This document shows positions 1 to 64,000 of a DNA stretch of 64,000 nt, in pieces; the first letter of the stretch is position 1; each line of letters starts with the position of its first letter. The stretch is from an uncultured Clostridia bacterium. GTDB taxonomy: Bacteria > Bacillota > Clostridia > Christensenellales > CALVMC01. Location of the stretch: the NCBI GenBank assembly GCA_944342015.1, contig CALVMC010000003.1, positions 88,708-152,707 of the forward strand, read 5' to 3'. Under the pieces are notes generated by a model that did no database searches, had not been told where the DNA came from, and saw only the letters and a program-made list of their open reading frames with translations. The position numbers and the translations under genes were made by a program.

Positions 1-1553
1 TTTTCAAAGCAAAGTTCTTTTCCCTTAAAGGTAAATAATTTCTGAATATGACCGTCGGTTTTTTTTGAAGATTTTCTTTTGGAAAAGGAAAAGCCGAAAA
101 GTCTTTTAATCTTTGACTTGCTGTCCGTCGGTTTTTCGTTACCCTTGTTTTCCGTTCCGCTTTCGTCGTTTGAATTTTGTATAAACTCCTGTACTTCTTT
201 TTCGGAACATATTTCAGATACTTTTTTGATAAATTGTTTATAGTTTTCGATAAGCTGCTTATCGGAAATATAATTTTTGAAATATAGTTTGTCTAAAATA
301 TCGGAAATTTTTTCTTTGAAAACTTTTATTCTGTCTTTAAAGATTTTTTTGGTTTTTTCCCCATCTTCTTTCAAGGAATAAAATTCTTTTTTTATATCTT
401 CGTAAATATCGGAATTTTCAGAAGATTTTTTATTCTGACTTTCGGAAGAATTGTCCTTTACGGAAATATCCTTTTCCGCATCGATTTTCAAATCCTGATT
501 TTCAAAAACGGTATTCGAGCCGTTCTGTCTTTCCGTAAAACCTGCTTGTATTTCGGAAAATGTTTCGCTGTCGATATTTTCGCCGTTTTGAAGATAAATG
601 ATTTCGGCATTGTCCGAAATCTCCTTTTCGGTGTTCTTGTTATCGGATTTTTCGTTTTTGTTTTTTTTCGGATTAGTTTTTTTGTTAATTTTAAAAAGAC
701 CTTCGCTTTCCTTTTTACATATAAAAATATAAACAATAACAAGCAAGGGTACAAATATTATACCTGCTATAAGATAAACAACCAAAATCGGAACCGAAGT
801 ATACGGATTGTAAGAGAAGATGTCAAAAGCGAGAGCGAGTATATTATTTAAAGAATGAATAATTATAGGCGCAATAATAGTATTTGAAGAAAGAGTAATT
901 AAGGCAAGTACGATACCTAAAAGAAACTGATAAAAAAGCTGATAAATATTTCCGTGCATAACTGCGAACATAAGGGAGGAAAAAAGTACTCCGAAAAGTT
1001 TTCCTTTTCCCGAAAGCCCGGAAAGCAAGGCTCCCCTGAAAAGAAATTCTTCGCAAATCGGCGCAAGCAAGCCCATAACTATAAAAGCGGTAACTATTCT
1101 TGTCGGAGTGTTTATAAGCGGAGTATTGACCGTTAAAGTCACCGAAGAAACAAAACCCGAAACTATTTTTTCGAATGCGTAATTAATGGTTCCCAGACAG
1201 TAAATACAGACAATAGTAATTATGATTAAAAATAAAAGTTTGAGATAACTCATATTGCAGTGAATTCTGAGCGAAGTTCTTAACTTGACGCCGTTCATTC
1301 TCGAATACAGAATCGTAACCGAAATAAAAACAATCTGATTGCTTATTATAAGTATCCAGAGAAAAACCTGGCTGCCGGTAATAAGTTCTGCGGAAATACG
1401 GGCAAAGAAAGCGTATGCATAAACGACGCCTATCAATAAAATCTGAACAAGATAAATTGCACAAAGAGCGATACCGAAAAGCAAAGCCGCTTTCTGAACA
1501 GAAAGAACATATCTTTTCTCTTTAAGAAATAATTTTTCTTCTTCCGTCAACAT
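1..1553 (-). CDS. CPBP/CAAX (Abi) family intramembrane metalloprotease with long hydrophilic C-terminal region; runs off the left edge
   Basis: Not in the ORF track (no stop in window). Manual translation from ATG at 1553: MLTEEEKLFLKEKRYVLSVQKAALLFGIAL... with CPBP motifs EEFLFRG, FAVMH and HSLNN; open to position 1. Confidence 0.85.
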   Translation of the reverse strand, partial: MLTEEEKLFLKEKRYVLSVQKAALLFGIALCAIYLVQILLIGVVYAYAFFARISAELITGSQVFLWILIISNQIVFISVTILYSRMNGVKLRTSLRIHCNMSYLKLLFLIIITIVCIYCLGTINYAFEKIVSGFVSSVTLTVNTPLINTPTRIVTAFIVMGLLAPICEEFLFRGALLSGLSGKGKLFGVLFSSLMFAVMHGNIYQLFYQFLLGIVLALITLSSNTIIAPIIIHSLNNILALAFDIFSYNPYTSVPILVVYLIAGIIFVPLLVIVYIFICKKESEGLFKINKKTNPKKNKNEKSDNKNTEKEISDNAEIIYLQNGENIDSETFSEIQAGFTERQNGSNTVFENQDLKIDAEKDISVKDNSSESQNKKSSENSDIYEDIKKEFYSLKEDGEKTKKIFKDRIKVFKEKISDILDKLYFKNYISDKQLIENYKQFIKKVSEICSEKEVQEFIQNSNDESGTENKGNEKPTDSKSKIKRLFGFSFSKRKSSKKTDGHIQKLFTFKGKELCFE

Positions 1554-1560
1554 AAGTCAC

Positions 1561-2940
1561 CTACAAAAGAGAAACAGTCCCGAGTATGAACTGAACGAGA
1601 AGTATTATTGTCGCAAACACAAAACCGCCGAAACTGTTTTCTTTCTTTTTTTCGCTTTCTTCGAAAAGTTTTTCTTTGTATCTTTTTTTATTGGATTTCA
1701 AAAGAGCGTCGTGCTGTAAAATCTCGTCGTTGTAAGCCGGTTTATAATTAATGTTTTTTTCGGAATCATTATTATCGGTATCCGATATTTCTGCAAGTGC
1801 GGAATTTACGGCAATTGCAGCCTCGTCTTCGGAAAGATAAAGAACTCCTTTATCTGCCTTTTCCTTTATATCGTAGTCGTAAAACAATATATCGAGTATT
1901 GCGCTCGGCCTGCTTTTACCGCTGAGGTGGGCTATATCCTTTTCTTTTTTCACGGTATTTTTTTCTTTTCTGTTTACCCCTTCTTTTTTTACGATATAAG
2001 AGCCTTCTTCATATAAAGTAAATTCGTCTCCGAAAGAAAGGCTTTTTTGTTCGCTATTTGAAATATTATAGAATTTTTCCGGAAATTTAGCTTTTACCCT
2101 TTTCAGATAATAAAGAGTCAAAAGCCAAAGAACTGCGATAATAATTGCAATGGACGCAAAACCTGCGATAACGCTGAATAAAAATCCCGAAGTAACAGGC
2201 ACATTAAAGTAAGACATAAACAAAACGAAAATATTATTTACAGCATGCATTATAACGGACGGAAAAATAGAGTTCGAGACGATATCGACATAAGCCATAA
2301 CCGAACCCATTACGAAAGGATAAAAAAACTGAACGGGATTTGCGTGCATAAGTGCAAACAGAAAAGCCGAAAAGAAAACAGCCATAAATTTATTTTTTTT
2401 AGCGAGTCCGAAAAGCACCGCTCCTCTGAACAATACTTCCTCTCCTATTGCAGGAAAAATTCCGACAAAAACAACCGCCAAAGCGAACTTCCAACCTTCA
2501 TCGAAATAAAAAGCAGTGTTAAGATTTTCTTCCATATTGCTTATGCCCGGGATTTCGGAAATTGCCATATTTAATAGTTCCCCTACATAAAGACAGCAAA
2601 AAACGAGAACTATACTTGCAACGGCGGTAATTAACGGAATTTTAAAATTAAGTTTAAGTCCGTTATGTAAATCTATATTATATTTTTTTATGAACCAGAA
2701 AACCGTTAACGCAAAAACCAACTGCGGTGCGATTAAAGAAATCCACTCGGTCAATGTGCCGTAATTCTGAGAAGAAAGATTTTGGTTAAGATTTTCAAAT
2801 CCGCCGTCGGAAAGAGCTTCCATAACGGCTATAATCCCGAGAACAAGACTTACGGCAAGCAAAATCAAAGAGGCGCAAGAAAGAGTATTGCCTGCGCTTT
2901 TGATTGTAAAAGACGGAATTTTTCTACTGTCTTTTGCCAT
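1561..2940 (-). CDS. CPBP/CAAX family intramembrane metalloprotease
   Basis: Multiple hydrophobic helices; motifs GEEVLFRG, FALMH, HAVNN. Confidence 0.9.
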   Translation of the reverse strand: MAKDSRKIPSFTIKSAGNTLSCASLILLAVSLVLGIIAVMEALSDGGFENLNQNLSSQNYGTLTEWISLIAPQLVFALTVFWFIKKYNIDLHNGLKLNFKIPLITAVASIVLVFCCLYVGELLNMAISEIPGISNMEENLNTAFYFDEGWKFALAVVFVGIFPAIGEEVLFRGAVLFGLAKKNKFMAVFFSAFLFALMHANPVQFFYPFVMGSVMAYVDIVSNSIFPSVIMHAVNNIFVLFMSYFNVPVTSGFLFSVIAGFASIAIIIAVLWLLTLYYLKRVKAKFPEKFYNISNSEQKSLSFGDEFTLYEEGSYIVKKEGVNRKEKNTVKKEKDIAHLSGKSRPSAILDILFYDYDIKEKADKGVLYLSEDEAAIAVNSALAEISDTDNNDSEKNINYKPAYNDEILQHDALLKSNKKRYKEKLFEESEKKKENSFGGFVFATIILLVQFILGTVSLL

Positions 2941-3724
2941 AAATCCTCCCGAAATTACAAGGTTTTTTCTGCAACGCTATCTGAATTTCCGCATCGTCTT
3001 CTTTTATTTTATTTTCTTCGAAAATTTTGCCGTATGCCGAACGGACATGAATTTCCGTATTGTTTTCTTCGCTCAGGTGAGCGAACATTACAGCCTTTGT
3101 CCCTTGCTTGATAAGTTCCGCCGCAAGGCCGGCACCGCTCTCGTTCGAAAGATGGCCGAAGTCGGAAAGTATTCTTTCTTTAAGTTTTTCGGGATATTTC
3201 ACTCCGCTTTTCAAAAGTTCTATATCGTGGTTGGTTTCGATAACCGCTGAGTCGCAGCCTTTAAGATTTTCCATAACCCCTTCCGTAACCTTTCCTAAAT
3301 CTGTTGCGACGGCGGTTTTTTCTCTGCCGTCCTCTACCGTAAACCCTACGGGATAGACGGTATCGTGCGGAATACGGAAAGGAGTAATTTTAAAATCCCT
3401 GAAATAAAAAGGTGAGTCCCCGAAGGTTCTGACTTTAAGCCTCTTTCTATCCGCTACCCTTTCCATAAAGCTTTTAAAAGCCTTCTCGTGCACGAAAACA
3501 GGAATATTATAACTTTGCGAAAGAGCCTCGACTCCTTTTATAAGGTCTGTATGTTCGTGCGTGATTATTATGGCGGAAACCCTTTCTATTCCTACTCCTT
3601 TTGCTCTCGTCAGAAATTCTTTGACGCTGAGTCCCTGGTCGCAAATTATACAGTCACGACCTTTTCTTATGAATATTGAATTTCCTTTGCTTCCGCTTGC
3701 AAGCGTTCCCGTTTCGAGTTCCAT
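2924..3724 (-). CDS. MBL-fold metallo-hydrolase, YycJ/WalJ-like
   Basis: LASGSKGN start, DQG, THEHTDL (HxHxDH variant), PHD, ATDLG, ETNHD, GHLSN, AHLSEENN motifs. Confidence 0.85.
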   Translation of the reverse strand: MELETGTLASGSKGNSIFIRKGRDCIICDQGLSVKEFLTRAKGVGIERVSAIIITHEHTDLIKGVEALSQSYNIPVFVHEKAFKSFMERVADRKRLKVRTFGDSPFYFRDFKITPFRIPHDTVYPVGFTVEDGREKTAVATDLGKVTEGVMENLKGCDSAVIETNHDIELLKSGVKYPEKLKERILSDFGHLSNESGAGLAAELIKQGTKAVMFAHLSEENNTEIHVRSAYGKIFEENKIKEDDAEIQIALQKKPCNFGRIYGKRQ

Positions 3725-4008
3725 TATATATCCCTTCTGTTAAGTTGCCCGTAATAATTCACGATGATGCCGTAATCGACACGGAAATTATATTCTTCGA
3801 ATTTGGATTTAATAAAATCACACTTCAAAGTAATTCGTTAAATTTCTTTGATTTCCTTCTCGGTTATGTTATACTATATTTTACCGATATTTAAATCCGG
3901 TATATAAAAAAATATTTCGATACTACATAAAAGATACCAAAAAGTATCCGTATTGATTTTTATTATAACATTATATTAAATATTTATCAATATGCAGGAG
4001 AAATTTTT

Positions 4009-5466
4009 ATGAGTCTGTGTACCTTTTCTAACGAATATTTAATCAAAGGTTCAACAATGGTTGACAATATTTTTATATCCGATTATCTTCCGAAGGCAAC
4101 GGGAGACCAGGTTCGAGTGTATCTTTACGGACTTTTAATGTGCAATGTAACCGAAGGTAAAGACAATAACATACAAAGCTTTGCGGAAGAACTCAATATG
4201 GAAATAGACGATGTCTATAAAGCCTTTACCTTTTGGAAGGAACTCGGTCTTGTGGAAATAGTTTCCAAAAATCCACTCGAAGTCAGATATATCCCGATAC
4301 TCAGCGCAAAAGCAGAACCTAAAAAATATAAGGCGTCCAAATATTCCGAATTCAATAAAGAACTTCAAGAAATGTTCCCCGAAAGAATGATAACGCCAAC
4401 CGAATACAATACCTATTACGATTTAATCGAAACACAGAAAATAGATATCGCCGCTATGCTTCTTATCGCAAAGTACTGCATAAGCATTAAAGGTTCTAAT
4501 GTAAAATACCCTTACATTATAACCGTCGCAAGAGATTGGGCAAAAAACGGAATAACTACCGTTAAATCGGTTACCGAAACGATAGAAGAGCACGAAAAAC
4601 TTACCGAAGAAGTCAAAGCCGTTCTTGCCGCATTAGGTAAAAAATCTCCGCCCGACTTTGAAGACAAACAACTTTATATCAAATGGACGAAAAACTGGGG
4701 ATACAATTCGGAAGCAATAATTTTAACTGCTAAATCTTTTAAAAACAGAGGCAGTATGGAAAAGCTCGACAAGGTACTCGACGAGTATTACAGAATGGGA
4801 TTATTCACATCTCAGGAAATAACCGACTTTATGAAAGAGCGCAATAAAATGTACGATATTGCAAAAACCGTTAATAAAAATCTCGGACTTTACTATGAAT
4901 CTTTGGACTATATCGTCGAAAGTTATATATCCAAGTGGCTGGAACTCGGTTTTGACGAAAAAGCACTTTTTACCATTTCCGTTTACTGTTTCAAAACAAG
5001 CATACGAACCCTCGAAGGAATGAATAACGCAATTCATAAATTTTACGGACTCGGTCTTTTAACTACCGAAGCCATAAACTCTCACATAAATAAACTTGCC
5101 GAAAGAGATAAGGTAATTTCGGAAATAATTTCGCTGAGCGGAAGTTTAAGAAACATTACCCAAACCGACAGAGATTACTTTAATACCTGGCACAACGAAT
5201 GGGGACACAGTATAGACCTTATAAAATATGTAGCAAAAGCCGTTTCAGGTCAGTCGCACTCTTTCAGGCAAATGAATCTTTATCTTGCCAAATTCAAGGA
5301 CGAAAAAATATTTACCCTTGAAAAAGCGCAAAACAGCAATATACTCAATTCGGAAATTACTACCGACGGCAAAAAGAAAGACTCGAAAAATTATATTAAA
5401 CACGAATACACCAAAGAAGAACTTGAAAGTTTCTTCTATGATATAGATAAACTCAGCGAGGAATAA
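4009..5466 (+). CDS. DnaD/DnaB-domain replication initiation and helicase-loading protein
   Basis: N-terminal VDNIFISDYLPKATGDQVRVYLY and repeated DnaB_2-like segments (YIITVARDWAKNGITT); directly upstream of a DnaC-like ATPase. Confidence 0.8.
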   Translation: MSLCTFSNEYLIKGSTMVDNIFISDYLPKATGDQVRVYLYGLLMCNVTEGKDNNIQSFAEELNMEIDDVYKAFTFWKELGLVEIVSKNPLEVRYIPILSAKAEPKKYKASKYSEFNKELQEMFPERMITPTEYNTYYDLIETQKIDIAAMLLIAKYCISIKGSNVKYPYIITVARDWAKNGITTVKSVTETIEEHEKLTEEVKAVLAALGKKSPPDFEDKQLYIKWTKNWGYNSEAIILTAKSFKNRGSMEKLDKVLDEYYRMGLFTSQEITDFMKERNKMYDIAKTVNKNLGLYYESLDYIVESYISKWLELGFDEKALFTISVYCFKTSIRTLEGMNNAIHKFYGLGLLTTEAINSHINKLAERDKVISEIISLSGSLRNITQTDRDYFNTWHNEWGHSIDLIKYVAKAVSGQSHSFRQMNLYLAKFKDEKIFTLEKAQNSNILNSEITTDGKKKDSKNYIKHEYTKEELESFFYDIDKLSEE

Positions 5467-5470
5467 TATT

Positions 5471-6379
5471 ATGGATAAAATTACCGATATAATTCTCGGC
5501 GAAATGCAGAACGATTTATTTGCAAGAAAAAATCTTGTCCGCATAAATATGGAAAAGGCGTATAAAAATACCGATTTTAAAAAAGCCGATATCGCATACC
5601 GTGAAGCATTGCTTTCAAATATGACATCGAAAAACGAAGAAAGTCAAAAGAAACTCGACAATGCCCAAAAAAAGCGTGCCGCCTGCGCAAAAAAAGCGGG
5701 AATAGATTTAGAAAGTCTCGAAGTAAAATACAACTGTTCTCTTTGCAAGGACAAGGGAATAAAAAAAGACGGCTCCCTTTGTAAATGCGTATTGCAGAAA
5801 ATCAAAAATTATAAAATCAAAGAGAATAAAAAACAAGGTTTCGATTTTACCTTTGAAATGAATAAAATAGCTTCTATGAAGGTTAAGCAATCGGCAGCCC
5901 TTTCCAAAATTTATAAGCACATGGAAGGTTTCTGTAAAAGGTTCCCCGAAACAGATTTTTTAAACTATCTCATAGTAGGTGGAGTGGGAGTCGGTAAAAG
6001 CTGTCTTTTAAGCGCAGTCGCCAACGAAATGCTTAAAAAAGGACGCAGCGTCAATTTTACGACGGCTTTTTCTATGAATAAAGCATTTTTGGATTATCAT
6101 CTGTCATCGGGTATCCGTTCTCTCTCCCCTTTTACCGAACCTGAACTGCTTATTATCGACGATTTGGGAAGCGAGCAGATATTTAAAAATGTAACGGTGG
6201 AATACCTTTTCTGTATATTAGACGACAGAATAAGAAATAAAAAACATACGATAGTAAGCAGCAATCTCAATTTTTCAATGCTCGAAGAAAGATACACTCA
6301 AAGAATTACATCACGCCTTAGCGCAAAAGAAAATTCCTGCCTGTTAAATATAGACGGCGACGATTTAAGAACAAAATAA
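5471..6379 (+). CDS. DnaC/DnaI-family helicase loader ATPase
   Basis: Zn motif CSLCKDKG...CKC, Walker A GGVGVGKS, Walker B LLIIDDLGSE, TIVSSNL, RITSRL. Confidence 0.88.
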   Translation: MDKITDIILGEMQNDLFARKNLVRINMEKAYKNTDFKKADIAYREALLSNMTSKNEESQKKLDNAQKKRAACAKKAGIDLESLEVKYNCSLCKDKGIKKDGSLCKCVLQKIKNYKIKENKKQGFDFTFEMNKIASMKVKQSAALSKIYKHMEGFCKRFPETDFLNYLIVGGVGVGKSCLLSAVANEMLKKGRSVNFTTAFSMNKAFLDYHLSSGIRSLSPFTEPELLIIDDLGSEQIFKNVTVEYLFCILDDRIRNKKHTIVSSNLNFSMLEERYTQRITSRLSAKENSCLLNIDGDDLRTK

Positions 6380-6716
6380 TATCTTGTGAAAATTAACCGC
6401 ACCGCTTTCAATCATACTTTTAAATAAAATGATTTTAAAAAAATCTGAATGCGACGCTTATACTAAATAACCGTCTAACTAATAAAGTAAAAATGATTGC
6501 GACGGCAAACTAGTTACTAACGGATAAACCTTTAAACAAATAAAGGTATAATATGGAAAACAAAAGAGAATAAAATCGTTGACATAATCGATAAATTTAT
6601 TTATACTTTTGTTGTTCGCTTTTTGAGAAGAAACAGAATTTTAAAATTATTTATTATGCTTTATCGAATAAATAATTTAATCGGAAAGTTTTTTTAACTG
6701 AATTAAAATTTAATAT

Positions 6717-6792
6717 GCTGCTGTGGCACAGTCGGTAGCGCACATCCTTGGTAAGGATGAGGTCACGGGTTCAAGTCCCGTCAGCAGCTCCA
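6717..6792 (+). tRNA. tRNA-Thr(GGT)
   Basis: Acceptor stem GCTGCTG/CAGCAGC, anticodon arm CATCC-TTGGTAA-GGATG, T-loop GGTTCAAGTCC, encoded CCA; 76 nt. Confidence 0.97.
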
Positions 6793-6797
6793 AAAAC

Positions 6798-6864
6798 AAA
6801 AATCGCTAAAACCTTTTAGTTTACGCAAGCTCTGCTTATAAATAAAGGGATTTAGCGATTTTTT
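6798..6864. terminator. Probable bidirectional terminator between tRNA-Thr and the convergent cupin operon
   Basis: Inverted repeat AAAAATCGCTAAA ... TTTAGCGATTTTT followed by a T-tract. Confidence 0.55.
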
Positions 6865-6924
6865 CTTTTCAATTCAATCACTATTCCGTTAATAGGCTTT
6901 GAAAATCAATGCTGTAAAATACAT

Positions 6925-7356
6925 TTATTTTAAATTATTATATTCTTCGTCAGTTACGGGGTTTAGCCATTCGGTAGAAGTCTCTTCGCCGTTCATTTCC
7001 ACCGCTATATGAGAAAACCAGCTGTCATTTTTTGCTCCGTGCCAGTGTCTGACATTTGCAGGTATGGTAATTACCTTTCCGGGAACAAGGGACACGGCTT
7101 CTTTGTTTTCTTCTTTATACCACCCTTCCCCTGCCGTGCAAATTAAAATCTGACCGCCGCCCGATTTTGCTTTATGTATATGCCAGTTGTTTCTGCACCC
7201 CGGCTCAAAAGTTACATTTGCCATAAACAAGCCGCACTTAATATCGGTTAAAGGATTAAGATAGGATTTTCCGATAAAATATTTTTGATACTGAACATTT
7301 TCCCTTCCTAATCCGAAAACATTCTGTTTATTAAATTCTTTTTCTTCCATTGCCAT
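6925..7356 (-). CDS. Cupin domain protein
   Basis: NVTFEPGCRNNWHIH...GGQILIC...G and IPANVRHWHGA cupin motifs. Confidence 0.9.
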   Translation of the reverse strand: MAMEEKEFNKQNVFGLGRENVQYQKYFIGKSYLNPLTDIKCGLFMANVTFEPGCRNNWHIHKAKSGGGQILICTAGEGWYKEENKEAVSLVPGKVITIPANVRHWHGAKNDSWFSHIAVEMNGEETSTEWLNPVTDEEYNNLK

Positions 7357-7676
7357 TATTCCTTACCGTAAACTTCTTCTATTAAAGGGAAGACGCTCCA
7401 AGCCTTAGGCCAACCGGCATAGAATGCAAGGTGAGTTACGGTTTCCACGATTTCCTCCTTTTTCAGTCCGTGCCTTTTTCCTATCTCAATATGGGCTTTT
7501 ACCTGCGGATAGAGTCCCTGCGCCATAAGTGCGCTTATGGTTATTAAACTTCTGTCTCTTAAAGAAAGTTCCTTTTCTCTTGCCCAGACTTCACCGAACA
7601 AAACATCGTCGTTAAGTTCTGCAAATTTCGGGGCAAGTTTTCCGAGTATATCTCTTCCTGCCGTCTGTTTTTCCAT
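7356..7676 (-). CDS. Carboxymuconolactone decarboxylase (CMD/AhpD) family protein
   Basis: DDVLFGEVWAR, LSLRDRSLITISAL, HLAFYAGWPKA. Confidence 0.9.
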   Translation of the reverse strand: MEKQTAGRDILGKLAPKFAELNDDVLFGEVWAREKELSLRDRSLITISALMAQGLYPQVKAHIEIGKRHGLKKEEIVETVTHLAFYAGWPKAWSVFPLIEEVYGKE

Positions 7677-7687
7677 AACCTTTCTCC

Positions 7688-8203
7688 TTATTGATTGTTT
7701 TCGAAGATAACCGTTTCTTCGAGATTTTTTCTTACAGTGTGCATAGGATTTCCCGTATAACTTTTATCCGCATATCCCATAGGTATAAGACAAATCGGTT
7801 CGATATTATCGGGCAAATTAAACTCCCTTTTTGCTCCGTCTATATCGAACCTTCTTACCCAAATATTGTCGACTCCCAAATTTGTAGCTTCTAAAACGAT
7901 ATGCGTAGCGACTATGCAGGCGTCGGTTTCGTATGTCGAATACTCTCCGTCGGACCAGGCAATGCTTCTATCCGAGCAAACAAATAAAACTGTCGGCGCA
8001 CCGTATCTGCACGGGGAAATTTTGTCAATTTTTTCCAAAGACCGTTTAGAGCTTAAAACATAAATTTTTTGCGGTTGCAAGTTTTTTGCGGTAGGCGCAA
8101 GACTTGCAGTTTTTAAAATTCTTTCCAAGGTTTTTTGCGGAATGTTTTTTTCGCTGAATTTTCTTGTTGCCGTTCTCTTTTTAACAACTTCTTCGAATTC
8201 CAT
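7688..8203 (-). CDS. Nitroreductase family protein
   Basis: KRTATRKF, APTAKNLQP, LEATNLGVDNIWV, IPMGY, RK near C-terminus. Confidence 0.9.
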   Translation of the reverse strand: MEFEEVVKKRTATRKFSEKNIPQKTLERILKTASLAPTAKNLQPQKIYVLSSKRSLEKIDKISPCRYGAPTVLFVCSDRSIAWSDGEYSTYETDACIVATHIVLEATNLGVDNIWVRRFDIDGAKREFNLPDNIEPICLIPMGYADKSYTGNPMHTVRKNLEETVIFENNQ

Positions 8204-8204
8204 A

Positions 8205-8504
8205 TTAATCTCCTTTTATTTCCGAGTATTTATAAGCTTTCATTTTTATTTTATATTTATCTTTTAACTTTTCTATTTCTTTCATAAGCGGTGATTTATG
8301 GTGCTGTTTTAACGCATTTTCGTCTTCCCAGCAATCGATTAATAAAACTGTATCGTTATTTTCCAAAGGATAAAAATATTCATATCTTTTATTTCCTTTT
8401 TCCTTTCTTATTCTGTCTACTATTCCGCTTGAAATCATTTCTTCGGCAAACCTTCTTGCGCTTCCGTTTTGACCTTTGTAGTAGATATTGATAACTAAAT
8501 CCAT
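8205..8504 (-). CDS. Antibiotic biosynthesis monooxygenase (ABM) family protein
   Basis: IRKEKGNKRYEYF...VLLIDCWEDENALKQHHKSP. Confidence 0.85.
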   Translation of the reverse strand: MDLVINIYYKGQNGSARRFAEEMISSGIVDRIRKEKGNKRYEYFYPLENNDTVLLIDCWEDENALKQHHKSPLMKEIEKLKDKYKIKMKAYKYSEIKGD

Positions 8505-8617
8505 TTTTATATTCCTTTTTTAATTGTATTATTAATAATAAAATTTTACACGGTATCAAATTACTGTTTTAAGGCAAAATAATTTTAACAATAAAAGCTG
8601 AATAAGCTATTATCGTA

Positions 8618-9091
8618 TCAGATGTAGGTCTTTGCCCAAAGTAATAATTCACGGGAATCGGAAGTTGGGGAAAATCTTTTACCTTTTTCGACAACGGCGT
8701 TTTTTGCGACAGACTGAATATATTTATAAGTGTCGCCCATTCCGCTGCCGCCGGATGTCGCAAAAGGAATTATTCGTTTGTTTTTAAAATCATATTGTTC
8801 CAAAAAGGTATCGACTACCGAAGGTTCTCTGTACCACCAGATAGGAAACCCTATAAAAATGTTATCGTAGTTTTTTATATCAAAATTTATTTTGATAATT
8901 TCGGGACGGGAATTAATGTCCGCCATTTCGAGAGAACTTCTCGAATTTTTATCTGTCCAGTCCAAATCTTTGTCGGTATATTTTTGTCGGGGTACTATTT
9001 CAAATATATCCGAGCCTATTGCTTCCGCAAGTCTTTTTGCAAGTTTTTCGGTTACTCCGCTTGCACTGAAATAAACTACTGAATTTTTCAT
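8618..9091 (-). CDS. Flavodoxin (Flavodoxin_4 type)
   Basis: VYFSASGVT, FIGFPIWWY, PFATSGGSG. Confidence 0.92.
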   Translation of the reverse strand: MKNSVVYFSASGVTEKLAKRLAEAIGSDIFEIVPRQKYTDKDLDWTDKNSRSSLEMADINSRPEIIKINFDIKNYDNIFIGFPIWWYREPSVVDTFLEQYDFKNKRIIPFATSGGSGMGDTYKYIQSVAKNAVVEKGKRFSPTSDSRELLLWAKTYI

Positions 9092-9104
9092 TTTAAACTC
9101 CTTA

Positions 9105-9650
9105 TTAAAACAGATATTTATTATAAAATTCCGCTATTTTATCGAAAGGAATTACATTCATATTGTCATATAAATCGGTATGAACCGCATTCGGAATAAT
9201 CAGCAATTCCTTGTTTTCTCCTTTAAGTTTTTTAAAGGCGTCTTTACTGAAATAACAGGAATGCGCTTTATTTCCGTGTATCATTAAAACTGCGCTTTTG
9301 ATTTCATTACTGAAAGTAAGTATAGGCATATTTATAAAAGAAAGAGCCGAAGTTTTGTTCCAGCCGCCGTTAGAGTTTAAAGAACGCTTATGGTATCCCC
9401 GTTCAGTTTTGTAATACATATAGTAATCTTTAACGAACTTAGGTGCGTCGTCAGGCAGCGGGTCAACTACTCCGCCTGCAAGTTCATAATCTCCTTTTTG
9501 ATAATCGATAGTTCTTTGAGCATTGAGACTTTGCTTTAATTTATACCTTTCTTCCTCATCGGTCTTATCAAAGTACCCGTAAGCGTTAACTCTCGACATA
9601 TCGTACATTGTCGAAGTTACCGTTGCTTTTATTCTCGTATCGATTGCGGC
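9105..9650 (-). pseudogene. C-terminal half of an alpha/beta hydrolase; N-terminal half deleted
   Basis: Frame extends upstream of the ATG at 9608 as AAIDTRIKATVTSTMYDMSR; retains MIHGNKAHS and AVHTDLYD but the nucleophile elbow and N-terminus are absent. Confidence 0.8.
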
Positions 9651-9895
9651 AACATATCGTAAAAAGAATCAGCCGTGCTGTTTTTTTCCGGAATTACTTC
9701 AAAGATTGTGTTATCAATTTTGATTTTCATAAACCCACCTTCGTTATCGTTTAACTCGATATCTTCATCGTCATTTACAGGATTTTCCGTTTCGCTGCCC
9801 GATGGCAAGTTTGAATAATTTTCATTATTGCAAGAAGAAAGTGTAAACACAAAACAGAAAATGCAAAATATACTCAATATTTTTAAATATTTCAT
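9629..9895 (-). pseudogene. Lipoprotein with a truncated cyclophilin-like-fold domain
   Basis: Lipobox LSSC, acidic linker, then MKIKIDNTIF...NSTADSFYDMLP, after which it runs out of frame into the hydrolase remnant. Confidence 0.65.
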
Positions 9896-9906
9896 ATTCC
9901 ACCTCT

Positions 9907-10344
9907 CTACTGATTTTCAATTTGAAAAACTTTATTTATTTCCTTCTCGAACTCTTCCAACTCCAAAATCAGGTTATCTGCATTTTTTTCAATTTTCGTA
10001 AAAACCTGTTTTTCCAAATCAAATAATTTTACTAAAAGTCTATCGGAAAAATTCTGACCTGCTTTTGTAAGAGTAATATTCATTTCTCTTTTTTTACCGC
10101 CTATTTTAAGCAATTTCACAAGTTTCTGTTTTTCCAAATCTTTGATTATGGTATTTATGGTTGTTAACGGCAAATCCCATTCGTTACATATTTCTTTTTG
10201 CGTATGCGGTTTATTATCGCTTAAAGCATACATAATCCAAAGCAAATTAGCTTTTACATTTTCTTTTTTGGCAAATTCGGAATAATAACCGTCTATTCTG
10301 TAAATGATTTTACCAAAATTATAAAAAAATTCTCTGCTGTCCAT
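9907..10344 (-). CDS. MarR-family transcriptional regulator
   Basis: TQKEICNEWDLPLTTINTIIKDLEKQKLV wHTH, KREMNITLTKAG wing; heads the redox operon. Confidence 0.88.
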   Translation of the reverse strand: MDSREFFYNFGKIIYRIDGYYSEFAKKENVKANLLWIMYALSDNKPHTQKEICNEWDLPLTTINTIIKDLEKQKLVKLLKIGGKKREMNITLTKAGQNFSDRLLVKLFDLEKQVFTKIEKNADNLILELEEFEKEINKVFQIENQ

Positions 10345-10738
10345 TTTATCTCCCTGCGTATATTATAATACGAATTAGGATTTTAAGTCAATACCGTTAC
10401 AAATTTTTTAAATATTTTTCGATTACTTCTGAATTTACGATTAAACACTCGATAAATAAAATTTTTTTAAAGCTCTGAAACTTTATTTAATTTTTTAACC
10501 GAAACAGTAGTTATAGCTATAAATTAATTTTCGAAAATAATAAAAAAATAATAAAAACTATAAATATTTTTATTATCGTTTACTAAAAAATCTCTTAAAA
10601 AATATTAATCTTGAATTATTATCGTTTAAAGCTACGAAATAAAATTGCAGAAAAAATATAGATCTTGTATTAATTATAGGTTTCCACTTTTTGTTTACAA
10701 AAAAAAGTAACCTTGTTAAAATAAATTAAGGTGAAACA

Positions 10739-11449
10739 ATGGATTTAATTAAAGAAGAATGGACTTTAAACGACATTGGTAAGTTCGAACAATACCTTGA
10801 AACTTTTAAACAAAGCGAAGACAAAATCAAAAGAACTTCAAGCATTTTATGCACCGGTTACAGAGTGCTTGCCATACCCACCCTTACCCTTAAAAAAATA
10901 GCGAAAGAGATTTTAAAAGGCAACTTTCAAAGTTTTTTAAATCTTAAAATTTATTCGACATATGAAAGCATAGCGATATCGGGGTTTATTATTTCGAATA
11001 TAAAAGATTTTGAACTTTTGGAAAAATATCTTTCCGAATATTCAAAGAAAGCGGACTGCTGGGCGCTGTGCGATTTATTTTCATTTAATGTAAAGGGAAA
11101 AGAAAATTCCTTTTTAAATCTTTCAAAAAGGTTAATCTACTCTGACTTGCCTTTTGAGAGAAGAATAGGTTACAGAATTTTGTTCCGTTTTATCGACACA
11201 AATCTGCCCTTTATATTTGACGCCGTAAACGGAAGTTTTAATGAAAAAGAATATTATGTAAATATGATAATAGCCTGGCTTCTTTGCGAATGTTTTATAA
11301 AACGAAAAAAAGAAACGACAGACTTTATACTTAAAAACCGACTTAATGACTTTGTAAAAAATAAATTCATTCAAAAATGCAGAGAAAGTTACAGAGTATC
11401 CGAACAGAATAAGGAATTTTTACTGTCATTAAAAAAACAAAGTCAATAA
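10739..11449 (+). CDS. DNA alkylation repair protein (AlkD-like HEAT-repeat glycosylase)
   Basis: DCWALCD, ERRIG, EYYVNMIIAWLLCE, IQKCRESYRV motifs. Confidence 0.85.
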   Translation: MDLIKEEWTLNDIGKFEQYLETFKQSEDKIKRTSSILCTGYRVLAIPTLTLKKIAKEILKGNFQSFLNLKIYSTYESIAISGFIISNIKDFELLEKYLSEYSKKADCWALCDLFSFNVKGKENSFLNLSKRLIYSDLPFERRIGYRILFRFIDTNLPFIFDAVNGSFNEKEYYVNMIIAWLLCECFIKRKKETTDFILKNRLNDFVKNKFIQKCRESYRVSEQNKEFLLSLKKQSQ

Positions 11450-11545
11450 CTTTTGTCAATTTTTTTTCAACTGAATTTACGATAAAACATTTTGTTTTAA
11501 ACTTTTAAAACCATTTATTAAACTTAGAATAAGATATAACCAATT

Positions 11546-11582
11546 AATAAAGCAATCTGCCAAAAAGGCAGATTGCTTTATT
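11546..11582. terminator. Intrinsic terminator, probably bidirectional
   Basis: Perfect 16-bp stem AATAAAGCAATCTGCC-AAAAA-GGCAGATTGCTTTATT between convergent genes. Confidence 0.8.
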
Positions 11583-11595
11583 TGAATATCGATTA

Positions 11596-11937
11596 TTATT
11601 TTTTCTTTTCCTGACGGCGCTTGTCGTTTATTACGGTAAGAGCTTGTTCGTCTATCAGAGTTATTCCTTCGCTTTTTGCAATCACGGAATTTATTGAGTT
11701 AACTTCATTAAGCCAACATTCAATTTCAATTTTATTATCAGTATTACATTCATAAAAATCACAAAAATCAAAAATATCATCATTGTAATTTCCGTTAAAA
11801 AGCAAATTTATTGCACTTGCTATATTTGATTTGCCACTACCGTTTGAGCCAAATAAAATATTAAAATCTTTATTAGGTTTCCAATCCAAATCTTTAATAT
11901 TCCTAAAGTTTTTTATTTTAATTTTATACAAATACAT
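11596..11937 (-). pseudogene. N-terminal fragment of an OLD-family/AAA_15 ATP-dependent nuclease joined to an unrelated short tail
   Basis: IKIKNFRNI, Walker A GSNGSGKS, DFY...IEIE; only 113 aa, with no Walker B or TOPRIM domain. Confidence 0.7.
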
Positions 11938-12229
11938 AAATTATATCTTTCTCCTTTCGTTTTTTAGTAATAAATCACATACAATATATTCTCAATTATT
12001 TCATTGCAAAATTTGTTTGATAGTTTTAATTGTTTACCAATATTTAGCAAATCTTCTTTTGTTGGATTGGCGTTTCCGTTGACTGTCATTTCGTGTAATA
12101 TTGGATTTAATGAAAAAACTTAAATAATCAAGTATCTCTATTTTACAAGGTTAATTATTTCCTTAAATCGTTTACAATACAATTTTATAATCATAAAAAT
12201 TAAAATCCGATATTATAACTGTTTTTTAC

Positions 12230-13162
12230 TTAATTTTTCTTTTGTTTAGCTTTAATAAGCTTTTCTTTTTTATTTAAGTTCAAGGCTGCAATAACTATAA
12301 ATACAGAAAGCACAATCAAAGTGCAGGAAAACAATATTACAAACATCGATAACGGTTTTATTTCATTTCCGAAAACAACATATTTAAAATCAAAACTTTC
12401 CGAAATTGCGTCCACCATTTGTTCGGGCAATACATTGCCCATTTCCGAAATTACTTTATTCATAAAATTCTGTCTGAAAAAAAGCGTCGAATATGTGCCG
12501 GGAATAAATGCGGTTACCGATTTCATTGCATCGCCCATCATATTTATCGGCATATACGCACCGCAGATAAATCCGTACATTGCGGATACCAAAGTACAAA
12601 CTCCGCTTACCGCTCCCTGCGAATTCGTAAAACTCCATACTATATTGGCAAGAAGTGTCCCGAAAAGAGCTGTTACTACAATATTGACAACAGCAAGCAA
12701 AATATCGGTAAAAGTGAGATAAAATCCGACTACCGCAAGATATATAAGTCCTATGACAAGAAGAACTAGACAAATAATTATAGTCGCAACAAGGTTTGCA
12801 AGTACATACCCTATCTGTAATGTCGTCTTTTTTACGGGGCAGACGGCAAAATCAAAATTTACCTTATTTATTTTGTCGAGTACCGTTATCCCCGAACAAA
12901 ACGCAACCGTTATACAAGAAGTCGCAAGCACCGACGATATCAGCCAGCCGCCAATAAGACCGTCTATCAGTTTTTTATCGAGAGTCAGACTTCCTACTAT
13001 GTTCAAAATAGTGTCTTCGTAAACGCTTTTTAAAAAGGTTACGAATAATATAAGCAATATCAAAGGGGTTATTAAAGATACGAAAAAAGTGAATTTATCC
13101 TTGAAATATATCTTTATGTTCCGTACCGTAAAATACATTAATTTTTTGAGCTCGCTTTTCAT
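12230..13162 (-). CDS. ABC-2 type exporter permease
   Basis: Six hydrophobic segments, GFICGAYMP, FIPGTY; overlaps the ATPase gene. Confidence 0.88.
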   Translation of the reverse strand: MKSELKKLMYFTVRNIKIYFKDKFTFFVSLITPLILLILFVTFLKSVYEDTILNIVGSLTLDKKLIDGLIGGWLISSVLATSCITVAFCSGITVLDKINKVNFDFAVCPVKKTTLQIGYVLANLVATIIICLVLLVIGLIYLAVVGFYLTFTDILLAVVNIVVTALFGTLLANIVWSFTNSQGAVSGVCTLVSAMYGFICGAYMPINMMGDAMKSVTAFIPGTYSTLFFRQNFMNKVISEMGNVLPEQMVDAISESFDFKYVVFGNEIKPLSMFVILFSCTLIVLSVFIVIAALNLNKKEKLIKAKQKKN

Positions 13163-14073
13163 CTTAACTCCTTAATATCCCGCCCTGTGACATTTAAAAA
13201 TACATCGTCCATTTTGCCTTTAATAACTTCAAAATCCGTTATCATTTTTTCATTTTCCATAAGAAAATTCTTGGCGGACAAGGTATCTTTAAATTCTATT
13301 TGTATAAACTCTCTGTTTTTTATATATATTAAATCATGGCTTTTTAAAACTTCGATAAGTTTATAATCGTATCCGTATATCTTCATATAATCGCTTGCGT
13401 ACTCGTTTTTTAGCTGTGTGGGCGTTCCTGTCGCAACGATTTTGCCCGATTCCATAATGGCAACATAATCCGCTTCCGACGCTTCTTCCATATAATGGGT
13501 AGTTAAAAGTACGGTGAGCCTGTCAGATTTTCTGAGCTGTGAGATAAGCGTCCAGACTAATTTCCTCGTTTGCGGGTCAAGCCCCGTGGTAGGCTCGTCC
13601 AGAATAAGTAATTTGGGCTTATGTATGAGCGCCCTTGCGATATCGGCTTTCCTTTTTTGGCCGCCGCTGAGCTTTTCGAAGGTTTTTTTGAGTATGTTTT
13701 TCATATCGAGAGCTTCGGTTAAAAAATCAAGATTTTTATCGAACTCTTCTTTCATAATACCGTAAAGAGCCGCCCTGTATCTTAAATTCTCCAAAACCGT
13801 AAGCTTGTTATCGAGAACGGAAGACTGAAAGACAATTCCTATTTCAGGTAAGATTTTTTCAATATCGTCAACCGATTTTGAGTTAACGATACATTCTCCG
13901 CTGTCCTTTTTGAGAATACCGATAATTATATTTATAGTAGTACTCTTTCCCGCCCCGTTAAGTCCTAAAAATGCAAAAAGCTGTCCTTCTTTTACACTGA
14001 AAGAAATATCATCGACAGCTTTCACTTCTCCGAAATATTTTTTTAAGTTTTTTATCTCGATAACTTTGTCCAT
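13159..14073 (-). CDS. ABC exporter ATP-binding subunit
   Basis: GLNGAGKST, LSGGQ, LILDEPTTGLDP, TTHYMEEA. Confidence 0.95.
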   Translation of the reverse strand: MDKVIEIKNLKKYFGEVKAVDDISFSVKEGQLFAFLGLNGAGKSTTINIIIGILKKDSGECIVNSKSVDDIEKILPEIGIVFQSSVLDNKLTVLENLRYRAALYGIMKEEFDKNLDFLTEALDMKNILKKTFEKLSGGQKRKADIARALIHKPKLLILDEPTTGLDPQTRKLVWTLISQLRKSDRLTVLLTTHYMEEASEADYVAIMESGKIVATGTPTQLKNEYASDYMKIYGYDYKLIEVLKSHDLIYIKNREFIQIEFKDTLSAKNFLMENEKMITDFEVIKGKMDDVFLNVTGRDIKELR

Positions 14074-14154
14074 ATTGATTTAAAAATATTATATTTAATT
14101 ACTGTTTGTCAAATGTTAAAAAATACAAAAAATAAATTTAATAAATAAACGATT

Positions 14155-15717
14155 TTAATTTTTATCAACGGAAACTTTTTCTTCAACTTTTTTTTCGGTT
14201 TCATTGTTTATTGCAGTACCGTTTTTATCGATTTTATTATCGGAAACCTTTTCTTTACTTTCTCTTTTGAATATATTTATAGCAAGTTTGATTATTTCGT
14301 TTTTTGAAAGCAATAAAGCAATTATATAAAAAACTCCGAAACATAAAACGCTTATTATAAAGTTCCATAAACTGCCCAAATCAAGAACGCATTTTAAAAT
14401 TAAAAGCATAGGAACAGTCAGTAAAAAAATATATATTATGGTTTTGATATTTATGTTCTTAATAAACTCTTTTCTTTCTTTTCCTATAATTATAAATTGA
14501 TAGAGAAAAACAGAAAATTCCGCTACAAGCGTTCCTATTGCCGTACCTTCTATTCCTATAAAATAAATTAAAGAAGCATTCAATACGACATCGACTACGG
14601 CTCCTATTAGAGTGCTGAACATAACATGTTTTTCTTTCCCGAGCGGAACTAAATACTGAATACCTATAAGATTAGAAAGTCCTATCAGTAAAATAGTAGG
14701 AAGAAGTATTTGCATAGAAGTAATGGAACCTGCATAATTATCCCCTAAAAACAGCAGCACCGAATCGGCTGCGTAAAACTCGAAATAAATAATACTGGGA
14801 ACTGCAAGAACTAAAACTATATTTACAGCCTTTCTTATTATATTAAAAAATTCCTCTTTCCTTCCCTGACTTATATAGTATGATAATCTTGGCAAAAGTA
14901 CCGCACCGATAGAAATAATTACAGTGGAAATAATATGACAAATCTTATAACTTGCACTGTATAGACCGACAGCCTCGTCATTAAGCATAAATCCTATCAT
15001 TACTCTGTCTATGTTTGTATAAATTGTAGTTGATAATGTAAAACAGAAAAAAATCAATAAAGGCAATATGTGCTTTTTTAAATTATAATTTTTTTGAGGT
15101 TTAAAATAAAAATATTTTTTAAGATAAAAAACATTAGTAACATTGCTTAAAAATGTGGAAGCCGAAACTATAACTGCATAAATCAATAAATCGTCCCTGT
15201 TTTTAACGAAAATGAAAATAAGTATTAAATTTAAAATATTAAATATAAGACTTTTTATACTTATAAAAGCATACTGTTCCATAGCAGAACAAAGCCAGCT
15301 CATCCCGAAAGTCTGACTGAATAATCCTATTGCGATAACTGCGGCTGTAATTATGTTGTTGTTGATTTTTTCAATAAAAAACATGCAACAAATCAAACAG
15401 ATTATCGCAATCAATGTGCTTATTGAGGTTAAAATTAAAATTTCGTGTACTGTTTTGGTAAGTTCGATTTTATTGTCTCTGTTTACTGCGCAGGCTTTTA
15501 TCGCATATGTAGAAACACCCAACATCGCAAACATTGAAAAATAACCGATAAAGGAATTTAAAAAATCATAAATACCCGTTCCTTCCGGCAGAAGTACTCT
15601 GCTTATATAAGGAAAGGTAATTATGGGAATTATTATTTGAGACAAGGTAAGAATGACATTAAATATTACATTTCTTCCGAGTCTGCCGCTTTTAACCACA
15701 TTATCAGTTTTGTTCAA
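14155..15717 (-). CDS. wzx: Wzx-type polysaccharide flippase
   Basis: NVIFN...IITFPYISRVLLPEGTG, NIDRVMIG, GLYS; about 12-14 TM helices; last gene of the locus. Confidence 0.9.
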   Translation of the reverse strand: MNKTDNVVKSGRLGRNVIFNVILTLSQIIIPIITFPYISRVLLPEGTGIYDFLNSFIGYFSMFAMLGVSTYAIKACAVNRDNKIELTKTVHEILILTSISTLIAIICLICCMFFIEKINNNIITAAVIAIGLFSQTFGMSWLCSAMEQYAFISIKSLIFNILNLILIFIFVKNRDDLLIYAVIVSASTFLSNVTNVFYLKKYFYFKPQKNYNLKKHILPLLIFFCFTLSTTIYTNIDRVMIGFMLNDEAVGLYSASYKICHIISTVIISIGAVLLPRLSYYISQGRKEEFFNIIRKAVNIVLVLAVPSIIYFEFYAADSVLLFLGDNYAGSITSMQILLPTILLIGLSNLIGIQYLVPLGKEKHVMFSTLIGAVVDVVLNASLIYFIGIEGTAIGTLVAEFSVFLYQFIIIGKERKEFIKNINIKTIIYIFLLTVPMLLILKCVLDLGSLWNFIISVLCFGVFYIIALLLSKNEIIKLAINIFKRESKEKVSDNKIDKNGTAINNETEKKVEEKVSVDKN

Positions 15718-16726
15718 TTATTTTTAAAGCCTTTTCTACGGCGCTTTTTAAAAACTCGCCGTTCTTTATTTTATTGTTTATTATAGAAATATTTTTAAGC
15801 ATTTCATTGTATTGCTTTTCGTCGATATTTTTTAATATTCCCACGGCGTCATCAAGATTTTTAACCGCTATACCTATTTTATTATCGGATACAAATTTAG
15901 CCGTTGCCGCATCTTTCCATATTATTACCGGTATCTTTGCGGCAATATATAAAGAGAGCTTGTGAGGATTATTATATCTTAAATATTCCCCCGTTATACC
16001 GTTGCAAGTGTCTGCGCTGTCACCGTCCCATAAAAGTGCGAACTTCCCGTCTAAAACGGAAACAATTTTGTCGGAATCATAAGCACCCAAATATTTTATA
16101 TTTTCATTTAAAATCAGACTTTCACTTTTTACCCCGTACAGTTTAACACCGTAATCGATTAAGTTTTGAGGTATATTCCTTATAAATCCGCTTTTATCAA
16201 TATTCCCTGCAAAACAGATACCTTGACTTTTAGGTTGATTGTTTTCATCGCTGTAAAGGTAATCAAAAAGATTAAGTTCAACAAATTCAGTATTTACAAC
16301 ACCCATTTTTTTTATCTTTTCAGTCATAAAAACATTGTGGGTAATCAAGACATTGAAAAAATTGAGATTAGATATTTCTTCATTTTCGTTTATGTTTTCT
16401 CTGAACCGCAAACTTTCTATATCGTGAATAATCGCAACTGTTTTGAATTTAGACTTAAATGCCTTTAACAGTTTTACAACCTTTCTGCAAGGATACTGAA
16501 CAATGATAACGGTATTTCTTTTTAAAAAACTTAATTTAAAAAATAATAGAGCATAATTAATAAGTTTATATAATTTCGATTTATCGTCCTTTACGGTAAA
16601 CGAAATATCTATATCTTTAAAATTTAACCTGTCAATAATATCGCAAGCGTCCTTACGGGCTTTAAATCCTGCGTTGAAATTTTCTTTACCGTAATCTTTG
16701 AGAAATATTATTGGTTTCAACATCAT
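15704..16726 (-). CDS. Glycosyltransferase, galactofuranosyltransferase-like
   Basis: NAGFKARKD, IHDIESLR, FAGNIDKS, LLWDGDS...YLRYNNPHKLSLY. Confidence 0.82.
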   Translation of the reverse strand: MMLKPIIFLKDYGKENFNAGFKARKDACDIIDRLNFKDIDISFTVKDDKSKLYKLINYALLFFKLSFLKRNTVIIVQYPCRKVVKLLKAFKSKFKTVAIIHDIESLRFRENINENEEISNLNFFNVLITHNVFMTEKIKKMGVVNTEFVELNLFDYLYSDENNQPKSQGICFAGNIDKSGFIRNIPQNLIDYGVKLYGVKSESLILNENIKYLGAYDSDKIVSVLDGKFALLWDGDSADTCNGITGEYLRYNNPHKLSLYIAAKIPVIIWKDAATAKFVSDNKIGIAVKNLDDAVGILKNIDEKQYNEMLKNISIINNKIKNGEFLKSAVEKALKIIEQN

Positions 16727-16729
16727 AAT

Positions 16730-17827
16730 TTAACCTATATAATCAATTAATGATTTATCTAAAAAAAGATTTTCATAGTTTTTTATACATTTTTTAAGAC
16801 TAAATTCTTTTGATAAGTTTATTGATTTTTGTGATAGATTTTCAACATTATTAAGATTTGATATTTTAATTATGTTGTTTGCCAATCCTTCTTCGTCGCC
16901 TATATCGCACAAAAATCCATTTTCCCCTTCTTTAACCAAATCTACTATTCCGCCCGCTTTTGTTGAGACTATTGGAAGACCGTTTGCCATTGCTTCAATC
17001 ATACTTAAAGGCAACCCTTCATAATCAGAAGACATTAAAAAACAATCAGCGTCATCAAGATACTTTTCTACTTTATCAACATTTCCCATAAATCTGATGC
17101 TGCTTCCTAAACCTTTTATATCAGATAACTTTTCAATTTCTGTTCTTTTTTCTCCGTCACCTAAAATTGTAAGTGTTATATAATTATTCAACTGCTTTGC
17201 TTTAGCAAATGCTTTAATCATTAATTCATAATTTTTTTGAGGAGAAAACCTTCCTATAGCAATAAAGTTATTTGCTTTTTTTCGCAACTTATTATGACAG
17301 TAAGTATTTAAATCTACCCCATTATAAATTTTTATAACATTTTCTTTTTTTAAATTATAATTTTTAATAATAGAATCATATACCGTATCACTAATTGCTA
17401 CAGGCTTAACATTGCGATAACAATACAGCCATTTCATTACTTTTTTATGTCTTTTATCTAATTCCTTATCAGCCATATTATGAACAGTATGGAAAACTTT
17501 CTTTTTTTTATTAAAAAATATATACGGCAATAAATATAAGCAACTATACAAATGTGTATGAATAACATCTGGATTAATTTTATTTAATACTTTTGCAACT
17601 TTTAAAAAAAATGAAAAAGAAAAACCTTTGGATTTATTAAGCGTTATAATATTAACTCCATTGTTTTTTAATGTCTTATAATACTTACTTTCAAAATCAT
17701 TGTAATATAATAATAAAGTTAAATCGAATTTTTCTTTATTATAATTATTACATAAATCAAACACTAACTTTTCTGCTCCGCCATTTCCTAAATTAGGAAT
17801 TATTTCTATTAGTTTAACTTTTTTCAT
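16730..17827 (-). CDS. GT4 family glycosyltransferase
   Basis: GGAEK, PDVIHTH, IYNGVD, GRFSPQKN, EGLPLSMIEAM. Confidence 0.92.
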   Translation of the reverse strand: MKKVKLIEIIPNLGNGGAEKLVFDLCNNYNKEKFDLTLLLYYNDFESKYYKTLKNNGVNIITLNKSKGFSFSFFLKVAKVLNKINPDVIHTHLYSCLYLLPYIFFNKKKKVFHTVHNMADKELDKRHKKVMKWLYCYRNVKPVAISDTVYDSIIKNYNLKKENVIKIYNGVDLNTYCHNKLRKKANNFIAIGRFSPQKNYELMIKAFAKAKQLNNYITLTILGDGEKRTEIEKLSDIKGLGSSIRFMGNVDKVEKYLDDADCFLMSSDYEGLPLSMIEAMANGLPIVSTKAGGIVDLVKEGENGFLCDIGDEEGLANNIIKISNLNNVENLSQKSINLSKEFSLKKCIKNYENLFLDKSLIDYIG

Positions 17828-17836
17828 ATTATTCTC

Positions 17837-19144
17837 TTATTCATTATTGTTAATATTATTATACAACAAAGTATATTTCTTGTCCAAATTTAATACATGA
17901 CAAGTGTTTTTTTTCGGTATTACCTGACTTAATGAATATCCAAGAATTATCGAACCTATATAGTTAGTAAAAATAGGAATTGCTAAACCTAAAAGTAAAT
18001 ATATTAAAACAAATGCCACTGTTAAAATATCTTTCTTTTTATTAGCCCGATATAATACATAGAACGGAACCGCTAAATACATAAAAAGTCCTATTATTCC
18101 CGTAGAATGTAATGCATCGAAATAAGCACTATCTCCAACAAATTCACCTTCTATAGAAGATACTCCAACACCAAAGAAAGGATTTCTTTTTATTATTTCT
18201 ATAATGTCATTTAAATTCCCTTCTTCACCGTATCTTGTTTCGAAAATTGACAAAGGATTTTTGAAAAAACTCAAATAATAATTCAGTGTATTGTTAGTAA
18301 AAGATAATTTTATAATCAAAAACATTATAACAATACTAAATAAAATAAGTATAGAAGTCTTTATAAAAAAATTATTAAATTTTTTGTTAAATAAAACATA
18401 TATATATATAAATAAAATTATAAAAACATAGCCAAAATAAACACTTTTAGTATACGAAAATATAGATAACACGGTACTTAATATAAATCCAATAAACCAT
18501 TTTAATGATTTTTTTTCTGTTAGCCATAAATAAAAATACAAAGCATCACATACCAATAAAATAATACTTAAATACAATGGTGTTGAAAAAGTTCCAAAAG
18601 GTCTTGAAAATTTACCAATAGCGACCATTTCTTCTAAAGGAGTAAGTCCTTCTCTCCAATAAAGCTTATAAAACAAATTTACACTGCCATCAAAATTAAA
18701 CTGTATAATGCAAGCAAAGGCATTAATTATTAAAACTAATGAAAATATTATTATTAATTTTTTAAGTCCGTTTTTTCTAAAAAAAATTCTATAAAGGAAC
18801 ATTGCTCCAAACAACCTGACAATTCCCAATATACCAATATAATTAAAATCTATTGAATATATAAAAGAGGAAATTAATGTCATAATAACCGAAACAAATA
18901 AAATTGCGAACAAATAAAAATCGACTATAATAATTTTCTCATTAATAAATAAACTTTTCCTATCAAAAATTAACCATGCAAATATCAATAAAAAAGTAGC
19001 CGGAACTTCATATGATAAATTAAAGAAATTCGGTCCAATTAAAATAAAGATAATTGATAAAATAGTCCCTTTTTCTAAATTTCTTATTAATGATATTCCC
19101 TGTACTCCTAACATGCACAGTGCTATTGCAGATGCAATCATCAT
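17837..19144 (-). CDS. wzy: Wzy-type polysaccharide polymerase
   Basis: Highly hydrophobic, very AT-rich, RPFGTF loop, NPFFGVG; located among glycosyltransferases. Confidence 0.75.
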   Translation of the reverse strand: MMIASAIALCMLGVQGISLIRNLEKGTILSIIFILIGPNFFNLSYEVPATFLLIFAWLIFDRKSLFINEKIIIVDFYLFAILFVSVIMTLISSFIYSIDFNYIGILGIVRLFGAMFLYRIFFRKNGLKKLIIIFSLVLIINAFACIIQFNFDGSVNLFYKLYWREGLTPLEEMVAIGKFSRPFGTFSTPLYLSIILLVCDALYFYLWLTEKKSLKWFIGFILSTVLSIFSYTKSVYFGYVFIILFIYIYVLFNKKFNNFFIKTSILILFSIVIMFLIIKLSFTNNTLNYYLSFFKNPLSIFETRYGEEGNLNDIIEIIKRNPFFGVGVSSIEGEFVGDSAYFDALHSTGIIGLFMYLAVPFYVLYRANKKKDILTVAFVLIYLLLGLAIPIFTNYIGSIILGYSLSQVIPKKNTCHVLNLDKKYTLLYNNINNNE

Positions 19145-20385
19145 TTTCCCTTTTTGGCAATTTTATTTAAGCATTTAGAAAATTCTTCGATAGTTTTTAT
19201 CGAAAATTTTTCTTCGAATATTTCACTTACTTCATTGCGCCTATTTATTATGTCTTTTAAATCCATGTTAGCAAAATTAATTATCGCTTCGGCAAATTCT
19301 GTTGCCCCGGCATCTTCTTTAAGAAGGAAATTTGTATTGTTTCCACAATTGATTTCTCGAATCCCGCCTACATCTCTTGTAATTGCTGGGATTCCAAATG
19401 AGTATGCTTCCATTATTGTAACGGGAATACCTTCTGTATCAGAACAATTAATAAATAAATCTATATAATTGTTTTTATAAAAATTTAAAATACTTTCATT
19501 ATTTAAATTTCCCATAAATTCGAAAGTAATATTTTTTTTGCTGCTTAGTTTTTGTTGTGCAAGTTTTTTAATTTCTTCTAATTTTTCTCCACTACCTATA
19601 TGCAACCAATTAATATTAATCGAATCTATTTGAAACAAAGCATTTATTATAATATCAAGCCTTTTTAAATCAATAACATTTGAACAACTTACTATTTTTA
19701 AAGTATTATTTTCTTGAATTTTAATATTAGTTAATTTTCTATTTAATCCTAAATACGCAACTTTTAAATCACATTTATTTTGTAAGTCCTGATAAAAAGT
19801 TCTTTCGTAATAATTTTTACCATCTTCTGAAATAAAACAAATTGTGTCGACATTATCACCTATAAATTTTCTGTAAACAAGTATATAATCATTTCTGATA
19901 TAACAATCAAAACCATGCGATCGAGTTATGAACGGACAGTTTATTTTTTTATCGAATTTCAATTTAGCAACTGCATAGGCTTTAGAACTCATCCAATATG
20001 TATAAACTAAATCAGCATCTTTACCTTCTTTTTTTATAATATTTTTTAATAAAAAATAAACATAGTTATAAATAAATAACTGCTTATAAATTTTTATTCT
20101 TGAAGCATTTTTATAATATTTTTTACATTCTTTGAAAGCCTGTCTACCCGACTTATTAAACAATGCAAATAAAGCATTAAATGCCTTAAAAATTTTAAAT
20201 TTTTTTTGATTTATTTTAACTACCTTCAAATTAGCAGGAATATCTTCTCTTAATTTTCCGTCTCCTGTTGAAATAATCGTTATGTTATCAAATTTCTCTG
20301 CGAGAGCATAAATCTCGTTTTGAATAAAACAATTATCTCCCAAGTTCCCAAACGGATAATTAGATGTTAATAGTAATAATTTCAT
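19141..20385 (-). CDS. GT4 family glycosyltransferase
   Basis: RSHGFD, KRLD, EGIPVTIMEAYSFGIPAITRDVGG. Confidence 0.9.
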   Translation of the reverse strand: MKLLLLTSNYPFGNLGDNCFIQNEIYALAEKFDNITIISTGDGKLREDIPANLKVVKINQKKFKIFKAFNALFALFNKSGRQAFKECKKYYKNASRIKIYKQLFIYNYVYFLLKNIIKKEGKDADLVYTYWMSSKAYAVAKLKFDKKINCPFITRSHGFDCYIRNDYILVYRKFIGDNVDTICFISEDGKNYYERTFYQDLQNKCDLKVAYLGLNRKLTNIKIQENNTLKIVSCSNVIDLKRLDIIINALFQIDSININWLHIGSGEKLEEIKKLAQQKLSSKKNITFEFMGNLNNESILNFYKNNYIDLFINCSDTEGIPVTIMEAYSFGIPAITRDVGGIREINCGNNTNFLLKEDAGATEFAEAIINFANMDLKDIINRRNEVSEIFEEKFSIKTIEEFSKCLNKIAKKGK

Positions 20386-21464
20386 TTATCGTATTCTCCG
20401 ACAAAATCAAGAGTCGAACAGTTTTTTAACGGAAGCTTTACGGGCTTTCCTTCAAAGGAGGATTTATATACGGCAAGTACGAGTTCTAATGCCTTTCTGC
20501 CTTCTTCCGCCCCTATATAAGGTTGTCTGTCGCTTAATATTGCGCTTTCCATATCTTTAAAAAGACTTGTATGTCCGTTTCCGTAAACATTGCTTGTTTC
20601 TTCAAAAAAGCCTTTATACTGAGTATCGTTTTCGCTTTCGCCTTTAAAATCCCATATATCTATTGCGTTTGTGGATTTTCCGCCGAGTTTAACCGTTCCG
20701 TTCTCTCCGAACAGATATAGCGTTTCTTCAAGATTTTTAGGATAAACGTTAGTCGTTCCCTCAATGGTTCCTACTGCGCCGTTTTTGAATTTCACAACCG
20801 CCATACCGATATCTTCGCATTCTATGTATTTATGAAATTGCCTTTTTGTAACTCCGTAAACTTCTTCGATTTCTCCGCCCATCATCCAACGAAGCAAATC
20901 TATTCCGTGAATACATTGATTCATAAGCGCACCGCCGTCCTGAGTCCATGTTCCGCGCCATTTCGCCTGGTCGTAATAATCTTTGTTTCTGTTCCACCTG
21001 ACATGGATCGAACCGTGGGAAATTTTCCCGAATCTTCCTTCTTCCAAAGCCTTTCTCATTTGCTGAACGGCTATATTGAATCTGTTCTGATGACAAGCGC
21101 AAACCTTTACATTTTTTTCCTTGCTTTTTTCGATAATCATGTCTGCGTCTTTCAGACTTAATGCGATAGGTTTTTCGATAATAATGTTTACATTCTTTTC
21201 TATACAATCAAGAGCGATTTTTGCGTGCTTTCCGCTTTCGGTGGCTATCGAAACAAGTTCTATTTCAGGATGCTGAGAAAGCATTTTATTATAATCCGTA
21301 TATCTTGCGATATGCTTTGCTCCGTCGGAAAAATGTTTCGATAAAACTTCTTCCATATGATTGGAAACAATATCGCAAACAGCAACGATTTCAAAACCGT
21401 TTTCTTTTGCGGCTTTTATATGATTTGTGGAAATCCTTCCGCATCCGATAAGAGCGTATTTCAT
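20382..21464 (-). CDS. Gfo/Idh/MocA oxidoreductase, WbpB/WlbA-like UDP-GlcNAcA 3-dehydrogenase
   Basis: IGCGRIS, EKPIAL, QNRFN, WRGTWTQDGGALMNQCIH, NVYGNGH; context with wbpA/D/E-like genes. Confidence 0.85.
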   Translation of the reverse strand: MKYALIGCGRISTNHIKAAKENGFEIVAVCDIVSNHMEEVLSKHFSDGAKHIARYTDYNKMLSQHPEIELVSIATESGKHAKIALDCIEKNVNIIIEKPIALSLKDADMIIEKSKEKNVKVCACHQNRFNIAVQQMRKALEEGRFGKISHGSIHVRWNRNKDYYDQAKWRGTWTQDGGALMNQCIHGIDLLRWMMGGEIEEVYGVTKRQFHKYIECEDIGMAVVKFKNGAVGTIEGTTNVYPKNLEETLYLFGENGTVKLGGKSTNAIDIWDFKGESENDTQYKGFFEETSNVYGNGHTSLFKDMESAILSDRQPYIGAEEGRKALELVLAVYKSSFEGKPVKLPLKNCSTLDFVGEYDK

Positions 21465-21480
21465 AAATTCTCCTTCAAAA

Positions 21481-22800
21481 TCACAATAAATATAAATTTT
21501 TACGGTTTTTAACCGCTTTCATAGCGTTCTTCGTATCGAACACTGCTTTTGCATTTTTTGCTACCATTTCGTAATCGACTTTTGTATGAGCGGTTGTAAC
21601 TATTACTATATCGTATTTTTTTACTGTTTCATCCGATATGTTTTTAAGTCCTTTAATGATTTTTCCGCTGTGTTTATACTCTAAAATATACGGGTCGTAG
21701 TAATCTACCTGTGCGCCTTTATTTCTCAGAATTTCGCCGACTACTATTGCGGGACTTTCCCTGTAATCGTCTATATCCTGTTTGTAGGCAACTCCAAGCT
21801 GTAATACTTTTGCGCCCTTTAAAGATTTTTCGAAAGAATTTAAAATTTCTGCCGTTCTGTCTACTGTATATTCGGGCATTTTATCGTTAATCATCATAGA
21901 AGATTCTATCATGGAAGTATGAAATCCGAACTCTCTTGCCTTCCACGAAAGATAATACGGATCGAGCGGTATACAGTGACCGCCAAGACCGGGTCCCGGA
22001 TAGAAAGCCTGAAAGCCGTAAGGCTTCGACTTTGCCGCATCTATTACTTCCCATATACTAATTTTCATTTTATGGCAAAGCTGAGCAAGTTCGTTAACTA
22101 AGCCAATATTTATATTGCGGTAGGTATTTTCAAGGATTTTTTCCATTTCCGCAACGGCAGGACTCGAAACTTCGTAAACATCGCTTGAAAGCACCGCTCT
22201 GTACATTGCCGCAATAACTTCCCTTGCGTCGTCTCCTATGGCTCCGACTACTTTCGGGGTATTTTTGGTCTTATAAATAAGGTTGCCGGGATCCACCCTT
22301 TCAGGACTGAACCCGAGATAAAAATCCTTTCCGCAAACAAGACCGCTTCCTTCTTCGAGTATCGGTTTTAAAAGTTCTTCGGTAGTTCCGGGATATGTGG
22401 TCGATTCGAGTACTACCATAGTACCTTTTTTAAGATATTTGGATACTGCAACAGCGCTGTCACGAACATAACTGATATCGGGTTGCTGATGAATATCGAG
22501 TGGCGTCGGAACGCAAATTGCGATAAAATCAACTTCTTTAATAAAAGAAAAATCGGAAGTCGCTTTAAGCATTCCGCTTTTAACTATTTCCGCAAGGTCT
22601 TCGTTTACCACATCGCCTATGTAATTTTGTCCCTTATTTACCATATCGACTTTTTGAGCCTGTACATCGAAGCCGGTGGTTTTAAAACCTGCTTTGGCTT
22701 TTTCCACCGCCAAAGGAAGTCCTACATATCCTAAGCCGACAACGCCGACTTTTATAGTCTTATTTTGAATTTTTTCTAAAAGTTCGTTTTTCAGTCCCAT
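21481..22800 (-). CDS. Nucleotide-sugar 6-dehydrogenase, WbpA-like
   Basis: GLGYVGLP, ICVPTP, ESTTYPGTT, SPERVDPGN, GGHCIPLDP, DYRESP. Confidence 0.93.
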   Translation of the reverse strand: MGLKNELLEKIQNKTIKVGVVGLGYVGLPLAVEKAKAGFKTTGFDVQAQKVDMVNKGQNYIGDVVNEDLAEIVKSGMLKATSDFSFIKEVDFIAICVPTPLDIHQQPDISYVRDSAVAVSKYLKKGTMVVLESTTYPGTTEELLKPILEEGSGLVCGKDFYLGFSPERVDPGNLIYKTKNTPKVVGAIGDDAREVIAAMYRAVLSSDVYEVSSPAVAEMEKILENTYRNINIGLVNELAQLCHKMKISIWEVIDAAKSKPYGFQAFYPGPGLGGHCIPLDPYYLSWKAREFGFHTSMIESSMMINDKMPEYTVDRTAEILNSFEKSLKGAKVLQLGVAYKQDIDDYRESPAIVVGEILRNKGAQVDYYDPYILEYKHSGKIIKGLKNISDETVKKYDIVIVTTAHTKVDYEMVAKNAKAVFDTKNAMKAVKNRKNLYLL

Positions 22801-23369
22801 TATTCTCTTACGACTACTCCTTCGCTTGATTTATATTTTTTACCGCATTTACATTCTGCGTAATTCTTATTGAAAGTTAATTTTTCTCCGCATTCGCAAA
22901 CATAACCTTTTACTGACGCCGGATTTCCGTATACAACCGCATAATCGGGCACATTCTTCGTAACGACGCTGCCTGCTCCGATTAAAGCATATTTTCCTAT
23001 CTCGTTCCCGCAGATTATTGTACTGTTTGCTCCTACGCTCGCTCCTTCTTTTAAAAGTGTTTTTCTGTATTCGTTTTTCCTGTTTACTGCGCTTCTCGGA
23101 TTAATTACATTGGTAAAAACACAACTAGGCCCTAAAAACACATTATCTTCGCAAACGACTCCGTCATAAAGAGAAACATTATTTTGTATCTTCACATTTT
23201 TGCCGAGTCTCACACCTGAGGCTATAAAAACATTTTGCCCTATGTTGCAATTTTCGCCTATTGCGCAATCTTTCATGATATGACAAAAATGCCATATCTT
23301 ACTTCCTTTCCCGATAACGCAAGGCTTGTCTATAAAACTTGATTTGTGAACAAAATATTCTTTTTTCAT
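22800..23369 (-). CDS. Hexapeptide-repeat N-acetyltransferase, WbpD/WlbB-like
   Basis: KIWHFCHI, IGQNV, KIQNNVS, FTNVINPRS, C-terminal CECG...CKCG. Confidence 0.9.
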   Translation of the reverse strand: MKKEYFVHKSSFIDKPCVIGKGSKIWHFCHIMKDCAIGENCNIGQNVFIASGVRLGKNVKIQNNVSLYDGVVCEDNVFLGPSCVFTNVINPRSAVNRKNEYRKTLLKEGASVGANSTIICGNEIGKYALIGAGSVVTKNVPDYAVVYGNPASVKGYVCECGEKLTFNKNYAECKCGKKYKSSEGVVVRE

Positions 23370-23370
23370 A

Positions 23371-25788
23371 TCAGTCTTTTTTATTTATATTATAAAAAGC
23401 GTTTGCGATTTTGTCAACATCGCTCTTTTTAAGATAGGGGTGCATCGGTATACTGAAAACAGTTTTACAAAGTTTAGTAGAGACTTCAAGTTCTTCTTCT
23501 TTAAAAGGTGTATTTTTAAAAGCTGTTTGCAAATGCATAGGTATAGGATAGTAAATCATAGCGGGAATTTTCTGTTCTTTTAACTTTGCTATTATTTCCT
23601 TCCTTTGCTCTTCGGTTTCTGCAATCAAAGTAAACTGGGCAAAACTGCTTGTAAACCCTTCCGGAATAACGGGCACTTTGAATTTCCCGTTCAGCTTTTC
23701 AGAATACATTTTTGCTATTTCCTGTCTTTTTTGAAGTTCGTATTTTTTAAATGCTTCAAGCTTAACTTTAAGAACCGCAGCCTGAACTGTATCGAGCCTT
23801 GAATTGTAACCGATTCTTACATTATCGTATTTAAAACCACCTTTGCCGTGGACTGCAAGAGAAGAGGCAAGTTTATAGTATTCCTCGCTGTCTGTAAATA
23901 TCGCTCCGCCGTCACCGTAACATCCGAGCGGTTTTGCCGGGAAAAAGGAAGTTGTGGAAATATCCCCGAAAGAACAAGCTCTTTTGCCGTTTATCGCTCC
24001 TCCGAAGCCTTGCGCTCCGTCTTCGATTATTTTAAGAGAGTACTTTTCGGCTACCTTTTTTATTTCAGGATAATTTGCGGGAAGTCCGAAAAGATCTACG
24101 GTAATTACACATTTGGGTTTTAATTTTCCTTCATTGATAACTCTTTTTATTGCGTTATCGAGTTTTTCGGGATCGATATTAAAAGTTCTTTCGTCAACAT
24201 CTACAAAGATACATTCAGCACCTTCGAGAGCCGGCGTTTCCGCCGTCGCAAAAAAGGTAAAATCGGGAACGAAAACAGCGTCTCCCTTTCCTACTTCCAA
24301 GCACCTTAATGCTATGGTAAGTGCGTCGGTACCGTTTGCGCAAGTTACACAGTATTTACTTCCCACATATTCGCATAAACTTGAAGTAAGTTCTTTAACT
24401 TCCTTTCCGCTTATAAAATCCCCTCTTTTAAGTACCTTTTTTATGCCTTTATCTATATCGCTTTTTAAAAACTTATATTGTTTTTTCAAATCAATAAATT
24501 CCATAGTTTTTCCGCCTTCTTTTTTGTTTTTACAAGAGCAAGCATAATTTATGACTTGTTCGAATTTATCTGTTAACTTTTCAAAATCAAAGTCTTTTGC
24601 TCCGTTTTGTGCGTTTATACACATTTGGTTATATTCGTTTTTATCCATATCGTAAAATTTTTGAATTGCGTCAGCCACGCATTCAGGCGTTTGATTTTCA
24701 AGAGACATTCCGCATTTATATTTTTCGATATAATCATAATTTACTTTAAGAGTAGACAAAATAGGTTTTCCTGCATTCATATAATCGAATAATTTATTCC
24801 AGCTTGTTCCGTATTTCGATATTCCTGTCTGTCTTACGGTAACGATATTCAAATCCGCTTTCGATAAAATATAAGGAATATACTTTTTATCTATTCTTCC
24901 TTTAAAAACAATATTCTTCAAATTATTGTCGGCGCATTTCTTTTCCAATTCTTCTTTTTGAGTTCCGTCGCCGTAAATTAAAAATTTTATTTTATCATTA
25001 TTTCTTTTATACAACTCTTTTGCTGTATCGACAAGCAATCCTACATCATTAACTTCCCTTATCGAACCCGTGTAAACTACTTTAAATTTATCGCTGCTTA
25101 AATCCTCGTCTTCTATCGTAAACTCTTTCTTTTGTTTTTCTTGAAGTGCGGTATCTATTCCGTTATTGATATTAAAAATTTTATCGAGATTCACTTTGTT
25201 CTGCCATTTTTTATCTATTATGTATTGCCTGCCGCCCTCCATAGTATATACCAAAGCCGAAGCCCTTTTATATATTAACTTTTCGAGAAAATAAAGCCCT
25301 TTTATAACGGGATTATTTTCCGATATGTTTTTATATTCGACAATGGATAACGGCCATAAATCTCTTACTTCCACAACGCAAGGAACTTTCATTTTTCTTG
25401 CTAGTATCTCCGCTTGCCATGCGGTGAATAAATCAGGAGTGGAAGTATAAATTATATCGGGTTTTTCTTTTTTATATGCTTTCTTTATTTTTCTGATACT
25501 GAAAGCAAACCCGAGCATATTTTTTATTCTGCCTAAGCCGTTCCCTTTATATTGCGAAGATTTAATATATGTATAAGTTAAACCGTCTGCGTCCGCTTCT
25601 TTGAAAAGACATTTTGCATCGTCTTTTATAATATTAATATCGGTATTATGAATTGCGGAAGATGTGAAAACTCTGACATTATATCCTTTCTCTATCAGTT
25701 TTTTAGTAAAAAAATAATGTCTGCAAAGTCCGCCCTGGGACGGCGTAAGAGCATAGTGATTTATTATCCAAACGGTTTTCTTACTCAT
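23371..25788 (-). CDS. Fused GT4 glycosyltransferase (N-terminal) and DegT/WbpE-like PLP aminotransferase (C-terminal, from Met at 24504)
   Basis: N-half EVRDLWP, YTGSI, NKLFDYM; C-half MEFIDLKKQY, CANGTDAL, IEDGAQ, SFFPAKPLGCYGDGG, NSRLD; one uninterrupted 805-aa frame. Confidence 0.85.
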   Translation of the reverse strand: MSKKTVWIINHYALTPSQGGLCRHYFFTKKLIEKGYNVRVFTSSAIHNTDINIIKDDAKCLFKEADADGLTYTYIKSSQYKGNGLGRIKNMLGFAFSIRKIKKAYKKEKPDIIYTSTPDLFTAWQAEILARKMKVPCVVEVRDLWPLSIVEYKNISENNPVIKGLYFLEKLIYKRASALVYTMEGGRQYIIDKKWQNKVNLDKIFNINNGIDTALQEKQKKEFTIEDEDLSSDKFKVVYTGSIREVNDVGLLVDTAKELYKRNNDKIKFLIYGDGTQKEELEKKCADNNLKNIVFKGRIDKKYIPYILSKADLNIVTVRQTGISKYGTSWNKLFDYMNAGKPILSTLKVNYDYIEKYKCGMSLENQTPECVADAIQKFYDMDKNEYNQMCINAQNGAKDFDFEKLTDKFEQVINYACSCKNKKEGGKTMEFIDLKKQYKFLKSDIDKGIKKVLKRGDFISGKEVKELTSSLCEYVGSKYCVTCANGTDALTIALRCLEVGKGDAVFVPDFTFFATAETPALEGAECIFVDVDERTFNIDPEKLDNAIKRVINEGKLKPKCVITVDLFGLPANYPEIKKVAEKYSLKIIEDGAQGFGGAINGKRACSFGDISTTSFFPAKPLGCYGDGGAIFTDSEEYYKLASSLAVHGKGGFKYDNVRIGYNSRLDTVQAAVLKVKLEAFKKYELQKRQEIAKMYSEKLNGKFKVPVIPEGFTSSFAQFTLIAETEEQRKEIIAKLKEQKIPAMIYYPIPMHLQTAFKNTPFKEEELEVSTKLCKTVFSIPMHPYLKKSDVDKIANAFYNINKKD

Positions 25789-26596
25789 TATTATTCTCCG
25801 ATATTGTTGTAACTTCTGTTTTTTTTATCTCGTTATCATTTGACTTTTTAGCACTTTTTATATTTTTGATTTTTAAAACAATAGTTTTATAATATTCTTT
25901 TCTTGATTTTTTATTTGATATTATTTCTTTTGAAAAACCTACTTTTTCATTATATTCATTTTCCGTTATATCGCCTTTTCTTAAAAGATAGTCTCCGTAA
26001 TCTTCGGAAGTCTCCATGCCCTCTGTTGCAATATCTTCGCTTTTAAGAACTTTTCCTACCGTTTTAAAAATGATTTTTATATCGGTTGCAAATTTTACTG
26101 AATTTACATATTCTATATCGAAAGCAAATCTTTCTTCCCATAAAATATTGTTTCTGCCGTTAACCTGTGCGCTGCCTGTAAGTCCCGGTCTTACGCTTTG
26201 CCTTAAAATAACGCTGTCATCGAAAAAAACCATATCTTTAACAAGCTGGGGACGTGGTCCTACTATGCTCATCTGTCCTAACAAAATATTAAATAATTCG
26301 GGAAGTTCATCGATTGAAAGACTGCGAAGTTTTTTCCCGAAGCCCGTCATTCTTTTTTCGTCGGGAAGAAGATTACCGTCCTTGTCTTTTGCGTTAGTCA
26401 TAGTACGGTATTTTATGAGTTTAAATATTTTTCCGTTTTTGCCGGGTCTTTTCTGAACAAAGAAAGGATTACCTCTCATTGCTATTGCAACTATGGGCGT
26501 AAAAATAAGAAAAAAAGGACTTAAAATAATAATCCCTAAACAGCTTAAAATAAAATCAAATAACGGTTTAAAAAAATTTTTATACATTGTTTTCAC
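25781..26596 (-). CDS. Initiating phosphoglycosyl (sugar) transferase, PglC/EpsL-like
   Basis: FKLIKYRTM, LPDEKR, SIDELPEL, GPRP, RPGLTG, WEERF...D.EY. Confidence 0.92.
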   Translation of the reverse strand: MKTMYKNFFKPLFDFILSCLGIIILSPFFLIFTPIVAIAMRGNPFFVQKRPGKNGKIFKLIKYRTMTNAKDKDGNLLPDEKRMTGFGKKLRSLSIDELPELFNILLGQMSIVGPRPQLVKDMVFFDDSVILRQSVRPGLTGSAQVNGRNNILWEERFAFDIEYVNSVKFATDIKIIFKTVGKVLKSEDIATEGMETSEDYGDYLLRKGDITENEYNEKVGFSKEIISNKKSRKEYYKTIVLKIKNIKSAKKSNDNEIKKTEVTTISENNNE

Positions 26597-27447
26597 TCTT
26601 TTTGAGATTGTTTGCTGTATTCATCTAATTTTAATAAACTTCCGATATTATATAGCAATTTATTTTTCGAATTAATGAATATAGACTTAAAAGGTTTAAG
26701 TATAGCCAATGTAATTTTAATATACCACTTATATACCATTTTCATTTTACAATAAACTAGTCTAAATTCAAAATTTTTACATAAAAATTTTTGATAATTT
26801 GTTATATGTTTAATATTCCTTGCTCCATCACTTATATAAATTAAATGTTTACTATCCATAAAATATTTTAATATTCCGTCAATAATTGCACAAGAAGAAT
26901 TTCTTTTATAAGTTAATGGATCTATGCTGACTACATTTAACAATATTCCCCCATTACCGACATCGGTTATTATTGAGTAGCCATTAAGCATATTTGAATC
27001 TTTGTCGAATAGTCCAAAAAAAATATTATTTTCATTTAATTTGCTTTTTACATATTCCAATTTGTCATCACTAAGTTTTGTCCTGTAAGATGCGGGATAT
27101 TCTTGAAATTTTTTAGAATCTATTTCATAAATTTCATTAACATAATTTAACGGATCGAATATTTTGATATCGAAAAATTTTCTTCCTTTATTTATTTCGT
27201 ATCGAGTTTTCGAATTTAATAAGTTTATGTCATATATATCATCTTTTATGCAATACCACCATGAAGTTTCATTACCGCAATCATAATCATAAATATATTG
27301 ACCAAACAATGCTTTGCTTTTTTTAAATTTTTTTTTAAATTCGCTCTCATAAGGTAAAATATGCGGAGCCTCATTTACCAACATACAATGTTGGTAAATT
27401 CGTGTTTTGAAATTTTCTGTTTTTAATTGATTATATTTACAAAACAT
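26593..27447 (-). CDS. Hypothetical polysaccharide-locus protein, possibly GNAT/FemAB-like acyltransferase
   Basis: WWYCIKD, SKTRYEINKG (FemAB-like RxxIxK pattern), YISDGARNIKH; fold assignment is inference. Confidence 0.5.
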   Translation of the reverse strand: MFCKYNQLKTENFKTRIYQHCMLVNEAPHILPYESEFKKKFKKSKALFGQYIYDYDCGNETSWWYCIKDDIYDINLLNSKTRYEINKGRKFFDIKIFDPLNYVNEIYEIDSKKFQEYPASYRTKLSDDKLEYVKSKLNENNIFFGLFDKDSNMLNGYSIITDVGNGGILLNVVSIDPLTYKRNSSCAIIDGILKYFMDSKHLIYISDGARNIKHITNYQKFLCKNFEFRLVYCKMKMVYKWYIKITLAILKPFKSIFINSKNKLLYNIGSLLKLDEYSKQSQKE

Positions 27448-28584
27448 TTAAATTCCTTTTTCCGATAAGATTACTTTATTAACTACATTACTTACACATT
27501 CTACTTGACCTTCCGTCATTTTTGTATCACTTGGAAGACAAACGCTTTTGTTAAAAATAGTTTCACTTATACTCCCGTTTTTTGCCGATGTAAAAAATTC
27601 GCAATTTCTGAATATTGGTTGTAAATGCATAGGTTTCCATGCTGGTCTGCTTTCTACATCATTTTTTTGCAATTCATTGATTATATCCATAAAATTTACT
27701 TTGCATTTATCATTTAATTTTATAACAGTTAACCAATTATTAGGATCAGAATCTTTAGATTCTGGCATGAAAGTTATATATTTATTATCTTTAAAAAATT
27801 TTTTGTATAGTTTATTAATATTTTTTTTCTGTTTAACCCTTTCTTCAATAACTTCTAATTGCCCTCTTCCGATTCCTGCACAAATATTGCTTAAACGATA
27901 ATTATAGCCGACTTCTTTATGTTCGTACCAAGGAAACGGCTCTCGAGATTGCGTTGCCCAAAATAAAACTTTTTGTTTTATTTCTTCATTATCGCACATT
28001 AACATGCCGCCACCGCTTGTCGTGATAATTTTATTCCCGTTAAAAGAAAAAATTGATATGTCCCCAAAATTTCCAGTTTGTTTATTCAAATATTTTGAGC
28101 CTAAACTTTCTGCAGAATCTTCTAAAACAGGAGTGTTATGTTCCTTTGCTATTTTTAATATTTCTTTATAATTAGCCGGTGCTCCATATAAATTTACTGT
28201 TATCAAAGCTTTCGGAAACGGATATTTTTTATAAGCTTTTTTTAAAGCTTCGGGATCCATATTCCAAGTTTCATTATCGCTATCTATAAATACAGGTCTT
28301 GCTCCTAAATAGAGAACCGGATTGCAACTTCCGCTAAATGTAAAAGAAGAACAGAATACTATATCATCTTCTTTTACTCCTAAAATTTTTAAGCCCATGT
28401 GAATTGCCGCTGTACCGCTCGATAAAGCAACCGCACTAGTTCTTCCTATGAATTGACACATTTCTTTTTCAAACATCGTAACATTGTTTCCTAATGGTGC
28501 AATCCAATTTGTATCAAATGCTTCGTGAATATATTTCATTTCATTACCACTCATATGTGGCGAACTTAAATAAATTTTAGCCAT
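27448..28584 (-). CDS. DegT family aminotransferase, PglE/EpsN-like
   Basis: IYLSSPHM, NWIAPLG, SSGTAAIH, EDSAESLG, SFNGNKIITTSGGG, GYNYRLSN. Confidence 0.92.
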   Translation of the reverse strand: MAKIYLSSPHMSGNEMKYIHEAFDTNWIAPLGNNVTMFEKEMCQFIGRTSAVALSSGTAAIHMGLKILGVKEDDIVFCSSFTFSGSCNPVLYLGARPVFIDSDNETWNMDPEALKKAYKKYPFPKALITVNLYGAPANYKEILKIAKEHNTPVLEDSAESLGSKYLNKQTGNFGDISIFSFNGNKIITTSGGGMLMCDNEEIKQKVLFWATQSREPFPWYEHKEVGYNYRLSNICAGIGRGQLEVIEERVKQKKNINKLYKKFFKDNKYITFMPESKDSDPNNWLTVIKLNDKCKVNFMDIINELQKNDVESRPAWKPMHLQPIFRNCEFFTSAKNGSISETIFNKSVCLPSDTKMTEGQVECVSNVVNKVILSEKGI

Positions 28585-28604
28585 ATTAATCCTATATTTT
28601 AAAC

Positions 28605-28633
28605 ATTATAACACAATAAAAAAAGTCAGTCAA
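28605..28633 (-). promoter_or_regulatory. Sigma-A promoter of the polysaccharide operon
   Basis: TTGACT-N17-TATAAT with TGn extension on the minus strand. Confidence 0.7.
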
Positions 28634-28649
28634 TTGTGAAAGGAAAACA

Positions 28650-28675
28650 AAAAGGACCGCTGTTGCGGTCCTTTT
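28650..28675 (-). terminator. Intrinsic terminator of the collagen-like gene
   Basis: AAAAGGACCGC-TGTT-GCGGTCCTTTT. Confidence 0.8.
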
Positions 28676-28689
28676 CAAAAAAGTTGTTT

Positions 28690-29796
<1,107 letters not shown>

Positions 29797-29970
29797 TTTT
29801 TTCTCCTTTAAATTGAATATATTAATAGGAAACCATCTATCCCTATATTCAGCATATTAAATTTTTTTAAAATTTGTTAATGAAATAAAAAAATACCGTG
29901 AAAACGGTATTATTTAAATTTAAGTATAATTAAAATATTTTAATAATTTATTTAAGATTATTTAAACTTA

Positions 29971-30486
29971 TTATATTTTAAACTTACCGGTACTTCCGAA
30001 TCCGCCGTTTCTTATACCGGAAGCGCTGTCGGACTCCGTAATTCCGAAAGGAATAAAAACTCCCTGTACAAAAGCTTCAGAGCAATTTATATTTAGAATT
30101 TTATCCGATTCGTTTGTGATTTTTATTATAATGTGTCCTTCGTTATCGCTGTTAAAGTAATCGGAATCGATAATGCCGACAGTGTTATCTAACTTCAATT
30201 TAAATTTATTGCCTAACCCGCTTTTAGGAAAACAAGCAAGAAACCAACCTTCTTGAATAAAAGCTCTTACTCCGGTAAAAATTTTTATACTTTCGCAAGG
30301 ATTCAAAGTAAATTCGTATGGAGCAAAAAAATCGTACCCGCAAGAACCTTTTGTGGCACGAACAGGAAGTATTATATTTTTATAAAACTCCTTTATTTTT
30401 TCCACGTCAAAAGAATTGTCGTATTCTGATAAATCTTTTACGAATATATTTTCCGAAACCTTTAAAAACTCAGCTATTCTTCTCAA
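29971..30486 (-). CDS. dut: Trimeric dUTPase
   Basis: RATKGSCGYDF, KSGLG, GIIDSDY, QGVF, RNGGFGSTG. Confidence 0.9.
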   Translation of the reverse strand: MRRIAEFLKVSENIFVKDLSEYDNSFDVEKIKEFYKNIILPVRATKGSCGYDFFAPYEFTLNPCESIKIFTGVRAFIQEGWFLACFPKSGLGNKFKLKLDNTVGIIDSDYFNSDNEGHIIIKITNESDKILNINCSEAFVQGVFIPFGITESDSASGIRNGGFGSTGKFKI

Positions 30487-31690
30487 AGCCTGCCTCCTTG
30501 AAGTTAAGTTTATTAAAAATATCGAGATAATCTTTTTTGGAAAAGATTACGGGCGACGGATATAAAGGATTGGATTCTTGGAAAGCGTGAGCTGCCATTT
30601 GTTTAAACTCGCTTTCGTTCAGTTTGAACTTATCTTCTATATCGAGCTTGAAGTTCAGTTCTTCAATATACTGAATAAATTTTTCGGCTTTGATATCCGG
30701 CAAGGCTGATTTTTCGGCAAGGGAAATGTAATCGGCAATTTCTGAAAGTTTCTGATAAGCCTTAGCGCCGTATTTTCTGAGAACCAAGGGAAGAGTTGCA
30801 GCGCAGGCAACACCGTGCGGAACTGAGGCAAAGCCTCCTACCGAATGGGCGGCAGCATGAACCGGTCCTACATAAGCCCGTGTAAAAGCCAGACCTGCAT
30901 AGAAAGAAGCGTAAAGCATGTTTTTATAATTATCATCGGTAGCCTCCCCGTTATAAACAGATAAAAGATTTTCAGAAATCAATTTAATGGATTTTAGGGC
31001 GCACTCGTCTGTAAAAGGGGTACCGCTTTTACCTATATAAGCTTCAACGGCATGAGTTAAAGCGTCCATTCCGGAAGAAGCTGTAATTCTTTGGGAAAGA
31101 TTAGAAATGAGTCTGAAATCCAAAAGCGCATAAGACGGAATAAGAGCGGTATCGATAATACTGTACTTGTCTTTGTTTTTTCTGTTGATTATCACGGAAG
31201 CCGCAGTGGCTTCGCTGCCTGTCCCTGCGGTTGTGGGAACGGCGATAAATAAAGGAAGTTTTTTTCTGACTTTCAGAATGCCTCTGAGATTTTTAATATC
31301 CTTACCCGTAGCTGCAACTGCCATAATGGCTTTTGCGCAGTCTATAACGGAACCGCCGCCTATGGCGATAACCGACTTGCAATTTTTCTCCTTAAAAAAT
31401 TTTGCTCCTTTTTCGACAAGGACGGTATCGGGGTCGGAAGTGGTTTCGCAAAAAGTCTCGAAAGGGATTTTTTTATCGTGCAGCTGAGAAATAAGTTCGT
31501 TAAAAAAAGGTTGTTGGCTGACGGTTTTTCCGGAAACGATTAAAACCGGGAAAGCATTCTTTTCTTTTAATATCTCGGTAGCGTCCTGAAAATTGTTTAA
31601 AATCTGAGGCTTCGGCCATTTAATACATTTTGCTAAAATTTTTAAAAAAAACTGATATGTTCTGCAATAAGCTTTAAAAAAACAATTCAT
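30470..31690 (-). CDS. Iron-containing alcohol dehydrogenase
   Basis: GGGSVIDCAK, PTTAGTGSE, DALTHAVE, HAAAH, HG. Confidence 0.92.
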   Translation of the reverse strand: MNCFFKAYCRTYQFFLKILAKCIKWPKPQILNNFQDATEILKEKNAFPVLIVSGKTVSQQPFFNELISQLHDKKIPFETFCETTSDPDTVLVEKGAKFFKEKNCKSVIAIGGGSVIDCAKAIMAVAATGKDIKNLRGILKVRKKLPLFIAVPTTAGTGSEATAASVIINRKNKDKYSIIDTALIPSYALLDFRLISNLSQRITASSGMDALTHAVEAYIGKSGTPFTDECALKSIKLISENLLSVYNGEATDDNYKNMLYASFYAGLAFTRAYVGPVHAAAHSVGGFASVPHGVACAATLPLVLRKYGAKAYQKLSEIADYISLAEKSALPDIKAEKFIQYIEELNFKLDIEDKFKLNESEFKQMAAHAFQESNPLYPSPVIFSKKDYLDIFNKLNFKEAGFEKNS

Positions 31691-31708
31691 AACTTCCCCA
31701 CCCTTGAA

Positions 31709-32938
31709 TTAATTTAATTTATTTAATAAAACGGTAAAAGTCACTGTATCCTCTACGCACGATACTGAAATTTTACCTTTATGTTCTTTGACGATACTTT
31801 CTGCAATTGAAAGCCCCAGGCCGTTACCGCCCATTTCTCTTGACCTCGAACGGTCGACACGGTAAAAACGCTGAAAGATATTTTTTTGTTGTTCCTCTGA
31901 AAGAGGAGTTGCTTTATTGGAAACTTTAAGCTCCGCCTTTTCCTTTGTAGATGAAAGTTTAAGAGTAACGGTACTTTGAGCATACGAGTATTTTAAAGCG
32001 TTGTCAAGAAGAATGACGCAAAGTTGTTTTAATTTTGCACTGCTTCCTGAAACGAAAACATTTTTTTCGATATCGCATTGAAGGGTTTTGTCTTTTTCGT
32101 AATACACGGGTTCGAAAAGCAAAGCTTCGTTTTCGACGCAGTCGCTGAAATTGGTTTTGGTAAGTTCGGATTCTATATTTTCATTGTTATCGGAGCGGGC
32201 AAGAAATAACATATTATTAACAAGTTCGGTAAGTCTTTTGAGTTCGCTTTTTGTATTTTTAATCCAAATCATCTGACTTTCGATTGTTTCGGATTTGTTT
32301 GCTTCGAGAATTTCGGTATTAGCCATAATGACGGTAAGAGGGGTTTTGAGTTCGTGATTGACATCTGCAACAAGTTGTTTTTGTTGAGCCCAGGATTTTT
32401 CGACCGGTTTCAAAGCAAGATTGGACAAGAAGAAACTGATAATAAAAAGCACAACGATACTTAAAATACAAATAATGATACAAGTGTAAATAAGGCTGCT
32501 TAAAGTCTGTTTTTCGGCTTGCCTGTCAAGAAGTACCATAAAAGTGCTTCCTGACGAGCGTTCGATAAGAAAACGAACTTTATCGGAAGAAGAGATTCCC
32601 CTTTCTTCTCCGCTGAGATAACATTCGATTAAAGTATTTTGAAGTTCTTCGTTCTGAATTATGAACTCGTCGCTGAAAATAACGATGGCTTCGTTTTGTT
32701 CGGGAATAATTTTAGCGACGGCTATATCTTTCGGCTGCATAGAATAATTTTCTTTATCGGAAATAAAACTTTCAGCGTACTCGGTAAAGGGCTTTACTGC
32801 CTGATACATACGGGTAATGCTCGAACTTTCCAGATTTTTACTCATAATATTAACAATTACCCCCATAGAAATGCAGATAATTATAAAGATGAGAACCATA
32901 TTTATAGCTATAATCTGAAAGCGCAGTTTTCTCAGCAT
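31709..32938 (-). CDS. Sensor histidine kinase, CiaH-like
   Basis: Two TM helices, LKPVEKSWAQQKQLVADVNHELKTPL H-box, LLDNALKY, FYRVD..RSREMGGNGLGLSIA. Confidence 0.92.
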   Translation of the reverse strand: MLRKLRFQIIAINMVLIFIIICISMGVIVNIMSKNLESSSITRMYQAVKPFTEYAESFISDKENYSMQPKDIAVAKIIPEQNEAIVIFSDEFIIQNEELQNTLIECYLSGEERGISSSDKVRFLIERSSGSTFMVLLDRQAEKQTLSSLIYTCIIICILSIVVLFIISFFLSNLALKPVEKSWAQQKQLVADVNHELKTPLTVIMANTEILEANKSETIESQMIWIKNTKSELKRLTELVNNMLFLARSDNNENIESELTKTNFSDCVENEALLFEPVYYEKDKTLQCDIEKNVFVSGSSAKLKQLCVILLDNALKYSYAQSTVTLKLSSTKEKAELKVSNKATPLSEEQQKNIFQRFYRVDRSRSREMGGNGLGLSIAESIVKEHKGKISVSCVEDTVTFTVLLNKLN

Positions 32939-32940
32939 AA

Positions 32941-33609
32941 CTAAGCCTCTAAAAAATACCCTAATTTTCTTTTAACGCCTATATTGACTTTTGAGCCTAA
33001 ATAGAAGAGTTTTTTTCTGAGAAAGGAAATATAGGCTTCTATGTTGTTGTCGGTAGCTTCGGAATCGAGTCCCCATACTTTTGAAATAATGGTTTCCTTT
33101 TCTATAACCTGTTTAGGATTTGACATTAAGATGCGCATTATTTCGAATTCTTTAAAGCCGAGTCCGACCGTCTTTTCGCCGCAGGAAAGACTGTAATTTT
33201 TTAAATCGAGAATTAGATCGGAAAAAGAAAGAGTATCCATAACAACCGTACCCTGTCTTCTTGTAAGCGCCCTTATTCGTGCAATTAATTCTTCGGTCTG
33301 AAAAGGCTTTGTAAGGTAATCGTCTGCGCCTATATTAAGCCCGTGAATTTTATCCGCAACATCGCTTTTTGCGGTAAGCATTAAAATAGGGGTATTTTTT
33401 CCTTCTTTTCTTATTCTTTTTGCCACTTCGAAGCCGTCAAGTTTGGGAAGCATAATATCGAGAACAATACAGTCATACTCGTCGCTCAAAGCATAATAAA
33501 GACCTGTTTCACCGTCGTTTGCTATATCGTAAAGATATTTCGATTGTTTAAGTAAATGCCCTATTGCCTCGCCGAGCATAACTTCGTCTTCAATTATCAG
33601 TACCTTCAT
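32941..33609 (-). CDS. OmpR-family response regulator, CiaR-like
   Basis: IEDE, LDIMLP, LTAK, GADDYLTKPF; wHTH KEF...VWGLDSEATDNNIEAYISFLRKKL resembles pneumococcal CiaR as I recall it. Confidence 0.9.
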   Translation of the reverse strand: MKVLIIEDEVMLGEAIGHLLKQSKYLYDIANDGETGLYYALSDEYDCIVLDIMLPKLDGFEVAKRIRKEGKNTPILMLTAKSDVADKIHGLNIGADDYLTKPFQTEELIARIRALTRRQGTVVMDTLSFSDLILDLKNYSLSCGEKTVGLGFKEFEIMRILMSNPKQVIEKETIISKVWGLDSEATDNNIEAYISFLRKKLFYLGSKVNIGVKRKLGYFLEA

Positions 33610-33662
33610 TATTTATATCGGATATTAAATCCTATCCTCCGATCGAATTATTTATCATATAT

Positions 33663-33695
33663 AAGATAAAACATTAATCTTAAATTTAGTTTAAA
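33663..33695 (-). promoter_or_regulatory. CiaR-type box and -10 element for the regulator-kinase operon (autoregulation)
   Basis: Minus strand TTTAAA-ctaaa-TTTAAG-N10-TATCTT. Confidence 0.6.
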
Positions 33696-33794
33696 TATTT
33701 ATATTTATATTATATTTTATTTAAAAGATAATTTCAATAAGTTTTTTGTTTTTTAGTAATAACTGAAAATAACCTGAAAAAACTTTTTTTTATT

Positions 33795-33827
33795 TTTAAG
33801 TTTATTTTAAGTTATTGAATTTACAAT
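33795..33827 (+). promoter_or_regulatory. CiaR-type direct-repeat box and -10 element
   Basis: TTTAAG(33795-33800)-tttat-TTTAAG(33806-33811)-N10-TACAAT(33822-33827). Confidence 0.75.
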
Positions 33828-33833
33828 ATAATC

Positions 33834-33918
33834 AAAGATGAAAATCTTTAATAATAACCCCCCCAAAGTTATTATACTCCTTGTAGAAACGGCCTTTTTA
33901 AAAGGCCTTTTCTATTTC
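33834..33918 (+). ncRNA. Candidate csRNA-like small RNA
   Basis: AAAGAT-GAAA-ATCTTT hairpin; ATAATAAC-CCCCCCAAA-GTTATTAT hairpin; unpaired ACTCCTT; terminator-like TAGAAAcGGCCTTT/AAAGGCCtTTTCTA; no plausible ORF. Confidence 0.65.
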
Positions 33919-34098
33919 ATGGAATTTCATCGGTAATTGCTTTTAATCATTAATATTTACTGTACTTTAAAGTTTAATTCCCGGATTATCTTACTGTTTA
34001 AAGTAATGCATTTTATTATTAATCTGAAAATTTAATTTATTAAAAAATTATGAAAAGTATTTATATCACAATATGTAATCAATTAAATATTTTAAAAC

Positions 34099-34127
34099 AA
34101 AAACGGAACCATTAAGGTTCCGTTTTT
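34099..34127 (-). terminator. Intrinsic terminator of lipoprotein A
   Basis: AAAAACGGAACC-ATTAA-GGTTCCGTTTTT. Confidence 0.8.
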
Positions 34128-34144
34128 TTACCGATATAATTTAA

Positions 34145-36415
34145 TTACTCGATAATAGTAATGCCGTCTACTCCGTATATCTGAATATTGTCGCCTGTTA
34201 AAGTGAGTACGGCGATTCCGCCTGCGGAAGTAATAGTTCCTTTTTCATTGCATTTCCAAGTTATAATTTTAACTTCTGTTATTGCACCTTTATCGTTCTT
34301 TTCGGTTATGAGATAATCCATAATTTTAACTTTCTCGCCTGTTGAAAGAGTGAATACTCCGCCAAGTCTTATTTCGGGAACATCTGAGTAAGCAGTTGCA
34401 TACTCTCCGAATTCACCTTCGAAACCGACCGGCACGAGTTTTTCAGTATACTGAACATTACCGAAAGTTATATTTTCAATCGATATTGCCATTTTCTGAC
34501 AACCTGCAAAGAGTATAGAAAATATCTTATCGAAGGAATCCTTGGTTGGATCGGAAGCGCCGAACAAGGTATACAAGGCGTCTTTGAAATTCTTATTTAT
34601 TTCGGTATAATCTATTACTCCGTCGTTATCGGTATCGATAAAATTAATATTTCCCCAAACGGTAGTAATGGTTTTAAGAGTATTGAACAGTATATCTTTA
34701 TAATCGGCCTGTTTAGCGTTCTTCTTTTCGTAAGAACGGAAGGCGGCTTCGATTGCATAATCGGTAAGATCGTAAATGTTTATCTCGGCTTTTGTTTGAA
34801 TTTCTCCGTCGGTTGTATAGAATTCGATTATTGCCTCTTTGTTTTCAAGATCTATATCCTTTGCGTTGAAATAAAGGTAAGAGTCAATATTACCTTCCGA
34901 ATCTTTAAGAAGGAATTCGATAAGACCTTTACCGTCTACTCCGCCGTTTTTAAGGTGAGTCATAACGGCGTTTACTATACCTTCCCATAAAACCGCGCAT
35001 TTTTCTTTATACTCAGCGTCGGTCATGCCGTCGGTTTTTACAACTTTATTCAAGGGATCGAAAGCGTATTCCAATCCTGCCATAAGAGCGCCCATGATAT
35101 CTATATCGACTTTTAATTCGTAGGTATAAATCTCTGCCGTATTTATTTCGCTCGAACTGTTGTATCTTTGAACATTGCCGTTCATTGTTATAGACAGCAT
35201 GTTGTTCGAATCTGCCATAGTATCTGAATAAGTTTCTATGGCGCTTGTAATTTTTGACTGTATTTCGGTATCGACGCTTGCGTTGTAAGAAGCCGTTATA
35301 TTGAATTTATCGAAAAGAAGTTTAGCGGAACCTTTTGTGAAATGGAATTTAACTAATTCCTTACAGCTTAAAATTTCATCGTTCACATCGTCTTTTTCCA
35401 TAGGAACGCCTAAAACTATATCGAAAGTTTCCGCACTGTTAATAAATTCCACAGCAAGATTTTGAAGGTCGCTGTCAGAACCGATTTTGGCAGAAAGAAC
35501 GACGTCTACTCCTTTACATGACGGAAGATTATTGTTTGAAAGTGCGTCCCACTGACCTTTCCCGACCTGAATATAAATACCGGCTTCCTGGAAGTATTCT
35601 TTTAAAGAAGAATAAACATTTTTCCCGTCCACGGTAGGCGAAACGAATCCTAAAAGCGCGCCGCCCATGGTTTTAACCATATTCATAACGCTTTCGAGAT
35701 CTATTGTAATTTTAACATCTTTCGAGCCGTCGGAATTAGTTGTTATGTAAGGATTGGCGGTACTGTTCGGGTCTGCTCCGACCGGGTCTTCACAAAAGCC
35801 TGCAATGGCCGCAATTATAACATCGATATCGAGAGAACTGGTATCGTTTGTGCTTTCGGTTGCAGATGCGTCGTTTAATACTAAATTTGCGATAGCGGAA
35901 ACGGACGCAAAATCGATCCTACCCGTTATATAAGGCTGGTCGCCGAAAATTGTACCGGTAAGACTCTGGTCATTTTTAAGAATAAGGAATAAATCGTTCT
36001 CGTTTTCGCCGTCGTTATAATAGGCGCCGAATACAAGTTTGTTATCGGCAAGAGAATTATTTACGATTTCGAACATTAAAGAAGTATTCTGTCCGCCTGT
36101 TATATCGATATTGCCTTTAAGAACAATAGTATAATTTTCCTTTGTTTCGGTTGCGTCCGTAGGATTATTTGTCCAGTTTGCCGAAAAATCGATATTTATT
36201 ACCTTTTCTTTAATTTGAGAAAACCCGTTGGTAAATTCCGTAACGGCAGAACCTAAAATCAAGTTCAATGCTTCCGTTTTTGCGTTTAACCAGCTCGTAG
36301 TTGTTTGATCGTCATCATCGGGATCTTCCGGCGGGTTACAAGCAATTAACGAAAAAGCAAGAACACATACAAGCACTACTGAAATCAGTATTTTCCAAAA
36401 TTTAAACTTTTTCAT
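34145..36415 (-). CDS. Large acidic lipoprotein of unknown function (paralog A)
   Basis: Start reassigned to ATG 36415 behind a GGGAGG RBS; signal MKKFKFWKILISVVLVCVLAFSLIAC (lipobox); promoter TTGCAA-N17-TAAAAT upstream. Confidence 0.85.
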   Translation of the reverse strand: MKKFKFWKILISVVLVCVLAFSLIACNPPEDPDDDDQTTTSWLNAKTEALNLILGSAVTEFTNGFSQIKEKVINIDFSANWTNNPTDATETKENYTIVLKGNIDITGGQNTSLMFEIVNNSLADNKLVFGAYYNDGENENDLFLILKNDQSLTGTIFGDQPYITGRIDFASVSAIANLVLNDASATESTNDTSSLDIDVIIAAIAGFCEDPVGADPNSTANPYITTNSDGSKDVKITIDLESVMNMVKTMGGALLGFVSPTVDGKNVYSSLKEYFQEAGIYIQVGKGQWDALSNNNLPSCKGVDVVLSAKIGSDSDLQNLAVEFINSAETFDIVLGVPMEKDDVNDEILSCKELVKFHFTKGSAKLLFDKFNITASYNASVDTEIQSKITSAIETYSDTMADSNNMLSITMNGNVQRYNSSSEINTAEIYTYELKVDIDIMGALMAGLEYAFDPLNKVVKTDGMTDAEYKEKCAVLWEGIVNAVMTHLKNGGVDGKGLIEFLLKDSEGNIDSYLYFNAKDIDLENKEAIIEFYTTDGEIQTKAEINIYDLTDYAIEAAFRSYEKKNAKQADYKDILFNTLKTITTVWGNINFIDTDNDGVIDYTEINKNFKDALYTLFGASDPTKDSFDKIFSILFAGCQKMAISIENITFGNVQYTEKLVPVGFEGEFGEYATAYSDVPEIRLGGVFTLSTGEKVKIMDYLITEKNDKGAITEVKIITWKCNEKGTITSAGGIAVLTLTGDNIQIYGVDGITIIE

Positions 36416-36774
36416 AATTCCTCCCATGTCAAGGTTGTTATTGATATCTAAAATTTTATAAAAAATTTATTTATTAAATTTTCTACTAACTAATTTTAGC
36501 ACAACTGAATGTTCATTGCAATACTTTTTATTTTTTTTATTAATATATATATGGAAAATATTGTAAATAGAATATCAAATACACTAAGTAATTTATTGCT
36601 AGTTTTAAGACTTTTAAATTTATTTTTAAAATAATTGAAATTTTTTTATAATTAAATAAGATTTTAATTTTAATTTAAAAGTTTTAACATTAAAAATTAA
36701 AAAGGTTAAAATCGGCACCTTTTTATTAAAATTTTAATTTGAATATGCCGAAATTATTTTTTAACATAACATAA

Positions 36775-36802
36775 AAAAACGGAACCTTTCGGTTCCGTTT
36801 TT
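36775..36802 (-). terminator. Intrinsic terminator of lipoprotein B
   Basis: AAAAACGGAACC-TTTC-GGTTCCGTTTTT; same stem as at 34099. Confidence 0.8.
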
Positions 36803-36821
36803 GCTTAGTGCTAAATGTCGG

Positions 36822-39005
36822 TTAAGCGATAGGCTTGCCGTTAACATCTTTGATTGTGATATCAGTACCTGTGATATCGAATACAACGCATCCTCCGTTA
36901 AGTACTACATTACCTTCTGCATCGCAGGACCAAGCGATAACTTTGGCTTTTGTAATGTTGCTTGAAGCGTCTCTTTGAGTTACGAGATAATCCAATACTT
37001 TAAAGGTTTTGCTGTCAACTTCAACTTTTGCACCTACTTGAATTTCAGATACTGCAAAAGAATCTGTTGAAAGTTCTACTCCGCCCGTAAATCCGCCAAG
37101 GTCGGAAGGAGTGGCCATGAACTGAACATTTCCGAATTTGAATTCTTCGATAGAAACAGACATTTTATCTTTACCGCCGAAGATTGTATCGATAACTACA
37201 TCGATAGAAGCCTTTGTTTCTGCTGTCGGATTGAATATAGCATATAATCCGTCAACGAAAGAACTGTAAACTTCGGTATATTCTACAACGCCGTCATCGT
37301 TGCTGTCAACAAAGTTAACATTGCCCCAAAGACCTGTTACTGCCTTTAATACATTGAATATAACTACTTTATAATCCAAAGTTGTAGTAGCTTTGTCTTC
37401 GCTTGCAAAAGCAGCGGTTGCAGCATATTCGATTACATCGTAAAGGTTCAAAGTCGATTTAACTTTTTGTCCTTCTGCGGTTGTTGTGTATAAGGTGATT
37501 ATCGCTTCTTTATTTGCGGTATTAATATCGGCTGCGTCAAAACAGAAATAAGTGTTGGTAGTAGTTCCGTTACCCATCCAGTATTCTATTTTAGCTTTTC
37601 CGTTGCCGTTATCGTAAAGATAATCGATAACTTCGTCAACTATTTCCATAGTGAGTTCATAGCAAGCTGCATCGTATTGAGCGTCGGTCATGTTGCCTTT
37701 AACGACTTTGTTAGCCATTCCGTATTCGAGACCTGCCCAAACAGCACCTATAACATCGGCATCGATATTGAATTTGTATTCGTAAGTATCGGTAGCGTCA
37801 GCATAATTGCCGTCATATCTCTTAACTTCACCCGAGAAGCTGAATGCAAGCGCATTGCTAGAAGATATATCGCCGAACTCTGTGATTTTGCCGTCGATAG
37901 TACTTGCAATATTAGCGTCTTTCGAAGTTCCTACATTAAGGGTGTCAACAGAAAGTTTTGCGCTGCCAGCGGGGAAATTAAAGTTAAATAATTCTTTGTA
38001 AGTATTTCCGGAAGGTACTCCGAGAACGAAATCGAAAGCAGTGCTGTTTTTGAATTCAACTGCTAAATTCTGTAAATTGCTGCTTGCGTCGATTTTAGCC
38101 GAAAGAACAACATCTACTCCTGTGCATGCAGGAAGATTGTTGTGGGAAAGAGGCTGCCATTCGCCGCCGACTTTGGTGTAAAGTCCTACGGCTTCAAAAT
38201 ATTCGCTTAAAGACTGGTAATCGTTGGTTTTACCGTCGCTGCTCGGTGAAATGAATCCTATGAGCGCACCGCCCATGGTTTTAACCATATTCATAACGCT
38301 TTCAAGGTCGATTGTAATGCTTACGGTTTTAGAACCGTCAGAGTTTGCAGTAATATAAGGATTAACGCCTTCGGTAGGTTCGCCTGCTCCTACGGGATCT
38401 TCACAGAAACCTGCAACAGCCGCAATGATAACATCGAGAGAGCTCATATCGATTGTGCTTTCGGTAGCCGAATTATCGGTGAAAAGGTTAACGATAGAAG
38501 CAAAAGACGGGAAAGATATTCTTCCTGTAAGATAATCTTCACTTCCGAAAATGTTTCCGGTAAGCTTGGGATCGTTTTTGAGTTTAAGGAAGATATCGGA
38601 ACCGTCTTTGTAATAAGCACCGAATACGAGTTTGTTTTCGGTAAGGGAATTGTTTACAACTTCAACCATTAAAGCGGTATCTTCTCCACCCGTGATATCG
38701 ATATTACCTTTAACGCTGAAAGTAAAGTTCTCTGTTGCCGCACTTGCGCCGTTCGGAGTATTTGTCCATGAAGCAGCAAGGTCAAGGCTTATGACCTTGG
38801 TTGTAATGTCGCCGAATCCGCTGACCTTAGTTGCAGCAGAACCTAAAATCAAGTTCAATGCTTCCGTTTTTGCGTTTAACCAGCTCGTAGTTTTTTGATC
38901 GTCATCACCGGGTTCTTCCGGCTGGTTACAAGCAATTAACGAAAAAGCAAGAACACATACTAACAATACTGAAATCAGTATTTTCCAAAATTTAAACTTT
39001 TTCAT
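36822..39005 (-). CDS. Large acidic lipoprotein of unknown function (paralog B)
   Basis: Start reassigned to ATG 39005 behind GGGAGG; lipobox LIAC; collinear similarity to paralog A over the full length. Confidence 0.85.
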   Translation of the reverse strand: MKKFKFWKILISVLLVCVLAFSLIACNQPEEPGDDDQKTTSWLNAKTEALNLILGSAATKVSGFGDITTKVISLDLAASWTNTPNGASAATENFTFSVKGNIDITGGEDTALMVEVVNNSLTENKLVFGAYYKDGSDIFLKLKNDPKLTGNIFGSEDYLTGRISFPSFASIVNLFTDNSATESTIDMSSLDVIIAAVAGFCEDPVGAGEPTEGVNPYITANSDGSKTVSITIDLESVMNMVKTMGGALIGFISPSSDGKTNDYQSLSEYFEAVGLYTKVGGEWQPLSHNNLPACTGVDVVLSAKIDASSNLQNLAVEFKNSTAFDFVLGVPSGNTYKELFNFNFPAGSAKLSVDTLNVGTSKDANIASTIDGKITEFGDISSSNALAFSFSGEVKRYDGNYADATDTYEYKFNIDADVIGAVWAGLEYGMANKVVKGNMTDAQYDAACYELTMEIVDEVIDYLYDNGNGKAKIEYWMGNGTTTNTYFCFDAADINTANKEAIITLYTTTAEGQKVKSTLNLYDVIEYAATAAFASEDKATTTLDYKVVIFNVLKAVTGLWGNVNFVDSNDDGVVEYTEVYSSFVDGLYAIFNPTAETKASIDVVIDTIFGGKDKMSVSIEEFKFGNVQFMATPSDLGGFTGGVELSTDSFAVSEIQVGAKVEVDSKTFKVLDYLVTQRDASSNITKAKVIAWSCDAEGNVVLNGGCVVFDITGTDITIKDVNGKPIA

Positions 39006-39037
39006 AATTCCTCCCATTTGTAATTTAATACGAATAA

Positions 39038-39066
39038 ATTTTAACATATATGTTTTTTACTTGCAA
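39038..39066 (-). promoter_or_regulatory. Sigma-A promoter of lipoprotein B
   Basis: TTGCAA-N17-TAAAAT with TGn; identical hexamers precede paralog A. Confidence 0.65.
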
Positions 39067-39092
39067 CAAATTTTAAAAATTTTTACTGTTTT

Positions 39093-39109
39093 TTTAAGGA
39101 TTTTTTAAG
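39093..39109 (+). promoter_or_regulatory. CiaR-type box upstream of lipoprotein B, opposite orientation to the gene
   Basis: TTTAAG-gattt-TTTAAG exact match. Confidence 0.5.
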
Positions 39110-39412
39110 TAAAATCCTGTAAAAAACAAAATTAAACATATTTTGACTCTTTTTTATTTATAATGAAAATTTAAATATATAAATATTTATTTTTAAAACC
39201 TAATTAAAGAGTCGTTTAACCGATTTTACGGTTATTTATAAAAATTGATTATTTATAGTATAAATTACGCAAATTACCGGTGTTTTCGTAAAAGCAATTT
39301 AAACATTAATTTATCTGTCCCTTATGAGAAAACACTTATTTTGATTTTCTTTTAATTTAAAAGAAATGATTTATTCCGATTAAGCGTTCACGGTTTTTCC
39401 TTAGTTTAGTTT

Positions 39413-40918
39413 TTAAAGAGAAAGGGTTTTCCCGGTTTTTGCGTCCTGATACATAATCCAGTAACCTTCTTTTTCGGGCTGATTTTTGTCGGCGGGAAAC
39501 CAGCTGCAAAGCGAGGAAATATCGGTAGGCGGAATTACCGATTTGTGTGCCGGTATTCCGTAACAGATATAGTCGGGATTTTTACCCACTATTCCTACAA
39601 CATAGTACTCTTTGTCCTTAAACTCGATTTTTACCCATTTGGAATCGGGAATATTTTTTTCGAGAATTTCTTCCTTCGGGTAGCAAACGAACAGTTCGTC
39701 TATCTGAGGCTTTACGGCGTCATAAAAGGTTTTATCCGAACCGATAAGTCCGCTTTTTTTGGCTTTCAAAAAAATATCGGCGTTTGCTTCTATGCTCTCT
39801 GCCACGCTTAATTCGTTATCCTTTTTTTGGTTGTCATCCATATCACTGTTCCCTCCGCTGTCTTTACTGAAAAAATTTTCCTGTCTTGTCATAGGCTCGG
39901 CTTTAAAAAACTCGTTGACCGCATTTCTGTATTCTTTGTCCTTTGCGTTTATAAGATAGGCTCTTTCGAGTTCGATTTTTTTTATTATGTTGGTAATTTT
40001 TAAATCGGCGTCAAAATATTCGTTATGACAATATGCATTGCAGTTATTTGAAAAATCTTTTTCCCCGCATTCCGTATAGGCTTGATTTTCCTTATTTTGA
40101 TTTTCTTTATAGTCAGAAGTATTCGATTCATTGTTCTCGGGTATTTTTTCAGTTTTGTTTGCAGCTTCTTCGCTTATTCTGTCTTGGAATCCGCTTTCCT
40201 GAAACCCGATTTCATTTTCCTTAATATCACTGTCGTATTTATCACTGCCATTATTAAAGGTAAAGTCTGCTGTCGGACTTTCCTTTTCCTCTTCAAATTC
40301 CTCTTTTAATTGCTTTTGAAATACGCCGTCCTCTTCCCTTTCCCTATCGGTATTAATTTCCTTATCTGTATTAAGTTCATTATCGGTATTAAATTCATTA
40401 TCTGTATTAAGTTCCCTATCTGTATTAAGTTCCCTATCGGTATTAAGTTCCCTATCGGTATTAAGTTCCCTGTTTTCAGCAAGGTATGTTGATTCTTTAC
40501 TTTCAAAAGGAATATCCGTGCCGACTTCGGTTTCATTTTCCGTGATAGTTTTTTCAAACGAAAAAGACTCTGTCTGCTCTTTCGGGAAAATTGCACTTTG
40601 ACTTTTAAGATAAAGTTCGGTTATTTTTGCCGTTCTGTACGGATTTCCTTTTCTGCCTAAACAACCGTAATATACGGGACTTGTGCTAGAATCGAATAAA
40701 ACGCATTCCAGACCTTCTTTTAAAATATCTTCTTTAACGGATATTTGTTTGTTTTTGTCGGAAGAAAAAATCCGCCCGTCGTTTATTACGGAAAAACTTT
40801 CATAATCTTTATCGCAGTAAACGGTGAGCCTGCCGTTAAAACTCCTGATTTTTCCCGTTCCGCATTCTTTTCCGTCCTTAACGGTAAAAAATTTTATGTT
40901 TTTTTCTGTAAGCTTCAT
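39413..40918 (-). CDS. Hypothetical acidic protein with hexapeptide repeats, likely sporulation-associated
   Basis: 501-aa ORF with GAGGTG RBS, disordered acidic middle and compact C-terminal domain; sigma-E-like TCATATC-N14-CATAAATT upstream. Confidence 0.7.
   Translation of the reverse strand: MKLTEKNIKFFTVKDGKECGTGKIRSFNGRLTVYCDKDYESFSVINDGRIFSSDKNKQISVKEDILKEGLECVLFDSSTSPVYYGCLGRKGNPYRTAKITELYLKSQSAIFPKEQTESFSFEKTITENETEVGTDIPFESKESTYLAENRELNTDRELNTDRELNTDRELNTDNEFNTDNELNTDKEINTDREREEDGVFQKQLKEEFEEEKESPTADFTFNNGSDKYDSDIKENEIGFQESGFQDRISEEAANKTEKIPENNESNTSDYKENQNKENQAYTECGEKDFSNNCNAYCHNEYFDADLKITNIIKKIELERAYLINAKDKEYRNAVNEFFKAEPMTRQENFFSKDSGGNSDMDDNQKKDNELSVAESIEANADIFLKAKKSGLIGSDKTFYDAVKPQIDELFVCYPKEEILEKNIPDSKWVKIEFKDKEYYVVGIVGKNPDYICYGIPAHKSVIPPTDISSLCSWFPADKNQPEKEGYWIMYQDAKTGKTLSL
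40340..40471. repeat. In-frame 18-bp tandem repeat, about 7 units (RELNTD)
   Basis: Unit TTCCCTATCGGTATTAAG and variants. Confidence 0.9.
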
Positions 40919-41125
40919 AAAACACCTCTTTTAAATTTATGCTTTTAAAAACCGTGATATGAGAAAATCGTAAAGGTAAAAAGTTGTGTTTAGTTTTTTT
41001 AATAAATACTTAAATTGTAAAAAGCATATCTTAAAATGTTTATTCTTTTGCGTTTTAAGAAAATTTTTAGGAATCATTATTAAAATACTTGAATTGTTTA
41101 TTACATTGTGTTAATATATTTATAA

Positions 41126-41303
41126 AGAACCGACGGGACGGAAAATCCTACCCGAAGGAATCTTTAAACTTTTAAGCGACTTAAAGTTTTGCTTAATTGA
41201 AATTAAACATACCGAGTCTAAGGACGGTCCGAGGACAAAGAGAGTTTAAATCAAAGAATAATTTTGCTTTGTTTTATTCCTTTGTCTTTGACAAAGGTTT
41301 TTT
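41126..41303 (+). promoter_or_regulatory. Structured leader/attenuator upstream of the hydrogenase maturation operon
   Basis: Several hairpins ending in terminator CCTTTGTC-TTT-GACAAAGG-T6 just before the RBS; GACAAAG at 41234-41240 could form an antiterminator. Confidence 0.6.
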
Positions 41304-41319
41304 AATATAAAGGTGGAAT

Positions 41320-41565
41320 ATGGAAAACCGCATAGCAGTAATAGGAATAATAGTGGAAAATCAGGATATGACAACTAAACTCAACGAAATTCTTCACGAA
41401 TACGGAAGGTATATAATCGGAAGAATGGGCGTACCATTCCGTGAAAAAGGAATAAACATAATCAGCATAGCGATAAACGCACCGCACGAGATAATCAGCG
41501 CACTGTCGGGAAAAATCGGAAGACTTGACGGAGTCAGCGCAACGACAGCCTATTCAAAAGTATGA
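41320..41565 (+). CDS. TM1266-family iron-only hydrogenase system putative regulator
   Basis: RIAVIGIIVEN...LNEILHEY...IIGRMGVP...ISALSGKIGRL; precedes hydE. Confidence 0.9.
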   Translation: MENRIAVIGIIVENQDMTTKLNEILHEYGRYIIGRMGVPFREKGINIISIAINAPHEIISALSGKIGRLDGVSATTAYSKV

Positions 41566-42614
41566 AAAAGGATTTTATAGAAAGGATTATAGAAAATACC
41601 CAAAAGGGTATTGTTCCGAAAGCCGAAGATTTAAAATTAATTTTCGGCTGCGACGATAAGGCTTTAAGTCCTTTATATGAAAGGGCGAGAGAAACTGCAT
41701 TTTCTGTATATTCCGACAATGTTTTTGTAAGGGGGCTTATTGAAATAACTTCCTTTTGCAAAAACGACTGTTTATACTGCGGACTCAGACGCTCGAACAA
41801 GGAAGCGCAAAGATACCGCATTAAAGAAGAAGATATATTTGAAATCTGTAAAATCGGTTACGAAAAAGGGTTCAGAACCTTTGTTCTGCAAGGCGGCGAA
41901 GACGGTTATTTCGGCGACGAAATACTCGTTCCCCTGATAGAAAAAATAAAATCCGCTTTTAAAAATGTTGCGGTGACGCTTTCCTTGGGGGAAAGAACAA
42001 AGGAAAGTTATAAAAATCTATTTAATGCGGGAGCCGACAGATATCTTTTAAGGCACGAAACGGCAGACAGTAAACATTATAAAAAACTGCACCCGAAAGA
42101 TATGAGTTACGAAAACAGAAAACGGTGCCTTTACGACTTAAAGGAAATAGGATATCAGACGGGCTGCGGACTTATGGTAGGCTCGCCCTATCAGACCGAA
42201 GAAAGTCTGTATAAAGACCTTGTTTTCATAAAAGAGTTCTATCCCGAAATGGTGGGAATAGGACCTTTTATTCCCCACAAAAAGACGCCCTTTAAGGACT
42301 TTGAAAAAGGTTCGGTTAAAAAAACCCTTATAATGCTTGCCCTTGTCAGAATATTGGTACCGAAAGCACTTCTTCCTGCGACAACCGCTTTAAAGACGGC
42401 GGACGGTAACGGGCTTTTAAAAGGAATTCTTTCGGGCGCAAATGTTATAATGCCTAATTTAACGCCCGACGAGTACAGAACAAAATATGAAATATACGAC
42501 GGAAAAACTACAAGCGATAAAAAATGCATCAAAGAATATCTTGAAAATATCGATAACGAACTTAATAAAATAGGACGGCGGCTTAATATGAGCCGTGGCG
42601 ATTATAAAAAATAA
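41562..42614 (+). CDS. hydE: [FeFe]-hydrogenase H-cluster radical SAM maturase HydE
   Basis: RGLIE...CKNDCLYCGLR, LQGGED, YLLRHET, GIGPFIPH, PATTAL, GANVIMPN. Confidence 0.93.
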   Translation: MKKDFIERIIENTQKGIVPKAEDLKLIFGCDDKALSPLYERARETAFSVYSDNVFVRGLIEITSFCKNDCLYCGLRRSNKEAQRYRIKEEDIFEICKIGYEKGFRTFVLQGGEDGYFGDEILVPLIEKIKSAFKNVAVTLSLGERTKESYKNLFNAGADRYLLRHETADSKHYKKLHPKDMSYENRKRCLYDLKEIGYQTGCGLMVGSPYQTEESLYKDLVFIKEFYPEMVGIGPFIPHKKTPFKDFEKGSVKKTLIMLALVRILVPKALLPATTALKTADGNGLLKGILSGANVIMPNLTPDEYRTKYEIYDGKTTSDKKCIKEYLENIDNELNKIGRRLNMSRGDYKK

Positions 42615-42659
42615 AATCCTGAAAGGGAAGATTATAAGCCTTGAAGGCGGGAGGGATAT

Positions 42660-44078
42660 ATGTATAATGTAAAATCAATGAAAGCGGAAGAGTTTATCGA
42701 CCATAACGAGATAGAAGAAACCCTTTCTTTTGCAGAAGCAAACAAGAACAATTTAAAACTTATCGACAGCCTTATTGAAAAAGCAAAAGAGAGAAAGGGA
42801 CTCAGTCACAGAGAAGCGTCCGTTCTTCTTGCCTGCGAAAACAAGGAAAAACTCGAAGAAATCTATGCTTTGGCAAGACAGATAAAAGAAGATTTTTACG
42901 GGAACAGAATTGTAATGTTTGCCCCCCTTTATCTTTCCAACTACTGTGTAAACGGCTGCGTATACTGTCCCTATCACGGACAGAACAAACATATACCGAG
43001 AAAGAAACTTACTCAGGAAGATATCGTAAAAGAAGTAACAGCCCTTCAAGATATGGGACATAAAAGACTTGCGATAGAATCGGGAGAAGACCCTGTACAT
43101 AATCCCATAGAATACATACTCGAAAGTATAAAGACAATATATTCGATAAAACATAAAAACGGCGCTATACGAAGGGTAAATGTAAATATTGCGGCAACCA
43201 CGGTGGAAAATTATAAAAAACTGAAAGACGCAGGAATAGGAACATATATACTTTTTCAGGAAACATATCACAAGGAAAGTTACGAAAAACTGCACCCGTG
43301 GGGACCTAAGCACGATTACTGCTATCATACCGAAGCTATGGACAGAGCGATGCAAGGCGGGATAGACGATGTGGGACTCGGGGTTCTTTTCGGACTGGAA
43401 CTTTACAAGTACGAATTTGCAGGACTTTTAATGCACGCAGAACATTTGGAAGCGGTATTCGGAGTAGGTCCGCACACGATAAGCGTGCCGAGAATAAAGA
43501 GAGCGGACGATATTAATCCTACCGATTTCGATAACGGAATAGATGACGAAACCTTCGCTAAAATCTGCGCTCTTATAAGAATAAGCGTTCCTTATACGGG
43601 TATGATAATTTCAACGAGAGAAAGCAAGGCGGTGCGGGAAAAGGTACTGAGCCTTGGAATATCGCAGATAAGCGGCGGTTCGAGAACAAGCGTTGGCGGA
43701 TACTATGAAGAGGAAGAGGAAGACGAAAGCTCGGAACAGTTCGATGTAAGCGACAAAAGAACCCTTGACGAAGTGGTCTGCTGGCTTATGGAACTTGGAT
43801 ATATTCCGAGTTTCTGCACGGCTTGTTACAGAGAAGGCAGAACGGGCGACAGATTTATGACATTGCTTAAAAACAAGCAGATACTTAACTGCTGCCATCC
43901 TAACGCTCTTATGACTCTTAAAGAATTTTTGTGCGACTACGCTTCGGAAAAGACGGTAAAAATCGGAAACGAACTTATAAAGCGGGAACTTGAAAAAATT
44001 CCAAACGAAACAGTAAAAGCAAAAGCCAAGGAAAATCTGGAAAAAATCGAGAAAGGTATCCGTGATTTCAGATTCTGA
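42660..44078 (+). CDS. hydG: [FeFe]-hydrogenase H-cluster radical SAM maturase HydG
   Basis: FAPLYLSNYCVNGCVYC, FQETYH, GPHTISVPR, C-terminal SFCTACYR...CHPNA. Confidence 0.96.
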   Translation: MYNVKSMKAEEFIDHNEIEETLSFAEANKNNLKLIDSLIEKAKERKGLSHREASVLLACENKEKLEEIYALARQIKEDFYGNRIVMFAPLYLSNYCVNGCVYCPYHGQNKHIPRKKLTQEDIVKEVTALQDMGHKRLAIESGEDPVHNPIEYILESIKTIYSIKHKNGAIRRVNVNIAATTVENYKKLKDAGIGTYILFQETYHKESYEKLHPWGPKHDYCYHTEAMDRAMQGGIDDVGLGVLFGLELYKYEFAGLLMHAEHLEAVFGVGPHTISVPRIKRADDINPTDFDNGIDDETFAKICALIRISVPYTGMIISTRESKAVREKVLSLGISQISGGSRTSVGGYYEEEEEDESSEQFDVSDKRTLDEVVCWLMELGYIPSFCTACYREGRTGDRFMTLLKNKQILNCCHPNALMTLKEFLCDYASEKTVKIGNELIKRELEKIPNETVKAKAKENLEKIEKGIRDFRF

Positions 44079-44331
44079 AATCGGTTTTAAGGTTTTTTTA
44101 AAAATATAAAAATATTTTAAATTTTTTATAATATTATAAGAAACCGTTTTAAAATTTTTTCGGAATTAAACATTTCGGTTTTATTTAAGCCGATAATCGC
44201 CGTAAAATTCAACAAAACGGAACGCCATATTCTCTACAAGCGAGTTTTATTTAATCCGAAAATAGCCGTAAAAATTTAAGTACCGAAAAATCGTACTTGC
44301 TTAATTAAATAAATTATAAGGTGGTAACAAT

Positions 44332-45534
44332 ATGAGTTTAAACGACACGCCGTTAGCGGAAAGAGTGCATATAGCCTTTTTCGGAATGAGAAATGCCGGA
44401 AAATCATCACTTGTAAACGCAGTTACAAGGCAGAATGTTTCTATTGTTTCTGAAAAAAAGGGAACGACGACAGACCCTGTTTACAAGAATATGGAACTTC
44501 TGCCGTTAGGTCCCGTTACGATTATAGATACGCCGGGCTTTGACGACGACGAAGAAACGCTCGGAAAACTCAGAGTGGAAAAAGCCGTTCATATTTTAAG
44601 AAAAACCGATATAGCCGTTCTCGTAAAAGACTCCTCTCTGCCCTTTTCCGAAACCGAAAAAACACTTGTTTCGGAATTTGAAAAATTAAATGTACCCTAC
44701 ATAATAGCACAGAACAAGTGCGACCTTATACAAAATATTAACAGCCAAAACGGTACCGTTTTTGTCAGCGCAAAAACCGGTAAAGGAATAACCGAATTAA
44801 AAGAAAAAATAGCAAGTTTAAACTTGTTGAAAACACAGTCTCGAAAACTGCTCGATGGCATAGCAAATAAAGGCGACACTTTAATTCTTGTAGTTCCGAT
44901 AGACAAAGCCGCTCCGAAAGGAAGACTTATTCTTCCCCAACAGCAGGTAATAAGGGAAGCTCTCGACTCAGGCTGCGTTGCGGTTATAACACGGGACGAA
45001 GAACTCGAACAGACTCTCAAAGCAATAAAAAATCCTTCCTTTGTAATATGCGACAGTCAGGTTTTTTCATATACCGCTTCCGTAGTACCCGAAAGCATAC
45101 CGCTTACTTCCTTTTCTATACTTATGGCACGATATAAAGGATTTTTAGATACGGCGCTGAAAGGGGTAACAAAAATTTCAAAGCTTACCGAAAAAAGCAA
45201 GGTTGTAATTTCCGAAGGCTGTACCCATCACCGTCAATGCGGCGATATAGGAACGGTTAAGATACCTGCGCTTATTGAAAAATTCACAAAGGTTCGCCCG
45301 AAGTACAAATTTACTTCGGGACAGGATTTTTCAGAAGAAATTATAAAAGACGCCGACCTTGTTATACACTGCGGCGGTTGTATGCTTAACGAAAGAGAAA
45401 TGCAGTTCAGACAGAATATCGCTTTAAACTGCGGCGTTTCTTTCACCAATTACGGAACGGCTATTTCCTATATGTCGGGAATACTCAAAAGAAGTATAAA
45501 GGATATACCTGAATATAGAAATTTCGATATATAG
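44332..45534 (+). CDS. hydF: [FeFe]-hydrogenase maturation GTPase HydF
   Basis: GMRNAGKSS, GTTTDPV, DTPG, NKCD, PKGRLILPQ, EGCTHH, HCGGC, TNYG. Confidence 0.96.
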   Translation: MSLNDTPLAERVHIAFFGMRNAGKSSLVNAVTRQNVSIVSEKKGTTTDPVYKNMELLPLGPVTIIDTPGFDDDEETLGKLRVEKAVHILRKTDIAVLVKDSSLPFSETEKTLVSEFEKLNVPYIIAQNKCDLIQNINSQNGTVFVSAKTGKGITELKEKIASLNLLKTQSRKLLDGIANKGDTLILVVPIDKAAPKGRLILPQQQVIREALDSGCVAVITRDEELEQTLKAIKNPSFVICDSQVFSYTASVVPESIPLTSFSILMARYKGFLDTALKGVTKISKLTEKSKVVISEGCTHHRQCGDIGTVKIPALIEKFTKVRPKYKFTSGQDFSEEIIKDADLVIHCGGCMLNEREMQFRQNIALNCGVSFTNYGTAISYMSGILKRSIKDIPEYRNFDI

Positions 45535-45615
45535 TTTTATATTAAATTATTTCTAATAAATAAAACAAAACTTTACAACATTTAAAAAAAGTAAAATATT
45601 AATCTTTAATTAATA

Positions 45616-46440
45616 TTATTTTTTAAGAATCTCGTATAATCTTAAAAATTCAGAAGGCTCCAATTCTTCGGCTCTAACTGGCGGCGCCTTTTTTATGCTT
45701 TCAGTTGCGGCTTTGATTTTGTCTTTTTCGAATCCGGCTTTTAAAAGGTTGTTTTCAAGGGTTTTTCTGCGCATGGAAAAACAGCTTTTTATAAACGCCG
45801 AAAGCTCTTTTATGTCGCCTGCGACTTTATCCTTTTTTACGAATTTTATTATTGCGCTGTCTACATTAGGCTCCGGTTTAAACATTTTTCTCGAAACCTT
45901 TCTCAGCAAAATACAATCCGAAAGAAGTTTGGAACACACGGAAATTGCCGAGTACTGTGAGCTGCATTTTCCTGCGGTAAATCTTTCCGCAACTTCGAGC
46001 TGAACCATAACGGTAATACTTTGCACTTTAAGACTGCTTTCCAAAAAGCGCATTATAACGGGCGCCGAAATGTAATAAGGTAGATTTGCAATTATTTTGA
46101 AAGGTTTGCTGTCCGTTAAACTTTCTATTTCTTCGTCGGATACCTTCATTATATCCGTATTTAATAGGGTTATATTGTTGAAATCTTCAAGTACGACGCC
46201 GAGTACGGGAATAAGATTTTTATCTATTTCGAAAGCTATAACTTTATCGGCGGTTTTGGCAATTTCCCTTGTAAGGCTTCCTGCTCCTGCGCCTATTTCT
46301 AACACTACGGAATTTTCTGCTTCTCCGTCTTTTGTGACGGCACAAAGAAAATTTCGGTCAAGAATAAAATTCTGACCGAACTGTTTGTTGAATCTGAAAT
46401 TATTTTCTCTTAATATTTCACCTATGTTTTTATCCGTCAT
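45616..46440 (-). CDS. rsmA: 16S rRNA dimethyladenosine transferase
   Basis: FGQNF, LEIGAGAG, FEID, ANLPYYI, MVQLEVAER, PNVDS, RRKTL. Confidence 0.95.
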   Translation of the reverse strand: MTDKNIGEILRENNFRFNKQFGQNFILDRNFLCAVTKDGEAENSVVLEIGAGAGSLTREIAKTADKVIAFEIDKNLIPVLGVVLEDFNNITLLNTDIMKVSDEEIESLTDSKPFKIIANLPYYISAPVIMRFLESSLKVQSITVMVQLEVAERFTAGKCSSQYSAISVCSKLLSDCILLRKVSRKMFKPEPNVDSAIIKFVKKDKVAGDIKELSAFIKSCFSMRRKTLENNLLKAGFEKDKIKAATESIKKAPPVRAEELEPSEFLRLYEILKK

Positions 46441-46550
46441 ATTGAATCTTTATTAAAGTTAATTTATACCTTTTTGATTTTGTAACCATCCGCAGCCTTA
46501 AATAGAAAAAGTATATTTGCTTTCCGATTTTTTTAATAGCGAATTTTATA

Positions 46551-47144
46551 TTATATATATTTCCTTATTCTGAGTTTTGCGCCTATCGATTCGGCTATCT
46601 TTTTTGCGTGCTCTATCTTTTCTTCCCCGATAACATCGACTACCGAAAGGACGACATTCGGTATGACCGAAACGCAGCTTTTGGCAAATTCAATCATTGA
46701 GTAATATGCAAGCGCACCCGCCTCGGGTCTGCATTCGTTTACATAATCCTGTGCGTCCACCCCGTTAAGGGAAATGTTTACGGTATCGATAAGTCCTTTC
46801 ATTCTCTTTGCGGTATCCTTTCTGCCCGTAATTATCTCGGCTTGTCCGTTTGTGTTAACTCTTGTTTTTCCGCCCTTATCTTTTACGAAAGCGGCAACTT
46901 CGAGCATATCGTCGAGTCTGAAAAGGGGTTCTCCGAAACCGCAGAAAACCGTCTCTTTATATTTTGCGCAATCTTTAAGTTCGTTTTTAAGAACCTTAAC
47001 GGACGGTTCCTTTTTAAGCCATAAATGATATCCTTCTATTCCGTCATTGTGATTTCTTATACAGAAATGACAGTTATTGTTACAACGGTTAGTTAGATTG
47101 ACATAAATACTTTCCCCTATAACATAAGTGTAAACATCAGCCAT
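46551..47144 (-). CDS. TatD-associated radical SAM protein
   Basis: YVNLTNRCNNNCHFCIR, VFCGFGEP, RVNTNG; adjacent to tatD. Confidence 0.88.
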   Translation of the reverse strand: MADVYTYVIGESIYVNLTNRCNNNCHFCIRNHNDGIEGYHLWLKKEPSVKVLKNELKDCAKYKETVFCGFGEPLFRLDDMLEVAAFVKDKGGKTRVNTNGQAEIITGRKDTAKRMKGLIDTVNISLNGVDAQDYVNECRPEAGALAYYSMIEFAKSCVSVIPNVVLSVVDVIGEEKIEHAKKIAESIGAKLRIRKYI

Positions 47145-47257
47145 ATTTATCCCTCTTTGTATAAAATTCTATCGGATAGCGATTAATTATTCAGTATTAT
47201 AATATTAATTTGCGTTTTACCGAATATTATAAACCCGACAGCGGTTACTTTTAATCT

Positions 47258-48055
47258 TTAATATTTTATTCCGTAAAATCTTTCGGCGTTAGCGGTGGTA
47301 ATTTTATCGGTCGAATATCCGAAAAGTTCGTTGATTTTATCCGCCGTAATATTTATAAATTTCGGTTCGTTGGTCTCGCCCCTGAAAGGGTGCGGCGTCA
47401 TATACGGACAGTCGGTTTCGAGAAGAAGATTTTCTATCGGCGTTTTCTTTAAAACTTCCCTTCTGCTTTCGGCGTTTTTAAAGGTTACCGCACCGCCGTA
47501 CGAAAAACAGAATTCTTCGTTTATTCTGAGAAGTTCTTTCATATATTCCGTACTTTGACTGAAACAGTGGAAAAGGGCGCCGCTATGAAAATAACTTTTC
47601 ATATCCTTAACTATATTCAGCATATCCGAAGCCGCCTCTCTTAAATGTATAACTACGGGAAGTTTGAGTTCTTTTGCGATTTCAAGCTGGCTTTTAAAAA
47701 GTTTTTCCTGTTTTAACCTGTCTGCGCCGTCATAATGGTAATCGAGACCTATTTCGCCTATTGCAAGACATTTTTTGTTTTCGGCAATTTTTTTGATCTC
47801 GCATAAATCTTTATCGGAATATCCGTCTGCGTATTCGGGGTGTATTCCTGCGGTAAAAAATATATTGTTATGCTCTTTTGAAAGCTTTGCTCCGTCTCGG
47901 CTGGAAATTAAATCGGCACCCGCCTCTATTACCGCCTTTATTCCGTTTTCAAAAAAAGATTCGATTATTTCTTCCCTTTTACCGTCGAATCTGCTGTCGG
48001 TAAGGTGTGCGTGGGCGTCTATTAAATTTCTGTTTTTATATGCGGTAAAATCCAT
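47258..48055 (-). CDS. tatD: TatD family nuclease
   Basis: DAHAH, GIHP, GEIGLDY, IHLREA, HCFS, LETDCPY. Confidence 0.93.
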   Translation of the reverse strand: MDFTAYKNRNLIDAHAHLTDSRFDGKREEIIESFFENGIKAVIEAGADLISSRDGAKLSKEHNNIFFTAGIHPEYADGYSDKDLCEIKKIAENKKCLAIGEIGLDYHYDGADRLKQEKLFKSQLEIAKELKLPVVIHLREAASDMLNIVKDMKSYFHSGALFHCFSQSTEYMKELLRINEEFCFSYGGAVTFKNAESRREVLKKTPIENLLLETDCPYMTPHPFRGETNEPKFINITADKINELFGYSTDKITTANAERFYGIKY

Positions 48056-48059
48056 AATG

Positions 48060-50012
48060 TTATCTTACGGTTGAACCCGACTCGATTTTCTTTTCGGGAC
48101 TGATTATCGAAAGACCGCCTTTGCCATCGTCGGCGCAGAGTATCATTCCCTGAGAAAGTATTCCCCTGAGTTTGCAAGGTTTAAGGTTGGAAACTATTAC
48201 CACGCTCTTTCCTATCATTTCTTCGGGGGTATACCACTTTGCTATTCCGCTGACTACCGTTCTCGACTCCTCGCCTACTTTAAGGGTAAGTTTTAAAAGC
48301 TTGTCTGCGTTTTCCACTTTACTGCACTCTGTTACCAAGGCGACTTTAAGACTTACCTTTGCAAAATCGTCAATGGAGATTTCTTCTGTTTTAACGGTAT
48401 TTTCTCCGTCCTTGTTTTCCGAATGTTCGGATTTTTTTTGTTTTTCGTTTTCTTCGGCTACCTTTTCCAATTCTTTAAGCTCCTTTTGCACATCGAGTCT
48501 CGGAAATATTGGCGGAATCTTTTCCGTTTGTTTTCCGCCTTTTGAAGTTGTGAATTTTAACGATTCGAATGTTCTGTATTTTTTGTCGGTTTTTATGGCG
48601 TCGAGTATCTTCTCTGCCGTGTCCGGAAGATATGCCTGCAATATAACTGCGATTATTCTTATGGCTTCGAGAAGATTTCCTAAAACATCGGAAAGCTTTT
48701 GCTTATCTCCTTCTTTTGCAAGCACCCACGGACGGGTTTCGTCAATATACTTGTTTGCTCTTGCTATAACCTTCCATACCTTGCCCAATGAGTCGGAAAC
48801 CATTAAATTATCCATATCGGACTTAACTTCGTTATAGAGATTATTACAGCATTTTTTTAAATCCGCAGAAAACTCGTCATCCTTTTCAGAAACGCCGACA
48901 GTCTTTCCTTCGAAGTTCTGTTCGAGCATTGCAAGGGTTCTCGATACGAGATTCCCTAAGTCGTTTGCCAAATCGGAATTTATCTTTTTAAGAAAAGCCT
49001 CGCTTGTAAACATTCCGTCCTGACCGAAAGGTATTTCTCTTAAAAGATAGTATCTTACTGCGTCCGTCGAATACCTTTTAGTAAGTATAAAGGGGTCGAC
49101 AACATTGCTTTTGCTTTTGCTCATCTTGTCTCCGCCCATAAGAAGCCAACCGTGTCCGTAAACCTTTTTCGGAACAGGAAGGTCGAGCGCCATAAGCATA
49201 GCAGGCCATATTATACTGTGGAAACGGACAATTTCCTTTCCCATCATATGAATATCGCAAGGCCAGAATGTCTTCATAAGTTTATCGTCGTCCGATAAAT
49301 AGCCTAAACTTGTTATATAGTTTGTCAATGCGTCTATCCATACATAAATTGTGTACTTTTCGTCAAAGGGAACCTTTATGCCCCAATCGAAGTTGCTTCT
49401 TGTTACGCTTAAATCTTGAAGACCGGGAAGAAGAAAATTGTTGAGCATTTCGTTTCTTCTCGTTTTCGGTTCGAGAAAGTCGGTATCCCGAATAAGTTTA
49501 ATGAGTTTATCGGTATACTTCGATAAACGGAAAAAATATCCTTCTTCCTTTATGTGAGTAACTTCCCTTCCGCAGTCGGGACACTTACCGTCTTTAAGCT
49601 GGGTTTTCGTCCAGTATGTTTCGCACGGAACGCAATACATTCCTTCGTATTCGCCCTTGTAAATATCCCCTTTATCGTAGAGTTTCTGAAAAATTTTCTG
49701 TACGGCTTTTTCGTGTTCTTTATCCGTAGTCCTTATAAATTTATCGTAACTTATGTTGAGTATTTTCCATAAATTCTTTAAATTGTTAACGGGTTCCTTT
49801 AAATAATTTTCGGGAGTCATATTCTGACTTTTTGCAATTTTTTCGATTTTCATTCCGTGCTCGTCGGTTCCCGTCTGATAAAAAACATTAAAGCCTTGAA
49901 GTCTTTTAAAGCGGGCGATAGCGTCGCACACGACGGTGGTATAGCATGTCCCTAAATGCCATTTTCCGCTCGGATAATAGATAGGGGTGGTAATATAAAA
50001 ATTTTCTGACAT
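48060..50012 (-). CDS. metG: Methionyl-tRNA synthetase with C-terminal tRNA-binding domain
   Basis: Start reassigned to ATG 50012 (GAGGTG RBS); FYITTPIYY, HLGT (HIGH-like), GTDEHG, Zn knuckle, KMSKS, C-terminal OB fold. Confidence 0.97.
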   Translation of the reverse strand: MSENFYITTPIYYPSGKWHLGTCYTTVVCDAIARFKRLQGFNVFYQTGTDEHGMKIEKIAKSQNMTPENYLKEPVNNLKNLWKILNISYDKFIRTTDKEHEKAVQKIFQKLYDKGDIYKGEYEGMYCVPCETYWTKTQLKDGKCPDCGREVTHIKEEGYFFRLSKYTDKLIKLIRDTDFLEPKTRRNEMLNNFLLPGLQDLSVTRSNFDWGIKVPFDEKYTIYVWIDALTNYITSLGYLSDDDKLMKTFWPCDIHMMGKEIVRFHSIIWPAMLMALDLPVPKKVYGHGWLLMGGDKMSKSKSNVVDPFILTKRYSTDAVRYYLLREIPFGQDGMFTSEAFLKKINSDLANDLGNLVSRTLAMLEQNFEGKTVGVSEKDDEFSADLKKCCNNLYNEVKSDMDNLMVSDSLGKVWKVIARANKYIDETRPWVLAKEGDKQKLSDVLGNLLEAIRIIAVILQAYLPDTAEKILDAIKTDKKYRTFESLKFTTSKGGKQTEKIPPIFPRLDVQKELKELEKVAEENEKQKKSEHSENKDGENTVKTEEISIDDFAKVSLKVALVTECSKVENADKLLKLTLKVGEESRTVVSGIAKWYTPEEMIGKSVVIVSNLKPCKLRGILSQGMILCADDGKGGLSIISPEKKIESGSTVR

Positions 50013-50137
50013 AGTAACACCTCGAAAAGAATGAAAATAAAAAATTTTATTTCCGTCAATGATAAAGATTATACTATTTATATAAATATAAGTCAAATTT
50101 TTTAATAATCGCAGTATGAGGCTAATATACTAAAATT

Positions 50138-50740
50138 ATGAATGTTGTATTTATAGTTCTTGTGACGGCGTCTTTGATTATGCTCTGTACGGTATCGCCG
50201 GAAAGTGCGATAACGGTAATGCTTAACGGGGTAAGCGGTTCTATTCAGCTTGCCCTTAAACTCTGCGCAATTTACGCAGTATGGGTATCGGTGCTTTCGA
50301 TTATGGAAAAAACAAATATGACAAACGGGCTTTACAGACTGCTGAGACCGCTTTGCAAAAAACTCTTCAAAGGCGAAAGCGACAAGGCCTACGAGTATAT
50401 ATCCATGAATCTTGCGACAAATCTTCTCGGAATGGGCGGTGCGGCAACTCCTATGGGAATAAAAGCCGTGGAAGAAATGTCGAAAGGCAAAGACAAGGCA
50501 AGCGATAACCTTATACTTTTTACGGTAATAAACGCAACTTCCATACAGCTTCTCCCTATGACTATAATATCGCTTAGGGCTGCGGCAGGCTCGTCTACCG
50601 CATCGGATATAATAATTCCGAGTCTTATCGCAACCGCATGTACTACCCTTATCGGCGGTCTTTTATGTTTTGTTTTAAGGGGAATAAAAAGAAAAAATAA
50701 AAATAAACCGAACGAAAAACCGTTATACGATAAACATTAA
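50138..50740 (+). CDS. spmA: Spore maturation protein A
   Basis: NLLGMGGAATPMGIKA, INATSIQLLP; followed by spmB. Confidence 0.9.
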   Translation: MNVVFIVLVTASLIMLCTVSPESAITVMLNGVSGSIQLALKLCAIYAVWVSVLSIMEKTNMTNGLYRLLRPLCKKLFKGESDKAYEYISMNLATNLLGMGGAATPMGIKAVEEMSKGKDKASDNLILFTVINATSIQLLPMTIISLRAAAGSSTASDIIIPSLIATACTTLIGGLLCFVLRGIKRKNKNKPNEKPLYDKH

Positions 50741-50826
50741 AACCCAATTAAAGTAAAGCCTTATAAACCTTTAATAAATAAAGTCATTCAAACTTGTGCT
50801 AAGTTTAAAATATAAAAGGGAATGGA

Positions 50827-51333
50827 ATGAGTAACTATATAGTCCCCGTATTAATTATCGGCGTAATTATTTATGCCGTAATAAAAAAAGTCAATGTATA
50901 CGATTCCTTCACCGAAGGCACGAAATCCGCTCTTATTCTCGTATTCAATATCTTTCCGTATATTGCGGTAATACTTATGTGCGTGGAACTGTTCAAAGTC
51001 AGCGGACTTGCTAAGATTGCGGTGCAATGGTTGGAGCCTTTTTTTACCTTTCTCGGAATGCCTTCGGAACTTGCGGAAATAGTACTTATAAAACCTTTAA
51101 GCGGAAACGGTTCTCTTGCTCTTCTCGAAGAGGTTTTCAACGAATACGGCCCCGACAGTTACATAGCGCGCTGTGCGGCGGTAATAGTAGGCTCGTCAGA
51201 AACTCTGTTTTATATAACCGCCGTCTATTTCAGTACCGTTAAAATAAAAAAACTGCGATATGCTATTCCCGTTGCTCTTTTTGCAAGTTTTGCGGGAGCG
51301 GTAATCGCTTGCTTTATATGCAGATTTATTTGA
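50827..51333 (+). CDS. spmB: Spore maturation protein B
   Basis: VNVYDSFTEG, KPLSGNGS, GPDS, GSSETLFY, KKLRYA. Confidence 0.92.
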   Translation: MSNYIVPVLIIGVIIYAVIKKVNVYDSFTEGTKSALILVFNIFPYIAVILMCVELFKVSGLAKIAVQWLEPFFTFLGMPSELAEIVLIKPLSGNGSLALLEEVFNEYGPDSYIARCAAVIVGSSETLFYITAVYFSTVKIKKLRYAIPVALFASFAGAVIACFICRFI

Positions 51334-51608
51334 GTATTTAAAATTTGCCTTTCTTCTTTAATTTAATATCCTTTTTTGCGGATTTAAGAAAGTTTTATTT
51401 ATCGGATAAAATTCTTATTTTATTAAACCCTCTTGAAAATTTAATAATTTAAATTCCCTATATTTTTTTCATACTTTAAAAAATTGCTTTTTTATTGTGT
51501 AAATGATAAAATTACTATAACCGAAATTAAAGCATTCAGATAAATTTCATCTCTGCTTTTTCGATATATAAATCGGAAAAGACACAAGGTTTTGCAAGGA
51601 GCAAAAAG

Positions 51609-52031
51609 TTGAACGATAAAAATTTTCCTTATATAAATCCGATAAGCGAAGAACAAGCGGAAGGTTTTAATCCCTTGGTTCTTGCATTTATCGGCGACAG
51701 CGTTCAAACCCTTTATGTAAGAAGCAAACTTGCTCTTTCCTCTACCAAAAAAGCCGGCGCTTTGCATGTTATGACTTCCAAAGAAATAAACGCAGGCGCA
51801 CAGGCGGAAAAATTAAAAAAAATATACCCCTTGCTTAGCGAAAAAGAAATCGCTATTTTCAAGCGCACCCGTAACAGCAAGGTAACCACTCCCGCAAAAC
51901 ACGCAAGCATAGCGGACTATAAAACCGCAAGCGGATACGAAGCCGTGCTCGGATATCTGTTTATTACAGGTCAGGAAGAAAGACTTTCATATCTTCTCGA
52001 AAAAACTACGGACTGCAAAACCGAACACTGA
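51609..52031 (+). CDS. mrnC: Mini-ribonuclease III
   Basis: LAFIGDSV, AGAQA, KRTRN, YKTASGYEAVLGYL. Confidence 0.9.
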   Translation: MNDKNFPYINPISEEQAEGFNPLVLAFIGDSVQTLYVRSKLALSSTKKAGALHVMTSKEINAGAQAEKLKKIYPLLSEKEIAIFKRTRNSKVTTPAKHASIADYKTASGYEAVLGYLFITGQEERLSYLLEKTTDCKTEH

Positions 52032-52193
52032 AACAGAATAAATCCGTATATTTTGAAATATTAAGTTTTTTTATAACTTAAAACTATAAAGCACGATTGA
52101 ATAAAAAAGAAAAAATTCAACGATTTATTCTATGGCAAAACAGCCATACAAAACTGCGAGCCGTTAACAAATTAAATCGTAAAGGAAGGAAAA

Positions 52194-52916
52194 ATGGGAC
52201 AGGTCAAACCGAAAGTAGAACTTTTAAGATACACAAGCGAGCCAGAAAAGGCTATTGCGCTTGCCGCAAAACTTTGTTACTCGGACGCCGATATCGAAAA
52301 ACTCAAACAAGGCGTCGACAGTTCGGATACTGAAAAATTTATATCGAATCTTCTTACATTCGGACATCTTTCCCCTATCGAACACGCAAGTTTCACTTTC
52401 GGAATAGAAGGGGTATCGAGAAGTTTTCTCGCTCAGATTACAAGACACAGAATAGCGAGTTTTTCCGTTAAGTCCCAAAGATATGTAAAAGAAGGCGACG
52501 AATTCAATTATGTCATCCCGCCCGAAATAGAAAATCTCGGAAAGGAAAAGAAAGAACTTTTTATCTCACAAATGGACACTATGGCAAAATGGTATTCAGA
52601 GTGGATTAAGGAACTCGGAAACAAAGGGGAAAAAAGCAACGAAGACGCAAGATTCGTTCTTCCCAACGCCGCCGAAACGAAAATGATTATAACCATGAAC
52701 GCAAGAGAGCTTATGCACTTTTTCAATCTGCGTTGCTGTTTCAGAGCACAGTGGGAAATAAGAGAAGTTGCCTGGCAAATGCTTAAACATTGCATAAAAG
52801 TCGCTCCGGTTCTTTTTAAGAATGCAGGTCCCGGCTGTCTTTCAGGTCCTTGTCCCGAAGGCAAAATGTGCTGCAAAAAACAAGAGGAAGTTAAAAAGTT
52901 AAGGGAGAAATTATGA
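52194..52916 (+). CDS. thyX: FAD-dependent thymidylate synthase
   Basis: GHLSPIEH, RHRIASFSVKSQRY, EDARFVLP, NAREL, AQWEIR. Confidence 0.95.
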   Translation: MGQVKPKVELLRYTSEPEKAIALAAKLCYSDADIEKLKQGVDSSDTEKFISNLLTFGHLSPIEHASFTFGIEGVSRSFLAQITRHRIASFSVKSQRYVKEGDEFNYVIPPEIENLGKEKKELFISQMDTMAKWYSEWIKELGNKGEKSNEDARFVLPNAAETKMIITMNARELMHFFNLRCCFRAQWEIREVAWQMLKHCIKVAPVLFKNAGPGCLSGPCPEGKMCCKKQEEVKKLREKL

Positions 52917-53623
52917 TAGTAGCGGGAAAAAACGCAGTAAAAGAATGTATCAAAAGCAAAAGGGCTTTAAAGGTACATATAATAAAAAACTCGTCCGATA
53001 AAGATTATAAGGAAATAGCAGAGCTTTGCAAAAACTCGGATATCAAGGTTTTTTACGAGGACAGAGAGGAACTCGACAGACTTTCGCAAGGAATGAGACA
53101 TCAAGGGGTAGTTGCAAAAACGCCCGATTTTCAATACTGTGACGAAAAAGAAATAATCGACGATTGTAAAAACAAAGGCTTTATGCTTTTAATCGACGAA
53201 GTAAGCGACCCGCATAATTTCGGAAACATAATAAGAACCGCAGAGTGTGCGGGCTGTTGCGGAATAATCATACCGAAGCACAGAACCTGCGAAGTTACGG
53301 AAACGGTTATTAAGGTTTCCGTCGGCGCCTGCTTTCATGTAAAGATAGCAAAAACGGGAAACATTAACGATTTTATAAGAAAGATAAAAGACGAGTTTAT
53401 AGAAGTTTACGCTCTCGATATGGACGGCGAAAATATTTATGAAACACACCTTGCGACAAGTTGCGCATTTATAATAGGTTCGGAAGGGTTTGGGGTAAAA
53501 AAACTTACCGCATCGCTTGCCGACAAAAAACTTTCCATTCCGCAAAAGGGCTCGATTAACAGTCTGAACGCAGCAAACGCAGCAGCCGTCGCCATGTACG
53601 AGTATGTAAGACAGCACGAATAA
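52913..53623 (+). CDS. rlmB: 23S rRNA Gm2251 methyltransferase (SpoU/TrmH family)
   Basis: HQGVVA, DPHNFGNIIRTA, IGSEGFG, SLNAANA. Confidence 0.9.
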   Translation: MIVAGKNAVKECIKSKRALKVHIIKNSSDKDYKEIAELCKNSDIKVFYEDREELDRLSQGMRHQGVVAKTPDFQYCDEKEIIDDCKNKGFMLLIDEVSDPHNFGNIIRTAECAGCCGIIIPKHRTCEVTETVIKVSVGACFHVKIAKTGNINDFIRKIKDEFIEVYALDMDGENIYETHLATSCAFIIGSEGFGVKKLTASLADKKLSIPQKGSINSLNAANAAAVAMYEYVRQHE

Positions 53624-53765
53624 AATCAAAAGTTTATCGTTTAGTAAACAGTTATATACTGAAAATTTAAACCGATTAGATTTTAAAATTATTGAAATTT
53701 TATAACTCAAATTTTAAATTCAATCGCTTAAATTACAGAATTTTGCTTGCGCAAGTTATTGAAAT

Positions 53766-54353
53766 ATGGAAAAATTCGAAAAGAAAGATAATCTTAATAC
53801 CCTTACGGACGAAGAACTTTGCAGTCTTTACCAAAAAGGAATAATAGAAGCCTTTCAGATAATATCGGAAAGGTACAGACCTCTTTTGAAAAAGGTAATA
53901 AGACCATACTTTCTTGTCGGCGCAACGGACGAAGACCTTTTTCAGGAAGCCTTTATTACCCTTTATAAAACGGCTGTGAATTTCAAGACGGAAAAAAACA
54001 AGTCTTTTAAATCCTACGCAATGACTTCTGTAAGAAATAAAATCGTGGATACGATAAGAGAGTACAATAACTGCAAAAGTATCCCCCTTAAATACTACAC
54101 TTCGATAGAAAACGCAGAAGAAATACTCTCCTGCGCTCCCGAAGACCTTGTTATAGAAGAAGAGACGAGAAACGGACTTATCGAAAAGATAAACAACATT
54201 TCTTCCCCGAAAGAAAAAAAAATAGTAGACCTGTTTTTAAAAGGTCTCACCTATTCGGAAATTGCCGAAAAGCTGGGATTTAATATCAAAACCGTTTATA
54301 ACTCAATTGCAAGAATAAAATTCAAACTTTCGGAAAACCATAAAAGAGCATGA
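53766..54353 (+). CDS. sigH: RNA polymerase sigma-H-like factor
   Basis: YFLVGATDEDLFQEA, SFKSYA, C-terminal HTH YSEIAEKL...VYNSIARIKFKL; canonical position after rlmB. Confidence 0.8.
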   Translation: MEKFEKKDNLNTLTDEELCSLYQKGIIEAFQIISERYRPLLKKVIRPYFLVGATDEDLFQEAFITLYKTAVNFKTEKNKSFKSYAMTSVRNKIVDTIREYNNCKSIPLKYYTSIENAEEILSCAPEDLVIEEETRNGLIEKINNISSPKEKKIVDLFLKGLTYSEIAEKLGFNIKTVYNSIARIKFKLSENHKRA

Positions 54354-54464
54354 TTGGATTTTAACGATATCTTTTATGTTCCTTAAACATTGATAAAATC
54401 TTTGAATACCGTTTTAAATTTTAAATAAAATTTTTATAAATTATTAAAAACAAAAATATTTATC

Positions 54465-55163
54465 TCAATCGAAGCTGTCTTTTAAAATGCTTACCGCTCC
54501 GCTTGCTATGTATCTTGCGAGTGTTTTTTGATAATCTATGCTTATTAAATTTCTTTCGTCATCGGCGTTTGAGAGAAATCCGCACTCTATTATAATGGAA
54601 ACATAATTTGTGCACTTGGTTATATAATAGTCGCCTTTTTGCGGGGAAAGATTTCTTCCTATTTCATCGTTGTTTAAATGGGTGTTAAGTATTTCCTGCA
54701 TAACGGTTGCCGCCTTTTCGCCTTTTAAGGTGTCATCGTAGAAAACCTGTATTCCCCTTCGTTCGGAACTTATCCATTTGTTTGCATGGATACTTATGAC
54801 AAGGTCGGGCTTGCTTTTTAAAATTATATCACGCCTTGCTTCCATATCCCTTTTTTTGAATCCGCCAACGGCTTCTCCGTAGAGTCCGTCTTTGTTTTCT
54901 CTTGTCATAACGACTTTGATATTGTTTTTTTCGAGTTCCCTTTTAAGGATTTTCGATACCGAAAGATTTATATCGCTTTCCTTTATACCCGTTCTTCCGA
55001 CAACTCCGCCGTCAACTCCGCCGTGTCCTGCGTCTATTACAACCGTTCCTATTTTTTCTTCGGCGGCGGCTGTTATAGTTCCGTAAATTCCGAGCGGCAA
55101 ACTTATTAAAAACGCCAATATTAAAATCACGGCAATTATCTGTTTTTTGGTGATTATATACAC
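54465..55163 (-). CDS. cwlD: N-acetylmuramoyl-L-alanine amidase, CwlD-like
   Basis: N-terminal TM, IDAGHGGVD, E.DINL, ISIHAN, IECGFLSN; GTG start; sigma-E-like promoter upstream. Confidence 0.8.
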   Translation of the reverse strand: MYIITKKQIIAVILILAFLISLPLGIYGTITAAAEEKIGTVVIDAGHGGVDGGVVGRTGIKESDINLSVSKILKRELEKNNIKVVMTRENKDGLYGEAVGGFKKRDMEARRDIILKSKPDLVISIHANKWISSERRGIQVFYDDTLKGEKAATVMQEILNTHLNNDEIGRNLSPQKGDYYITKCTNYVSIIIECGFLSNADDERNLISIDYQKTLARYIASGAVSILKDSFD

Positions 55164-55274
55164 TTTTACCCCTCCGAAAGCCTTTAATGTATCCGCATAA
55201 ATAATTAATTAAAATTCCTGTTTTGCTTGTCGAAATATGGAAAATATTCGTTTTTTATGCAAAAAATGCATAAA

Positions 55275-55356
55275 TAGTCCACTTATCCACCGATTTGTTC
55301 ACATTTTGTGGACAGTTTATTGAACATTGTGGACAAGTTCGGCTTTTTGTTGATAA
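55275..55356. promoter_or_regulatory. Cluster of DnaA-box-like 9-mers
   Basis: TAGTCCACT, TTATCCACC, TTGTTCACA on plus; CTGTCCACA, TTGTCCACA, TTATCAACA on minus (consensus TTATCCACA). Confidence 0.65.
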
Positions 55357-55549
55357 GTTTTGCATAAAAATTTTATCTTGTTTAAATTTTATTCTAAGAA
55401 GTTTTTTTTATGATAAAAACGGGAAATTTAAAATACCGGATTTTAAAAAAATTTATTCGTTTTTTATTTAATTTTTTCATTTTCTGCTGTTTAAATTTTC
55501 CTTTTCCGACTCGATTTTTTATTTTAAATCCGATTGACTTTTAAAAATA

Positions 55550-55578
55550 TTGACAAGCAAGGTTTTTAAATATATAAT
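55550..55578 (+). promoter_or_regulatory. Consensus sigma-A promoter upstream of tRNA-Arg
   Basis: TTGACA-N17-TATAAT. Confidence 0.85.
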
Positions 55579-55778
55579 ATGCTTTGTTAAATCGTAAATC
55601 TTTACGGTTTATTTTCTCCTTTTTACCGAACGGAATATTCCGTCAGATTGAAAGGCTGCCGTGTCGAAGGGAAATCGGTTTTAAATAAAACATATCAGAA
55701 CACGGAAAATTTATTATGCGCCGTCAACTCAATTATTCATCGGTGTGCGCAGCCGAAGATAAATCACAAATCGGATAT

Positions 55779-55855
55779 GCGCCCTTAGCTCAATTGGATA
55801 GAGCGTTGGTCTACGGAACCAAAGGTTGGGGGTTCGACTCCCTTAGGGCGCGCCA
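55779..55855 (+). tRNA. tRNA-Arg(ACG)
   Basis: Acceptor stem GCGCCCT/AGGGCGC, anticodon arm TTGGT-CTACGGA-ACCAA, GGTTCGACTCC, encoded CCA; 77 nt. Confidence 0.97.
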
Positions 55856-55864
55856 AGCAGGAAT

Positions 55865-55899
55865 AAAACGAACCCTGAAAATTCAAGGTTCGTTTTTTT
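55865..55899 (+). terminator. Intrinsic terminator after tRNA-Arg
   Basis: AAAACGAACCCTGAA-AA-TTCAAGGTTCGTTTT plus T-tract. Confidence 0.75.
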
Positions 55900-55967
55900 C
55901 TTTGCAAAAGATTGCTTTGGAATAATTTTTATGATATAGAAATGTTACAATAACTCAAATAATTATT

Positions 55968-58196
55968 TTATTTATCAAACTCAATATTTTCCTCTGCTCT
56001 GGCATAAACATCAATACGTGCATCAATATTTATTCGATTCACAATTAGTCCTCGGAAATGACACATATTAATAAAATCATCTATACGATTCACTCCATTC
56101 ATTTCTTTTAATGTAATAACTACTCCAAATTGCATATCATGGTCGCGATTATATTTAAGCCTTTCCTTGATTTTTACACTCAATCCCCACAGACCAGCCC
56201 CGTATTTTTCTCTGGGTCTAGCGTTAGATTTTATAGTTTCACTAATATGTTTGATATTATCCCATTTTCGATACAATAAACGAGCGGGCCCCTCATATAA
56301 ATATTTTCCTTCCACATCTTGAATATTATTATTTATTGGGTCAATTTTTACACCTTTCTTACCTTCACGTACTCTACCAAAATTAATATCCATTTCAGTA
56401 TCCGTATAATCAACACCTTGTTTTCTTGAACAATTTGGGAAATAACACAATGTTGCCCTAGCAAAAAAAGGATGCTTATCATTGTATGTAGGCACAGGAA
56501 TATTGTAATTATATGTTTCATATTTATCAATAGTTCCTGTCATAAAGAATTTAATCTCATCATCTTTTGATTTCAATATATCTGAAATTTTTATAGGAAC
56601 AACTCCATATCCAACAGAATGGGTTAAATTATCTTTTCTATTCCAATCTGCAGCAGAGTCTATAATAAGAGCTTTTGCAACCTCCCTTGTCATCCCCATA
56701 TAATGGATTAAATATGCCAGTTTTCTTGCAATCCATGGTGCTGCAAAAGATGTTCCCTGAACTATCCCTTGTCCAACTGGAGTGCAAACTGTAATTCCAT
56801 TGTCTCTATCACCTCCATAATAACTTACATCTGGCTTATGAAAAAATGATAAAACCGGGCCAACTCTGGTATAAGAAGCGGGGGCACCACTTTCTTTTAC
56901 AGAATTTACAACCAAAGAATTTATAGAATCAGCCGGAGCTCCTATTCGCATATTTTCTTTTGCTCCAATTGGCTTATTGGTGCCAGCTACTACAAAAATA
57001 ACATCGTACTCGCTTTGAATTTTATCTAATTCTGCAGCTTCTGGAGATATAAAATTCTTATGAATTTCCATTACCGATCCAAGTGATAGATTCCATACCT
57101 TTATATCTCTATTTGCGGCAACTGCTGTGCGAATATTTTTTAGCACACTAAAAGAGCTAAATCTTCCATGAATAGCAACGCCAAAGTGCTTTACTCTAAA
57201 TCTTCCACACTCATCATTCAAACCAGGATTAAATGAAGGTCCATCTACTATTATTGATGATACCTCTGTTCCATGATAATAATCTTTTAGCTCAATAGGA
57301 ATATTTGGATCTAGCATATTTTCATACTCTACCCAATCCTTAAAATAAACATCTTTATAAAATAAAGTATCTATTACTCCAATTATTGGTTCATTAGTTG
57401 GTGCAGGTATTTTTATAGTATTACTACTTATATTTGATACTTCATCTTTTGTTAAACAAGCAATATCACTTACTTGCATAGATACCAAATATGGAGCTTT
57501 TTCTTTTAAAATTTTATATTGATTTGGGTTTAATAAAACCGTCGTATCATCAATTAAACCTGTCTCATATATTCTTATGCCTATTGATTCCAGTAATTCT
57601 ATAGTTTTGCGTTTTGTTTTATATAAAGATACAATTGCAGGTTCATTTATATCATCTATGTTATCATCTATAGAAAATTTACTTACATAATAACAGTCTA
57701 TTATTATTCTAATAAAACTTGTAAGAGAAATGTCTCTCTTATCAAAATTTTTTAATTTATATAGATTTTCAATGTTTTCTTTTGTTATCTCTCCTCCGTA
57801 TTTTGCTTGAACTATATCTCCGCATATAGATAATCTCCTTATAGCTTCTTTAAGTAAATCTAATGACATATAATACGCAAAAACATGTCTTATATCTTTT
57901 CCGTTACCTGTGAATCTAGCGCCACATATTAAATCATTTGCTTTTATGTAAGAAGTCCCAAAAAGACTTTTAATTCGATTACTCTTAGCAACAACTTTAT
58001 TATAATATGCTGAGAACAAGGCTCCATCAATCAACGTGTTACTAATCCAATATTTTAGAATATCTTCTAGTTGTGATCTTAACTCAAAAATATGATTAGA
58101 CATTACTCTCGCATCATTTGGCAAATTTTCAACTACATATCCCCTATTGTTCTTTTTATGTTCAAACTGACATTTCAATTGAAGTAGACTATTCAT
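55968..58196 (-). CDS. S8 subtilase-family serine protease, IetS-like
   Basis: Catalytic triad GVIDT, HGTEV, GTSFAAP; NLSLG, VAGTN; no signal peptide; coupled to the AAA ATPase. Confidence 0.88.
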   Translation of the reverse strand: MNSLLQLKCQFEHKKNNRGYVVENLPNDARVMSNHIFELRSQLEDILKYWISNTLIDGALFSAYYNKVVAKSNRIKSLFGTSYIKANDLICGARFTGNGKDIRHVFAYYMSLDLLKEAIRRLSICGDIVQAKYGGEITKENIENLYKLKNFDKRDISLTSFIRIIIDCYYVSKFSIDDNIDDINEPAIVSLYKTKRKTIELLESIGIRIYETGLIDDTTVLLNPNQYKILKEKAPYLVSMQVSDIACLTKDEVSNISSNTIKIPAPTNEPIIGVIDTLFYKDVYFKDWVEYENMLDPNIPIELKDYYHGTEVSSIIVDGPSFNPGLNDECGRFRVKHFGVAIHGRFSSFSVLKNIRTAVAANRDIKVWNLSLGSVMEIHKNFISPEAAELDKIQSEYDVIFVVAGTNKPIGAKENMRIGAPADSINSLVVNSVKESGAPASYTRVGPVLSFFHKPDVSYYGGDRDNGITVCTPVGQGIVQGTSFAAPWIARKLAYLIHYMGMTREVAKALIIDSAADWNRKDNLTHSVGYGVVPIKISDILKSKDDEIKFFMTGTIDKYETYNYNIPVPTYNDKHPFFARATLCYFPNCSRKQGVDYTDTEMDINFGRVREGKKGVKIDPINNNIQDVEGKYLYEGPARLLYRKWDNIKHISETIKSNARPREKYGAGLWGLSVKIKERLKYNRDHDMQFGVVITLKEMNGVNRIDDFINMCHFRGLIVNRINIDARIDVYARAEENIEFDK

Positions 58197-59235
58197 CTGC
58201 CTCCTCCTTTAACTCCCTTGATACTTGGCTTTTAGAAATTCCCGTAAGCAACTCTATTTCCCTGACAGTAAATCCTTGACTTTGCAATACCCTAAGATCA
58301 TCTGTGGCATCACTACAGATTGACTTATACAATCTTTTTAAATAATCAAATTGTTCTCCTGGCTTACTAAAAGCAATTGCTGACTTTATTGCATTCTTCA
58401 AATCACCAGGATATAACATAGGATTCATCCTTTTTATGATTTTTCTAAACAAATTAATGTTTTTGCCTGCAAATTTAAACCTAGTCAAAAATGTGTTTAA
58501 TAATATTTCCGCTATTTCACACAAATCATCTTTTGTATAACGATCAAAATCAACAACTTTATCAAAACGTCTTACCATGGCTTTATCGAAATATTTAAAC
58601 AAATTAGTTGTAGCCACTAAAACAACTCTTTCATTTAAACTATCAAATCCTTTAAGAATGGCTGAGGTCGCTCTTCCCATCTCTCTTAAATCATTATTAT
58701 TAGTTCTATCTAAGGCTATTGCATCAATTTCATCAAATAAAACAATGATTTTATCTGGATTAGAGAAGTTATTTAATTCTTTAAATAAAGAAACTATGTT
58801 TTTCTGTGTTTGACCAAGTTTACTGTCAATAACTGATGAAAATTCTACAGAAAACAGCTCTCTTTCTAATATTCTTGCAATTTGTTTTACCGATTCGGTT
58901 TTTCCTGTACCTGGAGAACCCTGGAATAGAAATTTGTTAACCCCAACATTATGACCTATTGCATTTATGATACCTATTATATCGTCTTGTATACTTTGTG
59001 GTAGCGGCAAAGGCTCATTACTGTAACTGACTTTATTAAAAAATGTTAATTCATTATCATGAATTTGTGGCACAAATGTATTTGAACTAGATAATAATGC
59101 CATAATGTATTCCGACAACTGAGCATCTCCTAATTCATCAAACTCATTTGCTATTTTATATGCTTCGCTTCTAAAACCAGCATCATTTCCTTCTGTATGA
59201 TATTTAATTAGATTAATAACATTAATTTTTTTCAT
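58189..59235 (-). CDS. AAA+ ATPase with C-terminal HTH, IetA-like
   Basis: GSPGTGKT, LFDEIDAIA, ATTN, RRFD, C-terminal TVREIELLTGISKSQVSREL. Confidence 0.9.
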   Translation of the reverse strand: MKKINVINLIKYHTEGNDAGFRSEAYKIANEFDELGDAQLSEYIMALLSSSNTFVPQIHDNELTFFNKVSYSNEPLPLPQSIQDDIIGIINAIGHNVGVNKFLFQGSPGTGKTESVKQIARILERELFSVEFSSVIDSKLGQTQKNIVSLFKELNNFSNPDKIIVLFDEIDAIALDRTNNNDLREMGRATSAILKGFDSLNERVVLVATTNLFKYFDKAMVRRFDKVVDFDRYTKDDLCEIAEILLNTFLTRFKFAGKNINLFRKIIKRMNPMLYPGDLKNAIKSAIAFSKPGEQFDYLKRLYKSICSDATDDLRVLQSQGFTVREIELLTGISKSQVSRELKEEADE

Positions 59236-59317
59236 TCACTTTTATCTCCCATACTTTATATTATACAGCAGTTGGGACAAAAGTCAATATTTTTGGGACA
59301 AATTTATTACTAAATAA

Positions 59318-59599
59318 TTACAAACTTTTCAAAAACTCTATTAAAAAATGTCTTTGTTTGGGAGACAAGGAGAAAATTGCGGAAGAGATATCTTCTTCGT
59401 TATCGGCTTCGTTAAAAAAATCTTTAAGTTTTATGCCAAGAGCATCACAAACAAGTTGCAAATGTCCTACAGTAATGTCGGCTTGTCCAAGTTCTACTCT
59501 TCTGAGATGAGTCTGCGATATTCCCGCCCATTCAGCCAACTTATTCTGCGAAAAACCTGCGGCTTCCCTTAGTTCTTTTATTCTTGCTCCTATATTCAT
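59318..59599 (-). CDS. XRE-family HTH regulator (controller-like)
   Basis: IGARIKELR...SQNKLAEWAGISQTHLRRVELG; divergent from the methyltransferase operon. Confidence 0.9.
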   Translation of the reverse strand: MNIGARIKELREAAGFSQNKLAEWAGISQTHLRRVELGQADITVGHLQLVCDALGIKLKDFFNEADNEEDISSAIFSLSPKQRHFLIEFLKSL

Positions 59600-59655
59600 A
59601 ATAATATCGCTCCACTATTCTTATAAGTATAATTTTAGACTATTTATAAAAAAAT

Positions 59656-59728
59656 ATTAGTCTTATAGTGTTGTTTAATTAGTCTTATAGTGTTATAATA
59701 ATACTATTATTTATATTTATAAGACTAA
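59656..59728. promoter_or_regulatory. Operator repeats overlapping the restriction-modification promoter
   Basis: ATTAGTCTTATAGTGTT at 59656-59672 and 59678-59694; inverted TATAAGACTAA at 59718-59728; promoter TTGTTT-N17-TATAAT. Confidence 0.75.
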
Positions 59729-59740
59729 CAGGAAATTTAC

Positions 59741-60412
59741 ATGCAATCAGAGAAAACGCAAATAAAATCTAAAAACCGAGTGCAAGAATATGGCGAAGTA
59801 TTCACAAATGAACGAGAAGTAAAAGCTATGTGCGACCTTGTAAAAGAAGAGACCGAACGAATCGACAGTAGATTTTTAGAGCCGGCTTGCGGTGACGGTA
59901 ATTTTCTTGTCGAAATATTAAATAGAAAGCTAGATGTCGTAAAGAAGAAATACAAAAAAAGTCCTCTCGATTATGAGAAAAACGCTGTTCTTGCAATATC
60001 TAGTATTTACGGCGTAGATATTCTTATCGACAATGTATTAGCTTGCCGAGAAAGATTATTTAGAATGTGGGACAAAGCCTATAAAAACGTATGCAAAAAC
60101 GATTGCAACGACCAAACAAGAGATGCTGTCAAATTCATATTAGAGAAAAATATTGTTTGCGGAAATGCTTTGACTCTTTGCTGTGTAGACGGAAACGGCA
60201 AAGATACGGACAAGCCTATCGTATTTTCTGAATGGGCATTTATTACGGGCAGTATGCTGCAAAGAAGTGATTATACTTTTGCTGAGCTTTTGGCAAAAGA
60301 CGAATCGGATACAAAAACTCAAACTTCATTTTTAGATAATGATACCGATAGTGAAGGAGTTTTCTTAAAAAAATATGTATCGCATTATAGGAGAGTGCAA
60401 GAAAATGGCTGA
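59741..60412 (+). CDS. Short SAM-binding DNA methyltransferase-like subunit
   Basis: GEVFT (motif X), FLEPACGDGNF (motif I), IYGVDI, GNAL; no NPPY. Confidence 0.8.
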   Translation: MQSEKTQIKSKNRVQEYGEVFTNEREVKAMCDLVKEETERIDSRFLEPACGDGNFLVEILNRKLDVVKKKYKKSPLDYEKNAVLAISSIYGVDILIDNVLACRERLFRMWDKAYKNVCKNDCNDQTRDAVKFILEKNIVCGNALTLCCVDGNGKDTDKPIVFSEWAFITGSMLQRSDYTFAELLAKDESDTKTQTSFLDNDTDSEGVFLKKYVSHYRRVQENG

Positions 60413-61925
60413 GAGTATTTTTGATAAAGTTTATAACCCCGATGTTCTTTCATGTTTGTCTAACTTATCCAATGACGAAGTATTTACCCCGCCCGAAATT
60501 GTAAATCAAATGTTGGACTTGCTGCCACAAGAGTTATTTTGCAATCCCGATACTAAATTTTTGGATCCTGCTTGCAAAACAGGAGTATTTTTGCGAGAGA
60601 TAGCAAAACGCTTGATAAAAGGATTAGAGCCTCAATTTCCTGACTTACAGCAACGCATAGACCACATATTCCACGATCAATTATACGGCATAGCTATTAC
60701 AGAATTGACCAGTCTATTGTCACGCCGTGGAGTATATTGTAGCAAATATCCAAATAGCGAATTTTCTGTAAGTAAATTTGATACTGCCGAAGGAAACATT
60801 CGATTTAAAAAAATCCCACATAAATGGAAAGACGGAAGATGTATTTTTTGCGGTGCAAATAAAGAACAATATGACCGTGCAGTCGATTTAGAATCGCATG
60901 CTTATGAATTTATCCATACCCATAACACCGAGGAGATTTTTAATATGAAATTTGACGTTATAATAAGCAATCCGCCGTATCAATTAAATGTGGGAAGCGG
61001 AGGAAAAGGATCAGGCACAGCCATTCCAATATATCATCATTTTGTAAACCAAGCTAAAAAATTACAACCTCGCTACTTAACTATGATTATACCTTCACGT
61101 TGGTTTTCTGGTGGAAGAGGTTTAGATACTTTTAGACAAAATATGTTAACAGATAAGAGACTCGCTAAAATTGTCGATTTTTCAGATTCAAAAGATTGCT
61201 TCCCTGGTGTAGATATTGCTGGTGGAGTATGTTATTTTCTTTGGAAAAAAGATCGCGATCCAAAAAATCCTCTTTGCGAAATTGTTAACTGTTACAAAAA
61301 TTCTAAAAATGCTGAAGTAAGAAATCCTATGGAATTTAATGTCTTTATAAGAGATAATAAGGCTATAGATATAGTAAAAAAAGTATTATCATTAAATGAA
61401 CTAACTTTAAATAAAATCGTAAGACCAGTATCACTTTATGGCTTAAATACTAACATTACTTTGCAACAAAATGGAGAAATTGCTGTAAGACATAGTGGAG
61501 GCCTTGGTTATTGTTCAAAGTCTGTCATACGAGCCGGTTTAGAAACTATTGACAAATACAAAGTTTATATTTCTGCAGCATCATATGACCACGCAGGTCA
61601 ACCCGACAAAGATGGAAAACGTAGAATACTATCAATCGTCGATATATTAGAACCTGATACAATTTGCACATCTACTTATATTGTAGTAGATGTATTCGAT
61701 AAAAAATCAGAGGCAATAAATTTAATTAATTATTTAAAAACTAAGTTTGTAAGATTTTTATTATCACAAATATGTATCTCTCAGCATATAAGCAGAGAAA
61801 CTTTCGCTTTTGTTCCCAAACAAGATTTCTCAAAACCTTGGACTGATGAAGAATTATATGCAAAATACAACCTAACACAAGATGAGATAAATTTTATCGA
61901 ATCAATGATAAAGCCTATGGAGTAA
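60405..61925 (+). CDS. Eco57I-like amino (N6-adenine) DNA methyltransferase with target-recognition domain
   Basis: Start reassigned to ATG 60405 (AGGAG RBS); DEVFTP, FLDPACKTG, FDVIISNPPY, IIPSRW. Confidence 0.88.
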   Translation: MAESIFDKVYNPDVLSCLSNLSNDEVFTPPEIVNQMLDLLPQELFCNPDTKFLDPACKTGVFLREIAKRLIKGLEPQFPDLQQRIDHIFHDQLYGIAITELTSLLSRRGVYCSKYPNSEFSVSKFDTAEGNIRFKKIPHKWKDGRCIFCGANKEQYDRAVDLESHAYEFIHTHNTEEIFNMKFDVIISNPPYQLNVGSGGKGSGTAIPIYHHFVNQAKKLQPRYLTMIIPSRWFSGGRGLDTFRQNMLTDKRLAKIVDFSDSKDCFPGVDIAGGVCYFLWKKDRDPKNPLCEIVNCYKNSKNAEVRNPMEFNVFIRDNKAIDIVKKVLSLNELTLNKIVRPVSLYGLNTNITLQQNGEIAVRHSGGLGYCSKSVIRAGLETIDKYKVYISAASYDHAGQPDKDGKRRILSIVDILEPDTICTSTYIVVDVFDKKSEAINLINYLKTKFVRFLLSQICISQHISRETFAFVPKQDFSKPWTDEELYAKYNLTQDEINFIESMIKPME

Positions 61926-61929
61926 AATT

Positions 61930-64000
61930 ATGACACAAGATTTTTTTAAGCAAAGACCACAAGTTACACCCACAATATACGCTTATGAACTTGTGGGAGT
62001 AGCTTCGCATAAAGGTTATTTGAAAATAGGATATACGGACAGAAAGGTCGAGACTCGTATCAAGGAACAACTACATACAAGCAGTGTCCCCTATAAAATC
62101 ATACTCAAAGAATCTGCTATGCGAGCTGACGGCACTTGTTTTACTGACCATGACGTGCATGCGATTTTGCGACAGAAGGGATTTTTGCAACTCAATGAAG
62201 GCATAGATAAAAATGAATGGTTTTGTTGTGGTGCAAAAGACGTTTTATCAGCTATTCTGCAATTAAGAGAAGATATAATTTCTGACGAAAACCGTACGGC
62301 TACTTTCAAAATGCGCCCCGAACAAGTAAGAGCTGTCGACAAAACTATATCTTTTTATAATACAGCCAAGCAACAAGAACCTAATAAATCCCCTAAATTT
62401 TTATGGAATGCAAAAATGAGGTTTGGCAAAACTTTTGCATCCTATGAACTCGCAAAGAAAATGGGGCTTAACAAAATACTCGTATTGACGTTCAAGCCTG
62501 CTGTGGAATCTGCTTGGCGTGAAGATTTGATTTCTCATATAGATTTTGAAGGTTGGCAATTTATCTCCAACAAAGACGCTCACAACAATAATATCAATAT
62601 CGACAAACAGTTTGCTTTGGCTGACAAGAGCCGTCCTATTGTAGTATTTGGTTCGTTTCAAGATTTATTAGGCACCAATGACAACGGCGGTATAAAAGCC
62701 AAGAATGAATTTATACATACCACGAATTGGGATTTGGTTATTTTTGACGAATATCATTTCGGTGCTTGGCGAGAAAATGCAAAAAAACTTTTTGAAAACC
62801 CTGACGAAGAAGAAAATGCCGACTTTGACTATGAAGATTATAAACGTACAGAAGCCGACAATGCTTACAACGAAACATTTTTGCCGATATCGACATCGTA
62901 TTATTTGTTTTTGTCTGGAACACCTTTCCGTGCTATAAACAGCGGCGAATTTATCGAAGACCAAATTTACAATTGGACTTATTCTGACGAACAAAGAGCA
63001 AAAGAAAATTGGATTGGTTCAAACAACCCTTATTTGGCATTGCCCCGAATGGTTATGCTTACTTATCGTATTCCCGACAGCATAAGACAAATTGCTCTTC
63101 AAGGCGAATATGACGAGTTTGACTTGAATGTATTTTTCTCAGCAAAAGGCAAAGGTAAAGAAGCGAGATTTGTCTATGAAAACGAAGTGCAAAAATGGCT
63201 TGACCTCATAAGAGGCTCATATTTGCCCTCAAGCATAGATGACCTCAAATTAGGACAGGACAAAAGACCGCCTATGCCTTATTCGGACACAAGACTATTG
63301 AATGTATTATCACATACACTTTGGTTTTTGCCCAATGTGGCATCATGTTATGCCATGGCAAATCTTCTTGCTCAAAAGCAAAACGCTTTCTATCACGATT
63401 ACAAAATAAATGTTTGCGCAGGAACATCCGCAGGTGTTGGACTCGATGCCCTACGCCCCGTTCAAGCATCAATGGGCAATCCGCTGAAGACAAAAACTAT
63501 TACTCTATCTTGCGGTAAACTTACGACCGGCGTAACAATAAGACCTTGGACAGGCATATTTATGCTTCGCAATCTTAAATCTCCCGAGACATATTTTCAA
63601 GCAGCTTTCCGTGTGCAAAGTCCTTGGGAAACTATTGACGATAACGGCAACAGACAAATTATAAAGCACGAATGTTATGTGTTTGACTTTGCTCTCGATA
63701 GAGCTCTTCGCCAAATTTCTGACTACTCGTGCCGTTTGAATGTAGACGAAAGCAATCCCGAAAAGAAAGTAGCTGAATTTATTAGTTTTTTGCCCGTGCT
63801 TGCATATGACGGAAGCACAATGAAGCAAATCAATGCTCAAGATATTCTCGATATTGCAATGGCAGGTACAAGTGCAACATTGCTTGCAAAAAGATGGGAA
63901 TCTGCTCTCCTTGTCAATGTTGACAACGAAACTCTATCGAGACTTTTGAACAACAAAGAAGCACTCGATGCCCTTATGCGTATCGAAGGTTTTCGCTCGC
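61930..64000 (+). CDS. GIY-YIG (T5orf172-like) nuclease fused to SF2 helicase/ATPase, restriction subunit; runs off the right edge
   Basis: Not in the ORF track. MTQDFFKQRPQVTPTIYAY...YLKIGYTDR...NEWF; MRPEQ, NAKMRFGKT (Walker A-like), IFDEYH, LSGTPF, YFQAAFR. Confidence 0.85.
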   Translation, partial: MTQDFFKQRPQVTPTIYAYELVGVASHKGYLKIGYTDRKVETRIKEQLHTSSVPYKIILKESAMRADGTCFTDHDVHAILRQKGFLQLNEGIDKNEWFCCGAKDVLSAILQLREDIISDENRTATFKMRPEQVRAVDKTISFYNTAKQQEPNKSPKFLWNAKMRFGKTFASYELAKKMGLNKILVLTFKPAVESAWREDLISHIDFEGWQFISNKDAHNNNINIDKQFALADKSRPIVVFGSFQDLLGTNDNGGIKAKNEFIHTTNWDLVIFDEYHFGAWRENAKKLFENPDEEENADFDYEDYKRTEADNAYNETFLPISTSYYLFLSGTPFRAINSGEFIEDQIYNWTYSDEQRAKENWIGSNNPYLALPRMVMLTYRIPDSIRQIALQGEYDEFDLNVFFSAKGKGKEARFVYENEVQKWLDLIRGSYLPSSIDDLKLGQDKRPPMPYSDTRLLNVLSHTLWFLPNVASCYAMANLLAQKQNAFYHDYKINVCAGTSAGVGLDALRPVQASMGNPLKTKTITLSCGKLTTGVTIRPWTGIFMLRNLKSPETYFQAAFRVQSPWETIDDNGNRQIIKHECYVFDFALDRALRQISDYSCRLNVDESNPEKKVAEFISFLPVLAYDGSTMKQINAQDILDIAMAGTSATLLAKRWESALLVNVDNETLSRLLNNKEALDALMRIEGFRS

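Follow-up and report, generated by a model that had tools for sequence, protein, structure and literature searches.

A candidate small RNA gene behind a TTTAAG direct repeat, next to a two-component system in an uncultured clostridial gut bacterium

We found that a short intergenic unit beside a two-component system in an uncultured Clostridia bacterium has the layout expected of a regulated small RNA gene. The unit lies at positions 33834–33918 of the window, by which we mean the whole 64,000-nucleotide stretch of DNA that was analyzed. We assign a probability of about 0.65 to the reading that it constitutes an independent gene encoding a trans-acting small RNA (sRNA) of ∼85 nt, which would form the envelope-stress arm of the adjacent regulator and act by pairing with ribosome-binding sites. 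Observed in silico were the anatomy of the unit, how well it is conserved, and the reappearance in related genomes of regulator, protease, and orphan-RNA units driven by the same type of box. To our knowledge, very little has been learned about regulatory RNAs in the uncultured Clostridia that dominate the guts of animals and humans, partly since homology cannot find sRNAs. Our literature search found no paper on CiaRH together with Ruminococcus, and none of the matches listed described a clostridial CiaR-like RNA in its title or the start of its abstract.

The putative promoter consists of an exact direct repeat, TTTAAG-TTTAT-TTTAAG (33795–33811, + strand; halves at 33795–33800 and 33806–33811), followed after 10 nt (TTATTGAATT) by the −10 hexamer TACAAT (33822–33827, + strand). 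A first-pass annotation of this DNA had described a TTTAAG-N5-TTTAAG repeat exactly 10 bp upstream of TACAAT, divergent from the regulator gene, and the sequence confirms it. With the RNA start set 7 nt past the −10 hexamer (an assumption, after Marx 2010), the predicted RNA is 85 nt long (33834–33918, + strand) and ends within a U-rich tail. It folds into a 5′ hairpin whose 6-bp stem is capped by a GAAA loop (hairpin 1; 33834–33849, + strand) and a second hairpin of 8 bp (hairpin 2; 33851–33875, + strand) that presents the loop CCCCCCAAA at 33859–33867 and contains a run of seven C's, the first of them paired. An anti-Shine-Dalgarno linker, ACUCCUU, is unpaired in the predicted fold (33876–33882, + strand), and an intrinsic terminator stem followed by a U-rich stretch comes last (33883–33915, + strand; core GGCCUUU...AAAGGCC, extension GUAGAAA/UUUCUAU). 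The two hairpins, the free linker, and the terminator-like stem of the first-pass annotation were thus reproduced. The minimum free energy (MFE) of the fold was −23.2 kcal/mol (z = −6.2), none of 200 dinucleotide shuffles was as stable, and both loop and linker were exposed in the MFE as well as the centroid structure. These features support, in silico, the view that the unit is built like an orphan gene for an sRNA.

A consensus scan of 33500–34250 returned a sole terminator-like site, 33891–33907 followed by TTTTCTATTT on the + strand (mean of 0.1 in shuffles). The U-tract of the terminator is broken, reading UUUUCUAUUUC here and GUUUCUAUUUC in the sole sampled congener (G001). The intergenic region holding the unit spans 33610–34144, and since the + strand carries no gene for more than 7 kb downstream, the unit is not a leader. 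The search rule used for streptococcal csRNAs, also called ccn RNAs, allows one mismatch per half of the box with both G's kept and asks for 10 nt to the −10 (TATAAT, two mismatches at most), an intergenic position, and a terminator that follows the −10 by no more than 250 nt (Marx et al. 2010, PMC3091779). The unit agrees with it on all terms, having an exact repeat, TACAAT (5/6) at a spacing of 10, an intergenic position, and the terminator-like site at 33891–33907. Rfam contains csRNA models; around the site, its 12 matches at E-values up to 10 were all at noise level and none was of csRNA type, and at gathering score the whole window yielded two tRNAs and nothing else. The RNA, unlike csRNAs, matches no Rfam family. 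The csRNA likeness proposed in the first-pass annotation holds for the layout and the operational rule and fails for sequence relatedness.

Comparison of the host genome (G000) with the congener revealed a sharply bounded block of conservation. Identical bases numbered 17/17 in the box, 6/6 in the −10, 7/10 in the spacer, 49/49 in the RNA body, and 34/36 in the terminator, so that both box and hairpins are conserved in the intergenic alignment with relatives that the first-pass annotation had suggested. Identity was ∼90% in flanking coding DNA and 49.5% in the intergenic DNA right after the terminator; the block stops at the terminator and not at the box. A third variant, from public contigs, had eight changes in 33747–33952, none of which fell in the box or in 33834–33898, and its −10 reads TAAAAT. 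Contigs of four sequencing runs were compared; the only metatranscriptome among them had no contig on this stretch, an outcome neutral as to expression. At 33908, a T>G change shared by G001 and the third variant replaces a C/U mismatch of the terminator stem with a C-G pair. This pattern supports, in silico, strong purifying selection on the putative RNA body. The hairpins show no covariation because only three near-identical variants exist, and their invariance alone would not tell constraint on an RNA from constraint on DNA or on a peptide. Among 60 relatives searched at the DNA level, the congener alone had the RNA unit. With the regulator as query, the genome collection gave a best match of 97% identity and then at most 62%; a metagenome scan reached at most 65% and turned up no RNA of the G000 type. 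Separately, related regulators and boxes were seen in Candidatus Saccharibacteria bins.

Conservation of this kind could belong to a small hydrophobic peptide. The first-pass annotation had reported no open reading frame, which was wrong in detail: a 32-codon frame runs from an ATG at 33838 (33838–33936), and it would encode a partly hydrophobic peptide beginning MKIFNNNPPKVIILLVETAF whose codons 1–20 are identical in G001. However, the frame has no Shine-Dalgarno sequence and a leader of only ∼4 nt from the predicted start, and it crosses the terminator, so that a terminated transcript would lack an in-frame stop. Nor is its length conserved, because a loop change at 33899 cuts it to 20 codons in both G001 and the third variant. 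Finally, its 60 nt contain no synonymous change, whereas ∼10% of positions differ in the neighboring genes, which argues for constraint at the nucleotide level. We consider a conserved peptide very unlikely.

The box by itself is not significant in the host genome, because this genome (1.44 Mb) has 36% G+C and holds three exact boxes. The window contains eight boxes with up to one mismatch compared with 3.4 expected, a count reached in one of 100 shuffles. Among 59 such boxes in the genome, TANNNT followed at N10 in five cases, at N15 in six, and at N7 and N12 in four each; the N10 spacing is thus not enriched over N7, N12, or N15. A spacing enrichment that looked perfect over N9–N11 only was gone once N4–N16 were counted, and we rejected it; because it vanished, the one-mismatch sites at window positions 41054 and 44086 may be due to chance. 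The third exact box of the genome, TTTAAGGATTTTTTAAG (39093–39109, + strand), is oriented in reverse and lies upstream of the first gene in a pair encoding paralogous lipoproteins. It has no TANNNT at N10, the block around it (39006 to about 39130) is identical in G001, and it is a possible further site of the regulator. The first-pass annotation had suggested scanning the genome for the box plus similar RNAs; the scan recovered a box before an HtrA-like gene (described below) and no convincing further RNA copy among 16 sites with two or fewer mismatches. We take the significance of the unit to lie in its conservation and in its recurrence in other genomes.

The regulator gene (32941–33609, − strand) encodes an OmpR/PhoB-family response regulator of 222 aa (Pfam Response_reg and Trans_reg_C). 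The sensor histidine kinase gene (31709–32938, − strand; 409 aa, HisKA and HATPase_c) overlaps the regulator's stop codon, and its product has a ∼120-aa stretch between two hydrophobic segments. A regulator and a cognate membrane kinase in one operon are also found in CiaRH, a trait generic to many systems. The regulator falls below all NCBIfam equivalog cut-offs, with sub-threshold matches to RppA, CopR-type, TctD, MtrA, PhoB, and PmrA models, and its closest solved structure is Thermotoga maritima DrrD (1kgs). Its recognition helix, NIEAYISFLRKKL, is identical at 7/13 positions to the CiaR helix VVEVYVSKVRKKL, and the form common among its relatives, NNVEVYISFLRKKL, at 9/13, in a comparison confined to the helix. 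The CiaR helix is nearly invariant in streptococci (PMC3091779). Only two Trans_reg_C (OmpR-type) genes including this one were found in the 86%-complete assembly of the host, and the other encodes a PhoP/WalR-like helix, RTLDIHIASLREKI. The repeat TTTAAG-N5-TTTAAG, with 11-bp periodicity, has also been described for Acinetobacter baumannii PmrA, Helicobacter pylori HP1043/HsrA, and Bacillus anthracis BAS0540, the last of which has a box before its own gene too (PMC10927774, PMC5253667, PMC4938410). The box alone therefore cannot assign our regulator to CiaR. Unlike here, a small RNA arm is absent from the available text of these three accounts.

A second box, TTTAAACTAAATTTAAG (33679–33695, − strand), has one mismatch and lies 10 nt upstream of TATCTT, before the regulator operon. 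It is identical at 17/17 positions in G001, its surroundings being 83%–87% identical, and we propose that it is an autoregulatory site. Upstream of it, a sigma-70-like promoter, TTGAAA-17-TATAAT (33709–33737, − strand; 11/12 consensus matches), has both hexamers unchanged in G001 and is possibly a constitutive promoter of the operon. A box with up to one mismatch precedes the regulator gene in 11 of the 18 closest homologous loci, 54–164 nt upstream, and in 15/18 if two mismatches with a −10-like hexamer at N10 are allowed.

Further genes share this promoter design. The HtrA-like protease gene of the host (G000:C1:83938-85408), which encodes a lipoprotein with Trypsin_2 and PDZ domains, has an exact box, N10, and TATATT upstream, with the same arrangement in G000 and G001. 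Exact boxes at N10 also precede HtrA-like genes in G062, G068, G070, G071, and G074, bringing the total to seven of the 16 genomes with homologues of the regulator. In the host, protease gene, candidate RNA, and regulator operon thus all have, in silico, an exact or near-exact box at N10 upstream. The exact pattern had 30 matches in the 16 genomes, and a reversed-pattern control had none in 10 of them; in a sample of the order (301 genomes), 34 pattern matches compared with eight control matches, and six regulator genes were found among 27 exact-box sites. We asked of blastp whether box-driven lipoproteins of other genomes are homologues of the window's 760- and 741-aa lipoproteins, and rejected this: one of 14 matched, over the first 45–107 residues alone (approximately the signal peptide and the part that follows).

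Orphan, terminator-ended, C/U-rich RNA-like units were found behind exact-box promoters in seven to eight of the 16 genomes. ORF-less examples come from G062, G063, G067, G069, and G073, with G074 doubtful and G310 added from the order sample. Their folds had z-scores of −2.7 to −9.3, and none of 200 shuffles was as stable for six of seven units (three of 200 for the remaining one, L141); one candidate unit, L174, was dropped (z = +0.2). C/U-rich loops or linkers recur among these units. A chance assembly of AT-rich motifs, in which box, −10, and hairpins have nothing to do with one another and two close genomes happen to agree locally, would fit the frequency of TTTAAG-like words in the host and the availability of a single congener genome. 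It does not fit the sharp edges of the footprint, the same pattern in the third variant, the structural z-score, or the fact that other genera show the promoter design again, ahead of regulator genes, protease genes, and orphan units, while reversed-pattern controls stay near zero. We judge it extremely improbable.

In many homologous loci, the divergent box drives a VTC-domain gene, and neither G000 (86% complete) nor G001 (95% complete) yielded a VTC gene. Directly past the −10, the first bases (ATAATCAA) are similar to those in L141 and in the VTC-driving promoters of L032 and L034. The unit might then be a relic of a lost divergent VTC gene, from which box, short leader, and terminator are left; its transcript would have no function, and the site would at most titrate the regulator or insulate the operon. 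But a relic should decay like the DNA past the terminator, and the body is instead fully kept, with conservation ending at the terminator rather than at the box. Moreover, G062 has a VTC gene elsewhere and still carries an RNA-like unit in the divergent position, and the orphan units of G063 sit away from the regulator. A relic or decoy is, in our view, unlikely.

On our preferred reading, the loop of hairpin 2 is proposed as a seed for G-rich ribosome-binding sites, and target prediction is only suggestive on this point. The best two of 1420 ribosome-binding regions by net cofold energy belong to an LRR_5 surface protein (−24.9 kcal/mol) and a second HtrA-like gene (−18.8 kcal/mol). The former gene starts at 1430 on the − strand of G000:C9, and the latter is at G000:C1:85636. 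Both predicted sites sit exactly on the ribosome-binding sites of genes for exported proteins, and the loop CCCCCCAAA shows complementarity both to the LRR gene's ribosome-binding region and to a G7 run that serves as Shine-Dalgarno in the second HtrA-like gene. This G7 is one of four runs of seven or more G's in the genome and is G5 in G001, while the site in the LRR_5 gene is identical there. The 12-nt complement of the linker, AAGGAGTATAAT, is also present in ribosome-binding regions of the host. The statistics were weaker. The real minimum in duplex energy was reached by 14 of 30 shuffled seeds and is not significant; the longest perfect complement measured 12 nt among called genes and, in a gene at a contig edge, 13 nt, which is likewise not significant (shuffle range 10–15); and six shuffles that had lost hairpin 2 gave a best net cofold energy of −23.3 compared with the real −24.9. 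For the RNA of G062, the loop complement had 14 matches (eight in the control), none of them at a ribosome-binding site.

These weak target statistics, and a fold in which three stable hairpins leave only the 7-base linker and the 9-nt loop free, would agree with a real regulated RNA that works in another mode (protein-binding, sponge, or activating) and whose predicted targets arose by chance. Against it, C-rich loops and linkers recur in the orphan units of other genomes, the two best sites fall exactly on ribosome-binding sites of exported proteins, and C-rich motifs typify known Shine-Dalgarno-blocking sRNAs of low-G+C Gram-positives, according to the available text of PMC4132741. We rate such another mode rather unlikely and retain ribosome-binding-site pairing as the preferred reading.

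By design, we would liken the circuit to CiaRH/csRNA, and also to LisRK/LhrC, transposed to uncultured Clostridia. The CiaR box, its spacing, and the csRNA layout have been described for streptococci (PMC3091779, PMC8186281), where CiaR controls htrA, csRNAs, and ciaRH (PMC8317062). The streptococcal csRNA promoter and ours share TTTAAG-N5-TTTAAG at 10 bp from the −10, with no −35. The predicted RNA is csRNA-like in being an intergenic orphan gene of the ∼50–200 nt class that ends in a terminator and combines stem-loops with an unpaired anti-Shine-Dalgarno; as with CiaRH, one type of box also stands before the operon of the regulator itself and before a protease gene of htrA type. In csRNAs, CAU (anti-AUG) is unpaired in 53 of 61, and a short stretch is conserved in virtually all (PMC3091779). 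Our unit, in contrast, has neither CAU nor CAC in its unpaired parts, and CAA in the loop only; it has three hairpins and a C7 run in the loop. Whereas csRNAs number two to six per genome, we found one copy per genome, and its gene adjoins the two-component system, in an uncultured clostridial gut bacterium.

In Listeria monocytogenes, LhrC1–5 are sRNAs under envelope-stress two-component control by LisRK, the same kind of control as we propose here, and they bind Shine-Dalgarno sites through C-rich UCCC motifs (PMC4132741). They differ from our unit in being multicopy and in showing no sequence similarity to it, and the available text of PMC4132741 defines no LisR consensus box. Our RNA resembles them in its C-rich loop, its CU-rich linker, and best predicted targets that are exported proteins. 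RsaE/RoxS of Staphylococcus and Bacillus likewise pair C-rich motifs with G-rich ribosome-binding sites, and the enterobacterial MicA/RybB are envelope-stress sRNAs that turn off production of exported proteins as DegP and similar proteases are induced. RsaE/RoxS answer to ResD/SrrA and Rex, and MicA/RybB to sigma-E, with Hfq dependence in enterobacteria; the sequences of all of these are unlike that of our RNA.

We infer transcription of the unit and, from the conservation footprints, binding by the regulator; what signal is sensed, which mRNAs are targeted, and in which direction they are controlled likewise belong to the model. The sRNA promoter would lack a −35, the direct repeat taking its place, and the phosphorylated regulator, encoded divergently together with its kinase, would bind the repeat and recruit RNA polymerase. 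The same regulator would drive its own operon through the one-mismatch box and the gene for the secreted HtrA-like protease through the exact box at the same spacing; the RNA would then belong, as one arm, to a small regulon for cell-envelope stress. Pairing through the C-rich hairpin loop and the free ACUCCUU linker would mask the ribosome-binding sites of secreted- and surface-protein mRNAs and so lower their translation.

A wider picture can be drawn tentatively, with the odds clearly against it as a whole. An old circuit of TTTAAG box and HtrA-type protease may reach beyond Streptococcus into uncultured gut Clostridia with a repeatedly invented sRNA arm, each lineage placing an unrelated C/U-rich RNA behind one promoter module. 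In this genus, the RNA would occupy the place of its relatives' box-driven VTC gene, and hairpin 2 would resemble the inverted ribosome-binding hairpin of the best predicted target. If this picture is true, the birth of an sRNA out of its target's own leader would be visible here.

No general principle is altered by the finding. Applied here, the promoter rule from streptococci (box, 10 bp, −10, terminator) leads to one conserved orphan RNA, and it also yields a coherent small regulon of regulator, HtrA-like protease, and exported proteins; several other genera contribute orphan units that look alike. Should transcription be confirmed, the rule would offer a cheap in silico route to sRNAs in metagenome-assembled genomes, and independent RNA inventions behind one promoter module would provide material on the origins of sRNAs. 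The design of CiaRH/csRNA and LisRK/LhrC, which joins an envelope sensor, a protease, and an RNA directed against ribosome-binding sites, would then extend to another class of Firmicutes.

The predicted small RNA is preceded by a direct repeat, the box (TTTAAG 33795-33800, spacer TTTAT, TTTAAG 33806-33811, + strand), and, ten bases after it, by a −10 hexamer, TACAAT (33822-33827, +). Setting the start conventionally 7 nt after the −10, at 33834, we folded the 85 nt to 33918. The predicted fold opens with a 6-bp hairpin capped by a GAAA loop, continues with an 8-bp hairpin that presents CCCCCCAAA in its loop, leaves ACUCCUU as a seven-base unpaired linker, and finishes in a long terminator stem with a U-rich tail (MFE −23.2 kcal/mol, z −6.2; 0/200 shuffles fold equally well). 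A consensus scan of 33500-34250 returned a single terminator-like site, at the RNA end on the + strand (0.1 expected). The first-pass annotation had described the box, 10-nt spacing, TACAAT, two hairpins, unpaired ACUCCUU, and terminator-like stem just so; its statement that the segment has no ORF needs correcting, as an ATG at 33838 starts a 32-codon frame. A peptide gene is nonetheless very unlikely, since this frame lacks a ribosome-binding site, reads through the terminator, and in the closest relative stops after 20 codons. The Rfam search it had suggested, of site and window, matched no family to the RNA.

The unit sits in a 535-bp gap flanked by two − strand genes. On one side starts an OmpR-family response-regulator gene (32941-33609, −), followed by a histidine kinase gene (31709-32938, −); on the other ends a 760-aa lipoprotein gene (−), which has a separate terminator near 34100-34130. 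Downstream, the + strand is free of genes for >7 kb, so the RNA is predicted to be an orphan and not a leader. That it is the relic of a lost divergent gene we consider rather improbable.

The source assembly (G000; 1.44 Mb, 18 contigs, 36% G+C, 86% complete) contains the exact box three times, and a seeming bias to the 10-nt box/−10 spacing vanishes when spacings of 4-16 are counted. From this genome by itself, the pattern hardly exceeds chance; its weight comes from comparison with other genomes. The unit was found in one of 60 relatives searched, and G001 was the only other species of the genus in the genome collection. In the alignment with G001, the coding regions of regulator and lipoprotein were about 90% identical, the box 17/17, the −10 6/6, the spacer between them 7/10, the RNA body 49/49, and the terminator 34/36, with identity falling to 49.5%, with gaps, directly 3′ of the terminator. 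A third variant, from contigs of two public runs, had eight changes within 33747-33952 (in the spacer, the −10, which becomes TAAAAT, two start-flanking bases, the terminator loop, and position 33908) and none in the box or in 33834-33898. The 33908 change, common to the third variant and G001, replaces a C/U mismatch of the terminator stem by a C-G pair. A search for RNA runs containing the stretch found none, and the one metatranscriptome aligned gave no match, which carries no weight for or against expression. Box and hairpin-bearing body are kept in both G001 and the third variant, the point that the proposed alignment was to check; because the body is invariant, base-pair covariation cannot be scored, and no intermediate relatives (70%-95% regulator identity) were present in the genome and metagenome collections searched. 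Judged from these alignments, the footprint is what one would expect if proteins contact two elements of the promoter and if selection at the nucleotide level acts on a transcribed product. A chance pattern is scarcely credible, and we put the probability that 33834-33918 is a real, regulator-linked orphan sRNA gene at about 0.65.

Two genes for OmpR-type DNA-binding domains were found in the 86%-complete assembly. The distant regulator has a PhoP/WalR-like recognition helix (RTLDIHIASLREKI); that of the adjacent one is NIEAYISFLRKKL, mostly NNVEVYISFLRKKL among its homologues. For CiaR, Marx et al. give the helix as VVEVYVSKVRKKL (PMC3091779). Before the regulator operon, TATCTT is preceded at a distance of 10 nt by a one-mismatch box, TTTAAACTAAATTTAAG (33695-33679, −), which is unchanged in G001 amid surroundings 83%-87% identical. 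We collected 80 regulator-homologue loci (97% to 43% identity), the named records being uncultured Eubacteriales, Oscillospiraceae, and Ruminococcus MAGs and some Candidatus Saccharibacteria bins. A box (≤1 mismatch) occurred within 900 nt upstream of the homologue in 34/80; among the 18 closest, 11 had such a box 54-164 nt ahead of the gene start and in the regulator's orientation, rising to 15 if two mismatches with a −10-like hexamer at 10 nt are allowed. In a 301-genome order sample, TTTAAG-N5-TTTAAG-N10-TANNNT occurred 34 times in 29 genomes versus eight for the reversed-pattern control, and response-regulator genes stood behind six of 27 non-own exact-pattern sites (five Pfam-confirmed). 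Regulator family and box therefore travel together, with the regulator as the presumed binder.

The regulator operon has further features. A near-consensus sigma-70-type promoter (TTGAAA-17-TATAAT, 33709-33737, −) lies upstream of the regulator-side box, which would fall just downstream of its start site; the two could form dual promoters or mediate negative autoregulation. The regulator's GGAGG lies ~27 nt before the ATG (33610-33650, −), and a 5-bp hairpin between them (GGATA...TATCC) would shorten the distance, an arrangement kept in G001. Eighteen nucleotides past the kinase gene begins an iron-containing alcohol-dehydrogenase-family gene (30470-31690, −; best NCBIfam match, sub-cut-off, ErcA regulatory ADH-like protein) that may share a transcript with the two-component genes. 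Regulator homologues of ~50% identity, with helix NYVEVY(I/M/V)SYLRKK(L/I/M), occur in many Candidatus Saccharibacteria (TM7) ruminant-gut bins (L054, L058, L060-L062, L066, L068-L070, L072, L075, and others), with box-like repeats between regulator and a divergent VTC-domain gene, which suggests a module common to gut Clostridia and Saccharibacteria, or binning errors.

The second exact box of G000 (C1:83938) is followed by TATATT at 10 nt, then by a good ribosome-binding site and a gene for a 471-aa lipoprotein, an HtrA/DegP-type protease by its Trypsin_2 and PDZ domains. The arrangement is identical in G001, and G062 (regulator 57%, protease 40% identical) shows it again, likewise with an exact box. 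Scanning 16 genomes with regulator homologues (G000, G001, G061-G074), we found 30 exact pattern matches; the reversed control gave zero in ten, and elsewhere was counted at ≤1 mismatch only. HtrA-like proteases (Pfam) stood behind the exact pattern in seven (G000, G001, G062, G068, G070, G071, G074), and VTC-domain genes behind exact boxes at four loci (L140, Pfam-confirmed; L122, L146, L149, by N-terminal resemblance only); further matches preceded genes for secreted proteins or lipoproteins, and a few sites were doubtful.

Many relatives have a box-driven VTC-domain (polyphosphate-polymerase-like) gene, its box divergent from the regulator or elsewhere (L022, L030, L032, L034, L140, L146, L149, L177, L191); none was found in G000 or G001. 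The protease gene is the first of two tandem HtrA-like lipoprotein genes (471 and 702 aa; C1:83938-87744, outside the window; L101, L162). Both proteins have N-terminal repeats of a ~30-residue motif (...SAYEIAVENGF.GT..EWL.SLKG...), and the 702-aa one has collagen-like GXY repeats (Pfam Collagen match) ahead of its trypsin domain; such architecture is unusual for an HtrA-type protease. Within the window, two paralogous lipoproteins of 760 and 741 aa, encoded in tandem (34145-39047, −; likely true starts at MKKFKFW...), matched no Pfam, NCBIfam, or other family. Upstream of them, a block from 39006 to about 39130, identical in G001, contains the third exact box (39093-39109), oriented in reverse to the lipoprotein gene. 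A one-mismatch box with TAAAAT at 41054, possibly there by chance, precedes a ~230-nt GC-richer leader (no Rfam match at gathering score), box and leader together spanning 41054-41320, and a cluster of + strand ORFs of 81, 350, 472, and 400 aa (41320-45534).

Behind exact boxes elsewhere, we listed RNA-like units with a terminator and no ORF. The G062 unit (L118; 86 nt, z −9.3) is divergent from the regulator as in G000, with loop CAUACCCCCUAC and linker UUCCCAC; that of G063 (L116; 104 nt, z −6.3) lies away from the regulator, with unpaired UUCUCCUCA. G067 (L135) and G069 (L136) have 92-94 nt (z −4.0, −4.7) with a 5′ hairpin, ~45 unpaired C/U-rich bases, and a terminator whose stem shows compensating changes between the two species. 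G073 (L141) has 160 nt with a 5′ hairpin, then CACAAAUCCCCU (z −2.7; 3/200 shuffles equally good), G310 (L170) of the order sample reached z −4.6, and G074 (L139; z −3.6) is doubtful, with a poor −10. L174 was rejected (z +0.2). These units are mutually unrelated in sequence, except that the RNAs of G000, G073, and G067/G069 begin similarly, with ATAATCAA and a short hairpin. They share the layout of csRNAs, the CiaR-dependent small RNAs of streptococci (5′ hairpin, exposed C/U-rich stretch, terminator), which themselves fall into about 40 sequence types (PMC3091779).

In Streptococcus pneumoniae, CiaR uses the TTTAAG-N5-TTTAAG repeat to control htrA, its own operon ciaRH, and five small RNAs (PMC8317062, PMC8186281). 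A. baumannii PmrA, H. pylori HP1043, and B. anthracis BAS0540 have this repeat as their site too (PMC10927774, PMC5253667, PMC4938410). The first-pass proposal of a CiaRH-csRNA-like module in Clostridia is supported in silico by the design, the conservation, and the boxes before protease and regulator genes. The RNA is unrelated in sequence to known RNAs, has no anti-AUG, and was found in one copy per genome. The regulator scores below every NCBIfam equivalog cut-off, its nearest solved relative being T. maritima DrrD. By design, the unit is like a csRNA gene in a CiaRH-like regulon and resembles LisRK/LhrC of Listeria monocytogenes equally, a likeness that does not by itself establish membership. 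Titles and abstract openings gave no description of such a module in Clostridia.

In low-G+C Gram-positives, sRNAs that block the Shine-Dalgarno are characterized by a C-rich loop and a CU-rich linker (PMC4132741). We scanned the ribosome-binding regions of 1419 crudely called genes and one contig-edge gene with three scores. Neither plain duplex energy (14/30 shuffled seeds reach the real minimum) nor longest perfect complement separated the RNA from shuffles. By net cofolding energy, two sites stood clear of the rest. The top predicted target was the gene for an LRR_5 surface protein, located at a contig edge (C9; −24.9 kcal/mol), whose leader AAAUAACUUUAAGGGGGGUUAUUAUG is nearly antisense to hairpin 2 and identical in G001. 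Second came the 702-aa HtrA-like gene (−18.8 kcal/mol), immediately downstream of the box-driven protease gene; the genome has only four G runs of at least 7, one of them being this gene's Shine-Dalgarno, AAGGGGGGGU, where G001 has G5. The third site scored −16.0 (mean −4.2), and six shuffles, which also destroy hairpin 2, gave minima of −15 to −23.3. Given these shuffle results and the G5, the targets are leads, not findings; that the RNA is regulated but works in some other way is a minor possibility.

For the csRNA-like gene, we propose that an envelope signal might reach the kinase, that the phosphorylated regulator would bind the boxes, that synthesis of regulator and HtrA-like protease would rise and the RNA would be made, and that the RNA might lower translation of exported proteins. 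This would carry the promoter rule of streptococci over to uncultured Clostridia of the gut, where the RNA arm has apparently been invented repeatedly behind the same promoter.

Follow-up and report, generated by a model that had tools for sequence, protein, structure and literature searches.

The window analysed here, a stretch of 64,000 nt, carries on its + strand an operon that begins with an 81-aa TM1266-family gene (41320..41565; PF21699, 1.2e-30; TIGR03959, 111 bits) and continues with hydE (41562..42614; TIGR03956, 481 bits), hydG (42660..44078; TIGR03955, 927 bits), and hydF (44332..45534; TIGR03918, 505 bits). The hydrogenase-maturation operon of the original prediction was thus identified gene by gene. 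The ribosome-binding site of the first gene, AAGGTGG (41310..41316, + strand), and a 253-nt AT-rich spacer ahead of hydF were read directly from the sequence, and hydF may have a promoter of its own. The H-cluster of [FeFe]-hydrogenases is assembled by HydE, HydG, and HydF. These hydrogenases have a central place in the hydrogen metabolism of anaerobes in the gut and the environment, and bio-hydrogen engineering targets them. For the ubiquitous TM1266 family, "putative regulator" is the only annotation. A literature search returned nothing on the regulation of the HydE/HydG/HydF maturases in bacteria.

Upstream of the TM1266-family gene lies a putative sigma-A promoter (41089..41117, + strand), also read from the sequence, with the −35 box TTGAAT at 41089-41094, the −10 box TAATAT at 41112-41117, and a 17-nt spacer ending in TGn (extended −10). 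This is the promoter originally proposed, one base off the place implied for it. It matches 8 of the 12 consensus positions and was not listed by our promoter scan because the cut-off of the scan was 9/12. Its −10 box ends 12 nt ahead of the first hairpin of the leader, H1. The same scan found no independent sigma-70-like promoter on the + strand 3' of the leader terminator, and only 16 nt, including the ribosome-binding site, separate the T-run of the terminator from the ATG of the TM1266-family gene. A TTGACA hexamer inside the terminator (41288-41293) was rejected as a −35 box, since the sole −10-like hexamers follow it at 10-12 nt. A leader peptide was also rejected: the leader has no ATG and no + strand ORF of at least 50 aa. 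The G+C content of the leader (0.27-0.42) exceeds that of the upstream spacer (0.17-0.25) and not that of the downstream coding DNA, so that the claim of a leader richer in G+C than its flanks held on the upstream side only. The 191-nt fold has a z-score of −3.7, and 0/200 shuffles were equally stable.

The leader ends in an intrinsic terminator detected by the terminator scan (41279..41303, + strand), with an 8-bp stem and a 3-nt loop (hairpin part, 41279-41297) followed by TTTTTT. It stands just before the TM1266-family gene, as predicted, and the ribosome-binding site comes within 7 nt after its T-run. It was the sole terminator-like site in the scanned region 40800-41700; with 0.6 sites expected in shuffles, the count alone is not significant. 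Because the gene upstream of the leader is in divergent orientation, this terminator ends no other gene.

Folding of the leader pointed to a competing structure. The minimum-energy fold (−45.3 kcal/mol) pairs 41227-41258 with 41264-41292 and is 4.7 kcal/mol more stable than a fold in which the terminator is forced (−40.6 kcal/mol). The antiterminator 5' strand (41227..41258, + strand) has the core GACAAAG (41234-41240) and overlaps the 3' strand of a second hairpin, H2. Within the leader, the best complement of the terminator 5' arm is 41228-41248 (−14.2 kcal/mol). GACAAAG, already proposed as the antiterminator, accordingly lies in the stretch most complementary to this arm and is paired there in the minimum-energy fold. 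A near-duplicate of the arm, GCTTTGTTTT (41267..41276, + strand), pairs with 41232-41246 in the fold of the prefix ending at 41278 and is a possible decoy partner for GACAAAG. A possible second antiterminator is the 3' tail of H1 (41154..41161, + strand), which can form 8 pairs with 41276-41283. This duplex (−8.1 kcal/mol) was matched by 0.75% of 2000 tail shuffles, and a fold forced to contain it scored −36.9, weaker than the alternative folds.

The terminator might instead be constitutively leaky and sense nothing, damping or insulating the operon, with the alternative pairings incidental in AT-rich DNA. A terminator count not above chance and the many alternative pairings on offer in AT-rich leaders are consistent with this. 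However, the leader shows an organised duplication, with GACAAAG present twice and CTTTGT twice, the antiterminator state is the more stable one, and tails and terminators covary in the leader family described below. We therefore regard a leaky terminator without sensing as improbable. In sum of the local features, a G+C-containing hairpin with a U-tract lies between a promoter and the first gene, no later promoter follows, and a mutually exclusive antiterminator has the greater stability in thermodynamic predictions. We conclude that the attenuator-type leader, with its plausible promoter, H1, terminator, and antiterminator strand, is real.

We assembled 80 TM1266 loci (765 kb) for comparison. 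Searches with the window leader against these loci (nhmmer and blastn-short) matched one locus alone, L001, whose leader is 93.7% identical over 205 nt and contains an identical terminator; the window's own version of the leader was compared with this one close relative. Hairpin H1 (41130..41158, + strand) consists of 2 bp, a GA/AA internal loop, 4 bp, a 2x2 loop, 3 bp, and an AAA loop. It had been predicted as such, was found in every fold, and is unchanged in L001. Hairpin H2 (41214..41238, + strand) reads GA, 4 bp, AA, 3 bp, a 3-nt loop, GA, 4 bp, AA, with stems at 41216-19/41233-36 and 41222-24/41228-30. It is the minimum-energy fold of 41208-41244 (−7.3 kcal/mol), and a co-transcriptional prefix ending at 41245 folds into it. 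H2 is kept in L001 despite five substitutions (−6.1 kcal/mol; the L001 optimum, −6.7, is a near variant). Two hairpins of the original prediction did not survive this comparison: TTAATT-GA-AATTAA is disrupted by the L001 substitutions, and ACC..GTC-TAAG-GAC-GGT has −3.7 kcal/mol in the window versus +7.8 in L001. H2 is the better structure and replaces both. For the middle hairpin (41172..41196, + strand) the pairing is uncertain. Folds favour TTAAGCGA/TTGCTTAA, and the AAACTTT/AAAGTTT stem proposed earlier competes with the fold-preferred TTAAGC/GCTTAA; L001 is identical there and does not discriminate.

Rfam 15 covariance models were run at gathering thresholds over the whole 64-kb window and at E <= 10 over 40920-41340 (421 nt). 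The former search gave two tRNAs only and nothing in the leader. No Rfam family reached threshold, in agreement with the original failure to match the leader to T-box, SAM, TPP, cobalamin, NiCo, yybP-ykoY, or c-di-GMP; the PyrR leader model scored 17.9 bits against a threshold of 54 on 40920-41340. The best sub-threshold match was L10_leader (RF00557), with 30.5 bits versus a gathering score of 44 and E = 0.0031 in the 421-nt search, spanning 41194-41312 and aligning the short blocks UACCGA and CCGAGG and then the terminator. Taken at face value, this top match would make the leader an L10_leader homologue or another L10(L12)4 site. However, the 28-nt internal hairpin of the model is shrunk to 12 nt in the leader, and the gene downstream is of the TM1266 family, followed by hydE, rather than rplJ. 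Rfam searches at E <= 10 on two other TM1266 leaders (L014 and L002) returned no match and did not reproduce L10_leader. Other terminator-bearing families also reach 12-18 bits here, so the terminator contributes a large share of the L10_leader score, and we consider such a relationship very improbable. A gathering-threshold search of 40 loci found nothing in any TM1266 leader. That search recorded an FMN riboswitch in L008 and a T-box in L020, both on the opposite strand and belonging to divergent genes.

Among the 80 loci, 41 TM1266-hydE leaders share a hairpin, here called motif B, that covaries and contains two internal loops rich in purines. A regular expression chose 34 loci, and their alignment was the training set of a covariance model, R1. 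In this alignment, 91.2% of cells are paired, and the covariation score is 0.403 versus 0.209 in shuffles, with 0/500 shuffles reaching it, a statistic inflated by related loci; with the partners slid, the score is at most 0.191. Compensatory changes are seen, for example, at pair 14-36 (AU 25, GC 8, other 1) and pair 15-35 (CG 19, UA 13, UG 2). R1 gained seven loci on which it had not been trained, each with its + strand match upstream of TM1266, which brought the total to 41/80 at E <= 0.017. With L068 and L032 added by eye, there are 43 motif loci. Among the species with the canonical motif, Sporobacter termitidis DSM 10068 (L014), Lutispora saccharofermentans (L018), and Mobilitalea sibirica DSM 26468 (L047) can be cultured. 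Six minus-strand R1 matches about 1.1-1.2 kb downstream were rejected as false positives, since they correspond to the antisense strand of the sequence that encodes GANVVMPNLSP..VRKKY, a conserved HydE peptide. The motif B element is only about 35 nt long and nearly two-fold symmetric, and CUGAC is present in 39 of the 43 members. Eight loci have a second hairpin, type A, 5' of motif B (96.6% paired; 0/500 shuffles reach its covariation score, again inflated by related loci). For 11 members with 3-bp stems, the MAFFT alignment put the helices out of register and no model was built. In 37 of the 80 loci the TM1266 protein is conserved and no motif was detected within 2.5 kb upstream.

Motif B has no match in Rfam 15. 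The literature search linked neither TM1266 nor hydE/G/F to a leader, a riboswitch, or an RNA function, and the passages of PMC5651825 examined contain nothing on these subjects; the motif may be present in motif-discovery supplements under another name. The leader family is thus undescribed in Rfam 15 and in the literature searched.

In every motif locus the TM1266 gene is directly 3' of the motif, and in 42/43 a terminator lies downstream of it. The 3' tail of the motif pairs better with its own terminator arm (−11.4 kcal/mol) than with the arms of other loci (−8.4 kcal/mol); 0/5000 permutations reach this preference, a figure inflated by related loci. Motif B begins some 10-13 nt 3' of a sigma-A −10 box; of 39 family promoters with at least 8/12 consensus matches, 18 end at a distance of 8-13 nt from the first hairpin downstream. 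The conserved structure that the original prediction had suggested seeking in orthologous leaders is therefore present, with covariation and a terminator/antiterminator platform.

This layout bears on the idea that the promoter-to-terminator unit yields an independent small RNA (about 180 nt), or a stable 5' UTR-derived RNA, that acts on its own targets, and that only incidental read-through expresses the hyd genes. A complete promoter-to-terminator cassette with a fold z-score of −3.7 is what such an RNA would look like. However, the operon has no separate promoter and its ribosome-binding site closely follows the T-run. The same arrangement, together with antiterminator covariation, sits directly on TM1266 in 42/43 family loci. 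Since covariation between tail and terminator is sensible only if read-through is regulated, we think a stand-alone RNA quite improbable.

We then asked how the window leader relates to motif B, using R1 (34 sequences), R2 (43 sequences), and R3 (8 sequences, type A hairpin), all built from members other than the window. None of the three gave a leader match at E <= 10 over the whole window, and in a leader-only search the best + strand scores were 3.3 bits for H1 (with R2) and 3.7 bits for the inner part of H2. An R2 match between hydE and hydG (42611-42660; 10.8 bits, E = 2.2) was rejected, as no motif was visible there. A geometry descriptor (GA, 4 bp, RA, 3 bp, loop 3-9, 3 bp, GA, 4 bp, RA) behaved differently. 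H2 was its single match on both strands of the window (128 kb), versus a mean of 0.1 in 40 shuffles; this test is partly post hoc, because the outer-stem requirement was removed after H2 had failed it. With the outer stem, H1 was one of four matching sites in the 128 kb. In the 765 kb of loci the descriptor gave 20 matches, 18 of them in TM1266 leaders, and 18 of the 43 family members pass it; L001 fails it, having UA where RA is required.

At the nucleotide level, the window leader diverges from the family. The near-invariant CUGAC ... G-RAAG is replaced in H2 by CCGAG ... C-AAAG, the closing pair is G-C versus C-G in the family, the inner stem is rich in G+C, and the 2-3 bp outer stem is missing, with a C/A mismatch at that place. 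The first element after the window promoter is H1, not H2. Shared with the family are the gene context, the promoter spacing, the order of promoter, hairpin, and terminator before the TM1266 gene, the hairpin geometry with four purine dinucleotides, and a hairpin 3' strand that is complementary to the terminator 5' arm and overlaps the antiterminator, as the tail of the family motif does. The suggestion of an undescribed cis-regulatory RNA is accordingly upheld in that no Rfam family fits and the orthologous leaders covary, but the window copy itself fails all three covariance models.

The leader could then be a lineage-specific attenuator that has just its position and overall design in common with the family, and the resemblance of its two hairpins H1 and H2 to motif B would be convergent or due to chance. 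The failure of R1, R2, and R3, the changed near-invariant nucleotides, and the restriction of nhmmer and blastn matches to L001 are in its favour. So is the next-closest TM1266 locus, L002 (76% protein identity), whose leader is of another type again, with a terminator and without motif B or an Rfam match. Against it stand the uniqueness of H2 as a descriptor match in 128 kb, the specificity of the descriptor for TM1266 leaders elsewhere, and the promoter-to-hairpin spacing and antiterminator overlap common to window and family. We see in independent origin a minor, though real, possibility. On balance, we think it probable, if not strongly so, that 41125-41303 is a Rho-independent attenuator of TM1266-hydE-hydG(-hydF) and a divergent two-hairpin member of the undescribed Clostridia leader family.

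In this attenuator, transcription would start at about 41124-41126, and H1 and then H2 would fold while the RNA emerges. The 3' strand of H2 (GGAC) and the following AAAG would also form the core of the antiterminator. As the antiterminator is more stable on paper, read-through would be the default. Binding of an effector would lock the purine-loop hairpin or hairpins and sequester the antiterminator strand. The terminator at 41279-41303 would then form and the operon would be off, which would make the leader an OFF switch of the kind that feedback control calls for. We infer the effector, the direction of this switch, and the homology between H2 and motif B. Motif B may be either a new orphan riboswitch class, with a ligand that would signal the state of H-cluster precursors, or the RNA target so far missing for the TM1266 protein; its symmetry and size are compatible with both a protein-binding site and a ligand pocket. 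The factors originally suggested, Fe, SAM, Tyr, Cys, or the TM1266 protein, are putative effectors. As effector, the TM1266-like protein encoded by the next gene (autoregulation, perhaps with a ligand) is slightly favoured, although the protein idea is weak; an H-cluster-related small molecule or ion is nearly as probable, and anything else seems unlikely.

Both kinds of effector have counterparts. Protein-mediated attenuation in Bacillota is known from PyrR (pyr leaders), HutP (hut leader), and TRAP (trp). As there, a sigma-A promoter precedes the short leader element and an intrinsic terminator comes after it, binding would select terminator or antiterminator, and the regulator, here a candidate, is encoded in or next to the controlled operon; PyrR binding favours termination, the same direction as proposed for the window leader. 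However, a motif in which 4 bp separate two purine-rich 2x2 internal loops fits none of their sites. Small transcriptional OFF riboswitches include the preQ1-I, SAM, and FMN classes. The likeness to these is a conserved, covarying aptamer-like hairpin whose 3' strand is common to the antiterminator, a terminator immediately ahead of the first gene, and a concentration of the conserved nucleotides in the internal loops; the difference is that the window and family leaders have no match in Rfam 15.

The predicted structure of the TM1266-like protein (pLDDT 95) gave Foldseek TM scores of 0.93 to 2NZC (T. maritima TM1266) and 0.87 to the C-terminal domain of H. pylori NikR, and the modelled fold is like the NikR C-terminal domain or an ACT domain. 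Unlike NikR (~21% identity), the protein has no ribbon-helix-helix DNA-binding domain, and domain and structure searches found no nucleic-acid-binding domain in its 81 aa. It contains no cysteine. Closer protein relatives are P0013, P0016, and P0022, with 75-79% identity. It is conceivable, though rather unlikely, that the TM1266-family protein is a ligand-sensing RNA-binding attenuation protein that acts on the double purine-loop hairpin at the 5' end of the mRNA encoding it and causes transcription to stop ahead of hydE/hydG. Such a mechanism would couple H-cluster precursor or metal supply to maturase synthesis. To our knowledge, it would be the first regulatory mechanism described for bacterial [FeFe]-hydrogenase maturation and the first RNA-binding role of a NikR C-terminal/ACT-like fold, for which RNA binding is not known, unlike for PyrR, HutP, and TRAP. 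If the protein does bind RNA, the link is not obligatory, because 37/80 loci lack a detectable motif.

The proteins of the window and L001 differ from the other 79 at several otherwise conserved positions, carrying F40 (Y in 79/79), N53 (D in 77), H56 (Q in 72), E57 (D in 69), and T75 (K in 78). It is also in this lineage that the RNA deviates at the invariant nucleotides. If the protein hypothesis were true, the two would be a co-evolved pair, with Y40F, Q56H, D53N, and K75T in the protein and CUGAC to CCGAG and the flipped closing pair in the RNA. The motif B variants CUAAC (L049, L080), CUGAA (L008), and CUGAU (L068) showed no obvious protein substitutions in common. Present in 41 of the 80 species sampled, the conserved, covarying leader and its terminator/antiterminator switch would offer a concrete control point for the maturases. 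Comparison of the divergent two-hairpin version in the window with the canonical motif suggests that the loop purines, the helix lengths, and the overlap with the antiterminator are kept and that other features can change.

The leader preceding the [FeFe]-hydrogenase maturation genes is a genuine attenuator-type element. The predicted promoter TTGAAT-N17-TAATAT is present on the + strand (−35 TTGAAT, 41089-41094; 17-nt spacer ending in TGn; −10 TAATAT, 41112-41117), but it matches only 8 of 12 consensus positions, and a pattern scan of 40800-41700 at a 9-of-12 cut-off reported no + strand promoter-like site. TAATAT is followed by an untranslated stretch of ~180 nt that runs up to a terminator on the same strand, consisting of a hairpin (41279-41297; 8 bp around a loop of 3 nt) followed by T6 at 41298-41303; then come AAGGTGG (41310-41316) and the ATG of the TM1266-family gene (41320). 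The scan thus confirmed the strong terminator proposed before the TM1266 ribosome-binding site. It was the sole terminator-like site of 40800-41700, a count that alone says little (0.6 expected in shuffles vs 1 seen). Because the upstream gene (39413-40918) lies on the opposite strand, this terminator ends no other gene. The genes downstream encode a TM1266-family protein (PF21699; TIGR03959), HydE, HydG and HydF, as anticipated. The GC content of the leader was 0.27-0.42 vs 0.17-0.25 in the preceding spacer, so that the claimed enrichment over the flanks holds against that spacer. The leader fold was more stable than 200/200 shuffles (z = −3.7).

A perfect TTGACA lies within the terminator (41288-41293, loop and 3' arm); −10-like hexamers follow it only at 10-12 nt, too near for a normal promoter. 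HydG and hydF are separated by a very AT-rich spacer of 253 nt (44079-44331) with repeated (A)GCCGTAAAA(A)TT-like words, and hydF may be transcribed apart from the leader-controlled genes.

No curated RNA family accounts for the window leader. Rfam 15 at gathering thresholds detected two tRNAs only in the whole window and nothing in the leader, which agrees with the original prediction of an element outside known families. When 40920-41340 was searched at E <= 10, the best match was L10_leader (30.5 bits, below its gathering score, 44; E = 0.0031 within this small search), in an alignment covering UACCGA, CCGAGG and the terminator. We rejected membership because the score was sub-threshold, the model's 28-nt hairpin was shortened to 12 nt, the gene context differed, and the leaders of two other TM1266 loci (L002, L014) had no L10_leader match. 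Searches of CC-licensed PMC papers and bioRxiv turned up no description of the leader.

To place the leader among its relatives, a TM1266 protein alignment was built and used to collect 80 loci from species-representative genomes, the best 80 of at least 582 confirmed matches. Within this set, the 80 upstream regions compared were those of the window and 79 loci (L004 was too short), and a loose script found, in 52 of them, a hairpin and T-run lying no more than 160 nt from the TM1266 start. A shared hairpin, motif B, was recognised on inspection of these leaders, and a regular expression found it in 34 of the 80 loci. From its base inward, motif B has an outer stem of 2-3 bp and, past a GA/RA internal loop, a stem of 4 bp; an RA/GA internal loop then leads to a 3-bp stem capped by a variable loop. 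CUGAC (5' side) and G-RAAG (3' side) are near-invariant. In the 34-locus alignment, 91.2% of cells were paired, and the covariation score was 0.403 vs 0.209 in shuffles (reached by 0/500) and at most 0.191 with partners slid. In detail, pair 14-36 was AU in 25, GC in 8 and other in 1, and pair 15-35 was CG in 19, UA in 13 and UG in 2; at these columns, the expression fixed letter classes and left pairing free. Orthologous leaders therefore do share a conserved structure.

A covariance model of these 34 sequences (R1) recovered seven untrained loci (L049, L080, L051, L060, L058, L008, L059), all on the + strand upstream of TM1266, giving 41/80 at E <= 0.017; L023 was a weak eighth match (E = 9.3). 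L068 and L032 were added by eye, making a set of 43, and no Rfam family covered the motif B leaders scanned. The carriers are named in their records as Oscillospiraceae, Lachnospiraceae, Peptococcaceae, Eubacteriaceae, Syntrophomonadaceae, Christensenellales and others. Six minus-strand R1 matches near the hydE 3' end (L056 3712-3753, L038 1530-1571, L059 1932-1973, L053 3631-3672, L036 3643-3684, L027 3656-3697) were rejected as a coding coincidence, being antisense of the conserved HydE peptide GANVVMPNLSP..VRKKY.

A terminator follows motif B in 42/43 loci, and a promoter matching at least 8/12 positions was found in 39/43. The 3' tail of motif B (RAAAG plus 14 nt) was paired in silico with terminator 5' arms. 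Pairing with the tail's own arm averaged −11.4 kcal/mol vs −8.4 (sd 3.9) across loci, a mean reached by 0/5000 permutations in a test that related loci inflate. The tail is thus an antiterminator strand, and it overlaps both the outer stem of motif B and its loop. A stabilised motif B would let the terminator form, that is, an OFF logic. The −10 ends 8-13 nt before motif B in 18/39 loci and 50-58 nt in 9/39. Most of the latter are among the eight loci that have a second covarying hairpin, type A, between promoter and motif B (L014 2346-2382, L018 2334-2371, L027 2293-2329, L028 2304-2340, L036 2333-2374, L047 2213-2250, L062 101-139, L072 584-621). In type A, a GCU/AGC outer stem leads through an RA/AA loop to a 4-bp stem closed by G-C, and beyond a 1x1 mismatch lies an AAGA/UCUU stem; over its 8 loci, 96.6% of cells were paired and the covariation score was reached by 0/500 shuffles. 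From these alignments, type A plus motif B points to a tandem-site architecture.

The only close relative among the best 80 of at least 582 matches in the genome collection, L001, has a 99% identical TM1266 protein and a leader 93.7% identical over 205 nt, with differences concentrated at four places. These differences disrupted two hairpins of the original prediction, TTAATT-GA-AATTAA and ACC..GTC-TAAG-GAC-GGT (−3.7 kcal/mol in the window vs +7.8 in L001). Unlike them, hairpin H2 (+ strand; outer stem 41216-19/41233-36, inner stem 41222-24/41228-30) was preserved; folding 41208-41244 of the window gives H2 as the minimum-energy structure (−7.3), and in L001 it still reaches −6.1. The predicted hairpin at 41130-41158 (H1), the terminator and GACAAAG (41234-41240) are unchanged. 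GACAAAG had been proposed to pair with the terminator 5' arm, and it indeed lies inside the best leader complement to that arm (41228-41248, −14.2 kcal/mol); the 3' strand of H2 falls within this antiterminator. In the minimum-energy fold (−45.3 kcal/mol), 41227-41258 is base-paired to 41264-41292, and forcing the terminator gives −40.6. A near-copy of the terminator arm (41267-41276) is a possible alternative partner for GACAAAG. The H1 tail (41154-41161) can pair with 41276-41283 (−8.1 kcal/mol, matched by 0.75% of shuffles), although a fold forced through this pairing is weaker (−36.9).

By covariance-model score, the window leader is outside the motif B family. Neither R1 nor R2 (43 sequences) matched it in the whole window with filters off, and the type A model R3 (8 sequences) gave no match to it; on the leader alone, R2 gave 3.3 bits for H1 and 3.7 bits for inner H2, and R1 gave nothing meaningful. 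These scores speak for the main rival reading, a lineage-specific attenuator resembling the family in design only, which we regard as unlikely in view of the architecture. A descriptor from the family consensus (GA, 4 bp, RA, 3 bp, loop 3-9, 3 bp, GA, 4 bp, RA, with free stem letters), from which the outer stem was dropped once H2 was seen to lack it, matched once over both strands of the 64-kb window, at H2 (41214-41238). Forty first-order shuffles averaged 0.1 matches; the 80 loci (765 kb, both strands counted) gave 20, with 18 in TM1266 leaders. It was passed by 18/43 family members and failed by L001, which has UA in place of RA. A variant that retained the outer stem and left the inner loop free gave 4 matches in 128 kb, H1 among them (shuffle mean 1.6; 23/43 family members passing), and the window −10 ends 12 nt 5' of H1, inside the family's main 8-13 nt range. 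By architecture, the window leader fits the motif B family. The reading we lean towards makes it a divergent member, with two hairpins, of an undescribed TM1266/hydE leader family, in which an effector would lock the purine-loop hairpin and so turn transcription off.

The effector could well be the TM1266-like protein, may be a small molecule or ion, and is improbably something else. Background to the analysis was general knowledge of what HydE, HydG and HydF do, of how PyrR, HutP and TRAP work, of NikR biology and of tandem sheared G-A loops. The protein model (pLDDT 95) superposes on T. maritima TM1266 (2NZC; TM 0.93), its sole PDB match by sequence, and on NikR C-terminal domains (TM 0.87, ~21% identity); it has no recognisable nucleic-acid-binding domain. 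The protein is strongly conserved in the other 79 loci, and the window and L001 deviate at almost fixed positions: F40 (Y in 79/79 others), H56 (Q in 72, H in none), N53 (D in 77), T75 (K in 78) and E57 (D in 69). That deviant residues and deviant RNA occur in the same lineage, a single observation, would fit protein-RNA co-evolution and equally a generally fast-evolving lineage. The protein is conserved in 37/80 loci (best 80 of at least 582; L068 and L032 counted as carriers) with no motif detectable within 2.5 kb upstream, which argues against obligatory pairing of protein and motif.

Other leader types may occur at TM1266 loci. In L002, the next-closest locus among the best 80 of at least 582 (76% protein identity), the upstream gap measures 573 nt (1270-1842) and has neither motif B nor an Rfam match, and a terminator ends ~38 nt before the TM1266 start; it may represent a third leader type. 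Three motif-less loci (L061, L074, L075) share a conserved ~230-nt block (77-79% identity; roughly 280 to 50 nt upstream of the TM1266 start), perhaps a further type of leader or else a small gene; Rfam matched neither L061 nor L074. An FMN riboswitch (L008 2132-2247) and a T-box leader (L020 2049-2237), both on the minus strand just upstream of the TM1266 leader, belong to divergent genes. In the window, three consecutive large minus-strand ORFs of 760, 741 and 501 aa (34145-36427, 36822-39047, 39413-40918), without Pfam or NCBIfam match, diverge from the hyd operon, and 28690-29796 (minus strand) encodes an exosporium protein-like product with collagen triple-helix repeats and a BclA C-terminal domain.
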